DNA of 64,000 bases from Botryllus schlosseri (taxonomy: Eukaryota), in contig CM119371.1 of assembly GCA_051294905.1 (NCBI GenBank), forward strand, positions 11,782,001 to 11,846,000, given 5' to 3'. Both the position numbers and the translations under genes were made by a program. This document shows positions 1 to 64,000 of this stretch, in pieces (within the stretch, counting starts at the first letter, position 1; each line of letters begins with the position of its first letter). The notes under the pieces are model-generated. The model was given only the letters and a program-made list of their open reading frames with translations, made no database searches and was not told the origin of the DNA.

Positions 1-685
1 CTTCCATCTCTGTTTCGTTATAATAAAGCTTTTTCATGTAAAACTTTGTCATTTTTCAAGTCAATAGAGTTATATCAGGCCAAGCTACTTCGTAACGACA
101 GACAGTTCCAACCAAAAATGAAGAAACGTGAAACAGATATAACATTATGTGCCAAAATGCCTAATTTACATACACGACGGCAGTATTTTGTCCAAATGAA
201 GTTTTTGTAGCGTCAAAAATGTTGTAATTTAATTTTTTTCAGTGCAAAATGTTCCGTTTTTAGGTCCAAAATAAAATCACTCTAATTAACACCAGCATAG
301 TTGCCAAATTCAAGAAACACGATTGACGTTAAAGATGTCGCAAACGGGTGCTATGCATATAGTGGAGGTATAGTGGAGTATCTTAGAAAGGCGTAGGCCT
401 ACTCCACAATTGGAGCTTATTTCCATGTACAATTCCTTACTGTCAATACAATAGACTTATTTCGAGATAGTTGCAATAATCAGCGGTTGCATACGCGCAA
501 TGAATATACCATCATACATTCTAGGTCCTTTTCACTATACTGGTGAATGTAATTATTTAGTTGGGTCCTGGGGTTAGAAAAGATAATGGCTCCATATCGT
601 TTGTATTGGTACCTTATCTCATTAGGCCTTCTCAGCGCAATCCATATATTGCCTTCCAATATAACTTCTAAGATGCAAAATATAT

Positions 686-822
686 GTAATCGTGATCACT
701 TTTCTAATGTAATCGTAATCGACTACTTCCTGATTTTGCTGTAATCGTAATCGTAATCGCGTCATTCAGAAGTTATCGTAATCGCAATCGATTACATTCA
801 TGAAGTAATCACCCCATGTCTG
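686..822. mobile_element. One end of a hAT-like MITE with (GTAATC)n subterminal repeats
   Basis: Ends in gtaatcaccccatgtctg, the same terminus as the complete element at 20778-24116. The other end was not located. Confidence 0.6.
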
Positions 823-2955
823 GTACACTGCAGCCTTTTTCCATCTCAGTGGACGCCTCTAATCACAACGAGGTGAAGGTATTTCGCCGAGTCATCAGAT
901 TCTTCGACCCCAAACCCTCGTTTAAATACGAAGTATGTGCATAATGATAATCTAATTTGCGACTGTTCTTATTTTTGGGTTCATGTCAATGGCAACCCCA
1001 TAGGTCTCCGTGCATGCCTTGCGTCCGAGGAATGTACCCGCCAATAGAAAGTAAATATGGAGAGCAATACGTATCAGTTTATTAATAAATACATCGTCTA
1101 AAATACCATACTGCGATACTGCGATACAATGAAAAGATAGAGAGGTCTTGAAGCGACTTGGAGTATAGCCCTTAAAATCACACACCAAGAGCATGCTTAG
1201 GCCAGTGCTTCCCAACCCTTTTCAGCGCGCGACTCAATTTTAACCGTTTGGCGCCGACGTGGGTATTTTTACCCATTGCCGGTACGAGGGTAGCGTACTG
1301 TAATAGAACCACTATATATCCCGTTCTAATCGTGCTAGGTCGCTGCTGTTCATTTCTGCGGATAGATATTGTTTGTGCAAGTTCATTGATACAATATTAA
1401 TTTATATATATTATATCTAAGACGTCGAAATCAGATATCAAATACTGTAGATAAATATGTTGCAAAATACACTGTCTCGGCAACGCGCGCGTCATTGACC
1501 ACTCTCAATTAACGTACTGTATGTTTTGTTCTAGCCGTCTTAGAGCATAGTTGTTTCTTTCTGTGAAAAGTTAGTGTCCATACAAGTTCACACATATCTT
1601 CATATCTGATATTAGTTACATATAAGGTGTTCAAAATCTATGTGATAGGCCGCGTGACAAAGATATCCGCAGACCGCATCATTTCGCGGAAACGCGCATT
1701 CCCGATACCCATCATATACCCTGCCGTCTATTTGGTTTTATTCATCATAGCCAGTTGTTGTGGTTTGTTTCTATGAATAGTGCTTGTCAGCTTCTGATTT
1801 GCTTGCTAAAACAACTATACTAGTTATGTCTGCATCGCTCAAGGTGGCATTTGAAAACCGGGAAGAGAATTCTCGCAGTCTACCGTACCAGCTTCAAGCA
1901 AATGGATGAATACTGGTCACATAACGGGATATGTGTCGAGTTCTAATAGTGATATACCTTCATAGATTGTGTCTGTGAATAGTTGTTGCCTATACGATTC
2001 TAGATAATGGCTAATAGTCAAGTATAAATCGGAATAAATACAATATTACTAAGCGCATATACCTACACAAAAGTGTTCATCTGGATATACAAAGAGCTGT
2101 CGTATAACGATATATATCTTTCGTTGTAGTAATGAAAGGCATTTACGGATTGTCTCTTTCAATAGAACTAGCCAATCTCCACCTTCAAGGCCAAAATAAA
2201 CAACATTAGTTATGCCAATGTCACCCCAAGGCCGCTTCTGAAAATCGTGAAGAGAATTCCTGCAGACTACCACACTAGTGTCAAACGCAGGGACGAATAT
2301 CCGTAACAAAATGTGTTATATCCGGTATTTTATCGGTATTAGACACTCTTAGATTGTTTCTGTGGAGAGTACATGCCCATAAGATTATATCTACATCACA
2401 CTAACAGCTAATAGTGATGTATACATCGCAACAAGACCAATTCTACACGCTGTGTATTCCATGCAAACGTGTGTATCATATTTGTATGAAGTGCTACCAA
2501 CTAACGCCATAGACCTTACGTAGTAGTAAGATATGCGTTTGTAGTTTGTCCTTATGGTTAGGTCTTGACAATCTCCGTTTATCAATACTAATGTGACCCA
2601 TTTACGTGCTCTATAAGCTTTGTAAATGCCCTGGAAGGCTACGCTACCTAATATATACACGCGCGACACTCGCTCACTCGCCGATGACTCATTCACTCTG
2701 CGGCCTGGCGCGTGTTTATTGTGCAAACCGTCATTACTGTATCTATTGGATAGTGGCGATATTAGGGCGTATTAGATCGACTGAGCCATCTCCATGATCA
2801 TGATTTCCTCGCCGATATGATTCACAAGAAGCCTATGCCACCAGATATCCATGTTAAGGTTTATAAAGAGTACAGTAAATGTAATACGTTTCTCATCAAC
2901 GAATTCTCGGCTTGCTCTCGACATAAGTGGCCAGACGCAGTGCTCGAAATGATTT

Positions 2956-3027
2956 GAGTGGCGCAATCGGATCCGCGTTGAAGTTCTGAATCTAACGACT
3001 CCTTGTTTACGGTGTTCGAATCCCATT
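2956..3027 (+). mobile_element. Degenerate tRNA-derived (SINE-head-like) sequence
   Basis: A-box-like tggcgcaatcgg and B-box-like gttcgaatcc; no convincing cloverleaf. Confidence 0.35.
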
Positions 3028-3535
3028 AAGGTACAGTTTTTCGATTTTGAAAATTGAAGTAAATTTTTCGAAAATTGCAGCCGGTGCCAATCGGTTGGCA
3101 ATGTTTCATTTTGCGACTCACCATGAGATATGATTGAGAATGTAATTCGACGAACAATGAGTCATGTGAGTAACGAGGTGAATTAGACGCCCCTTGGCCT
3201 TGATGTGATCACAGGGAGAGTTGTTGAAACAGAGGATGTAGTAGGCCTACGTTCAAATGTAACATATGAAAACGCTAACTATTGTTTGCTCAGACAACTA
3301 CGGAACTATAATTCTCAATTACTTGGATTATCACATATAAACTGCGTTTGATGAAGCGGACAGGCCTACGCATAATTGGTACCGCTACAGAAACGACATA
3401 TACGCTATTCCTCTAAAATAATTGATCTTGCGTGATAGCAACTGTTGTGGGTATTGTCGCATCTCTCTTTATCTCTGCAGCCCGCCGCTTCCCTGGCCCG
3501 GATATAATAAGGTGCGTTTGATACATCATATAAAT

Positions 3536-5577
3536 CAGTGGTTCTTAACCTTTTTCCTACATCGCCCCTTTCACCAATGCATGGGTCTGGCGCCCCCCTA
3601 TTTTAAGGACTGTAGTATAACAAAGACAATGGGAAAGTGGTCGAATTCGGCAGGTCTTTTAGGGATGGGACTTTACCATTGGAAATATATTTCGCTTGAA
3701 TCGAGCCTGAGGACCACTCGAGTAATTAACGATATAATACTATATAATATTATGTGCCATATTCGGGATCAAATCAAGATTGTTATTTATAATGAACCAT
3801 CGGGTAAGTAGGCCTACCGGCTCATACCATCTGGTTCGAGCCCGATCTACACATCGCGATTTCACCTCTGCTATTGGCGACATACGCGGGCAAGTTAATT
3901 GTATTGGTGTTTGTTTTATTGCTTCGTCTTAGTAGTAAATCAAATGAGAATGTTACAGAGATCTTTTCTCACATTGAATTTAGTGCCCCACTCAGCTCTT
4001 AGCTTTAAGATGAATGTATTTCAAACAAAGTAAGCCGTATTATATAACGTTATTCATCCGCGTTGCGGGTGACAAGACGATAAATGATATGATACGGTGA
4101 AGAAATATTCTGACGAATTGATTTTGTAGCTCTCAAATACAATTCTATTTCGTTAATCATATTGGCCGGAAAGCTTTAAATCATTTTCAATGTACAAAGG
4201 GCGTCACTCTCAAAAGTGGTACAGCAGTAACTCTTCGATTTCGACACGGTATGCGCTGCAGTGTACAATTAGTATAGTTGGAAACTTTTTGTGGAAAATA
4301 CCCCGAGCTAGCTTGACGGAAGTGTTTTGACGGGGAATTGACTATCCAAAAGTACGCGCATTTCATATTACATGGATTATAGTAATGCGCGACGAAAAAT
4401 TTCGAAATTTGACTTGACTTTGATATTGTCGAATGTTAATTTGTAATGGGAATTCAGGGATATATAGAACAATTGTTCTACTATATCAGGGGGCGGGAAC
4501 CTATGGCTCTTTTGGGTATAAGATATGGCTCTTTGCCAAATATTTATTTTCGTGCTGAATTGATCAATATTGCAGCGACTTGTTGGTAAATTTACATCGC
4601 GGCCAGAATGATTATTCTCGTGACAGTATAAACATGTCTTTGAAAGGCAAAGACAATGCCGTCTTCAGGTTTAGGGGCCCGAGCCCCTCTTTTCAAAATC
4701 ATCAAATTTAAGTTACTGTCACGTCGGCGGCCAATATCACTCACGGGTTCTATGTACCCGACTCGAAATCTTGCATTGTGCGATACGCTGATTAATCAAA
4801 GAGCATAGCAGACATGGCGACGCCCATTTCAAAACGCAGTGTTCAAATACACATTGTCTTCCTGATCTTCGGCGCGAAATGAGCTGTTCTGGATGTGACA
4901 TTCAAAATTACAAAGTCGAATAACAAATAACGCCATAGCTATCCACGTTCTTGATTGGTAAGTATAGCTCTGTGTAGTACCGGCGGTAAAATGTATGCCC
5001 GTAGCGCGACGTTATGTTACCGCCGAATACTTTGAGAATTGAGAAGTCGATCAGTATTTAGATTTATGGAATCAGTGTGACAGTCACATTCGATTTATAT
5101 CAGTTATAATAATTTCTAAGCTACTTACAATGGGTTGCGTTATCAATGGTGAGGCTTGCATGGCCTGTCTGTGCCTTACCTCTAGTTTCGACCTTTATTT
5201 TCGAACAATAAATACCAGTTTTTACAGAGAAAATTTGGCGCACACGAGCAATCCCATGTAGTGAGTTCGATTTAGTGCTACCATGACGCCACGAATTTAA
5301 GATTTTGACGTAACAGTTGATTGGCATATATGGCTCTTTGGGAGTTGAGAGGGAAAATAGGGCCAATATGGCTCTTCTGAGAAAAAAGGTTCCCGACCAC
5401 TGTACTATATAATCATATGTTTCTACTACACCATCTACTGCGACGCCATTTTTCTTCAGCGCCCCCCATACCGCCCCCTGAGCCCAGCGCCCCCCCCCAT
5501 ATCGCCCCCTCGGCGTTTCCACCCCCTTTAAAATCCAATTCGCCCCTTGGGGGGCGCTGGAGACAAGGGAACCACTG
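3536..5577. mobile_element. hAT non-autonomous element (CAGTGGTTC termini) carrying a nested MITE
   Basis: cagtggttc...gaaccactg termini; perfect 8-bp TSD atataaat (3528-3535, 5578-5585). Confidence 0.85.
4487..5402. mobile_element. hAT MITE nested in 3536-5577; same family as 62103-63486
   Basis: cagggggcgggaacc...ggttcccgaccactg termini; TSD tactatat (4479-4486, 5403-5410); internal tatggctc repeats. Confidence 0.88.
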
Positions 5578-5663
5578 ATATAAATGAATAGAACCATACC
5601 GCGTAAGCGACGTCAAATAGAATCGATTCAGCCAACATAAATTGGTAGCTCATGTATCATAAC

Positions 5664-6079
5664 TAGAGCCCGACCGATATTGGATTTTTGGGCCGATACC
5701 GATACAACCGATATGTAACACCTTCGACGATAACACTGTATTCAGCCAATATTCAAATAAGGTAGAATCCGCCGCAAAAGGCCCATTTTCAAAACTGCAG
5801 AGCATATTTATCAACAGCTTTACAGCCATTGTCATACTCCAACATGAAATAAACTAGAAAGCCGGAATCTGAACACTTTGAAACTGTAAGCTATATGAAA
5901 TACAGCAATATACCCAGTCTAGTGGTCAAGGATTGTAGGTTTCTGACTTCCTACCACCATGTTGTGACTGCACGAAAATTGCCGATATTTTTTCACCTCC
6001 AATTGCCGATACGGATAATTCTTTCAAAGTGTGATATCGACTCGATATTATCGGCGAACCGATAATCGGTCAGGCTCTA
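5664..6079. mobile_element. hAT (Ac-like TAG termini) MITE with CCGATA repeats
   Basis: tagagcccgaccgat...atcggtcaggctcta termini; TSD atcataac on both sides. Confidence 0.88.
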
Positions 6080-7889
6080 ATCATAACAAATATTACGCGA
6101 TTGGAGCTTCTCTCTTTATCTTTGCCGCTTTCGTATCGTCTGGTGCTTGCCGGGCGGGTCGTGATGTCTAATATTTAATTGCATACGTTGAAGGACTCTT
6201 ATCAATTCATCCGGTCCGTTTCACAACCAGACTTGAATTCACAGGTCTGTTGTCTATTCATCAGAAAGCCAACTTTATCAAAGCCATCCATTTCTGTTAT
6301 CTACGGGTAACGGAGTACCATACTATATAAACCACCTTATATATTGCGCTACCTCGCATTAATTCTTGTCATTATTGGTTACACTTCGTGGAGAGTGATA
6401 GGGTATCGGCAATTAAGGGTAGGCTATTAGTCGCATTAGTTCTTGGTTATACTTCGTAAAGAGAGAAAGGGTAGGACTTACTAGACCTGCATGTAGATAT
6501 ACAGAATGTGAACACATGTATTTCAGGCGTGCGAATCCTACATTCAGTTATCAATCTATTGAGAACCTTATTTAAATATTCATTGCAAAACTCGGATTCG
6601 AAAAGTATTATTCTGTTCATTTCAGTTATATGAAATATATAATAGGCTATTATTCGCTCTGAAATAAAGAAAAGAATATGGACGCGCAGAAAGAAACTCA
6701 AGTCAACCCGGCGATATTTTGACAAAAGTAAGAATGTATTTTGATTTTCGTAAATTAACTAAAAGGTACTGTTCTTCATCATCATCATGTTCCAAGCATC
6801 ATCAATAGAATATGAGGGTTTCGAATAGTACAATTGTTTTATAAGTAGCCTACTATCTTATTACAGCGAGCCCATGCGGTTTGAGAACAGCGACTCGGAG
6901 CGAGCACTGGCAGAGTTGCTAAACAATTGGAGTCCGTTCGAAAAGTCAGTAACTACGACGAAGACTAAAACATCACGTCCAAAATGTCGTGATCCGTACC
7001 TTGGGGCAATGAGAAAAAGAATCCAATAGGTACATATTTTCGTGTTCGACGCGTAAATATTGACTCTGCTATAATTTCATACATACAGATGTAACTATAT
7101 ACGCCAGTGAAATTTTACAGTTAATCACTTCACTGATTTACTATACTTAGCATACAGGACTGGACTGTTCCTTTGTCCTATTTTATGCTAACGTACGTGG
7201 TTCACATTTGCTCATACTGTGACTTCACGATGTACTTGTTCAATGTATCAGTCGATGCGGCCTTGACATGGCACATGATTCAAATTTACACAACCAGTAT
7301 GCTTTGCTACGTGACGCTAATTCCGATGCATTCTTTCCTTTTTAGCGAAAAGGGGCAAAGTACAGCAAAGATATTTACTCACCCGACCGACCGGACGAGG
7401 CAGTGATCAAGCAGTTCGACCAACGAAATAGCAAATCTCGTTTCGACGAAAAATTAGGGAGGATACCGATTGACTTCAACGATGATGACGAGTCTTCTTG
7501 AAATATGGAGATGATATATGATCCTTCAAAAGCCACTGGCATAACATCACCTTATTCGTGCTGAACACTGTTTCCAATTTCATATTTCTAAGTATTTTAT
7601 TGAATAAAGCGATGAAGATAACTCGATTGCTATGTAAGCTAATTTATAATATAAAATTGCAATAGGCATTGTGTCATGAAATGCAAGACTGTCATAGGTA
7701 ACTACATCGGGGCTGCTCAAACTATTTTCCTTTGCGACCCCATGTTAGAAGATAAATTATTCCGTAGCTGCCGACTTGCAGCACGGCCCAGGTATAGGCT
7801 TTTATATGACACCACCTACATGGATGATTTGACGAGGAGGAGCACAGATAAACCCCCAACACTTGGGTAGGAATTCTGGATATGATTTC

Positions 7890-7952
7890 GGTCGGAATCG
7901 AGCCCGCAATCCATTGGTGTTGCAGCTGTGGATTATACCACTACGCTATCTC
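7890..7952 (-). mobile_element. Degenerate tRNA-derived (SINE-head-like) sequence
   Basis: Minus strand reads gagatagcgtagtggt...gggctcgattcc (A- and B-box-like) and resembles the head of the SINE at 20494. Confidence 0.35.
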
Positions 7953-9190
7953 GCCACTCAAATCTTAATCGAATTTTATTCTAATGTTTCAATACGAGAA
8001 GCGAGGGAAATACAATTAAATAGGAATTCTGCAGAAACGTCGGATTCTAGATTGATTGCAGTGCAAAGCTATTTGATAATATTGGTGGTTGAGTTTTAAA
8101 CGGCCAGTAACGCCATTTCCCCGGTGTGGGAGAAATAAGGAAAAAGTAGAACATACGAAACTTATACTTGGATATCAAACATGGCCTCGTCGAGAACAAA
8201 TAGCCAACATTTCTGTGCATTTTCCTCGCGGAACAACTCAAAAAGCAATAGATAGAGAATCCGATAAACTTCGAATATCCAAGAATGGAATCCCGGAACA
8301 AAATATTAAAGCCAAAATTTTTACCTGCTGTATCAGGGGCGGGCAACATACGGCCCGCGGGCCCGATCCGGCCCGCGACGGGATTCTGTGCGGCCCGCCG
8401 ACAGTTTTCGGTCTTACATGATGATGAGGCCCGCGTCGCCGTCTACAGGCATTTAGGCGCAAACAATTTCGAGCATGAACATTAGCAAGACAAAGCGACG
8501 TTCTAATACAACTGATGCTCACCGCATTGACGTAGCCAGGGGCGAATGGGACCATACCATACCCAAATTTGTATATTCGTACTATTTATAAATAGTGGAA
8601 TATTTTCGGGCAGATGGATTCAAACTGAAAAATTTTAGCGCGCTTCGCGCGATTTAGTGTCTCTACGTTCATGTCTTGGTTAGGAGATTACAGTGTCATA
8701 GATACACTAGAATAGCCCAGGGCCGTGAGGCTGCAGGCGTTTTCAACAAGGTAATTGTTAACAATGAACCCGCCCGAAGTGAATAATCTGCGATAAGCTC
8801 ATTAATGTATATATTCTTATTCCATGATCAATGTTAAAATTTGTAATTATACCTGCTGTAAATTTTCGAAGAAACCACTTGCTCATACCCTCACCAATAT
8901 CATTGATCAAATTCATTCAATTAGGTAAAAAAAAATTTCGCGCTCACTGAAAAAAAAATTTACCTCGATTTACCGCGAAATGTCTGGAAGCAGGGTGGCC
9001 AGCCACTTGGCAGTAATATAACATTACCGTCACTCAATGTAAATTCAACTTACAACCGTCCGGTAATCTAACTTTACATGCCAGACTGTAATGTTACAGT
9101 CACCTCTGGTATATTCAATCTACATTTTCTTCTGTGTACTTTTACCACCGAGACTGTAATTTTACCGCCTTACCTACCTACCTACAACCC

Positions 9191-9575
9191 GGGTCCGTCT
9201 ACTTTGTGCATGTCGGCTATGTCGACTATGTCGGCTATGTAGCGGCTATGTCGGCTATGTCGACTATGTCGGCTATGTCGAATATGTCAACTATGTCGCA
9301 GCTATGTAGCGGCTATGTCGGGAATGTCGCAGCTATGTAGCGGCTATGTCGACTATGTTGGCTATGTCGCAGCTATTTTGCGGCTTTGTGCGTGTCGGCT
9401 ATGTCGCAGCTATGTCGACTATGTAACAGGTATGTCGGAGCGATTTGGACTTTGTTGCAGCTATAGGTCGACTATGTGAAAGATGTCGCAGATATATATG
9501 TCGATAATGCCGGCTATGTCACAGCTATGTCGCGGCTATGTCGGCTATGTAGCAGCTATGTCGGCTATGTCGTCT
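9191..9575 (+). repeat. Left TIR of the MULE, array of 9/12-bp GCTATGTCG-type units
   Basis: Repeated ggctatgtc / gactatgtc / gcagctatgt units, colinear in reverse complement with 14665-14931. Confidence 0.92.
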
Positions 9576-9834
9576 ACGTAATCAACTCCGGAGATGCAGG
9601 AGAGGATTTTGCAATAATTTTAATTTTAACATTGTCTTATATATGTTTCAGGCAAAGTATTGTGCCGAAGTCGGATCCAGAAGCAGATGCTATAGTTGTC
9701 TTTATACGTTGCAACTTGCAATGTCGTAATATTTGTAATGCAAATACAATAGACGAAAAAAAGATTGAGTTTCCGTGTTGTCTCTTTCCTGGTGGTCAAC
9801 GTAACAGCTTTAAAATTTATGGAAGGCCCTACAG

Positions 9835-10391
9835 CAAGGGTCGGCAACCTACGGCCCGCGGGCCGGATCCGGCCCGCCAAGCGACATTGAACTGAGAAAT
9901 TAATAGCAACTTTTCCTCGAAAATACAAGTATCGCCGACTCATAATCTTGTAATCTAAAATGGGTATCTAATCTTGCTCTCCTGGTACATTTAACGTCAT
10001 ATCTGACAAATTGAATTTGCATTTTCAGGGGGCAACTGAATACACGAGATGTTGAGTCGCATTCGAAACATCATCATCATCATCATTGGTTTATTAGCAA
10101 TTTTATCAGTTCAATACATCACAAAAAATGCGATACAATGAAAAGACAGGAAGATGTCGAAGCGACAAGGAGTAGTCTATGGAATCGGACAATGCGTCAA
10201 TTGTCACATTTATTCTGCGTTGTTGAAGTGTAGATACTTGCGTTTTATCATTGGTATGATTGAGATTGTAGCAATGTAGGATAATGTACCGAAGTGAGCG
10301 TAAAATATAGTATTAAGGAAAATTCCGGCCCGCCAAAAGTTGTACACTCGAAATTTGGCCCGTGACTAGCAAAAGGTTATACCGACCCCTG
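9835..10391. mobile_element. hAT (Charlie-like) MITE inserted in the MULE 5' region
   Basis: caagggtcggcaacct...ccgacccctg termini; TSD ccctacag (9827-9834, 10392-10399); ggcccgc subterminal motifs. Confidence 0.88.
10069..10192 (-). mobile_element. 5'-truncated LINE 3' tail with (ATG)n end, inside the MITE
   Basis: Closely matches the reverse complement of the LINE 3' end at ~33757-33890, including aataaacc(a)+(atg)n. Confidence 0.85.
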
Positions 10392-10970
10392 CCCTACAGG
10401 GTTAAAACTTTGTAATTGAATTCTCAAATCGAGCTCACATAAACGTTTAACCAGCAACAATGGTGCATGGTCATCAATCAATGATGTATGAAGTACATCA
10501 TTGTGTTCAATAATGAACTTGATAATTAATCCCAGTTTCGGGCTAACAATGGTGAAAAATGTCCTTCAATTCGTATTTGCGAAAGGCAGAGTTTGGCCAA
10601 GGAAGTGTTGAGCAATCATTGCAAGAAAAGAAAGTGCTGAGCAGTAGAATATAAATTTTAAAACGAAATGGAAATAGAGCTTGCATTAGTTATGTCTCAA
10701 CCAACCGTATCTTTGATTGGAAGGAAAATGAATAGAGTACGTTAGCAGAATTCCAGTGGTATGGAGCGTTTACCAGCTCCCTCGATAATTTTGATTTTGG
10801 GGACTGTATGTATAAGTCGATAATTATTTTGAAATGATAGAAGATTCCAGGCGGGGTACATCGCGCAATTATCATCGGAATTATTATGCCGTGTCGTGAT
10901 TAATAACCTTTCGCACTACCTTTTGGAGGATTACAGAAATTTAATTGTAAACAACAATCTGAATTCGGGT

Positions 10971-13900
10971 ATGAATGTTCGCGGGATATCTGCGCAATGC
11001 GTCGTTTGCACAAATGTTTGCACGGACGAATGCATTAAATGCGACAATTGCAAATTATGGGTTCATTCTTCCTGCACCAAAATAGTTGACTTGCGCAAAT
11101 GGTCCAAGCTGCTATATGTTTGTTCGAGCTGTATTCTTAAAGATGGACATTTTAATTACGAATTGGCACTCGATTATTTGGCACAATCACCAAGAAATTC
11201 GAAATCCATCAGGCATCTAATGGAGCTGTACGCGGTACCGGAGCCGGCTGTTGCTTCAGTTGACCCTCATAGCACTCCTGTGGACAAGGTTGCTATGAAA
11301 ATACTGCAATTATATCACCCTGCGGCAGGTGAGAGTACCATAGCATTGTCCGTCGCAGGTGACGGCAATTGCTTTTATCGAGCAATATCTTTGACCATGT
11401 ACCGTACCGAGCAATACCATCTGCGGCTTAGGCTACTTACCGCCATGGAAATCATAGAAAACAGGAAGTACTATGACGAGAGTTTCAGAGGCTTCGTCGA
11501 TGTTATTGGGGACTTTCGTGTGGTCTCGTCTAAATACACAAGACTGATTGAGAAAACTTGCAATCCGGGAAGCTATTCCGAACTTCTGCATTTTTATGCG
11601 TTGAGCGCTGCGATCCGCAAGCGAATTCGTTCCTACTTTCCCCCAGCAACGGTCAACCAATATTTGACCGAGCCATTTTCCAGAATATGTTGCGGACGAG
11701 GAGTCAAAATCTCCGGATCTTGCTCCATAACTGTGATGTGGAGTCAGATGACTGTGCCTTCAGACGATATACCGTTTCGACCAAACCATCTCGTCCCGAT
11801 TTTTGATTTGAAGACGGAAGCTAATACAGATTTGACTGAGAGCAGCACGGTAAACCCGTCAAAAATTAATTCAGCGGATCACAGTCAGGCAACACAGGAC
11901 TCAATTGATGTCGAACAAATGTCAAAAAGCTTCGAGCCTGGAGTAAGTAATGTGGAGGTACAACACCAGAAGGTAACAGATTCCATTGATACTGTTCCTT
12001 CAGATGATATACCGTTTAGACCAAACCACATTATTCCGATTTTTGAATTGAAGACAGAAAAGAATATGGAGTTGACTGAAAGCAGCCCGCTTATTCCATC
12101 TAAAAATAATTCAGCGGATCATGGTCAGGATATACCGGATTCAATTGATGCGGAACAAATGTCAAGAAGCTTCGAACCTGGAGTAAATTATTTGGAGGCA
12201 CAGCATCAGAAGGTAGCAGATTCCGTTGGTACTGGGGAGAAGCCTGACATCTTTGATCAGCCGAACAATGATTACGAGGAGGCAGAAACCACAACTAGCG
12301 CAAAAGCAAGCGGATCCTCGGAAGAATTGCCCATAGGCGGTAATCAGCTAGTTTGGGGGGAATTTATGAGGATCGAAGAAGTGTGGTGCCTTTTGCAAAA
12401 CTGCCGTACACCGATGAAAGGTGTTCCGACAGGTAGAAAAAGTAATGTTTACTTTCTAGTTGATAATTCCAATAACATACTTAGAAGGAAAGCCAAGAAA
12501 CCACGCATATTTTGGGATGATTTGGGAGCATGGATCAACACGAAGCAGACATCTTCCCAATACGTCAAGTCGGATAAAACCTATACCTTGGTTTACACCC
12601 CGAAAATAAAAAACGGAATTTTCTGCATAAGAAAAAAGGTGCACGAAACAAATTCGGTAGGTTATCATGATATTTCGCCCCAACCAGATCCCAAAGACAT
12701 CATCAAAATTGGGAGGTATTATGCTAATCTAAAAGGGAATAAGTTAGCAAAAAGAGTGTCATGGATCGAAGACGAAAATGCACTCCCAGTAGCTCTTGTG
12801 GAGTATAAAGGAGAACTACAGGAATGCAATGCTCATGGAAACAGCAGAGGAAAAACGCAAACCTATATTCGAACGAATCCCATCGTTTTGGATGAAATAA
12901 AAGATAAATGCTCTTATATACCGGCAAAAAGACTGTACAGCAATTTGCAAACGGAGACGACAGACATCACGAAAATGCCACGCAACTCCCACCAAATCCG
13001 CCAAACCAAATATAGAGTAAAACATGGACATGAACAATCTGATTCGAAAATTCATCCGAAGGGAGGGTTCGCCGACGAAATGCTACAAGTAATTAACATG
13101 GCACAAACATCTAATTTCGTTCAAAAAATTATTCATTCTCAGAAAAATCCCCCAAACATAATTCTCTACACTGAAGAACAGATCTTAGATTTGAAAAATC
13201 AATGTGTAACAGGACAGGCGGTTCTTGGCTTTGATAAAACATTCAACTTGGGAAACATCTATGTGACTGTTGCAGTATTCAAAAATACAAAACTGATCAG
13301 CGTCGAAACTAACGAAAACCCGATTTTTATTGGTCCATTGCATTTGCATCATAAATCTGACATTGGGACGTACAAATACTTTTTCAACCAGCTGGCATCT
13401 GCTCTTGGATAAGACTTCCCTCGATTAATCGTTGGTACTGATGATGAAATTGCTCTTCATGCAGCTATCGAGAGCACGTTCCCCAAATGCAAACACATAC
13501 ATTGCGTTAAACATTTGAAAGACAATCTAATTGACAAGCTAAAAAATTGCATTGGATCCGACAAAGGTCTGAGAAACAGTTTAGTCAAACACGTGTTCCG
13601 TCTTCTCGACAGTACCACGCAAGAGGAGTTTGAGCAACTTCAAAATGCAATCATTGCACGTTGCAATGAAGAATGCCCGCAGTTGACAAAATACCTTGAG
13701 ACTCGAATGTTCAACTTGTTAAAAAACAAAGTTTGGAAAATTGGCAAAATTTCTTCTGCAAACCAATTTTGGACCAATAACAACAATTAAAGTATAAACA
13801 ATGTATTAAAGCGATTAACTGAATGGAAAATTGAGAAAATTCCCCAACTGATTAATACCCTGCACACAGCAGTTTCTTCGCAATATGCTGATGCTCGACG

Positions 13901-14180
13901 CAGTTTAACAAGAACTGGACCGTATCAAGTGATCAGTTGCTGCGACAAATTTGTTGTCCAGCACTGGGATTGGTCCGGCATGACCAGTGAGCGACAGGAA
14001 CAGATTTACAAGGATTTCATGAAGTTTATTCCTCGAGTAACTTTGCCAAATAATAAAAAGACTTCTATCTCAACCGATTCCAAGTTGATTACAAACACCC
14101 CATCAAAGCAAAGTGGGAGTAAGCTAGGTCAATATCCGCGATCTGCCATCAAACAAAAAACAAGAAGAAAATTCATGTGA
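10971..14180 (+). pseudogene. MULE transposase fusion: PHD finger + vertnin-like OTU protease + DDE core, with two in-frame TAA stops
   Basis: ORFs 10896-13412, 13515-13790 and 13929-14180 share one frame; first ATG at 10971. C4HC3 PHD (~10998-11132), GDGNCFYRA (11358), FRPNH (His 11787), GFDKTFN (D 13233), VGTDDE (D 13440), CVKH (13503-13514), TNNNN*SINNVLK (Glu position is TAA, 13788-13790). Confidence 0.88.
11751..12230 (+). repeat. In-frame 240-bp (80 aa) tandem duplication in the transposase ORF
   Basis: TVPSDDIPFRPNH...HQKVxDS occurs twice, starting at 11751 and 11991. Confidence 0.95.
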
Positions 14181-14664
14181 TTACGGTTTTGCTGTACAAT
14201 CTTTGATGTATTTTATATGTTGATGACATGGCAATGGTTGTCGCATGTCGCCAAATATAATCAGTTTCGTTAGTCCATATGGAATTGTATAATTTCGCAG
14301 TTGGTTGGTATGAATTGTAGCGAGGGGAGGAGATAATGTTTGTATTCGATGTCAAATCCCAAAAGTTTGGGTTATTTAATTCACGTAGAACGAATTGCAC
14401 GTACTTTTAGATCGCTGATTTCCCGTTAAAACACTGCCGTCACGCTTGCCAGGGTTGTCAGAGCAGATATATAGGCATCCCAATCTCAGTTGACTTACTA
14501 TTTGTTACACTTAAGTCAAAACCCAATACCATTAATTTCCCCGTATTGCCAATCGCAATTGTGAATTCGGGATGGTTCGAACCACATGGTATGAGACCGT
14601 ACCCGATTGTTGTTAACAACCTTGATTTGACCCTAAAAATACCACACGCAATTATTATGTGGTG

Positions 14665-14931
14665 CAACATAGCCGACATATATCTGCGACATCTGTCATA
14701 GTCGACCTTTAGCTGCGACAAAGTCCTAATAGCTCCGACATAGCCGAAATAGTCGACATAGCCGACATGCACAAAGCCGCTACATAGCTGCGACATAGCC
14801 AACATAGTCGACATAGCCGCTACATAGCTGCGACATAGCCGACATAGCCGCGACATAGCCGACATAGTCGACATAGCCGACATAGCCGCTACATAGCCGA
14901 CATAGTCGACATGCACAAAGTAGACGGACCC
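14665..14931 (-). repeat. Right TIR of the MULE (CGACATAGC-type array)
   Basis: Reverse complement of the left TIR with a different unit count. Confidence 0.92.
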
Positions 14932-15918
14932 CCTACAACCCTACATGCTGTCCTTGTAAATCAGATTACATGCCAGCTTGTAAATTCACGTCTCAGCCTA
15001 CATCCATACCTATCCCAAAGCAACGCGATGCCAAAATACCGCAAAAGTTTCTTCACGCTCTCAAGACGACATTAGGACAACTGTATATTCATTCATGATT
15101 CACGATAAAAAAGTATTGCTGCTGGAGGTATAATTCTTGTTTAGGAGGCATGCAAATATAGCACGAGTGGTCCCAAGAAAAGGTGAATTAATTCCAACGC
15201 CGGATAAACTTCCAATTGTTTCTTTTTCTCCTCTTCATTCCTTCTGTGTGACTAGTATATTGCAGTTCCACTAAAAATAATTCATGCGTAAGTCGCTATA
15301 CTAAGCCAAGTTGCTAACCTAGACATGACTTATAAAGACTAAGACAAATAGGCTAACAAAAATATAACAAGTTTTGAAGTACCGGTACTGGTACATTGTG
15401 AGTTGACGACTCCTCATTTACCATGATATAGCAGAGATTCATGACTTAAATGATCAATGTATTGAAAGAAAAGGTGCCTCATTTGATGCGGCATGTGAGC
15501 CAAACATATCGAGCAGTGGATGAAAACATATCTAAGCTATGACCCGATAAATGTCAATAACAAGCTAACAGTTTCAACTACTCCGCGGCAGAGTATGTGG
15601 TGTCGCAGGTCATTATACAAGTCGACTAATATCCCAAAATAGAACGGAGAATGGGGCGACTGAAATATTTAAATCATGAAACCAAAGTCATCCGGGTGGT
15701 GTGCACAGTCGTAGATATTCACGGTAACTAATACTATAGCCTACAGTAGGCTACTGTACCTTTTACGATGCGCATCCCATTCATCAGTCCTGAGAATCTT
15801 CAACGAAAGTCTCTACTTTCTTCAATCACAAGTCACAAGCTTCGCACCGTCAGCCTTTGCATGCCCAAAGCTCAATATTAATGACCGACCAGTCGGCAAC
15901 TCGGCTCGACACGCAGAC

Positions 15919-17907
15919 CAGAGATGCCACTGAGATATTTTGGAAAAACCCAGATTTGGACGTTGAAAAAACCCAGAAAAACCCAGATCCTCTATTTCAC
16001 TCAAATTTCTATGATATAGCTGTAAAACAGTGACTGAGAGTCATCAATGACAGTTATACGGACATAGAAGAAGTTTTAGCCCTTGATATTGAAATCCCAA
16101 CGGTTCATCACCATACTATAATATGCATGTTGCTCAGTTAAATGAGCAAATCCATCGAAATATGATGTTTTCCTCTTGACACATTGCTACCAGGCATTCG
16201 GTATGGGAGGTCAATACTTAGTGTATTATATATTCGTAATATTAGTAACAATGCTAATCCCCATGTATCGTGAACATGATTGTAGGGTAGTTCTATAGTG
16301 ACTGCGAGCTGACCAGATAGATTGAAAATAGCTTTCGATTCATCGACCCGAGGACAAACACTTTTATCTGGGATGTTTAGTCGAAAAAGAAACTGCCAAA
16401 TCATGACATTAAGAGTACATTTGCATTTAACAAACCCCTCACACTACACTCTGAATAACTTGCCCGGTTGCCCAAAATGACTCTTCGAGTGTCCCTGTTG
16501 AAAGTGAATATACTCTGATGCAGTGTTGGGATGACTCGAGTCATGACTTGACTCGAGTCAGACTCGAGTCAACATTTTCGTATGACTTGACTTGACTCGA
16601 GTCACTTTGCAAAAATGACTTGACTTGACTTGACTCGGCGCTTCAAAAATGTCAATTGACTCGTGACTCGGAGCAAAATTTACGAGTCAATTTCAAGTCA
16701 TCAACTTAACGGTGTCGAATAAATCATCCTTTTTTTATGTATGTTCGGATTGTTCGCGATACGCCGATGTCACTGGTGACGGCAACCAGTCATTTACTGA
16801 TTGCAAATTAACCGCAAACGAAACGATCACAACTTCCGTTGTCGTAGCAGTAGTATTTTAATCCAATCGCAACGTATCTTTGTTTCTCAGTGCTCAGTAC
16901 GCAGTGCTCCCCTTTACCAACACTCTGGTATAATTTAAATCGAACGAACATCGTTTATGTGTTTATATTCTCGCAGGTGTGTAGATTATTGGTAGTGAAG
17001 GCTACTGTATCATATCAATTTGTTTCGACTTCTCGAGGCTTCGTGCTCGATTCTCTATTTTGGTTGTTAATAACAGACTGTAACATGTATCTATACGCAG
17101 CAGTTACTCAAGTATTTTATTACCAGCTCCTAGTGTGCGTGAGCGATACAACGCCTTTTCGCATGTATATTGAACGTCAACGTCCAATTAATCTGTCTTT
17201 CACCCAGCTAGCAAAATTCAATGACTTTGCATCATCACTCATACTTCGAAAATCCAATTTGACTTGAATCGTGACTTGACTCGTGACTTGACTTGACTTG
17301 ACTCGACTTGACTCGAGTCACCTTCGAAAAACGAGTGACTTGACTTGACTCGAGTCACCTTCGAAAATCGATTGACTTGACTTGACTCGAGTCAAAATGT
17401 GCAATGACTCGAGATGACTCGTGACTCGAAGGTAATGACTTGATCCCAACACTGCTCTGATGTCAACATGGTAAATTAGTTAGATCAACAATTGGTCTCT
17501 CCATGTGCATAAATTGCATACTTTACAGCAGTTACATACTATTTACTGACACACAACGAATTTGTTGCAGCGCTACCGGTAGCATTCAAGTCCTAAATCA
17601 GGGTTGCCCTGTGAACATGACTTTCTGCGACCGAGTAGTCAGTATTCAATGAATGCTGTATCGCATAACGCCAAGACCCCTCATTTTAATAGTAAATGGG
17701 TCTCTTTTGACTCTGCCATTTCAATCACAGTGGAATCCATCGACATTAGATGATCTTACTAATTTAATAATCAATTTTGCGCCATAAAATTGACCTGACG
17801 AACATGATGTTGAAAAAAACCCAGATTTCAAGCACAAAAACCCAGAAACCCAGGTCATGCTCGAAAAACCCAGATCTGGGTGGAAAAACCCAGGAGTGGC
17901 ATCTCTG
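15919..17907. mobile_element. hAT MITE with AAACCCAG subterminal repeats
   Basis: cagagatgccact...agtggcatctctg perfect 13-bp TIR; TSD acgcagac. Confidence 0.9.
16521..17454. mobile_element. hAT MITE with GACTT/GACTCGAGTC arrays, nested in 15919-17907
   Basis: cagtgttgggat...atcccaacactg TIR; TSD ctctgatg. Confidence 0.92.
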
Positions 17908-20493
17908 ACGCAGACGACTTTGAAATAAGTGATATTCATCCGCTCACATATGCCACCAATAATATTTACTGTCCACGTTATAATGTTCAATCCAGGTTGG
18001 TTTTTCATACAGAAACATCTATCAACACCTATAGTCCCTTTCTTTTGCATCTAATTTCGTATATATATTGATATTTATTGCTCCACGTGTGGCTCCCTAC
18101 TTACTTACCTAACCGGACGCTATTTGTGATGTCACAGTTGACTGTTGGTTGTTTACTACGAATCTCAGAATAACCTGCAACGCGCAACCTAAGGTAACCT
18201 ATTATAGGTCGCCGTGTCCGCCATTAAGAAATGGTCAACTGAGCCTGCTGCTGTGCTGATATTTCTAGTTTCAGGAATAAGATTATATATTCTAAACTGA
18301 TATTTGTAACTCATTAGCCCTATCTGTTACAATGCAACAAATCTAACCGCCGAGACCGACCGTGTAGCCATAGCCTTATAATATAATGTATATGGTGTAA
18401 CTACATTGTCCGCTGCTTCTTGCACCCAACTATCCACTATACCGAAATTGGGACTAGGGTCAACCAGTTCCGTGTGACCTAATCCTGTCGCGCGAACGAG
18501 GTTGAATCAGGTCAAATCGCAACGAGAATGATATCACAGTGACATGCACTTCCACGTATCCACTGGTTGCTGGGGCTTGGAAGCTAATCAATTTTTCCAA
18601 TAGCTTGGTAAAATGCCGTAGCGAGTAACTGTCAGTAACCTTGCGAAGAAATTCTGGTAACTTGACTTAGCAGCTAAATTAATGTAATATTACATATCAA
18701 AAAGTAAAATGACAAACTACACGCTGCTATTAGCTGCGACCGGTAATTCGTTGTAAAATTTACAGAAATTTCTTTGTAAATCTACCAGATTTTTTTGTGT
18801 GCTTGACGCCACTAGAAGCCAAATATACTCTGATTTTTGATCACATTCATATCACCGATTTGGGGTCACCCGTGAATCGGTCGCCCAATCCAGACATAGT
18901 TCGCAACTGCATGAATGTGTGCGTCTCTGAATCGTATGTAAAAGGGTCGTGCAAGGTAGGATGGACGGATTTGTGGCGCGTTCCCCGGGAGAGTTTCCCT
19001 AAACTCATTTAAAAAAATAAGGAATCCGGTCCACCTCATGTTCATGTTCCTCTATCCGGCCCGCCGGGTGGAGAAGTTGCCCGCCCCTGTTCTACATGGT
19101 GGCCTAGGAAAAAAGCTTTAAAGCTAGTATGCAGTGCAGAGTGTATGCCTGCCACTACACCCGCTTTGGAACCTGGTTTTACCACGTAATAATAATCCTG
19201 GACGAAAATGTTATTTCACTCCGGTTGATGTGAGACAAAATCACTGTAATAGCTACGATTAACAATGCGTCGAAAGTTCAAAAAGCTTTTACATATTCGT
19301 CGCAGTGACAGAAGTTAGGAAGCTACTATACCTAATATGCTATTAATAAGTGCATTTGAATTATCCCACACCTGGAACAGTAAGAAATATGTACACTTTT
19401 CAACCGCACTCATTCGCACCACGTTGGTCATCCGCACTGCAATCTCTTCTATCCGTACATGTGCGTATACCATCCAACGCGTTGAAAGACACTGGTTTGG
19501 TCTATCGTATACCACTTTGAACAGAATTTGAAGAATTGCGATCTAGTTGATGAGTGGTTGAATAAAGAAAAATGAGGGATACCATTCTGGTCAAGTCTTG
19601 GTAATTACTTTCCTACAATGCGCAATGTTGACACGGGGCCTGCGATGTATTGATTCTGTAATCCCGCCCGTCAACCACTTCATTCTCCCATATCCGAACC
19701 ACCGACGGGAAAAGTTGCACGCCCCTGAGTTAGAGAGATGTAGCCTACTGGTCAAGGTTTTTCCAGATCCGTATTCAATCCTGTCTGATAAAACGGAATA
19801 CTGATAATATGCTGACATTTTTCTAATTATAGGCCTTCTTCGACAATGCATTGATGTTTGCTATTAGGGATTCAGTGCTGAAATAAGCCGAGTCCAAGTT
19901 TATAGAAACAACAAACAGCAAGCCACGTTCATGCACGGTTTTTCTACTTTTGTACTGCGCATTAAATAGATAATTGACTATGATAAACACTCATGTCGTT
20001 CTCAGTTATTCGATCAATATCAACATGACCTGCTGCGAGAACTTTGTTTGTTAAAAAAGAAGTTTGACAAGCCTAAAAATTGTACTTTTGCACAATGGAA
20101 ATATAATTTCTCTTGTACCAATTGGTCATTCTACCAAGATGAACGAGGAGTATAAAGCTATCAAGTTTGTCCCTGGAAAGCTCAACTAAAATACACATAT
20201 GCGTCTCATCTCATTTCACTTGTAAATGGAGAATTTCCGAAAAGCCAACAAAAGTGGGTATACCTATTATCCATATTGTTATGTTCGTGTATTTACGTTG
20301 GTATCGTTTCACTCTATTTTGTATAGGACTAGTAATTAGCGCCAAGGACTAGTAATTAGCGCCAATCATTATTTCCTCGTGCGCCTTGCGTTGTATTTAT
20401 ACCCTGTGTTATGTTGTGTCGTTTAACTGAACTCTGGATCGTGTCGCTTGTCTTGAATTCATACTGCTGTAAAATATACTGATGCCGTATTGC

Positions 20494-20749
20494 CGAGCGA
20501 GATAGTGTAATGGTTATGCGTCCGGCTTCTCGAGCGGTAGGTCGTGGGTTCGATCCCCGGCCGGGTCATACCGAAGACTCGAAAAATGGTATCCGCAGCT
20601 ATCCTGTTAGGCGCTCAGCAATCACGGATAGCATGGAGGAGAAAAAAAACGGGGGCGCAGACTAGATGACCTCATGGGGCCGTATCGCAATTCCGTCGCC
20701 AAAGCATCTCGATGGTGCAGGCGAGAAAGAATATCATATCTCTCTCTCT
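20494..20749 (+). mobile_element. tRNA-derived SINE with (CT)n tail
   Basis: A box tagtgtaatgg, B box ggttcgatccc, non-tRNA body, (tc)n tail, TSD ccgtattgc (20485-20493, 20750-20758). Confidence 0.88.
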
Positions 20750-21280
20750 CCGTATTGCAACTTCGTCGTATTGAGTTCAGACACGGGGTGATTACTTCAT
20801 GAATAAAATCGATTGCGATTACGATTACTTCAGAATCAGGAAGTAGTCGATTACGATTACGATTACATTGGAAAAGTAATCACGATTACTCACGATTACA
20901 TTTGTTTTGCTTCTTAGGACTATAATCTTAAATGATATATTGGAAGACAACACAAGAATTGCGATGAAAAGGCTTAATGAGATATCAGCTCTCTTCATAC
21001 ATCATGCGTCATTTGCTTATTGCGTCATAATATACCAATTGCCCAACTTTATAGGGGATGATTCATCGTACCCAACGATTTGCATTATTACCGGGTCTTT
21101 ACCTGCCGGAACCTAAATTCCTTAATAGGGTGGGGAGCGTGCATAACAGCGAGCAACATAAATCATAGAGTATTTTCGAAAATTTAATTAATTCTTGAAA
21201 ATGTTCTTCGAGCTTCGCGATTCAAATGTCTCTAGTGCAGGGGTCACCATCGCGGACCAAATGAGTCGCCCGCGGTCACT

Positions 21281-21590
21281 GTAGCAAATTAATATCCAAA
21301 TGAGAGATTTGAAAGTTGAAACTGGTTTCATATGAGCAGCAGTTAAACGTGGGTCGGCCGACCCCAAGGAACATACGAACGCAGTCGCTCGGGGCATTGC
21401 TCGTCTTCGCCCACGTGGCGGCTCAACCGGAATCTATAGTTAATATTCCCGAGTCTCGACGCGGAGATTGGCGCTTCGGCGCGCACTGCAGCAACGCAAT
21501 CGAGCCCGGAGGAGCTGGTGTGAGTCCCGGCGAGTGAGCGTTTTTTGTTCTTGGTGAGGGGCGGAAACCCGGCCCAGTGCTCTGATTGTC
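21281..21590 (+). pseudogene. Decayed 28S rRNA fragments (two non-adjacent segments joined near 21571)
   Basis: gtagcaaat..atccaaatgagagatttgaa, ttcatatgagcagcagttaaacgtgggtc and cccggaggagctgg follow the conserved LSU sequence GTAGCAAATATTCAAACGAGAACTTTGAA..TTCCATGTGAACAGCAGTTGAACATGGGTC. Then gcccagtgctctgattgtc matches LSU GCCCAGTGCTCTGAATGTC. Confidence 0.8.
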
Positions 21591-21601
21591 TTACTCTAAG
21601 T

Positions 21602-22498
21602 CAGAGGGCGGGCAACATATGGCCCGCTTGCCGGATCCGGGCCGCGACGGGATTTTGTCCGGCCCGCGGACAGTTTTCCGTCTTATATGATAATGTGGCT
21701 CGCGGCTATACAGTCTGCCAAGATTCCCCGCTACTTGCTTACTACGTCAAATTTTAGTGACTGTATGTTATTATATACATGCATGTGCAATTGTGCACTG
21801 CGCAGCGTGCTAGAGTGGAGCTTAAGCGTAAGTTCGTCGAGGCGGGAAGACTTGCATTATCGGAATTTACGATGTACTCAACCCTAATATCGTTTGTGGT
21901 AATCATGTTGTTTGTCCACTACACTAGTAATTTACACCAGGCCGATATTTTTTATTTTTTATTCCGTAGTCGCCGACACGTGGCACGGCACACTTCTAGG
22001 CTTTTGTAAGACACCGCTTATGCCAGGGGTCGCCAACTCAAAATGGGTCGCGATCCACTTTTCAAATGCCGTAGAAGCCTCGGTCCGCGTGAACTCAATA
22101 TCGAGATAAAATAGGCCACACAGTTAAACAACGACCTTATCTCGTCACCTACTCAGCCCTAATGAATTGATATCTTGGTAAATTTAGGGTACAGGGCTTA
22201 TCGAACGCCTTGAAATCTTAATTAGTGATTGCACCGTGTGTTGATTGATCAGAGAGAAGCAGACATGGAGGCACCTGTATGACAATATGCTGTTCTCAAA
22301 TCCACATTATCTTCGTCATTATCGGCGAGAAATAGCTTTGAAGTGACATTGCTGTCGTTAAAACATTTTTATTAAATACGATTTACACCTTGTATATGTG
22401 GATAAATGGAGAATAATGTATCGATTGAGCAATCCGGCCCGCCAAGTACTTAATTTTCCTATATCCGGCCCGCCGACTGGAGAAGTTGCCCGCCCCTG
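21602..22498. mobile_element. hAT (Charlie-like) MITE inserted into the 28S-derived segment
   Basis: cagagggcgggcaac...gttgcccgcccctg termini; perfect TSD ctctaagt; contains another hAT-like end at 22024. Confidence 0.9.
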
Positions 22499-22506
22499 CT
22501 CTAAGT

Positions 22507-22544
22507 GAAGAAATCCAACTGAGCACGGATAAACGGCGGGAGTA
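22507..22544 (+). pseudogene. Continuation of the 28S rRNA fragment after the nested MITE
   Basis: gaagaaatccaactgagcacggataaacggcgggagta vs LSU GAAGAAATTCAA..AAGCGCGGGTAAACGGCGGGAGTA. Confidence 0.8.
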
Positions 22545-24269
22545 GGCGGTAACCCGTCGATCGTCGCAATATTCAGTACACATAACACAAGAAGTATCTT
22601 TTTGTTTCAGAACGGTTGGTGACCCCTGCTCCAGTAGATAGCTGGGTTTGAAATGCATACCTCCCCCATCAAGAAAAAACATGAATAGGCTAATGTATGG
22701 GAACAGGCATTTCGGAGCCGGTCATTACCGCGCCACGATCCCACAACACACCAAAAGACGTAGCCTATGCAGTTTCGGCCAACAGGCAACTCCGCGGGAT
22801 GTGATACCAAAGAAATACCTTGGCCGAAACTTAGGGTGTTCGTCCATTGTCAATAGCCGTGCTGAGTGGGCGTGACTAATGAGTCCTGTCCTTCCAATCT
22901 GAGCCCACAATGCAAATGCCCCCCGGCGCATTCACAAAGAAATAAAGCCATGACAATTTTTGTGTGCGTCTCACGAAAGATATTCTTTTGATCTGCTACG
23001 TTTGGGCGAGTACAATATCTTTTCATTATACAACAGACTGGAGGTGACGAATTAACAACATACAATAAAGTAATTATAACAGCATACCAGATGCTTTAAT
23101 TATGAATTACGTGCCCCAGCTCTACAGGTAAATCTGACACTCAGGGCTGAGAGAGGTCAAAAATGAATATAGTAATATTATTGACGAAATTCAGTTTTGA
23201 AAATTGACCAACGGTTGGACTGGGGGACGAATTACTGTTTTGGTTCTGATTCTAGCTACAACCCACGCTGACATGTCAGGCTATATAAGCGGATGGTTAT
23301 GGCGTCAGGTCCAAATGCTGAGTAACGAACTGTGAAATAACGATTGGCGCCCGTTTCAAGTATAGTTATATGAGAATAAGATATAGTGAACATAAAAATT
23401 CTGCCTTCAACCTAATACATATACTGCGAGATGCTGTTACGAGAAACGGCTAAGCACGGCTCGGTTATGATATATAGCAGCAGCTGTTTATTTGTAATGC
23501 TTCGTTGTGGAAACTGCAATGTTTTATTCGAGTACAAAATTCCGAATCTTTGTCAGGTGTACGTGCGTACATAGGCCTAGGCTACTGCTCGCCAAGCAGC
23601 AACGGTAAAACTGCGTTTAACTAAGCACAACTAAACATCAATTACTATTTGAAACTATAGGCAGAATGGTGATCAATATCCTGCGGCGAGGTAGGGGCGT
23701 CTGTAGTGTATTGATAACCTGATATACACCACGGGGGTGTTCTTACAATCACACTACAATGTCCATCGCATGTCTGTTTACTATGTGTGGATACATCTTA
23801 CGCAATGACGAGCGGAGCGAATACTTCTGATGTTATAATGAGTAGAGGCGTTTGAAAATCAGACGTTTGTGCTATCGTTAACGTGGTATATTATCTCATT
23901 CTTGATCACGAATATTCAGTTTATGTCATAGTCCTTGTACAAACAAAAAGTAATCGTTCTTTCACATAGAAATCGATTAGATATGGGAAGTAGTCGATTA
24001 TGATTACGATTACTTCGGATTTTTTTCGAATCTAATCGATTGCGATTACGATTACTTCAAAATGCTGTAATCGTCGTAATCGATTACGATTACTAATCGC
24101 GATTACCCCATGTCTGATTGAGTTTTATTGTTCAAACAAGATCAAGAACATAACACATATCAAACGCGAAACTTAAATCTGAAATCTTTGATGAATCTCA
24201 GATTCGAATACGGATTACAATTTCATATTAAGAAAGGTGCTCCCTGCATGGAATCCTTTCTAGGATGTA

Positions 24270-25061
24270 GTAAATAAAACTTTTTGGAAGATCACAAAGC
24301 ACCAAACTATAAACAATTGGTCCGAGAATTGGTATCTGCAGATGGAAACCTTGGAGCAAACATGAGCATTAGATGTCACTTCCTGTTCAGTTATCTTGAC
24401 ATATTTTCTGATAATATTGTTGATTAGAGGGAATTGAAAGGGGAAAGGTTCCACCGATAGATCAAAACAACAAAAGAAAGACATCAGTGCAGATGCGACG
24501 AACATATTATGGCAGACTGTTGCTCGAACCTTTCGAAAAACTGTACTAAATTGCGTATAACTGATAATAGTACAATAAGCAATTTTGCTTTAAGATAAGT
24601 TAATAATATAATATTCCAACTGATTATTTTGAATTTAAAATAGGTGGTTGACATAAAACTTAGACAATTATCGCAACGTTATTTGGGTATTTAGGTAAAT
24701 AGGCCTACTTATATACATGATTGAAGTTTATTTATGCAGGCTACGTGATATCCATGAAAGTCTCCAATTATCTTAAATCTAATACCACGAAATATAATTC
24801 TGTTGATGTATTTTGATTTAAAACAGTCTTCAGCGTGTCAAAATAACAAATAGATTGAATTTCTGAACTTCATAGTACGACTGAGCCAATTTTTATCTAG
24901 CGCGGCGAAAATATGAGATTTTAGTCAAAATAGCCCCATGGAGAATGTCCCAAAATAGATCCAATTTGAAAAATAACTAAGGTAATATTCGAAATCAGTG
25001 CCCTTCAAAACCCCCAAAACCACTCTTACTTTGTCTGCCTAAAAATATGTGTTGACCAGTG
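24270..25061 (+). mobile_element. Chapaev3-like transposon remnant (transposase C-terminus and 3' end)
   Basis: Translates NYKQLVRELV..LGANMSIRCHFLFSYLDIF..GERFH..IMADCC with stops, resembling the KxHFLxSHLD..GERFHQ..MADYCW motif; ends ...gttgaccagtg. Confidence 0.65.
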
Positions 25062-26090
25062 TTATTATCCGTCTAGACTTGCTCATTCAGCACAAGAACA
25101 AACCCCATACGTTAATTGCCTTGCTGAAACTCATTTCTACCACTGGCAGGCGAGTGAACATCCTGGCGTGAGACCGTTTTCAAGTCCTAAAAGGGAACCG
25201 ATGACAGAAGCGAATATAATAACTTGCCCAAATTGCATGGACCAATTCATGAATAATTGCATATTCTGTGTAGCCCTGGGATATACATTGAGTTCCCTGG
25301 TGGTTTCAAGGATGTAAAAAATGTCTAGCGGTACAATATTTGAATTGAAAATGGTGTGACATCATAACGCTAAAGTCTAATTTTGCATTGACATTCTTGC
25401 TTGCCAGAAGTGATTTGGCTTCGATGTTTTTATGTTCTTTTTTAAAATGTCCTTGTGTCGTGTGTATTGCTTACTCTGATCTGACTGTGGAAAAGATGGA
25501 AACCACTCATTGGTATGTGAGTGTATGACGCTCCAACAATTTTTTATCCCTAAATCGGAGTGGATTGAATGTAATGGACATATCTATGCATATTCCCGAG
25601 AATCTGTTTTGGTTTAGAGCCGAAAAATATTTGAATTTGCTACAGCGGGAAATAAATGACTTTCAATTTTGTCTGATGTTATAAAGATTGCAGAAAACGT
25701 GATGAATTTGTCATTTTGTCTTCTTGTAACTTCATTGGAGCCAATATATTTGCACGAAATTTAAAATAGTGTATTTTTAGCGATCTAGTGTTTTAGTAGC
25801 AAATCTCGTATTTTTCACGAACCTCGAGTAGCAACACTGTTGTGACTATCAGAGTGAGGTTATAACACAAAATTCTATCACACAAATCGAAGGGTACCTA
25901 CTAAATAAAACATGTGGCAACATAAACGGTAGTATTATCATATTAATGAAACAACGGCGTATCCGGTTGGCGTATCCAAATTTTGACACTCGCATATGAT
26001 GGAACGTAGATGGAGCTCTGTCCACACCAATTCCATGCAGATCCGTCGCGGAAATGTGTCCAAAATAGACAACTATGATTTGGCGCATGT

Positions 26091-26362
26091 AAATTACGAA
26101 CATACATCACCGGTTAACGATGCCACCACGTCTATTCTAGACAAGACCTGTACTTCTGAACTAGTTCACGAGTCGAACCATGATATGAACCTTACTCGAA
26201 CAGAATATGAGCGAATTTCTATGTCCTGCTCAGCTCGAAGTTTGGGTTTACTTTCCGTAGATATTACGCAATTATCATATGGCCAATGTATTTCTAGAAA
26301 TTACGAACATACATCACCGGATACGATGCCACCACGTCTATTATAGACAAGACCTGTACTTC
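26091..26362 (+). repeat. Direct duplication of a ~65-bp block about 207 bp apart
   Basis: aaattacgaacatacatcaccgg..acgatgccaccacgtctatt.tagacaagacctgtacttct at ~26091 and ~26298. Confidence 0.85.
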
Positions 26363-26700
26363 TAGACTAGACGTGTACCGGTGGCGGCTCGTCCTATCGG
26401 GCAACTGGGGCATTGCCCCACCTAAAACTCTGTTCAATAACAATTATTTACCATTTATAGACGCACAGCAATCAATATATACCGAAATCACAGCGAAACC
26501 CGCATTATTCTTGTGCTTTCGCTTGTAAATGCCAATACCCAGCGAAGTCTCTGCGAAAATCGTATTCTCTTCTGTGTTTTCGCTTTGTGAATGCCTAGCC
26601 GGGGCTTGCCCCGGTAGCGCTCATAACAAGCTTTCACCGTCTGTTCTCTCAAAGCCGCGCACAATAAAGAAACAAGGATTTACTCTCTCCTATTCATAAA

Positions 26701-27970
26701 ATTACCGAGCAAGTGCGGCAACCTTGCCTGGCTGCCCTTAAGGTGTGATGTAACAATTGTATCTATATCTGAACTTGGTTACCGTCATATGCGCTGAGTC
26801 GAGCTTTGCTGGTATAGGTCGATTTTGACGATGTTTCGCTCCACGATAATTCTTGAAACTTGGTATGTTATGTCGTGAAGGTCGTATTTAACACTGCTCC
26901 AAGTTTCAGGGTCGCTACTTAAAGTGTAGGGTAGTAATCTCGTTTCCAAAATTGACTGTGTGCTGATCCGTCATGTATCGCAAACAGATTTTACTCAAAA
27001 GCCGGTATTGGTCTCCATTTATTTTGACGATGTTCCATACCGAGATCGGTCATGACATTTGGCATAGTTGGTTTTAGTGTTAGTATCGATCGCCGTACCA
27101 AGTTTAAAGTTTATCACTGAACTATGTGGGTGGTAATTTCGTTTCCTAAGTCGAGTGAGAGCTGACTCGCCATTTATCACTAACAGATTTTACGCAATAC
27201 CGGTATTGGTCTCTATCGATTTTAACGATGCTCCATACCTATATCCGTATTGAGCTTTTGGACGGTATATCTTGATTTCAGTATCGAACGCTGTGCCAAG
27301 TCCTGAGGCTGACACTCAATGATTAGGGCAGTAATTTCATTATCGAGGTCGAGTATGGTAGGCCTAACGCTGACTACCGCATTGCGGATTTCACGCAGAA
27401 GCCGGCGTTGGTCTGTGCTAATTTCAACTGTGTTTCATACTGAGATAGGTGATGAGATGATGATCTCATGAAACAGTTTACTAAGATTCTCGGTTTGCAT
27501 TCAAATATTTACTTTATTTTATATTCTCCAATGTCAATTTCACCGAGAAATTGTGGCCTTCAAGCTATTTGCTGACAACCCGATGTCAAGCGCGTTAGCT
27601 AGCTCGTTTTCGATCGACGGCTAACAGCTGATCAAATGATCAGCCTATTCCTCGATATATTTTACGCAAAATTCAGTGTTTTTAGGCAAGACTCGGACCT
27701 TATCAGCCTGGAAATTGTCCATTGATCTAATCGTACACGGAGGAAAGCGCACTCTTACCTTTTCCCAACGTATTGCGATAAAAAATGAAAGGCTGCCGTA
27801 TAAGCGAGGATAATGACGCCTTGTTATACACTTTTACACTGCTGGTGCCAGTGGACAGTGTCTCTAGTTCGACCGAAATTGGGTATCGTGATCTGAAGCA
27901 TGTGGTCTACTGCAAACGGCGTCTCGATATTACCCGATAGTCGACATTGCTCGGCTCGAGTTGACTTGTT
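26701..27970. mobile_element. Helentron/HINE-like non-autonomous element with ~200-bp internal tandem repeats
   Basis: Short subterminal inverted repeat ccgagcaa(g)tg (26705) / cattgctcgg (27945), ends acttgttt; repeat anchors attttgacgatg-like at ~26821, 27021, 27218, 27421. Confidence 0.55.
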
Positions 27971-28224
27971 TATATTCTAATACATCTTTTTCCGAAGTAG
28001 TAACCATTAGTGAACTTTTAAAATTCCCATAGTTGAAAAATCGCTTTCTATCAACTTTGCTGCAGTAATTAGGCTCGATGTGTTAGATGTGCTCCCGATT
28101 CTCAACGCTCTCATTCTGGGTATTCCAGATTTCAATGAACTCGTCATTGAACATTTTGCAACTACGAAATCACGCCGCGCGCAATAGGCCTGCTGATACA
28201 AACGTTAAAATATGCAGGTATGAA

Positions 28225-29540
28225 AGAGAGAGAGAGAGAGAGTCTTTATTTTCATCGAACCAAAATACATAACAAACGGCAGTGATGGTGGTACAGAAAA
28301 TATGCATGCACAGTATTCGGTATTAGATAGGAATGATCGATAAGACCGTGAAGGTCATCTAGTCTGATCACACCAGCATCAAACAGGTACACTTGACTCT
28401 GAACAGTCTGGCTGTAAAGAAATGTTTAGTTAAGGAAAATAGAAGAAAAAAAATTAAGCAATGGTGGCAAATGATCAATGAAGCAATGTCTGGGCGAGGT
28501 AGGGCAACAGTGTTAGTGTAACGACAAGAGGTGATCAAGTAGGGCTTTTTTGAATCTATAATAAGTCAATTCACGGATATGTGGTGGTAATGCATTCCAG
28601 ATGATAGGTCCCGAGTAGTCGATAGATCTCTTAGTTAGGTTGCTATTGGGTGGGGGTAAGTAGATGTTTCCTTTAGACGAGGATCTCGTGTAATGGGAAT
28701 GGACATGTTTAGCAGGTATGAAAAAGTCATCAAACACAGGAGGCAGACTATTGGAAAAATATTTGTGAACAACTTTTGATACTTCGAAGCGATATAGTTC
28801 ATCAACTCGCAAAATTCGATGCTTACGGTAGTAAGGCGATAAATTGGTACGTAAAGGTACAGATGAGATCAGCCGTATCGCACGGTTTTGCAGGGTTCGA
28901 ATTCTGCACAAAAATGTTGTGCATGCATTTCCCCATACTAGGATTCCATATTGCAGATGAGAGTGGAAAAGAGAGAAGTAGAGGGTTCGTAGCACTGATC
29001 TGGAAACCAAAGATTGGAGACGGGTCATTATTCCCACACACCGAGCTAGTTTTGATATTGTGCATTCAATATGCTGCTTCCAAGACAATTTGGAATCAAT
29101 GGTGACGCCGAGATATTTTGCTGAGTCACATATTGAGATTTGTTTATGATTGATGTTCACAGTGAAATTATGACTGGCATTATTTAAAACGAGCATCTCG
29201 GTCTTATCTGCATTCAAACTTAGTTTGTTTGCTTGGAGCCATCTCGACACTTTTGGGAGTTCCATATTCACAGATGCATGCAAACCATCGACAGTGTTGG
29301 AGGTTATGAAGAGGTGAGTATCATCAGCAAATAGCGTTGTGCGGAATAAAGATGCATTAACAATGTCGTTAATATAAATGAGGAAAAAAGTCGGTCCAAG
29401 GACTGAGCCTTGTGGCACTCGACAAGTTTTATCTCTGGTAGTCGTTCTTAATGACCCCAGTTTAACAAATTGTTTGCGGTTTGCCAGGTAGCTTTCAAGT
29501 AGAGTTGCTGCAATACCCCTGATTCCATAGTGAACAACTG
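28225..29540 (-). mobile_element. 5'-truncated CR1/L2-group LINE: RT C-terminal half, 3' UTR and (CT)n tail
   Basis: ORF to 28513 with YGIRG, VPQGSVLGP, LFADD, KYLGV, LQYGILVWG; minus-strand AATAAA (28245-28250) followed by (CT)9. Confidence 0.93.
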
Positions 29541-30119
29541 TACTTGATAATTTCTTTCGAATAATTTGAAATACGTAAGTCTTGTTTACCATGCTTAATG
29601 TATATACCCCATACAAACTGTGTGTGACCACTACGAAGTCACATTTTCACGTCGGAATACACCATTATGACGTCATTTAGACAATTCAAATCGTTTACGT
29701 CCCTTGCCCCACCACCCGATATTATCACGAGCCGCCACTGACTTGTACTGTCTAAGTGCAGCGGTGAATAATGTCGCTGTTGCATTACGAATGCTGTCAT
29801 TAAACCAAACAACGCTACCAAGCTACGAGCACTGGTAAATGGAATATTTTTTTTGGTAAATCGATTCACTGGATATTGAAGACGAGGTATGCAGGCACGT
29901 CCGGGGCATAACTGGAAGTATCGGAAATCGGCGAGTGAGATGCACCGTGGAGACCAAAGTTTAAACCCGGTTAAAATGAAAGATCGCCATGGTCGCCAAG
30001 ACCCATTCTTATCCAGAGAAATCGGTTGCCAGAAGCAGTTTTTTAGTATCCAGCTCCATAATCCATTCGTAATCGCGTCATCTCGTTCTTGCTTGTAATC
30101 GCCTTGTTTCTGGCAAGCT

Positions 30120-30680
30120 TTCTTGCTTCTCCATGTTTTGACTGTCTTGAAGCTACGATCCGTAGTTGCTCTGAAAAATAAATTGAGCGCGGCAGCACAA
30201 TTTGTATGTGAAAGGTTATTGATAATAAGAAACGTACGTGCTTTATTATCGCAGGTGCTTAAAAGTTGTCTTGCTTTTCCATATGTACATGGTCTTGAAG
30301 CTACGATTAGTAGTTGGTCTGAAAAATAAATTGAGCAAGGCAGCACAATTTTTATGTGAAAGGTTATTGATAATAAGAAACGTACGTGTTGGTAACGCAG
30401 GTTCTTAAAAGTTGTCTTGCTTTTCCATATGCAGCCTACATAGTCTTGAAGCTACGATTAGTAGTTGCTCTGAAAAATATATTGAGCGAGGCAGCACAAT
30501 ATGTATGTGAAAGGTTATTGATAATAAGAAACGTACGTGCTTTGGTATCCAGGTGCTCAAAAGTGTCTTGCTTTTCCATATGTCCATCGTCTTGAAGCTA
30601 CGAATAGTAGTTGGTCTGAAAAATAAATTGAGCTAGTCAGCATGTGTGTGAAAGGTTATTGATAATAACACACTTACGTA
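30120..30680. repeat. Tandem array, ~148-bp unit, about 3.7 copies
   Basis: tcttgaagctacga anchors at ~30145, 30293, 30444, 30590; shared gaaaggttattgataataa core. Confidence 0.93.
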
Positions 30681-31089
30681 GCGTTGTGATTACGGTCTAC
30701 CGAGTTATTGTGGTTTTGCCGAAAAAGGTTATTATGTCGATCTATTAGCTGGTACCACAATTTTAAAATGGATCAGTACATCAACGACCAGAGATAAATT
30801 AGACGAAGTTAGACGAATCAAAACTAATCAGCTTCAGAAATGAAACGGGTGGAATTAGAATTAGACCATATTGATCAATGCATAAATTCTCAATACTAGT
30901 GATATGTATAAAATAAATAATATACAAATGTAATCTTATATTTATAATAAACACATTAATAGATTTTAGATATAAATGTCGTAAATATGTAGAATGGAAG
31001 AAAATATAGTATATAAAGTAGGCTATAGTCAATGAATGAATTTTATTAGCAAATTGGAGATGGTCGCAACTCAAGCACTAGGGTTGGGT

Positions 31090-31540
31090 TTTGACATTCA
31101 GATCAAAACCATAGAAAAGACGGATCACTCCAAACACCATCCGGAATTGGGACAGGATAGCAATAAGCATGGTACCATTTGTCACATTGATCACATTTCA
31201 CCATTCAAGGTTGAGAATCACAATAAGGCAACTAGCACTAACAAAATAGTGACATGTTTAACGTTGAGAAAGGGACTGGTTTTGGATCCACGACAGAGAA
31301 TTCCACTAAATCGACATTTTCTACTTCAATCAGGGCGAGGCACATTTGTCGAAGTTGTTGCGTATAAACCACTGTTTCTGGATTTAACCCAAAACACAGG
31401 GTTATCGCATTGGTTATGGCGAAGACGCCGCAATCACTACCGTTACCTTGCTGTTGGTCGAACACGGCCTACTCAGCATTCCGATTGAACATAAGGTTTC
31501 ATCGTTATATACCGAAGAATTGTAGGCTTGAATTGTAGAC
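31090..31540 (-). pseudogene. Decayed Ulp1/C48 protease C-terminus plus PHD finger (probable transposon cargo)
   Basis: QQQGNGSDCGVFAI catalytic motif followed in frame by LFC*C*LPY..MVKCDQCDKWYHAYC and, after a frameshift, WF*SEC. Confidence 0.75.
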
Positions 31541-32072
31541 TTTCGAGTAGCGCCTGTTCCCGGCACATCTATTTTAAATGCGGGATTTTGTGATTATCCG
31601 CAGGTCCACCTATCCTTCTATTGTGGGACGGGAACAGCATGTTCTGGGTGCCTCTGTTTAAGTACCATTGACCGATTTTGTCATGGTCCACCTCACTGAG
31701 CATGGTTGGTTTTGTGGTTAAGAATTTTCTTTCGGTCCGTCCTTTAGTATTGTAGTTTGGCAGGATGTTACAAGATTTTGCAGCAATTTGGATATATACA
31801 ATACATGCCGGATATTTACCAAGTCCGAAATTTGAGAAATGTAAGGCAATCAGGCATCATTGGATAGTAGCCTCCTTTCAGAGTATGGTTTAGTAAGAAT
31901 ACATCTGCAGATGAAAAGGTGCCTTTGTACGTTATCTAATCTATAACCGTTCTTCTGATACTCTTTAAATCCTCAATGCAATCGAATTACTATATGGCAT
32001 CCTCTGTTGGGGGGCTGCCAATAAAACTGCACTCGAGCCACTGCAAAAACTACAAAATAAGGTACTCCGTAT

Positions 32073-33259
32073 CAGAGTTGGATGAATTACAATATTTCAG
32101 TTCAATTACAATTACAATTACAATTACTTCCTTGCATGTTTCATTCACATTACAATTATAGTTACTCAATGCTAAAAATATCAAATTACAATTACAATCA
32201 CTGTTAAACATGTAATTAATTAAAATTTCAATTACAAATACAATTACTGTTAAACATATAATTGACACGGTAGAGAGGTGTTCTCTGACGACCGTAGCGA
32301 CGTAATTAGCAACAATCTCAAGCTATTCATGTTTCATTCATGATACGTAGAATACCCTTTAATTGAAAAAAACACTCGACCGTATTCGAACTATTCCTAA
32401 TCATGAGTACTGAAAACTACAAACACAGAAAAATGTTTTGTCCGACTGTTAACAACCGAAAGTTTGAGCAACTAGCAGCGAATAGGCTACAGGAGTTTAC
32501 TTGCTGTTCATCCATTTTTGAAATATTAAGATTTAGTTTAGCCCACTGGTTCTTTTACTTTTTTAGACACGCCCCTCTTTATGACAGTGAATTATTTCAT
32601 GCCCCCCCCCCCCCTTATCGTCATATCACACATTGAAACCAGAGAAATCCCTACAGATAGTTTGATGGTATGGAAGGTTAAGACTGTTGATGGGAGAATT
32701 CTCCAATATGACATTCGGACTATACACAGAGCAATAACTATGAAATGAAGGTGAATCGCGCCAAGCGCGGAAAAAAATTCAGTTTACCGGAGCTTCTCGC
32801 CCCCCTTCAGATGCTGTCACGCCGCCCAAGGGGGGCACGTCCCCCAGTTTGAGAACCATTGGTTTAGCCTATATTGTAATTCACAAAGTTTTCTATTGCT
32901 ACTGAAGTGTGGAAAACGGTTTAGCATGGCTGAATTATCTAGTTATAACGCGGCACGCATAGAACACCGATGTAAATAGGCTAACTATTTCAGGTGGTGA
33001 CTGTGTACTAAGGCCTTAAGGCCTTGCGGGTTGCGGCCCCTCGTCATCATCCTAGTCCGTACCGGATTTTCACTGGTGTGACGAATAAATGATTGATTGA
33101 TTGTTTTGTGTTGTGATTGTCAGGTTTCCATAACAATGAAATTGAAATTGTAATTGAGCAAAATTTTTATCAAATTACAATTACAATTACAATTAAACTA
33201 CATGAAAAATGTAATTATTACATTCAGCTCAATTACAAATTACAATTGATCCAACTCTG
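32073..33259. mobile_element. hAT MITE with (ATTACA)n subterminal repeats
   Basis: cagagttggat...atccaactctg TIR; TSD ctccgtat. Confidence 0.92.
32544..32861. mobile_element. Small hAT MITE nested in 32073-33259
   Basis: cactggttct...agaaccattg termini; TSD gtttagcc. Confidence 0.8.
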
Positions 33260-34899
33260 CTCCGTATCATAGCTAGGGCCCCACAGTGGCCTGGTTGCCC
33301 ATCCAACAAGTCGCTGCTGAAGAAATTCGGTGTGCTAAACATGCGCAAACTAGAAATCGCCAAGTTTATGAATCAGTTACACTGCGGTCGTTGTCCCAAA
33401 TATTTCAATAACTTTTTTTTAGGTCGGAATCAAAAGCGCACAAGTACAACACACATGTGTCCACGTCGTCCAACTATCATATGACGACCGAAAATGGGCC
33501 GGACCTGATGTGTGGAACAGTATACCACTGGCCAGCCGACAGTCGACGAGCATGTCCCCATTCAAGTCGAAATACAACCAATTACTACTAAATGCATACT
33601 AGTCTATCCTCAAGATTACCGGACCACGACTGACCTATCGATCTCGCCTTCCATGACATGCCACCCCATTTCTTGTTGCTTGCTTTTTTCTATACTATCT
33701 TCTTTACTTTTCATTCAGTGTGCATGCCTCCTGTTTACATCGCCTGGGCCAAGGTGGTTGTCTGATTCCATGGACTACTCGAAGTCGCTTCGACAACTTC
33801 CTATCTTTTCATTGTATCGCATTTTTGTGGTGTATTGAACTGGTAAAAATTGCTAATAAACCAATGATGATGATGATGATGATGATGATGCAAAATAAAT
33901 CAATGAAATTATGTTTGAGACAATAGTAAATTATGTTGATGTCATCCTCACAAAAGAATGTGAAAGAGGCAAGTTGAGTACAATATTCCCTATGCTGAAA
34001 CTCATTTAAAGGTAACATGTTACTGCCAGAATTGTGTGTTCTGAAGTTTGACCAGAGGCAGAATCAACATAGCTATAAGCCGATCGTTGCTCACATATTC
34101 AAAATTCCATCCTATTCTAAGAATCAGCGCAACCTTCGTTCATCCCCTATTTTGACGAATTGATTCCGTATGGCCAGTTTATAAAATCTCAGTAAGGTTT
34201 CTAACGCCTGTGAGTGGATGTTTCATAAAAATGTGCCGATCTATGTGTTGGTTTGAATCTACCATAAGATTAGTCCGACCATGGCTTCTCTGAACAACAC
34301 TGTCGGAGTGCGTTATAGGATGCTTTAGTGTAGGGGTGTGCAACAATCAGCTGCGGGACTATGACAGAAAAGACTTGTGAGGCCAACCCCTACGCGCCAG
34401 GACATATTATGTTGTGGGCAGCATATTGATAGGCGAAGTACGGTGCCAAAAAATTGCCGGCGATGAAATCAAAATGACCGTCGCTGGTTGGCTAATACCC
34501 CGATATTGATACGTCCATTCGTCAAAATGGTTGGTACGGAATAGTCAATAGTCCGAGTAGAAAGTCAGTACAAATGCGACCCGTGGCCAAATAACACACT
34601 TTAATTTGAAATCGCGTGAGTCAGACATGCTTCATAGAGCTGCATTGCGTACGACTGCTGTCTACGCATTCTCTATATCGTATACAATACGATTTATATA
34701 ACGTATAGCCTACATGCCCGTAAAATGTAGCATAGTTATTTTAAAAATGCATACGATTGGATGTGTGAGGCTTGGGTCGCGAGATGCCACTAAAACTCGG
34801 ATTCGGGTCTCAGTCAAAATGGTTTAAGAACGACGGCTTCATATAATCGTATAAAAGCCTGCGTTTGACTTATAAGTACGGCCCGCGAATCAATTCAGA

Positions 34900-35390
34900 T
34901 GTTGAATGCGACCCGCCAGCTGAAAAGTTTGCTGAAAAGTGCGCTGTACACCGGTAGGTAACTTGACGCCACAACCCTGAGTGAGTGTTCCAGATGTGCA
35001 TTAGTGAGGGGTGTTCTGTGTTTGATTTTGATGAAGTTGATGTCCGAAAGGCTGATTCACAACGATAAGTTGAATCAAACATGCTTGCAACCTTTATAGC
35101 TGCTGCGCATGCGCATACACCACTGTACTTTTCCGTGTCAACAAGGCACTAATACTTTGCTGAAGCCTGATGGGCTTTGAGGTGGAGGTCATTTTGCAGC
35201 GTTACAATTTCAATCTCACACTGTTCAGCATCCAGATATGACAGATTCCATGATACCGGACAGCAGTAGCGATTACAGAAAATTGGAAACATGGCACTAA
35301 ACTGTGTTGATTATAAAAGAAACAAACTGTGTCAAAAGATGCAATACGTAATGGACATGCAGATATTGAAAATTTGCTAGTACTTCACGG
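34900..35390 (-). pseudogene. hAT transposase C-terminal (dimerisation domain) remnant
   Basis: SMFDSTYRCESAF, frameshift, then INFIKIKHRTPLTNAHLEHSLRV, matching the FGSTYxCExxFS..K.K.R..L...L pattern. Confidence 0.8.
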
Positions 35391-35412
35391 CTATATGCTA
35401 CCGAATATAGTT

Positions 35413-36596
35413 TAGGGTTGCCATACGTCCGGAATTTCCCGGACATATCCGGAATTTCACTGTTCAAACTAGCGTCCGGGAGGAATTTCTAAAATATGCC
35501 AAATGTCCGGAATTTTGAAGACTTGACGTAGGCTCATAATTTTTTCGTAAATTAACATGAAAACATTATGTTTGGGAATATTTATGCTGGTGTATGATAT
35601 TTTTCTTCGCGCTGCGCGCGATTTACCATCACATTTATTGATTTTAATATGGGGATTACCACCCTCGCAAAAAGTGCAATAAAATATAAACAAAAACAAC
35701 CTATATTTACTGGAATAAGCCTAATTGTAATCGCAATTATAGGAGAACGATATATTCCTAGAGATCTTTAAGGCTGTTTAAATGCTTAATTCAATCATAG
35801 TCGTTTACAGCAATGTACAGTGCTGTAAACGACTATGATTCAATGATATATAGTGGTTCCAAAGTTGGCGGTCGTTTGATTTTATTCTGGGGGCTCGCGA
35901 ATATGTTGAAATGCGAAATAGCCCGTGAGTAAGTCTGGGCGAAGGTGCTGACTTCTTTTAGTAATCAGCTCGTCAAATTTTGATCCGGGCCACGGAACAT
36001 TTTCAAATTGGAGATTGAGTCGTGACCATAAAAGGCTGGAAACCACTGGATGTGGGGTGTTTATAACGCTCCGTGGTGAGCACCGGCGTAAGGCTGGTAA
36101 ACAATCTTATCGGTGGGACAGGAACATGACTTAACGATGTACGTACAATGACACTCCCTGTATTTTCGAACTCATCACTCTCCACCAGCTCGACCGCTAA
36201 TTCTGGTCATGTTGGCGGATAGTATAGTAACTATTGTAACTATATAGTAATATATGGAACAACCAATTTTATTGACAGAATTCATTCAAAAAGTTTTTCG
36301 ACCAAATGCATATAGAAACCATATTCATATAGCACTCCCCCCCCCCTTGGAAGTTGCATCGATTACCCCATGGAGGGCTCAAAATCATTGTTTATTTGGG
36401 TGGGAAGGGGCTGAAAAAGGTGGTTTCGGTCCCGGTTGCCCAACACACAGTCACATACATACTCCTGAACCGGATCGTAACCACCTCTGGTATATGAGCA
36501 AAGCTTTACTAGTGTGACGTCATAACTAATTTTGAAATCCTCTAGTGGGCGCTAAAGAATGTCCGGAATTTGTGTCACAGAAATATGGTAACCCTA
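35413..36596. mobile_element. hAT (Blackjack-like) MITE
   Basis: tagggttgccata...tatggtaacccta termini; TSD atatagtt; tccgg subterminal repeats. Confidence 0.9.
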
Positions 36597-37201
36597 ATAT
36601 AGTTATGTTGTTTACTACTTTGGCATTGTCCTGGACGTCGAGCTACCATGAAGTAACTCCCGTCGCTCGTTGGTCAAAACCGTGGACATTGATATGCCCG
36701 GTTGCCAAAATAGTCGGCATTGTTCCGTTCTTGCAATTTGAGAAGACAGTAGTACAAATGCAAAATAAATGTGACACGCTGATGAAATTAACGCACTTCA
36801 ATTTGAAATCACACGCGCCTGATATGCTTCATAGGCCTGGAGGTGAATTGCGCACCACTGTTATCTGGGCTTTCTCTATATCATAGTCTATGTGCTCGTA
36901 AAATCGCAGCATATTAATCATAAAAATGCATTCTATTATGTGTCGCGAGATGCCACTACAGCTACACTCAGACTTGCGTCGAGGCTCCAGAACCACTGGC
37001 CTATACGTCATGTCACTCGCCCAGCCGATCATATCAGACTCGTTTACTAGGATTGTTTTCTAACTCTTCATTAGATTAAAACTAATTCACAGGTAATATA
37101 AAAGCACGGTAACGACTAATTGCCTACAGAGAACAATAAGAGTAAAAGGTAAAGGTTTACAGCAAAAACCTGAAACTTTAATAAAGAACTAAACATACCC
37201 G

Positions 37202-39767
37202 TCAGTATTCGTGAATCCACGGATGGTTTATGATTTCATCGATTGTAAGCCGCGATTTTTCGTCTTTACATAACATTCCTGTTATAAGATCCATGTATGC
37301 ATCGGACATATCGTACCCACGACGATGGCGAAGGTCGCATCCCATAATGTCTTCCGGACTTTCGAACGGGTCCGTACCTTCCACGATGATGTACAACAAC
37401 ACTCCTAGGCCCCATAGATCGAGGCGAGGTCCATGGTAGGAATGTTCCGTATACCATTCTGGAGGGTAATACATCAGTGTCCCGGAGTAATGATGTTCCC
37501 GGGGTGTCTGAAATAGGGAATAACAATTGATTATTATACGATTCAATGTCAGAAGTGTCTATGGAAGTTAACAATTGAAGCCCGCGATAAAATACCAACG
37601 CTGGCGCGAGGTGTCTTCACGAAATATGGACATGATAACAAATTTATTCCTGGATTTTGAAACATCAAATTAGCTTTTGTTTGGCTTGATGATAAATCGT
37701 CGGCCACGTACGTGCAACCTCATACCGCATCCAAAATCAATCAGCTTTGGTGCAAAAGTGCGCGGATCCAGAAGTACATTTTCCGGCTTGATATCACGAT
37801 GGACTACCCCGGATTCGTGACAGTGTGAAACTGCTAGAGCGACCTGATGGAAGACGCTTCGCGCGGTATCCTCTGAGAATTCGCCGCAGTCGCGCTGCGA
37901 CTGCCGAATATCGACAGCGCGGTTCGGTCTTTCCATCACGAGCACGAATTCGTCTTTTTCATCAAACCATTCAATCATACCGATGATTCCTGCAAAATTA
38001 AATGATAAGAATGGATCTGTAAGCAGTTACTTCAAGGTATTACTAGGACCTCTTGGCATAATCGAGAACCTTTAGTCATTCGATTTGAGTCGCGAGTATT
38101 AAACAGAATAGTGTGACATTACCATGGAGTTGGTCAGTAAGCCGAACGAAGAACCGTTATTCTATCAAGTACTGAAGTAGGTTATTATTACTACAACTAA
38201 ACTCGAGCGGTACTTATTCACTTGTACTTCTACTTCACAGTTTTGAGTTTTTTTTCGGTTAAACTAGGCCGAGAAAACCTAGCTTTTCTCACTACTTGTA
38301 AATCGGTTCTTTTATTTCTATTTTAGTCATAAATTACTTCAACTTGAGTACCAACTACGCATGCACATGCATGATCACCTTCCTACAAGACGGCGATAAA
38401 GTTATTAGTAGCGCAATCTCGTTTATGTTGGTATCAAAAGATTCGGCACGAATCCAAGCGATAAAAATGTAGTAACGTACTTTCAATATACAGTCTAGAG
38501 ATCATCATAACTTATATATTGTACCATATCGATCTCAGCTCAAGCGGCAAGTCATGAGAATCCTGGCTAATCATCACATGGAACGTGATCAAATCCAAAT
38601 CCGTAAGATTTTCGTTATCTGCTTCCACTTGAAGTAGGTTTGACGTGTCTCGGAAATCGATTGGTCTATAATAGTAATCGAGTAAAATGTACAACCGTAC
38701 TTCTAGTAGAAGGGCTTCGCAGAGACACATTGAAATAAACCCGAGAATTTTCGGCTGACATTCGTCATAAGTTATCATCAGCATCTAGTAGAGAATTGGA
38801 AAGAACATGGTATATCAACAATCAACTTTTATTACTACACGAGTATGGCTACTCCTGTATACTCTGCTGAACAGCTAGGCTTACAATCAAGGATATCCTC
38901 GCTATCACACGTATAAGTGCAGCATATCGACCGTAATAAACATCAATAACTAACCTGGATGTTTCGACACAGACGCTTTGTGAAGAAGCTCGAATTCTAT
39001 CGGTACCATGCAGCCTGAAAATTGAACCCATTGAGGTACGTTGAACTTGGGTATAAATTTTAAGGCAACGGCCTTGCCGTCTGATTTCCGAGTCGCTGCA
39101 GAAATAAATGAGACGTTAGATTGATCAAATCATGTGAGATATTTCATTGTAAGATGTAAATTGTGAGATGCCGCAGTATTTATTGTGGGGATTCCTAGAC
39201 GTACGGAACTTTGAACAATTGAATAAAAATTTATATTGTGATATATATCAATAGATTCGGCTGGATATCGTCAGGGTAATCGTCAGTAAGTAGCTGACTC
39301 TGGCAAAAGTATTGAAAGGAAAATCTTATGCATAAAAATTTGAGTCATTGAGGCGAATATTTTAAATTATTTACGAAGTCAAATATTTCAAAATAACCGT
39401 ACGCCAACGCAAATGAATAATGCTCTGAAAGATAACCTAATTTCGTTGAATCGAATGTTGGAAAAGATAACTCACCAGCGTGGACCGTGCCGCCCCCACC
39501 CGACCCAATTTCTTCTCTCTCGTCGTAAAATGCCGTCCAAGGTGCGCGTTCCAACATGACATCAGGTGGTATGACGGCAGGATTCAGCTCTACATGCGGC
39601 GTACGTAGTAGGCGCCTGGTGCGACGTATCACCTTTTTCTCCCTCTTCCGAACTGCCGGCGAATTTTCGCTATTCGAATCCTCAGAACTGCTGCTCATGA
39701 TCAGCATTTTTCGGGGTCTGTTCACGTCGCGCGAATTACTGAGATCTGACGACAATTTCCTTTTCAT
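37202..39767 (-). CDS. PIM-family serine/threonine kinase, 4 exons (39767-39476, 39095-38955, 37989-37712, 37507-37202), 338 aa
   Basis: All three introns are GT-AG and phase-compatible (1,1,0); total 1017 nt. Motifs IGSGGGGTV, VALK, VPIE, PIM-type hinge MERP, HRDIKPEN, LIDFG, GTLMYYPPEW, DLWGLG, HPW. Confidence 0.92.
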
Positions 39768-42436
39768 GACGTATGTTTGTATAGTCAGTAAAACAATCTA
39801 ATGGCGATTATGTCTGCAAACCACAGAAATTTTGTTTCGATTAGCATATACGGCAAATTCCTAATATTTAATAATCAGCGGTGCAATTACCTTCATCCGC
39901 TCTAGACTAAAGCCAGTCTGACGATCGATTGGCTGATATAATCGAGTCCATATCACACCGTGAAAGAACTATCGGTATCGGCCATTTGCGCAAAGGAAAA
40001 AGATCGTCAATTTTTCTGACTCTCAGAATGGTAGTAAGCAGTCAAATAACTATAATATGTGACCGCTAGGCTAGGGATATTGATCAATTTCATATAGCTC
40101 ACGGGTGTACAGATGCACCTTTTCGTATTTATATCATGTCCGAGCATAGAAATGGCCGTAATGCTATTTAAATGGACGCTCTGGAGCTTTGGAAATTCAC
40201 TATAATCTAGACATATGCGTTTAATATCAGTTGATCACATCGAGGAAGGTGCTAGATAATGGTTTTATCAGAATCGGTTCAAATATCCTAAATCGGTCAG
40301 GCTCCATTCAAGACCCACAGTGCGATGTGACAAACAGATACGGGATAGGATGATGCCGAAACGACCATGTGCGAACTATAAATCCAACAACCTGCCCGTC
40401 TTCTATACCAATATTATTATATTAACGCCGAACATCAATATATTTAAGCCGGGACTCCAACCATATAGCAGTCGGTGCCACAATTCGAGCAGGAGCCTGC
40501 AGATTGCAAATTGTGATACATATTTCTAGTTGCTGAGGTATATAGTTTAGGAAGTCCTCAAATAACTGTGATTTGAAGTCTCAGCTCATCTTTTGAACCG
40601 CATTCGAAACCTAATGGTGACCAGATAAAGGACGTTTGGCCTATTAGATATCGACGTCAAACCTCCAAGTTCAGGGAGAGTTCGGCTCGGAAAAGTTGAT
40701 GCCAATAACGTTTGGCTTTGCGTGGCGCATGACACGCTGATGTGACGATATATATTCTCGATTTTACAACATCCTCATGTCGACAATCTAGTCTATCCTA
40801 TCCGACGTTGAACACGATTTGAAAATTGCAACCAGGTGGCGACTGGTTGGATAATGAAAATGATTAATACCATTCTCGTTTAAGTCTCAATCATAAAATC
40901 CCCACATGCGCGATGTTGACAGTAATTCGCGAAGTTTCAGGTTGTTGCCAATCGGAAGTTGAGCAGATTTTCAACCTCGATCTTATTCAATTGAATCACC
41001 ATTGCATCAATATCCGTATAATATTATTTCAATGATCAGATGTCCAACTATTCGGGCTATACGCGATTCGACTCCATGTTTTTGTCAGTGCGAGTCAACT
41101 TGGTAACAGCTTCACGAACCTCACGAACGCATATATGCACAATATTCAAGCGTATTTCATAATAATTCAACTCAGTTCATCGCTCCTCACTATGCGTAGT
41201 ATTCTCAGACTGCTCAGCACCAAAGTAACTGTGGGTTACTGCACACTCTACAGAAGAAATCTGATTTCTTCAGCGACAACTCCACTCGAATCCTTTAGTT
41301 TAATAAATTTCTTCAACATTATCAAACGTTAATTACAATGGGACACGGCAGTCCCTTTGTTTATCTGAGGATGGTATTTTAATCATCGCTCAACAAGCCC
41401 CATGCTGATTTATAGTAGACAGTTTGCGATATTGATACGGATTATTGCGGTACTGTTATCAAAGTATAAACATTACAGGACGTCTGCTCTGGTGTGTCTG
41501 TGAGTCTTATCAGATTTCGTTGATGTCTGAGCGCGGTCACTATTCAGAGGCGCATAAGACAGATACGACGGATTACTTTAAAATTTCATCTCCATTGTCT
41601 GATTCAGACATCAGACTCAATTCATTTCAATCCTTATCTCTCCTGTCTCGTTGCTGGCCAGGACAATGCATATGGTACCTCGCATCAGTAAGTCATAAGC
41701 TTGCCATTAAATTCAAAGGCGTTAAGTTGATATTATAAGTAGTTTCAAATAAATACCGAATTCGCTACTGGCCGAGTTGGACATCTAGAAAATTTCCAGC
41801 TATCCAAATTGGGATTAGAATTAAAATGATGTGAACTCAGTTTTTTTCTAGATTATATTAGAACTAGAATTGCTGAATTTATAATATCTTTAAAATTGAA
41901 TTCCATTCCGAATTACAAAGGAATACAAGAAAAAGTTCAGTTCATTCAAATCAGAGTTCATTGTCACAGGCACGAGAAAGGAAAATGCTTGTACAGCAAG
42001 CTTGGCTCAATTTGCAAGATTCAGTCGTATTTTCAGTAAAACCAGAAACTTGATTAGAATTAAAAATTGAACATAGAAACATTTTAAAAATTGTTGTAAA
42101 ATTAGATTATCGACGTTCCGTTCGAATTAGTTTAATTATACAACTACAATGATCTAGGTTTTCGAGTTTGGCTATTGGTATGACCTGTTGTTAATTGTTA
42201 TACGTGGGCACCGATTTAAGAGTGCCTCGCGCTATTTCTCTCATGGCTGCATGTCGTACCAAAAGCTTACAGGAAGGATTCGCTGTCACGAGGCACATCT
42301 TGTAAAATCTCACCTCCGGTCCTATGAATTTCGATCCCGTACCAGATAATATTGTCCTGGGTCCCACACTGTGAATATTTTACCACTAACAGCGCCCAAG
42401 TATACGTGAAACTTTTTCTGGAGATTTCAGCTTTTC

Positions 42437-42925
42437 AGGGGCACTGCGCTCTAAAAATGATGTGGTCTGAAATTGACGGGCAAAACGAAAGAAAAATTTT
42501 GGCCGCAGCCGTTCTCTTCAGAACGCCTCCGTAATGGAGCTGTAATATATTGAAATTTCCGGAGTTGCAGCACGCTCCAGCAGTCACGCAGAGATCAAAC
42601 TTTATATAGTGGTCAGCCGATGTTTTGAAGGAAATATGTCGTACACGCCAAGGTGGTTTAGATACCGCGTTCAACGGAAGATGTCCAGTCAGGAGATTTA
42701 TGTCAAAATCGGGCCTGGTGTATTCTGTTTCCTTCATAACATCGGCTGACAACTATATAAAGTTCGATCTCTGCGTGACTGCTGGAGCGTGCTGCAACTC
42801 TGAAAATTTCAATACATTACAGCTCCATTACGGTGGCGTTCTGAAGAAAACGGCTGCGGCCAAAATTTTTCTTTCGTTTTGCCCTTCAATTTGAGACCAC
42901 ATCATTTTTAGAGCGCAGTGCCCCT
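42437..42925. mobile_element. Foldback MITE with ~200-bp TIRs, Kolobok-like
   Basis: 42437-~42634 is a near-perfect reverse complement of ~42728-42925; aggggcactg termini; TTAA directly after the right end, degenerate on the left. Confidence 0.8.
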
Positions 42926-43802
42926 TTAATACCGTGGTGTACATGCGACGGTGCAGCTATGTGATTTCCTCATGGCCCCAAAACATGCATATTTGTAGCA
43001 TTCCATGAAACCAAACTTCATCCCGCTGACCAAAGCAGTTCGCCATTTATGTACACTGTACAGTGTACAGTGTACACGATACCTAGTGACGACTCAGGCC
43101 ACATTATGCCACAATGCCGAAGTATATATATGCTGAGTTTTTAAACATCACCAAATGTACAAAGTTGAACAATCAAATGCTATAATAATCCCGTAAATTC
43201 AATATTTTTTTTTCGCTTTTCCAACAATTTAGCCGACCACTACGCTAGCTCGCCACGCACAAACGTATTAAATGAAGATAGATCCGCTACGCCTGCTAGA
43301 TTTTTTACATTAGACAACAATGTACATGAATTTCATTAATTGGTTGAATATGCACAATCTGCTGACTACCTACAGTAGTATATTTCCTTCTCGATATTAT
43401 GTGATTGCGGGTCATGCTCACAGCAGAGAGTCACTAAATACTTACAAATGGAAAGCTGAATATTTCGAGCAAACTTGTGACAAAGTAAAAATTTTGAGAT
43501 TAGCAAGGTGCATGCAGTTTAAGGTTGATTTGTATGCTGCCAGCACCATGCATAGACTGGCCCGAAGTTGAAATACAAAGAATTACAACCAAAGATGTTA
43601 TAATGACGTGAAAATGGTAATATATGAAAAAGGCTCACAGTGCAGAACCTACCAAGGTTCCTTTGTTAACCTGAACCTCTGAATTTCTGAGATTCGCACA
43701 CAGAACGCGAACGTTAGGCTCACTTCACATCATTCCTTATACGTATAGCACTTCTGATCCGTTGTCAGGTTAAACTCCACTCACGACGCGATCGATTAGG
43801 AG

Positions 43803-45367
43803 CAGTGGTCCTCAACCTTTTTGATCTCGCGGCACCCTTTGAAAGTGAAAAATAGTTCGCGGCACACTAGCACAGTGGTTCGCAACATTTTTGACTTACG
43901 GCAGCTTTAAACTACCAGAATGCTCAGTGGAACCCACAGTAGTAATGATAAGGTGATCTCTGACGAAACAATTCAGCCTTTTCGGAGCACTGAAATAGAC
44001 TTTTCTCTGCTTCAAAAAAGAAATTAGGCCTACGGTATATTCTGTACCAGACATATCACAAATCAGTCTACGAATGCTATCATTAGACATGAGAATCGTT
44101 TTCAATTCTAATTAGCCACGGTCACAAGTACTGTTTTTGAGTTTAAGTGCAAGCCGGAAGAATAACTTCGCTTCGATGTGAAATATTGAATTTTTAGCAA
44201 TTACCTCTGCTACAACATAACTTACCTGCTGCAATCTCGGTGAAACCTCGGGCTGCGCTGAGAGAGGGTTTTCATCCGACTCGGATGAAGCGCAGTGGCA
44301 CGTACGGAGTCACAATGTACAATTGTACAAGTCGAAAAGGGAACGGGAAACGGCAGCTTTTGTCCCACGACTATATGTCAACCTACGTCTAACAGCAACG
44401 AAAATAATTTCGATTATGTAGTAACTGCAAGTTTATGCTGAAGTAACCAAATATTCCGACGGCGTCATGTCGTTTGTCGTCTGCCGTGAAAAATGGTGTT
44501 CATTAAACTCGGGCTGAAGTGTAGGTATCTGATGTAGATTTACGGTACTTGCGGCAGGTCGTGTTATTGTAACCACAATCACACAGAGGATGCGGGAGAA
44601 TTGATATAATGATATAATTTGATCTAATTTACATCTCAATTCTTAAATTCGTCGCATGTGATATAACGTTACGCTCCGAGCCTACGGCAGTGCCGGCTGA
44701 GAACCCCTAATCTACGCGCATCCCGAAGTTTCAACGAGATAGCAGTTCTGTTGAAGCAGAGGTAATAGCTAGAAATTCAAAAACTCACACGGAAACAGAG
44801 AATGTTGTTCTTCCGGCTTGCACTAGAACTGTAAAAAATGTTTGTGACCACAGCTGTGGAAGAGTTGAAAACGATTCCCATGTCGAATGATACCATTTGT
44901 AGACTTATTTGTGATATGTCCGCCGATATAGAAGATGCTGTAATTTCTTCTCTGGAGCAGAGCAAAGTCTACTTCAGTGCTCCGACAAGGTAGAAGTACT
45001 ACATCAGAAACCACCCGGTATTGTCTGTAATTCGAATTTGTGAACTTCCAAAGGAGTTCATTTCTCGCTGGTGATTAGGAAGACCATGAAGATTCGAAAA
45101 CTGCATTGCCACACAAGCGCCGCCATGTCCGCTCTTCTCTGCGATCAATAACAGTGTTGTGTAAACCTGACTTCAGCCATTAAAGCACGCGATGGCATGA
45201 CAGCAATTTTGATTTGTCATATGCAAACTCTTCACGTCGAGTCTGATTTAGAATATTGATTGTTTGCTACGGACTAGAATTATTTTGCACATAATTTCAA
45301 AATTTAGAAGAAATCTCTCGCGGCACACTTGCGAGAAGTGTCGCGTCACACCGGTTGAGAACTACTG
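43803..45367. mobile_element. Composite hAT element with two inverted transposase fragments
   Basis: cagtggtcctcaacc...ggttgagaactactg termini; flanks gattagga(g) / gattaggt; a second hAT end at 43873. Confidence 0.7.
44755..44985 (+). pseudogene. hAT Buster/Charlie-type transposase fragment (inverted copy at ~43980-44215)
   Basis: EVIARNSKTHTETENVVLPAC..AVEELKTIPMSNDTICRLICDMSADIED resembles the ZBED5/SCAND3-type KPHTIGExLILPA..IPLSNxTVxRRIxxMSxDI. Confidence 0.75.
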
Positions 45368-45808
45368 GATTAGGTGATTGTCAAACGTAACCGATGCACT
45401 TACATTGGCGATTCTATTTGTGACGGCAATTGTACGAAATCCATTTCCTGCATCATTACCTTCTACACCTGATCTGGTGGCGAACCGCCACGCAAATAAA
45501 ATATATAGTCACAGCAAAGGAGATGAAAAACAGATTCGAAGGGTGTATATCACATTTTGATACTGCAAGAGTGAATAGATCGGTTACGCAATTCGAAGCA
45601 AATGGATTACCTACAGGATCAATTACAATATTAGGCCATTTGATCTAACGATCGAACGTTCACGAGAGTATATAACAATAACCCCGCACGCCACGCCGTC
45701 CAATATTATCCATACCTAGCTCCGTGCCACATTTTACAGACAAATTACATAATATGGTTGTTATTGTTTGTGGTAGGCACCTACCTATTCATGGTGCTTC
45801 GACTATAC

Positions 45809-46108
45809 CAGTGGTTCCCAACCTTTTTCGACCCATCGCCCCCTTTTCAAGGTCAACACCGGTCATCGCCCCCCAAATTTTGTGTACCGAAAGTTGGGCA
45901 TACAAACTGTAATCACCGGCGGGTTGACTGAAAAAAAAAAGGTCGGCCGTTTTGACGCGTCATCGCCCCCTTCGCTATTTTCGCCCGCCATCGCCCCCTT
46001 AGTCCATTTTCGCCCCCCTGTCGCCCCTTCGTCATTTTCGCCCTCCTAGACCGCCAAATCGCCCCCTGGGGGGGGGGGGGGCGATATCACCCACGTTGGG
46101 AACCACTG
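45809..46108. mobile_element. hAT MITE with ATCGCCCC repeats
   Basis: Perfect cagtggttcccaac TIR; TSD gactatac. Confidence 0.93.
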
Positions 46109-46359
46109 GACTATACTATGGTCATTTACAGCATGCCGACGTTTCTCATGATTTGCCAACTTACCGCACGACACACCTTCGTTCTGGCACCACATAACTT
46201 GGCTAGGATAAATTTTTACCACCTGAGTAGATATTCTGTGGTCGACCTCTTTCGGACTCTAGTTCGCAACCTATTGGCGTATGCAACTGTTGGGAATGAG
46301 ACAATAATTAAACCAGTGCGTTATCTATATATTCATTCAATCGCGTAATTGCTATAGTC

Positions 46360-47541
46360 CAGAGGTTCTCAAAGGGTGAGCCACAAAGCTATTTAGAAAA
46401 TTTTAGAATTAATGGAAGTCTAGTTATATTTGTACTGTTAATCGCTAAAAATATATTCATATTATCTAATTATACGTAAGCTACGTAAAGCTTTTCATCC
46501 GACTCCGATGAGACGCAGTGGCACGCATGGAGTCAGCATGCACAAGCCGAAAACGGGAGGGAGAAACAACGGCTTTTTCCACTGGCTATGACAACCCACA
46601 GCCAACAGAAACCAAAACAATTCCGTGTATATAACAACTGAAGTAACCAAGTCATCCGGCGGGGTCATATGCAGTATGCCGTTGGCAGGGGTGTGTAATA
46701 AACTCGGAATGAAGTGTAATTGATGCATAGATTTACTGTACTTAGGCAAGTCATGTCATTGCAAGACAAAAACAGCCACAATTGCAAATTAATATCAACT
46801 TATGGCGGATGTACACTGCACCACCGCAAGGGATCGCAATTGATGGAGGAGCTAGCGGAGCGAATTAATCTTTGTAGTCGGTTTAAAATGTCCGCCCTGG
46901 GAATCGTTGTACATAATGTAAGAGTCACATGAATTGATTGTATCATTGGATTGAATATCCTGACATCGCAACTTTAGTTGGTTTGGTACAAGACATACAA
47001 TAGTGCGCATCGTACAGCATGCATATTACTTCTCTGTAGTACCCCATTCACCAATGAATTGTTTGAAGCTGACCCAGAATGATTATATTATTCCCCACAA
47101 AAGTGGAACTAAAATCCTAATCACACAGTGGATGCGTGGATTTGGTCATTGTGTTTCGCGTTGCGAATAAAGCAGCGGATGATGAAAATATACACAGGAG
47201 GTTCAGCCTATGGTCTACCAGGGCCGTGACTGCTGCTCCAAAACCCCCAATTGCGGGAACTCGAAGGGGCCCAAGATTATTTTGTTGGTCGTTTGTTAAA
47301 GAATATTTATTCGACTTGAAAATTTTCGTCGCGCTTGGTGCGATTTCATGGGCCGAAAGGTCTACATTTAAATATCATCAGTAAATTAAAAGAAAAATGC
47401 GCATATTTAAGAGAAATAGGCACATCGGCGCCGTCGATTATCACGCATTGAACAGGATTAGGACTCTAGACAAGAGGTGGGCCACAGCACATTTTCAAAC
47501 CGGAAAATGGGCCACGGCCAAGAAATGGCCGAGAGCCCCTG
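46360..47541. mobile_element. hAT non-autonomous element
   Basis: cagaggttctc...gagagcccctg termini; TSD ctatagtc; ~46490-46790 is homologous to ~44268-44600. Confidence 0.82.
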
Positions 47542-47823
47542 CTATAGTCACTATATCGGTGGTTCTTAAACGGGGCTCCAGGGAACACCAGTAGTTTTCT
47601 AAATTCACCTGTCTTAGGGATTCCCTGGAGTTCAACACACACACCAACTCATAGCTGCGATTCGTGATGATACACCCGTCTCGGCCATCGTCGGTTTCAG
47701 GCGATTAGTGTATTTCATTGGAACGTGACTTCTGTGATGGCACGTCGCGTGCAGTGGCGTACGCGGGGAGATTGGGGCTCGAAGTCCATTCTTCCAAAAT
47801 GCCGCGAGAACGCGTGTTTAGCA

Positions 47824-48277
47824 TAGGCTTACCATACGTTCTCTTTTAAGAGGATTTGTCCTCTTTTTTGGCTTTTTTGAAAGTGTCCTCGGAGGACGCC
47901 CTTTTGTCCTCTTTTTTGAGATTTTGTCCTCTTTTTGAAAATTTAGGCAGATTTAGAGCAAATTGCGAGTGATATGCCGCATATTAGCACAGAAGTGAAG
48001 CTCCGGCGGGTTTTTCGGAGTTAAAAACGACGAATTTAGCTCTGAGCGAAAAGATGACCTTTTTTTTTGTTTTGTTTTTTAGTCATCCACCTGGCAACGT
48101 GGAGTAAAAAACGTTATTTTGAGCTCTGAGCAGAAGTGATGACCTTTTTTTTTTTTAGTCAACCGATCACAAAGTGGGAAAAATTAACCGGATTTTGAGA
48201 ATTTTACTACGGTTTTGCAAGTTGAAAATTTCTGAAAAAGTGTCCTCTTTTTTGATTTCCAAAATACGGTAAGCCTA
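47824..48277. mobile_element. hAT (Blackjack-like) MITE, copy 1
   Basis: taggcttacc...ggtaagccta termini; TSD gtttagca; tgtcctcttt repeats. Confidence 0.93.
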
Positions 48278-49169
48278 GTTTAGCATCTTTGGCAAGTGGA
48301 ATGGAAGATTCTTCGTGACTCACCTAAAATAGCTTCGCGATCCAGTGATTGGCTGCGAGCGACCGGTTGGGAAGCACTGTACTATACATCGTCAGTTTGC
48401 GAATTCGATAGGCAGTGCTTTTCAACCTTTTGGAGTTCCATTCGAACTTTTTTTTGTAAAATATATTTCATTCGCTCAGACTAATCGAAAATTGTTAGAT
48501 GAAGATACTTTTGGTTCAGATGTGCAACAAATTGGCTATGCTATGTAGCTTAAGCTATCACGTGTCTCATTAAAAAAGGCAAATATTTCGTTCGTTTTGA
48601 TTTCAACTATTTCACTATAACCCTTCTCGGTCAAACAATATTGCCGGGATTTGTACGAGAACGCTTACTAGTGCTTGGATGGCCAGGTCTTAAAATCTGT
48701 TCTGCGCTTCCATCCAAAATACTGCGCCTTTTTCGCGAGTGAAAAATGCTTGCTGGCGGAAATCGTTTTTGAGAACTGACACAAAGGTCCCGGAGGCTCC
48801 AGTTTGTCGACAGGGTGAAAAACTTACATGTTTGTATTGATGCTTTTGCCTTATGTCATGGAACATACGGTGCAAAACGATCAAGGAGAGTATAGGCACA
48901 TTCGAGCTCGCTACTTTGTGATACGTTCCTCCCACATTTGTCTAGAGAGTAGGCCTACATGAGAAGAGCAAATAAATTCACGAGACTGTGTGTTCTGCTC
49001 TTTACCTCAATCTAACTTAAGAATTCATAACAGTTTAATAGGCCTAACGGTAAAGCAGCTTTTAGACTACCACCAAAATCTGAGTTTTCGTGGCATCTCG
49101 CGACCACAGCCTCAAACATGAAAATGAATTCACTTTTAATATTGCATATCTTTGGTTCAAATTTATTTC

Positions 49170-49850
49170 ATTTCAACTGCGGGCCACTCTATGCATGGCA
49201 CTGACAGCATTAGAAATCAACACTAAACGACCACTTTGGCAATCTCAAAAGTTTTACTTGCTTTGTTACAAAAGTTTGCTCGAAATAACCAGCTTTCCGT
49301 TTGTGAATATTTAGTGACCCTCTGCTGTGAGCTAGACCCGCAATCACACAACATCACGAGCGACATACGTATAGTCAGCAGCGAATGATGCTTATTCAAC
49401 CAATCAATGAGATTGATATCATTTCCTGATGTAAAAATGTAGCAGGCGCACGGGGTCAATTTTGACTTCATATCTTTACTGCATCATTAATACCAAATCC
49501 GTGCGATTGAGGTGTTGGCTACGGCTGTAGAATTTGTCGATGGGGTAATATCGGTAGCAAGTATAGGATCCCATTTTACACTCTGCTCAATATCAATGTA
49601 GCAATACTCAGACGCCGAATAGGCCTACATTGTCCGGTCTGGCCTAGACCGTTAAGGCGAAGGCTTTTATTCCCTGGTAAGTCTTCGTCGAAATTGCTGG
49701 CAAAGCGACGGGAGATATTGATTTTATGGGAGTATTATATCCTTTGATTGCCTTAGTTAATACATTTAGCTACGTTTAAAACGCCAATATGTACTTCAGC
49801 ATTGTGGCATTATGTGGCCCGAGCCATCGCTAGGTATCGCGTACAATAAT
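49170..49850 (-). repeat. Dispersed repeat, inverted copy of ~43075-43600
   Basis: gtgattgcgggtc..gctcacagcagag.gtcactaaata and ggccaca.tatgccacaatgc.gaagta occur in opposite orientation in the two regions. Confidence 0.75.
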
Positions 49851-50682
49851 ATAGGCTATCACTTCATTGAAAGACAGGGTTGTAATTAGCAATATGACGT
49901 CACGTGACGTCATGAAGTTCACGTTCGCGTTCACACAGAACCTCCTAAAAAGGTTCGCGTTCACACGAACCTGAACCTTTCAGAGGTTCACACCATCCCT
50001 ACTTGCTTCCTATTTGTTTACTCCATGCCCACCTCTTCTTTAAGCAATATGTAAAAAAAATATCCAAATTCACTTTATATTGGGTGTACAAATGTTCGTG
50101 ATTCACGAACAATAGAAAATGCCAATCATTATCGGAGATCTCCGCAATTTTCATTTACTCATCCTGACGACGGATGAGGTCCTGCTTCACTTACATCCCC
50201 CAAACGCGCATCACTGGAGCATTCAACGATACGAGTGTGTGCCAAAGAATATACCACGCAGCTGTCGAAACGCACTGTCAGATTATGACCTTAGCAGTAC
50301 AGAGACGTTTCTTCGATTTAGTTTTAAAGTGTCAATATTCCTGTAGAATTAATATACTGAAAATTGTCGTGCCTATAGTATTGTCGAGACGAGTAAATCC
50401 GCGGGAATATCGAATGATGCTGTTCACCGATCTTGATCTGTTTCCTCTATGGCCGCATAATATATCACGAAACGTGACAGCTGTTTCGAAGCCATGCAAT
50501 AGGTTCCAATAGGCGCAGAGTATCAAATAATTTCGTAAGATCGACCAGATCGCAGATCGCCAAAATATGACGTTCCTTCGTGTGTGTAAAAGGAACATGG
50601 TATTATTTCGCGCAGATACACGATTTCTAACTTACATCTTCAATGATATTTTCCAAATTGCCGCCACAATTCCCAATTTGGA

Positions 50683-51046
50683 TTTTTGAATATGTTTGAA
50701 TAACTTTATTGTGCTGATAACTCTTGATAAGAAGCACCCAGAAAAAGTCTTTGAGTTATCATAAAGGTGTTATTGCATGTGATGTTGTGATGAAAGCACC
50801 TTAATTGAATATGCTCCTCTGGATCAGACGATTGATACCTTAGACTAAATGGCTAATAATTTCGTTTTATTTTTGAATATGTTTGAATCCCTTAATGGTG
50901 CCGATTACTATTGAGAAGAAGCACCAAAGAGTCTTTGAGTTATCATAAATGTGTTATTGCAATTGATGTTGTGATGAAATCATCTTAATTGAATTTGTGT
51001 CGCTGGATGAGACCATTGATATACCTTCGCTTAATTGGCCAATAAT
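50683..51046. repeat. Diverged ~187-bp tandem duplication upstream of the Fox gene
   Basis: tttttgaatatgtttgaat..agaagcacc..agtctttgagttatcataaa..tgatgttgtgatgaaa occurs twice. Confidence 0.88.
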
Positions 51047-51815
51047 CCAGAAGAAAATATATATCATGTATCACAGTAGACAGACCCTTATCGCCTAATT
51101 ACAAGTTGTTGCACCAGCCAACAAAATGCATCGAATATTGTATGCAAGTGAGAGAAATTTCAATAATCCAATCAAATTGACCCGCGATAAGGTCAATTTA
51201 AAACCCATTGCATTTGTATTTGTGTCATTTGATTTTACATACTACTTGACGAAGGCAGCAGTGCAGTATGAAACGCCAAAGATGTCCAGATATTCTTGAG
51301 CAAGTAGTGCGGGATTCCGAGGTAGTTCGTTAGATGTATCGTATTTGTCTTGATGAATACCTCAGATATTCGCTCCACTATATCGCCTTAGTATTATTTG
51401 AAGAAATGAATTTCAGGACATGCCGCATTGTGAACCTATCCCCCAAAGTAGTGTAATCATATCTATATTATCTGCGCCTATCGCCACATTGCGAAAGTCT
51501 ATTTCGGGCCCAAAATTACGGAGCAAAGCTCGTTGCCGACGCGCATGTGAGCAAACCATACGTAAGGGCATGTCACCCGAATTTGCACAGCAGAAAGTTA
51601 TACGAATTTGAATTTAGAAATACCACTGACATTGGAAATTTTAGTATGGTCATTAACGATATAGTAGCATTTGAATAGGAAACTTGAAGTAGATGTAATG
51701 TTCGCGTGAGTTTTCTTTATTCAAGCGGATAGCGTCATGGGAAAGACCACAGATTTTCCGAACAATATAAATATGTATTGAATTAACCCGAATTGAAATA
51801 TAAAATGTCCTTACC

Positions 51816-54171
51816 ATGGTGCATCTGTTATATAGGCTGCCTGGTGCATATTCATAACATAGTCTGTAATTTTACAGCAATGCAGCGACTTTCATCAAAG
51901 AAACCGATTCTCCGACTCACAACACCCGACCGCAGGTCGCTGGAGCGATGAAGATGCCGCGAAGTTTGTCAATGAACTTTACTCAGAAATTTTCACAAGC
52001 CCTTTGCCGACACCACCTCGCAAAAAGAGACATGTGGTAAACACCGAGCCACTGTCTAGTTGGCAAAATACAGCAACAAATCTCCGGTAAGCAGTACAGA
52101 ACTTTGTGTTTTCGATTTCCCTGGAACTCTCCGTAAAAACTAGTTTGTTATCGTGTCACGCTGATTGACTTTGTACAATGAAATTTTTGTACTATGTTTT
52201 GAATGATGCTGATCAGAGCATGAATCTTTATTTTTATATTCCAGATACTTCCATTCGGCAGGAGATCACATTCCCAGAAACTGCGATCCCGAGCGTGAAG
52301 TTGAAATGTCTGTCCCCGTACAAGCGCAATATTTGCAGAATCAACGTCATTTCATCGCCCCCGACCGATTCCTACTCCAGGATCAAAACCATGACAGTGC
52401 CACGACAGACGTCGAAATTGCGTACAATGTTTTTGAATCGCACCACGACGGCATCAGACGTATTGTACATCCGGAAATCGGCCCCCAATCCCCCGAAAAT
52501 TTGCGAATCCTCCTCGACAGGATTGGTTGGAACTCCTATTGTTTCTCGGATCTTCGACGAAAGGCGCTGGAGAGCATGAATTCCGGGACCAAGTAAGTTT
52601 GAATTGTTTGAACGTTGTGAAGGACAACGAAAGAAAAATCTTGTAAGATATATTTGATTAACATTGACTTGCACAACGCTATAGACAAACGCATATGATT
52701 GGTGCGATCTAACAGTTTTCATTTCAACAAATTGTGTACATTTGGAGCTTTGATACTGTCGGGGTGTCTGTCATAATTTTTAGTGAACTAATCTTGTAGC
52801 CACGATTCGTTACATCATACTCAATATCTGACCGGAATCACTCATATTTTTGTGTCTATACTTCTACTATCCTGTGCATATGTCTCTTCCATTATCGATA
52901 ACTCGCGTTTTTTGTTGTAGACGAGGAACGAAAAGAAGATACAAACGTCGTATTTCCGTGGAGTTGGACGAGAACAACATTCTCAACATCATTTTGGGGC
53001 CAGCAGCTGCGATGGCGGCAGTGAATCCTCTGTCTCGTCATCCTGGAAGTTACGATGTTGCCATCTTCCTCGCCTTCAAAATGGCGAATTGCGCGGCACT
53101 ACATAATAGCGAAATATATCGCAATATTTCAATGATATTCCCCTATTATACCAGAGCGCACAAAAAGACCTTCCAGGTGAGTGCAACGCTGAACTTACAG
53201 TCGATTCAAAATACGATAGGTTCTATTTGAACGATTGGTCCTCCTCATATCCAGTAGTTTTATTATAGTATAGCAAACAGCAGTTTTTGTTATGCCGTTC
53301 TATTCCGAAGAATAGATAGACTGTCGAAACGATAAGACCATACCGAGAGTCAGAAATTTTTGACGATGTGCATTTATTTGATGTAAGACCATTTAACTTA
53401 GCGACTTACAATATACGTGCTACGTCAATACGCATCCGTATGAATTTAGAATGTATTCGCCCTCGTCGAACACTGGTTATCGTCATGTTTCAATATGTTC
53501 GAACTCTTTCATTTTACAGAGTAGCATACGACATCGCCTGACAACCGCGGCCGATCCCGGAAAGGTAAATGTCGTACTGTACCGAAAGCTGGCGACGTTA
53601 GATGGGTGTGACGCGCAGTGGTCAATAATTGACAGAAATGCGTACGATGAATTAATGCGAGAATTTATCGTTGCAATCAGTTCTAACGAAGCATTTGAGC
53701 AGCTGAAGAGAGCAATCCACGATAACAGTAAGTGTTCTAAGGAAATGGAATTGGAAGCGTCCTGCATCCTGACACAGAATATTTAGACCCTAGCCCAGAC
53801 TATGCTTTGTGGCCGTATGGCACAACTCCTGGTTTAAACGCCACGCTAAGGTGTAAATTAACTTTAGGTAGGGAAATGTTACGTATGTGTATTTTAAATG
53901 TTTTGTTTCGTGATATTTATTTTAAGTTTAATTTTCAGATCAAGTTCGGAGAATATTCGAATACGATCCGCAACTGCGACTGATGGGACGGAGACTGTTC
54001 ACGGGCTTGGGACAACACAGCCGATGTCAGCGAGATTCCTCACTCCACATGACTCATTTATATGGGAGTGGGCGTGAACTTCACGTTACGCCATCGCATC
54101 CGGTGGCGATTCAGAACCCATCTATATCACATAGTCAAGGCGGTATGTCAATTGAAGAGGTGGCGGCGTGA
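51816..54171 (+). CDS. Divergent forkhead-box protein (FoxN/FoxR-like); exons 51816-51818(?), 51878-52086, 52245-52592, 52921-53176, 53520-53727, 53939-54171; ~418 aa
   Basis: Phase-compatible GT-AG junctions. Spliced domain RHPGSYDVAIFLAF..LHNSEIYRNISMIFPYYTRAHKKTFQ|SSIRHRLT..YRK..AQWSI aligns to KPPYSY..I..A..L.LSEIY..I...FPYY...WQNSIRHNLS..F.K..YW. The start exon is uncertain. Confidence 0.8.
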
Positions 54172-54339
54172 GTAAAAGCGAAGATGCCACATTTACCACT
54201 AATAGACTACGGCGCATTGAATGGGAAGACACATGTTATGGGGGTAGCATTAAATGGGGATTAGATTTATTCGACCACGTTGTCAATTTACAAAGAAATT
54301 GCTCTCCATCTATATTGATGTCGATTATTTATGAACAAC

Positions 54340-54345
54340 AATAAA
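54340..54345 (+). promoter_or_regulatory. Candidate polyadenylation signal of the Fox gene
   Basis: AATAAA about 170 nt after the predicted stop. Confidence 0.5.
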
Positions 54346-55376
54346 CTTTTATTATGGACTTGACGTACGTTATAGATCGGATGTATGTACTCCAATATAC
54401 ACGACGCTATAATGACGCTCTGCCATATTCTTCCTCAGTCGGTAGATGTAGATCGAGTCCATTTACTAATTCATTTGGTTTGTTTGTTGCATTTATGGTG
54501 TTCGTCGACTACTATGGTCATTTACACTAGGCTGATACTCTTCATTTTTATTCCGTAGCTGCCTACTTGTAGCACGGCACACTTAGGCTTTTATAAGACA
54601 CCGCTTACACGGATGAGATGACGAGTAGGAGCCTAGATAAACCTCCAACAGTTAGGTAGAAATTCTGGAGGAATTCTCATTTGGTCGCATCCTCAACGCA
54701 GAGATTAGAGGTCAGCTTTGGAATCAGTCGTTAGCGTTCCTTTAGAATGGCCGAGCTTGCTTCACGCAAGCACCAATGAAAAATTAGTATATTCAGGATG
54801 AAATATATTGGCTAGGTATGGGTGGCCGAGAATGAGTCCGACATAGGAAAAACTTAGCAGATTTCGTGAAGATGATATCTGTAGGTTAGTGATTAACAGC
54901 AACAAATGACTTTTCTTGAAATCAACATCATCCTATTTATGTAGGAATTGGGTTGACTTTTATTATTTCAAATTGAATTTCGCAACTGCATTTCTTGACA
55001 TACGTGGCCATGTCTTGAAATTCCACGCATTCGATTTGATATTAACGAGTACCACAAAGATAGGTGGTGGCGAATGTAATAATAACGCGTAACACTTCTG
55101 ACCAGTGATTCCCAACCGCGTCCCTGAGGGCCGCATGCGGCCCCCAGCTAGTCTTCTTGCGGCCCCCACAAAAATATTGAGAAATCGATTTATGAAAAAC
55201 AAATATATTTATAAAATACTCTTGCTTGGGCTGGAGTCTGGAGTTTTCAATTAGGATTGCAGGAAAGTTGTGAGTAGACTGCTAAGATTACGTCACTGCT
55301 GTTTCGATGCAATGTGCCCTAACTTTCCAGTTGAACGGGCAGTACCTATAGATATAGGTATAGATAAAGGTATTGA

Positions 55377-57060
55377 CCGGACCGTAACTGCCGCACCCAA
55401 GCCCCCCAATTGGGGGGAGCGAGCTCGAAGGGGAACCAAAATTATTTAGTGACTTAGCATAAATTATGGAGTATTTTATGAAATTTTATGCAACTTTTTC
55501 AAAGATTTTTCGCGCCGCGCGCGATTTCAAGTTTCCAAGTACCTTAATTATTGGGTACTCTTCGACCAAGATAAATACGCAAGATTTATAGAAGTGGGCA
55601 TATCGACGTTGGCCATTACCGCGCCACGCCGCATGAAGACATATAAAGTTTTAGACCATGTCACATATTACTCAAAGAAGTGTGCCAGAACGATCGGCAG
55701 CGAGAAAACCTTGGCCGAAAAGGACTGCCCTTATGCTGACCGAAAACTTCGTTATGTATATTCAAAATACATATAGGTATAATTGACCATAGGCGCCTAA
55801 ATGACTGGCACCGAATGTTCCTGTCTTGGCAATCTGAACGTCACGAGATAAATAGGCTACCATCCCGCAAGGAAGAATTATATGCCAGTGAAGAACTACC
55901 AATTTGAAATCGTGTGCATCTTTTAGTTTAGTATGTTTGGGCGATTCTATATTTCTTGATATAGCAGACTGGAGGTCACGAAATAACAAATAACATGTAA
56001 CGAAGTCGATCCAACGGGTCCACCCGTCCGAATATGTATAATTATTATTTACGGGCCCTACAGTTTCGAAGACACCTCACTCTGCTCTACCGGTAAATCT
56101 GATTACGTGAGCAGAGAAGACAAGTAATCGATAGCAATATATATGCAATTCCCGATCTTATTGACATATTTTATTTTGAATGATCGAAAATTTTCGCGCT
56201 CCACGCTGGCTCACTAAACGGGGATCCTGATTTCGTGGCTGAAGCAAACAACGGCACTGGGGGTCGGTTTATCACCCTATGGGAGCTCAAGACCTAAGTG
56301 TTTTGGGGGCCGGACGAAGTGCTGTTTCGTTCCTGCCAACGGGTATACGCCCGAAGATGCTTAATTATTATTGAGTGGTCCTACCTTTTCAAACACAACT
56401 CACTCGGCTCAACCGGTCAATCTGATTACGTGAGCAGAGAGAGGATAAAAATTGATACCAATATATATGCAATTCCCGGTTATATTGACCGATTCAATCA
56501 TAAATTAGAGAATTTTTTCGCGCCTCGCGCGATTAGTCGAGAGAAGCTGCCTAAAACGGACAGCCCTTTAGATGATAAATAGCGGTAAACAGCCATCCAG
56601 CCTGAGCGGGTTTGGGGGCTTCGAAGTTCTGTTTATCATAGGCTTACCATACGTCCTCTTTTAAGAGGATTTGTCCTCTTTTTTGACTTTTTTGAAAGTG
56701 TCCTCGGAGAACGCACTTTTGTCCTCTTTTTTGAGATTTTGTCCTCTTTTTTGAAAATTTAGGTCAGATTTAGAGCAAATTGCGAGTGATATGCCGCAAA
56801 TTAGCACAGAAGTGACGCTCCGGCGGTTATTTCGGAGTGAAAAACGGGGAATTTAGCTCTGAGGGTAAAGATGACCTTTTTTTTTTTTAGTCATCCTCCT
56901 GGAAATGTGGAGGAAAAAACGGTATTTTAAGCTCTGAGCAGAAGTGATGACCTTGGTAATATGGTAAGCCTAGTTTATCACCCTATGGGGGGCCCAAGAG
57001 AAACGTTTTTTTTTAAGGGCGGGGGGGGGGGGGGGCTGACGAAGTGCTGTTACGGCCCTG
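55377..57060. mobile_element. hAT element (CAGGGCCGTAAC-type ends) nested in 55103-57493
   Basis: ccggaccgtaac...gttacggccctg termini; TSD ggtattga; internal ~325-bp direct duplication (tctgattacgtgagcagaga at ~56098 and ~56421). Confidence 0.85.
56639..56972. mobile_element. hAT (Blackjack-like) MITE, copy 2, internally deleted
   Basis: Highly similar to 47824-48277; TSD gtttatca. Confidence 0.93.
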
Positions 57061-60000
57061 GGTATTGATAACTAATTTACGGATAGATGTGCAACAAGTG
57101 ACTCACGATTGAATACGCCGAGATGGGTACTGCTGAGCCGGCAAAAAGCAGCATAATTGGTAGTCCTATAGCTCGCGACCCTAGCGTCTGAATAATTTGA
57201 TATGTCGGTATTTATCGAAAGCAATTGTCGCACTGATTCCAAAAATACGAATTGAAATCTCGCCAGGGCAATAAAACTACTCCGAAATAGCCAGCAAGGG
57301 TTGATTGTTCTGAACAACGGGAGCGCGGCAACACTATGGCCAATGGCGTCAAGCGAATGATCGGAACAATGCCAATTTTCATATTTTGGTGACTATTTTA
57401 GGTTCCTTTCATTGCCTAGGTATTCGTGCGGCCCCGGCCGTACTCTGAAATTCTAAATTTGGCCCTGCCACCGAAAAAGGTTGGGAACCACTGCTTCTGA
57501 CGAATCATTTGGCTATGATCGCAACAACAAATATGGCATTAAAGTGACACACAATTTTTTAATGAACATATTACGTCGCGCCTAGTCATTTCTATCTAGC
57601 ACGGAAGCGGTTAACCCGTGGCCCGCGAGGTAATTCTCGAAATTGGTAACAATAAAAAAGTAGATTATGAACGTAATTTATTGTGAATTTGCAAGACCTG
57701 CTTGCAAGGGATCTTGATGACTAACATATCAGTTCCAACGCATTGGCGTCGCCAGCGGTCACCCACATTTTTCACTGATCTTCGTATATGGCCAAAAATT
57801 AAATTATTTCGTAACAATTTTTTTGACCTGATCTTTCTGTTAGAACTGCGCGTGGTTTAGTGTCAGTAGATTCTTGCTATTAGTATTGGTAACCCTTCCT
57901 GAAAGTTAAAAATACGACCAATTAGAAGATTTGGGTCCGACTATATAATCGCGATTGTGGGAGAATGTGTCGTTCAACATAAGACTTCGTGTTTGCACTC
58001 GCAGAAACAAAGTCGGCGATGAAAGCATTGAACAATTTTACATAGGCCTACGCATCTTTTATATTTATATGTCCAAGCGCCGAATAATCCTGTCCTTGCC
58101 AAATGTGCGCAGCGATATACAGAGTTCACCAGCAATATATGCAAGTGACATTATTATTGACCGAATTCAATTAACTTGGTGCGGTTACGTCAATGAGGCA
58201 CACTGACTTGTCATGACACATTTGTTATTGATTTTATGCGTAGTGACAGAAGTCTTGTTTTCACCGTACCCAATCCAGCTCGCTCCTATAGGACGACTAA
58301 AAAAGACCATCACCATCATAGGGCCCGCGCGATGGTTCGTAAATCTCGTGTGACCTTTCGGCCGAAAAGATTCGCCGCGCCTGATCTAGCAGTTCATCTT
58401 AAAGTTATTGCGGAAAATGGTTATGAATATCACAGGAGAAAATGGATCTTTGTAAACATTTCGAAGGCACCGTGATTGACCCTAATAATCCAACTCTCTA
58501 TTTTTCCACAATCTCAAACAAAATGTATCTAAACAGCAAAATATTTGTATCGGTCGGCTATTGGTAATATAGCAATTAAAATGCGTCTGCACGGTAGCAT
58601 AATTCATCTCTGACAGCCATTCTGTTGATGGGACTTCTGGAGTTATAGTATAGTAAGGAAGCGAAACTGCCTCGTGATTTTCCAAATTTATAAAAATACA
58701 ATTTGGGTTATCAACTACTTTTTAAATTAGGAGGATTCGCGGACCCCTGGGGGTCCGCGAACCCCCGGTTGAGAACCACTGCACAAGAAGGAACTGTTGA
58801 TCACGCACGTTGGGAATGTCTAGTCCGCCATTTTGTTTCACAACGCGAGTCGGGAAACGTCAGCGATAAACCAGCATGTGTTAATTTTGCGCCGGCGAAA
58901 TCGAACGCAGTTGGCAAAACCAAGACACGTGACACTAGCCTAAAGCACGAAGTCTAAGACCTGCTCTATCCGAACACTAAAGTCGAATGCCACTAGGCGA
59001 GCGGCTGATCCAGCTGAAGCCCAAAGCTCAGACAACATGATGGGATCCTGAAAATTCAATTCTGTATTTTAAGTCATCGAGGTTTTCTGGAATGATCATG
59101 GATAGGTGACTTTTTGTCAGAGGTGGTTGATGTAAACAGCGTTGCTACTGAAGTAGTGGAAGTTTTGCTACAATGATTTATTCAGGTTCAAATATAAGTG
59201 GCGAAAATATAAATCTGTAAAGTACTTTTAAAAAGTTCGAAAAGTAGATTTGGTTGTTGGCTCGCAGTTAGTTGGAAATAGTCACTTTTGAAATTGCAGG
59301 TTGAAGCTTTGTGACTACCACAAAGTGACCATTGACCAATGAATATGTGGGTGCCATTTTCAAAGACATTCAAAACCCAAGGATATTCCTGGCAAAAATT
59401 AAGTTGTGATGTTGTTGATTAGTGAGCGGTAGGGAAACACAATCACCCTAGGCAAACCTGCTCAAGTACTCAGAATAACTAGAATTACTTCTCTAAAAAC
59501 TATCTCTGCTTGATATTTATTTATCTTTGATGTTATTGATGTATTAATATGATGGAAAAGCGACACCTCAAGTTGGAATGATGGTTGTGTCACTTGCAAC
59601 TATATGTGAATATACGCCCCGTTGGTCGTCACAATGCTAGAGCACAGTGATTACGTAAAATCGCGAGTCGTCAATGTGTGAATTGGATTTGCGATACGCG
59701 CATGACGCGCGAAATTTAACTTGTGAACCGTGTGTACGCGAGCCCGCGTTTATATGGTAGTGGTCCGCCAGCCTAATCAGAAAAAATCCCAGACGCGAAA
59801 CAGAAATGCGTTTCTAAAACTATTCAACACGTTAACGCTAGTAGTCACTTATAAAAATACCCATTGTATCGTATATCGTTGCTAGTTCCTCAAATAAGTA
59901 TTGCTGAGGAAGCTTTTGTTTACAGCACAACTGTGTATTAGAGGTCTTCAAAAATGACTTTTTTTCTCAAATCGTACTGGCTACGTGATAAAATTGTTAG

Positions 60001-60130
60001 GTTATCTAATTTAAGCCTACACACCAAATTTGGTTCAATTCCAACCAGCAGCCGCATTGCTACAGGAGAAACAGTTTCTATTTATTATATAAAAATAAAT
60101 AACATATTATATAAAATTTGAAAATTTTCT

Positions 60131-60343
60131 GTTCACCAAATTTGGTTCAATTCCGACCAGTGGAAGCGGAGTTATTGCCGTCAAAAAATTCGGAATATGA
60201 ATGAAATAGTATTTACGGTGACCAATTCTTTAATTATCTATTATATTGGTGCCCACCGTAAATACTATTTTATTCATAATCAAATTTTTTCGACGGCAAT
60301 AACTCCGCTGCCACTGATTGGAATTGAACCAAATTTGGTGAAC
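60131..60343. repeat. Imperfect palindrome with ~90-bp arms
   Basis: gttcaccaaatttggttcaattcc...atagtatttacggtg mirrored by caccgtaaatactat...ggaattgaaccaaatttggtgaac; an extra direct copy of the arm start at ~60022. Confidence 0.85.
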
Positions 60344-60399
60344 ATCGTAGATCACGTAGAGCTCATAAAAAAATGAATACAGAAAAAGAGGACTGACAG

Positions 60400-61175
60400 A
60401 CAATCGAACTATTTCATGAAAACCAAACAACCCAGTAAGCAAACTGGGATTCGCTCACCCTTGAGAAATCGCGGATGAACCTTATACTAAAAAACGAAGA
60501 GAAAATTATCAATTTCAGATTAGCAAATGAAGGATAGCTATTCGGCGAAGCAAAGAAAAAACGAAATTTACTGAAAGTTAGAAATGGAAAAACAGAAACC
60601 CACAAATGCAGCTTGTGTCAGATGGAAAATGACACAATCCAACATGCATTTGGGCGATGTAGATTTACACAAGACATCCTGAAAAAACTAGCAGTAAAAC
60701 TCGACATCAGACTCAGAGATCCGGAGCTCATATTGCAACATCAAGGCACAACGAGCGAATCAGCCATAGCCCTGATTTCGATCATCAAAAAAGTCATCCT
60801 GAAATACAAAAGGAACCTAGACATTGAAAACAAAAAACCCGAAAACGACGAAGAGGAAAAAAGAAACTTGACCCAAAATATCCTGCGGAATTTGGCGACA
60901 CGAATATGAAAATCGCCAACCTGGAGACATAGCGACACCCTGAAAAACATCGAGGAAAAAAGCGGAAGAACCCCTAATCTGAAAGGGAAAACAGACACCG
61001 AAAACACAAACCTGAAGAATCGAATGGAGGTTGAAAATGAACGACGATGATGACGCTGGACGATGACGACGAAGGATCCAAAGGAAAGAAAGTGAATTTA
61101 CACCCTATTTGTGTTTATGCAAATTTTACTCGACTTTATTGTAGTGAAATTTTGATATAAGAAATAAATATATAG
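60400..61175 (+). mobile_element. L1/Tx1-like LINE 3' fragment (zf-RVT CCHC region)
   Basis: ANWDSL..NEEKIINFRLAN..HKCSLCQMENDTIQHAFGRC, A-rich sense strand, stop at 60909, AATAAA at ~61163. Confidence 0.68.
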
Positions 61176-62102
61176 GTGACCAAGGTCACCACGATAAAAA
61201 AAACTGTATGGTGTATGTAATGCGATGGTGGCTTGACATCGGATTTCCCTGAGCGAGAGGGATATTCATGTTAACTCGCTGGTAAATGCCCCGGTCAAAG
61301 AGGCATTTTAAGGAAAACAAATTAGATTAGAATTAGAATTAGAGCATAGGAACATGTCACAAATTAGATTAGGATTAGAATTAGAGCGTAAAAACATTTC
61401 ATAAATAATATTAAACTTAGATTACTGGCATTTTGTTCTAATTTAGTGAAATTAGACAATTAGAATTTTCTAGTTGTCCAAGTCTGCCGTCAAACATGGT
61501 TGTAAACCGCGCGGTTCGTCAGATATCGAAAAATGGAAAATACATATAAAATTTACAAATGGGCGTGGTCAGTGAGTGGTCATCAAGGTCAAGTGCATGA
61601 TCAAGACTCAATCGGACCCCTATCGTCCGGTTTATGGCATAAAACAACGCAATACGGTTCCTTTTGTCATATCCAAGCATTTGCAGGCATAGCAAACCAG
61701 TTTATGACTCATATGCCGTCTGGATTTGCTCTTGAACTTGACCTAGATCTTGAAAATCACTGAAGCGTGACCAAAATTAACAAATCTCCCTCAGAAAACT
61801 ATCCAGAACACGTTTTGATGTTTGAAACGGTGACAATTTATACAGAATACCGTACATGTCGACTTCTGATGTTCTGGCAGATTTTCCGACAATATTTCCC
61901 ACTCGGAAAATATCTGGAAATTTTAGGTGATAACCATTTTTTCATTGTGTTTTATTTTTATTTTTATTTTTGCAAACCAAAATTTTTGAGTAAGGTACCA
62001 AATGCATCGGAAAAGTCTCAGCTTTTCCAAAAACGTAGTCCCCGATGTCTTTGGCGTGTCAACATGGAGAAATCGGTGTCGGAGACATGCCATATCATAT
62101 AT

Positions 62103-63486
62103 CAGTGGTCGGGAACCTATGGCTCGCGAGCCATATATGGTTCTTTTGGGCATAAGATATGGCTCTTTGCGGAATTCCTATTTTTGTGCTTAATGTATCG
62201 ATATTGCAGCAACTTGTTTTCAAATCTTCAGCACGACCAGTATCATTATTCTTGTGGCAGTATGAACAATAAACATGTCTTTGAGAGTTTAATACAGTGG
62301 CGTATTCGGGGTTAGGGGTCCGGACCCCCTTTTCAAAAGTCCTCAAATTTAAGTTTCTGTCGCGCCGGCGTCCAATATCCGCCACGAAATCTTGGATTGC
62401 ACGTTATGTTGATTGATCAAAGAGAGTAGGAGACGTTGTGGAACCTGTATCAGAAAGCAGTTTTCAAATTCACATTGTCTTCCTGATCTATTGCGAGAAA
62501 TAAACTACCGTGGAAGTGACATTCACAATTACAAATTCAAATTATAAACAGCGACATAGGTATCCATGATCTTGATTGATAAACTAGCTTTGTAGTCGCT
62601 GTTCAAATGTAAGCGTGTGGCGCAACGTTATGTTACCGCCGAAAACTTTTACAATTGAGAAGTCTAATCGGAATCAGTGCAACAATTACATTCGATTAAT
62701 ATCAGTAATTATAAATTCTATGGTATTTACGATGAATTGCGCTGTCACAGGTAAGACACCGCCCTGTCGTGCCTCACCTATGCCATACCCCACCTTTCAC
62801 GCTTTATTTTCAAACAATATATAGACAAGTTACACGATTTCGGTGGTAAAAATGTTCCAATTCTAGTGGACAGGTGATGCACAGCGTCCCCTGCCTCCCC
62901 TCACCCCATCACTGACACATCAGACACATCAGTGGGTACTGATGCAGAGTGATCATGTTCGGCTTCGACTACGAATGGGTCCTCGCATTTAAGATTAGCA
63001 TCCAGACGAACATACGATCTCGTATGACCGAAGAAAGACTCAAATTTTGTATGAAGCTTAACCACGACAATTGTCAGCCAGACTATACAAAGTCATCAGG
63101 AGTGCCATGCAACACCAAAAGTCGCATTGACTGTAAAACCGCATGGTCTACGTCTGTATGAAATTGAAATGATTATTGTCTTAAGCTTCGAAAAATATCA
63201 TTTGCTCCTCAGTGCAATACAATTAGAAATAGCCTAGATAACTTGCAAAAGATCTATATAACTCAAGTGTTGCATACTCATTATTTAAATAAAATAAACA
63301 GTATGATTAGGACGAGAAAATAAGGTGCACGAATCCCATGTAGTGATTTCTAATTTGCGCTACCATGACGTCACGATTTTTAAACTGCGACGTAATAGTT
63401 CATTGACATGTATAGCTCTTTGGGAGTTCAAATGAAAAATATAGGGTTAATATGGCTCTTCGGACAAAAAAGGTTCCCGACCACTG
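62103..63486 (+). mobile_element. hAT deletion derivative with dimerisation-domain remnant
   Basis: cagtggtcgggaacc perfect TIR; flanks tcatatat / ccatatat; MFGFDYEW..IQTNIRSRMTEERLKFCMKL at ~62955-63060; same family as 4487-5402. Confidence 0.88.
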
Positions 63487-63513
63487 CCATATATGATACA
63501 CCCACCTGATGTT

Positions 63514-63806
63514 CTGTGGTCGGGAACCTTTTTCGTCCGAAGAATCATATTGACCCTACATTTCCCATTTCAACTCATAAAGAGCCATACATGTCAACCA
63601 GCTATTACGTCACAATTGAAAAATCGTGACGTCATGGTCGCGCAAATTTGAAATCACTACATGGAATACGTCGTTTGCACCTATATTTCCTCTGTAAAAA
63701 CTGGTACTAACCATGCTGATTGTCTTATTTGAGTAATGAGTATGCGAGAATTGAGTAACATAGATATTTTGCAAGTTCTATATTTTCAAGTGTATTGCAC
63801 TTAGGG
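63514..63806 (-). mobile_element. Inverted 3' end of a second copy of the 62103-63486 family
   Basis: ctgtggtcgggaacctttttcgtccgaag... is a diverged reverse complement of ~63200-63486. Confidence 0.82.
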
Positions 63807-64000
63807 CACGGGCGGGCAACATACGGCCCGCGGGCCTGATCCAGCCCGCGATGGGATTTTGTCCGACCCGCGGACTGTTTCCCGTCTTGCATGATAATTT
63901 GGCCCGCGGCCCCAGTCTGCCGAGATTCCCCGCTATTTGCTTAAACGTCACATATTAGTGACTGCATGTTATTATATACGTGTGTACGCAGTCTGGGAGA
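63807..64000. mobile_element. Left end of a Charlie-like MITE (family of 8334 and 21602), runs off the window
   Basis: cacgggcgggcaacatacggcccgcgggcc.. is colinear with 21602 onward. Confidence 0.85.

Follow-up and report, generated by a model that had tools for sequence, protein, structure and literature searches.

The window analyzed here, a 64,000-nt stretch of the Botryllus schlosseri genome, raises the question of why a transposase should be joined to a PHD finger and a predicted deubiquitinase of the OTU type, and how this OTU domain is related to that of the vertebrate protein vertnin (VRTN). The span 9191-14931 (5741 bp) is, with near certainty, a copy of a Mutator-type cut-and-paste transposon. 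The terminal inverted repeats (TIRs) and 10-bp target-site duplication (TSD) claimed in an earlier note are real, as the terminal 25/25 nt are identical when inverted and the repeat CCTACAACCC flanks both sides; TIRs with a TSD of 8–11 bp characterize Mutator-like elements (MULEs). A genome-wide count of exact TIR ends gave 33 for this family and 0 for the reversed control. The outer parts of the element are as follows.

9181..9190, no strand: left TSD, 10 bp, same as 14932-14941
9191..9579, + strand: left TIR with subterminal 9/11/20/29-nt tandem repeats, a Foldback-like end
9835..10391, no strand: nested non-autonomous element, 557 bp, with short imperfect TIRs and an 8-bp TSD (9827-9834/10392-10399)
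14664..14931, − strand: right TIR with subterminal tandem repeats (9/11/20/29 nt, as at the left end)
14932..14941, no strand: right TSD, 10 bp, same as 9181-9190

The nested insert, presumably of the hAT type judging by its end motif, is missing from copy L024 and gave 76 genomic matches from the 40 scored of 2642 candidates. The insert had escaped the first reading of the sequence, as had a 240-bp tandem duplication and a beta-sheet domain between the linker and the DDE core, both listed below with the rest of the transposase gene.

10971..14180, + strand: transposase gene, interrupted by two TAA stops, at 13410-13412 and 13788-13790
10998..11132, + strand: PHD finger, C4HC3, by sequence pattern (Pfam PHD E 0.019, below cut-off)
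11256..11810, + strand: vertnin-type OTU domain with Asp 11361, Cys 11370, and His 11787 (Pfam OTU E 2.4e-5, above cut-off)
11751..12230, + strand: 240-bp tandem duplication (81%) repeating the OTU His motif and linker
12327..12860, + strand: conserved beta-sheet domain, likely DNA-binding and putatively WRKY-GCM1-like
13065..13920, + strand: MULE DDE core with Asp 13233, Asp 13440, and CxxH 13503-13514; the Glu position, 13788, is a stop

The two stops in the transposase frame make this element a dead copy. The second sits at the position of the catalytic Glu in other copies, and copy L025 reads openly through both. The start Met is common to L027 and L023. The claim of a single frame uniting PHD finger, OTU, linker, and MULE core therefore stands for the domains and falls for the openness.

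Intact copies, for which the earlier note had proposed a search, were found in a sister family (L071-L076) of the same genome. Its six copies, each with a 1055-aa open frame, differ by 1–22 in 2973 nt and have perfect TIRs and TSDs of 8–9 bp. The sister family is thus intact and recently mobile, and it has the undamaged transposase of an autonomous element that the 9191-14931 copy lacks. Among the nine sister copies with both ends found, the TSD was 8 bp in eight and 9 bp in one; exact TIR ends numbered 153.

The fusion of OTU and MULE is widespread among invertebrates, including amphioxus and a brachiopod. Relatives formed 2550 clusters at E<=0.001 and 213 at 1e-30, and the MULE core was present in 12 of the 15 listed relatives whose OTU is followed by 450 aa or more. 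Distances between OTUs followed those between DDE cores (rho 0.60, permutation p 0.0005, 18 proteins, a value raised by the six rows that a single genome contributes), and L085 and L084 took different places in the OTU and DDE trees. The OTU search of the B. schlosseri genome gave 47 matches, and those examined were Mutator-type elements or fragments. Word-index protein searches returned just 1, 8, and 1 matches, without VRTN or most relatives, which reflects their sensitivity. On viral contigs, 22 loci matched at the level of generic OTUs only (E 4e-7 or weaker), and a viral structure library yielded baculovirus VP80 and iridovirus OTUs at 8–18% identity, with no close viral member.

The OTU domain was reported in the earlier note to have its Asp, Cys, and His intact, and these residues are kept family-wide: among 150 listed relatives, Asp was found in 142/145, Cys in 139/145, and His in 125/133. 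Its structural model (pLDDT 95) matched OTUD1/OTUD3 in Foldseek, with Z 15.1 and rmsd 2.0 over 132 aligned residues for OTUD3, at an identity to solved OTUs of only 14–21%. The top fold matches were all ubiquitin or ISG15 proteases, and atlas look-alikes were named as OTU clusters and nothing else. Fold, Pfam match above cut-off, DxxC box, and conserved Cys and His are all those of an OTU deubiquitinase, and on these features the domain is probably an active protease of ubiquitin or a ubiquitin-like protein. In unsaturated pairs, dN/dS was 0.20–0.26 for the OTU (95% intervals 0.11–0.39), 0.10–0.23 for the DDE core, and 0.39–0.58 for the linker; purifying selection on the OTU equals that on the middle domain and is near that on the DDE core.

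The other domains were conserved to differing degrees. The PHD finger was carried by 11/17 relatives with upstream room, the finger pattern being absent in 6/17, and its dN/dS of 0.31–0.35 indicated weaker selection than on the OTU, with 2/3 intervals reaching 1. The beta-sheet domain was matched in 43/150 relatives, has invariant residues, and was modeled confidently within the sister protein. Pfam gave no match to it, and the only fold match listed was S. pombe SSR4, at a borderline Z 8.0 (rmsd 3.1, 109 aligned). A DNA-binding role is likely, perhaps of the WRKY-GCM1 kind. In the DDE core of 18 aligned proteins, the two Asp, the Cys, and the His were present in 18/18 and the Glu in 17/18, the exception being the 9191-14931 copy with its stop. 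This copy reached E 4.8e-6 and 27.4 bits against the Pfam MULE cut-off of 27.6, and several relatives lie above it. The sister protein has an IS256/Mutator-type fold with helical insertion, and its top transposase match was ISCth4 (E 6e-7, Z 13.3, rmsd 5.5, 243 aligned).

Phantom MULEs, named in the earlier note among lineages with OTU, Ulp1, or PHD modules, may carry an OTU. As described in PMC6446971, they resemble the present element in their invertebrate hosts, 8–10-bp TSD, and variable long TIRs, but their FLYWCH or SWIM domains were undetected by Pfam in the 9191-14931 copy and its relatives. MULEs with OTU or PHD cargo have been described before, and two of the accessory modules named in the earlier note are indeed catalogued, the OTU on a cnidarian MULE and the PHD on Rehavkus (PMC6446971). 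The former, MuDR-6_HM of Hydra (5227 bp; placed in group 14 by Dupeyron et al. 2019), is a MULE of an invertebrate with one ORF and an 'Ovarian Tumour Gene' motif in Table 1; it is listed without TIRs or zinc finger, whereas the 9191-14931 element has long, repeat-built TIRs and a PHD finger (PMC6446971). It may be of the same lineage. Rehavkus is MULE-related and has one ORF, a PHD finger, a 9-bp TSD, and a minisatellite near its end, but its description, with no OTU listed and with arthropods and annelids as hosts, sets it apart (PMC6446971). Transposase–OTU fusions are also found in Ginger1, Helitron, and Medicago MULE elements (PMC2836005, PMC1702500, PMC9741609); in Ginger1 and the Medicago MULEs the OTU is C-terminal, whereas here it is N-terminal, after the PHD finger.

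What the OTU contributes to such a protein can be approached through the intact relatives, which encode PHD finger, OTU protease domain, beta-sheet domain, and DDE core as a single protein. We infer that the beta-sheet domain would bind the subterminal repeats, the DDE core would do the cutting and joining, and the PHD finger would anchor the protein to nucleosomes. The OTU is most likely a cis-acting deubiquitinase, which would clear host ubiquitin tags, above all degradative ubiquitin, from the transposase or its working complex. This account as a whole, a dead Mutator copy whose intact relatives make a transposase shielded from ubiquitin by its own OTU, seems to us reasonably probable. That protection from degradation is the main role of the protease is a more tentative proposal. 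The VTD domains of Helitrons are proven deubiquitinases proposed to shield against proteasomal degradation (PMC9741609). Like the OTU studied here, they are transposon-borne proteases, and their pattern, activity on the element and inactive derivatives on the host side, is the one that we propose for the OTU, but they belong to another protease and transposon class, and their activity is demonstrated, while that of our OTU is predicted; transposon OTU domains were still awaiting tests as of 2022 (PMC9741609).

The PHD and OTU might instead form an anti-silencing or targeting device, as the earlier note had suggested, with the finger reading the H3 tail and the OTU stripping histone ubiquitin (e.g., from H2A) at donor or target sites. 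A Trp two residues before the His is a feature of H3-tail readers, and this residue is Trp in 18/20 fingers and Tyr in the other two. In the model, the PHD also adjoins the OTU through a structured helix pair, and plant VANDAL MULEs have anti-silencing proteins, as cited in PMC6446971. The second residue of the aromatic cage of H3K4me3 readers, however, falls at a position that is Cys in 13/20 fingers. The flanks of 40 insertions and 40 controls were alike in GC and CpG in 11/12 tests (p 0.04 in the remaining one), a comparison of low power with controls lacking CpG depletion (o/e about 1.0). We regard this reading as rather unlikely.

Still less probable is that the OTU cuts the linker and so frees the transposase, as has been proposed for the OTU-bearing Medicago MULEs (PMC1702500). 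A linker of 100 residues after the OTU, predicted to be disordered in the sister protein, would offer a place for the cut. The linker is nevertheless the least conserved part of the protein (11–43% identity between families), no conserved residue block was seen in it, the top fold matches are all the ubiquitin or ISG15 proteases named above, and the OTU occurs at either end of different transposases (C-terminal in P0156, N-terminal in L187). Next to no probability attaches to the reading of both domains as passengers, fragments captured in the manner of Pack-MULEs and without a function in transposition. In its favor, related transposases of the P0156 type in B. schlosseri have an OTU at 0/15 loci, so that such domains are dispensable for some elements; the P0156 OTU as query found only Mutator-type loci there. 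Against it, the in-frame fusion is retained in distant animals, the catalytic Cys is widely kept together with the other catalytic residues, and the OTU is under purifying selection, with dN/dS well below 1; the OTU is thus not cargo.

Having favored a shield against ubiquitin as the role of the OTU, we turn to its kinship. The likeness to VRTN named in the earlier note is genuine: the OTU profile matched a fish VRTN fragment (98.2%, E 4.5e-14), the two are of the same subfamily, and they have a common C-terminal block. As also stated there, VRTN is without the Cys motif, in the VRTN rows that cover the region. VRTN is called inactive, has five HTH domains after the OTU (PMC10318531), and differs further in having neither PHD nor DDE. 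C-block scores against fish VRTN were 16–85 for 28 Mutator-type rows and −19 to 27 for eight generic rows, and vertnin-type OTUs and VRTN, the latter represented by one fragment, formed one clade against generic OTUs (support 98–100); the family is thus nearer kin to VRTN than are the generic OTUs. P0156, chosen by eye as the nearest kin of VRTN, was rejected, its C-block score of 61 lying inside the Mutator range.

The subfamily is also found on piggyBac (L187) and probably on further DNA transposons. The OTUs of these other transposon types, 3/7 of which have no transposase on their short contigs and six of seven of which were fetched by a motif that VRTN shares, are nearer to VRTN (45% over 80 aa) than the Mutator-type ones (33% over 86 aa). 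In three free trees, built on 119–127 columns and, for VRTN, on a single fish fragment of 141 residues that lacks the Cys box, VRTN grouped with them (87/85, 96/89, 98/98). The AU tests were mixed: VRTN with all 15 Mutator-type rows was not rejected under LG+G4 (p 0.31), VRTN with 14 core rows was rejected under a mixture model (p 0.006), VRTN with the element's own lineage was rejected (p 0.027), and VRTN branching below all transposon-borne members was not rejected (p 0.18). These results suggest that the Mutator OTU branch is a cousin of VRTN rather than its demonstrated source.

A possible explanation, and one that we put forward tentatively, is that VRTN arose from a transposon gene by domestication. 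The dead OTU of VRTN would then come from an active deubiquitinase cassette swapped among Mutator, piggyBac, probably hAT, and other elements, and kept to counter host ubiquitin. No report of a transposon origin of the VRTN pseudo-OTU was found in the literature. The direction may have been the reverse, an ancient host OTU gene, ancestral to VRTN, having been captured by several transposon types, so that VRTN was never transposon-derived. Transposons commonly capture host protease domains (PMC2836005), and the placement of VRTN below all transposon-borne members was among those not rejected; but the free trees all place it among the other-transposon rows and not beneath them, a VRTN-like host gene in single copy did not turn up among the 47 OTU matches (where exon-split genes could escape), and VRTN has an IS3-like HTH (PMC3024977). 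We consider this reversal somewhat unlikely. That the Mutator family itself was the direct source of VRTN, a step beyond the earlier note, in which the family could be related to that source, is highly improbable. The profile match, its occurrence in amphioxus, and the surviving sister placement to all 15 rows would fit, but the free trees and two AU rejections oppose it, VRTN runs on into HTH repeats instead of a MULE core (PMC10318531 supplement), and the Cys-box exon of the piggyBac element L187 is, by eye, a better fit to the published VRTN N-terminus, including a shorter Asp-to-Pro spacing.

If VRTN is a domesticated transposon gene, the pattern of Helitron VTDs, active on the element and inactive in the host, parallels that proposed for the vertnin-type OTU. 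Transposon-borne OTUs, listed for years, are hereby linked with the OTU-like domain of VRTN, whose role is given as unknown (PMC10318531 supplement), and the nearest relatives found for this pseudo-enzyme are a large subfamily of OTUs that DNA transposons carry with their catalytic residues intact. Such presumably active cousins may help to find what the dead VRTN domain might still bind, and the intact Mutator family of B. schlosseri, as a ready and recently mobile test system, allows one to ask whether deubiquitination aids transposition.

The element begins and ends as the earlier note had described it, with terminal inverted repeats (TIRs) and a 10-bp target-site duplication (TSD), and tandem units of 9, 11, 20, and 29 nt make up both of its ends. 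The C4HC3 finger, the OTU domain, and the MULE motifs also lie in one frame, as claimed, but the frame itself is not open, with TAA stops at 13410 and 13788. The second stop occupies the position of the catalytic Glu codon in six other aligned copies, and copy L025, which is 95–98% identical to the window element, has no stop at either position. Because the two stops break its frame, the window copy is non-autonomous. The element is genuine and this copy of it is dead; a sister family in the same genome is live. The following features were mapped in the window:

9191–14931: the Mutator-type element; terminal 25 nt inverted-identical, 10-bp direct repeat on both sides
9835–10391: nested non-autonomous element with an 8-bp TSD
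11751–12230: 240-bp in-frame duplication, repeating the end of the OTU domain (His motif) and the linker

The nested element (557 bp), whose ends we take to be of the hAT type, is missing from copy L024 and is highly repeated across the genome (2642 first-look candidates). Both units of the duplication are also present in L024. The sole other long frames in the window, at 28516–30451 on the reverse strand, are those of a broken LINE-type reverse transcriptase (Pfam RVT_1).

In the 496-Mb genome, at least 52 DNA matches to the window element were found (40 of the 55 candidates were scored), and the OTU search gave 47 matches (52 candidates). A complete frame was absent from all 20 loci fetched for the window's own group. 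Among 20 loci fetched from the OTU list, six (L071–L076) held an open frame of 1055 aa that encodes the PHD, the OTU, and the full set of DDE motifs, so that the intact copies which the earlier note had proposed to look for do exist, in the sister family. All six have perfect TIRs, with TSDs of 8 bp (five copies) or 9 bp (one), and their coding parts differ at 1–22 of 2973 nt. Exact TIR ends occur 33 times for the window family and 153 times for the intact one, and reversed controls gave 0. In Mutator elements, the DDE core excises and inserts the DNA, leaving TSDs of 8–10 bp; the sister family has this cut-and-paste anatomy and has spread recently. Raw single-cell RNA reads (3–4% of two runs) cover its coding part to a depth of 0–7, mainly in one orientation, which is weak evidence of low expression. 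The same domain order recurs in further families with frames of 1014, 1048, and 1006 aa. Two distant families of this architecture, L085 and L084 (G000 C6 and C12), are 84% identical over the DDE core, dropping to 59% for the OTU and 42% for the PHD, and swap positions between the OTU and DDE trees, a gap and a shift that possibly reflect a module swap. Beside other copies lie, judged by eye, a frame resembling Gypsy pol (L037:6706–9999) and one resembling a hAT transposase (L039:7559–9616).

The model of the OTU domain (pLDDT 95) matches OTUD1, OTUD3, DUBA, and Cezanne in the fold comparison that the earlier note had suggested. For the full-length intact sister protein (pLDDT 80, pTM 0.47), the predicted order is PHD, helix pair, and OTU (about residues 92–280), then a disordered linker (282–387) leading into the beta-sheet domain, followed by helices and by an RNase-H core that carries a helical insertion. 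Among transposases, the IS256-family ISCth4 fits this model best. The beta-sheet domain (residues 387–546 of the L071 protein; window 12327–12860) has a borderline fold match to the SWI/SNF-RSC subunit SSR4 (Z 8.0), and by analogy with MULE anatomy (PMC1702500) would be WRKY-GCM1-like.

Searching with the OTU profile retrieved 2550 clusters at a cut-off of E ≤ 0.001, of which 805 remained at 1e-10 and 213 at 1e-30. Among the 150 relatives listed, the catalytic residues, whose loss would have spoken against a protease, are kept in nearly all that cover the site: Asp in 142/145, Cys in 139/145, and His in 125/133. The middle domain was matched in 43 and the DDE core in 16 of the 150, many relatives being fragments; the core is present in 12 of the 15 with at least 450 residues beyond the OTU, and the finger in 11 of the 17 with room upstream. 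Named hosts, from ten relatives looked up, are Branchiostoma (three) and Lingula (one), and a separate search added an Elysia protein. OTU and DDE distances are correlated (rho 0.60; 18 proteins, six rows from one genome). Between families, dN/dS, taken from the four unsaturated pairs out of 28, is 0.20–0.26 for the OTU, 0.10–0.23 for the DDE core, 0.16–0.24 for the middle domain, 0.31–0.35 for the PHD (wide intervals), and 0.39–0.58 for the linker, values which indicate that the OTU is a working part of the element and not cargo. Mutator-type OTUs are joined to other sequences in the proteins P0086, P0132, P0112, and P0109, the tails being one that looks tyrosine-recombinase-like by eye and has no Pfam match, a C2H2 array, and two long unrelated ones; these are possibly further swaps or domestications.

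The likeness to vertnin (VRTN) that the earlier note had put forward is borne out by an alignment of VRTNs from 12 vertebrates (PMC3024977), in which the motifs it named are visible by eye, and so is the lack of the Cys motif, as the Cys is absent from all 11 aligned rows covering that box. The domain has been termed inactive and OTU-like, with a role unknown (PMC10318531), and the string "transpos" does not occur in the main text of that paper. Scanning metagenome contigs for a motif shared with VRTN yielded 107 loci; the motif was in frame in 19, of which 11 matched the OTU profile strongly. One of them, L217, is a fragment of a fish VRTN and by eye almost coincides with the Tetraodon row; its match to the profile is 98.2%, and that to the window OTU 33% over 86 residues. 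L217:1–660 (reverse strand) retains the His of the catalytic motif, which the fish and mammal rows of the published alignment do not. The other scan loci have intact catalytic residues where visible, and lie on other elements. The nearest VRTN relative found (45% over 80 residues) is the following:

L187:871–5693: vertnin-type OTU, interrupted by an intron, at the N-terminus of a piggyBac-type transposase (PF13843, E 2e-62)

Its Cys box is intact, and a TTAA-CCC end lies upstream (single end seen). L201 is a probable hAT (zf-C17orf113, plus a weak match to hAT dimerisation), the OTU of L159 lies in an unclassified long frame, presumably Zator-like, and no transposase was seen in the fragments L205, L234, and L211. 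In P0156, found independently, the OTU forms the end of a transposase of yet another, unclassified type; abundant 880-aa transposases of this type (L091–L105) are without an OTU.

Three trees were built, leaving out the near copies L192, L216, L223, and L232 and five generic rows, and from the later ones also 13 Mutator-type rows (for speed) and then two long generic rows. In each, the vertnin-type rows all fall on one side of the generic OTUs (support 99/98, 100/99, and 98/99), so that the OTU is closer to VRTN than to generic OTUs, and transposon OTUs and VRTN group by sequence in the same subfamily. VRTN joins seven other-element rows with support of 87/85 (all columns, 44 rows), 96/89 after nine search-motif columns were dropped (31 rows), and 98/98 under a mixture model (29 rows; root among the Mutator-type rows unfixed). 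Some sampling bias persists even without the motif columns, because six of the seven were fetched through a motif shared with VRTN. AU tests of its placement were mixed: p was 0.31 with all 15 Mutator-type rows, 0.18 below all transposon rows, 0.027 with the window's lineage, and 0.006 with 14 core rows. Mutator as a direct source of VRTN is disfavoured; a transposon origin of VRTN appears plausible, and transfer may have gone in either direction.

As for the role of the domains, the subterminal repeats would be bound by the beta-sheet domain, the PHD would keep the protein on nucleosomes, and the OTU would strip ubiquitin in cis, which may shield the transposase against degradative ubiquitin. 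We favour protection because the domain is portable among unrelated transposases, whether or not these have a PHD, and because the VTD domains of Helitrons are proven deubiquitinases for which protection from degradation has been proposed (PMC9741609). The main rival is that the OTU acts on chromatin; 40 insertion flanks showed no clear composition bias against 40 controls, a weak test since the genome lacks CpG depletion (observed/expected ~1.0 in the control stretches sampled, L287–L326). Self-processing by the OTU, as suggested in PMC1702500, is a lesser rival.

OTU and PHD cargo types on transposons are already known. For MuDR-6_HM of Hydra an OTU motif is listed, and for Rehavkus, in line with the earlier note, a PHD (both in PMC6446971); Ginger1, Helitron, and Mutator transposases with OTU, Ulp1, and PHD have also been described (PMC2836005). 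An identical architecture may already be catalogued in the Phantom paper or Repbase. A vertnin OTU model is held in a domain database, where it labels invertebrate proteins too. No statement that the VRTN OTU derives from a transposon was found in the search listings and opening lines of abstracts, confined to literature available without subscription, or in the papers cited here. That an active OTU subfamily shuttled by transposons is linked to the pseudo-enzyme of VRTN is something we did not find in print, and the link can be tested directly.
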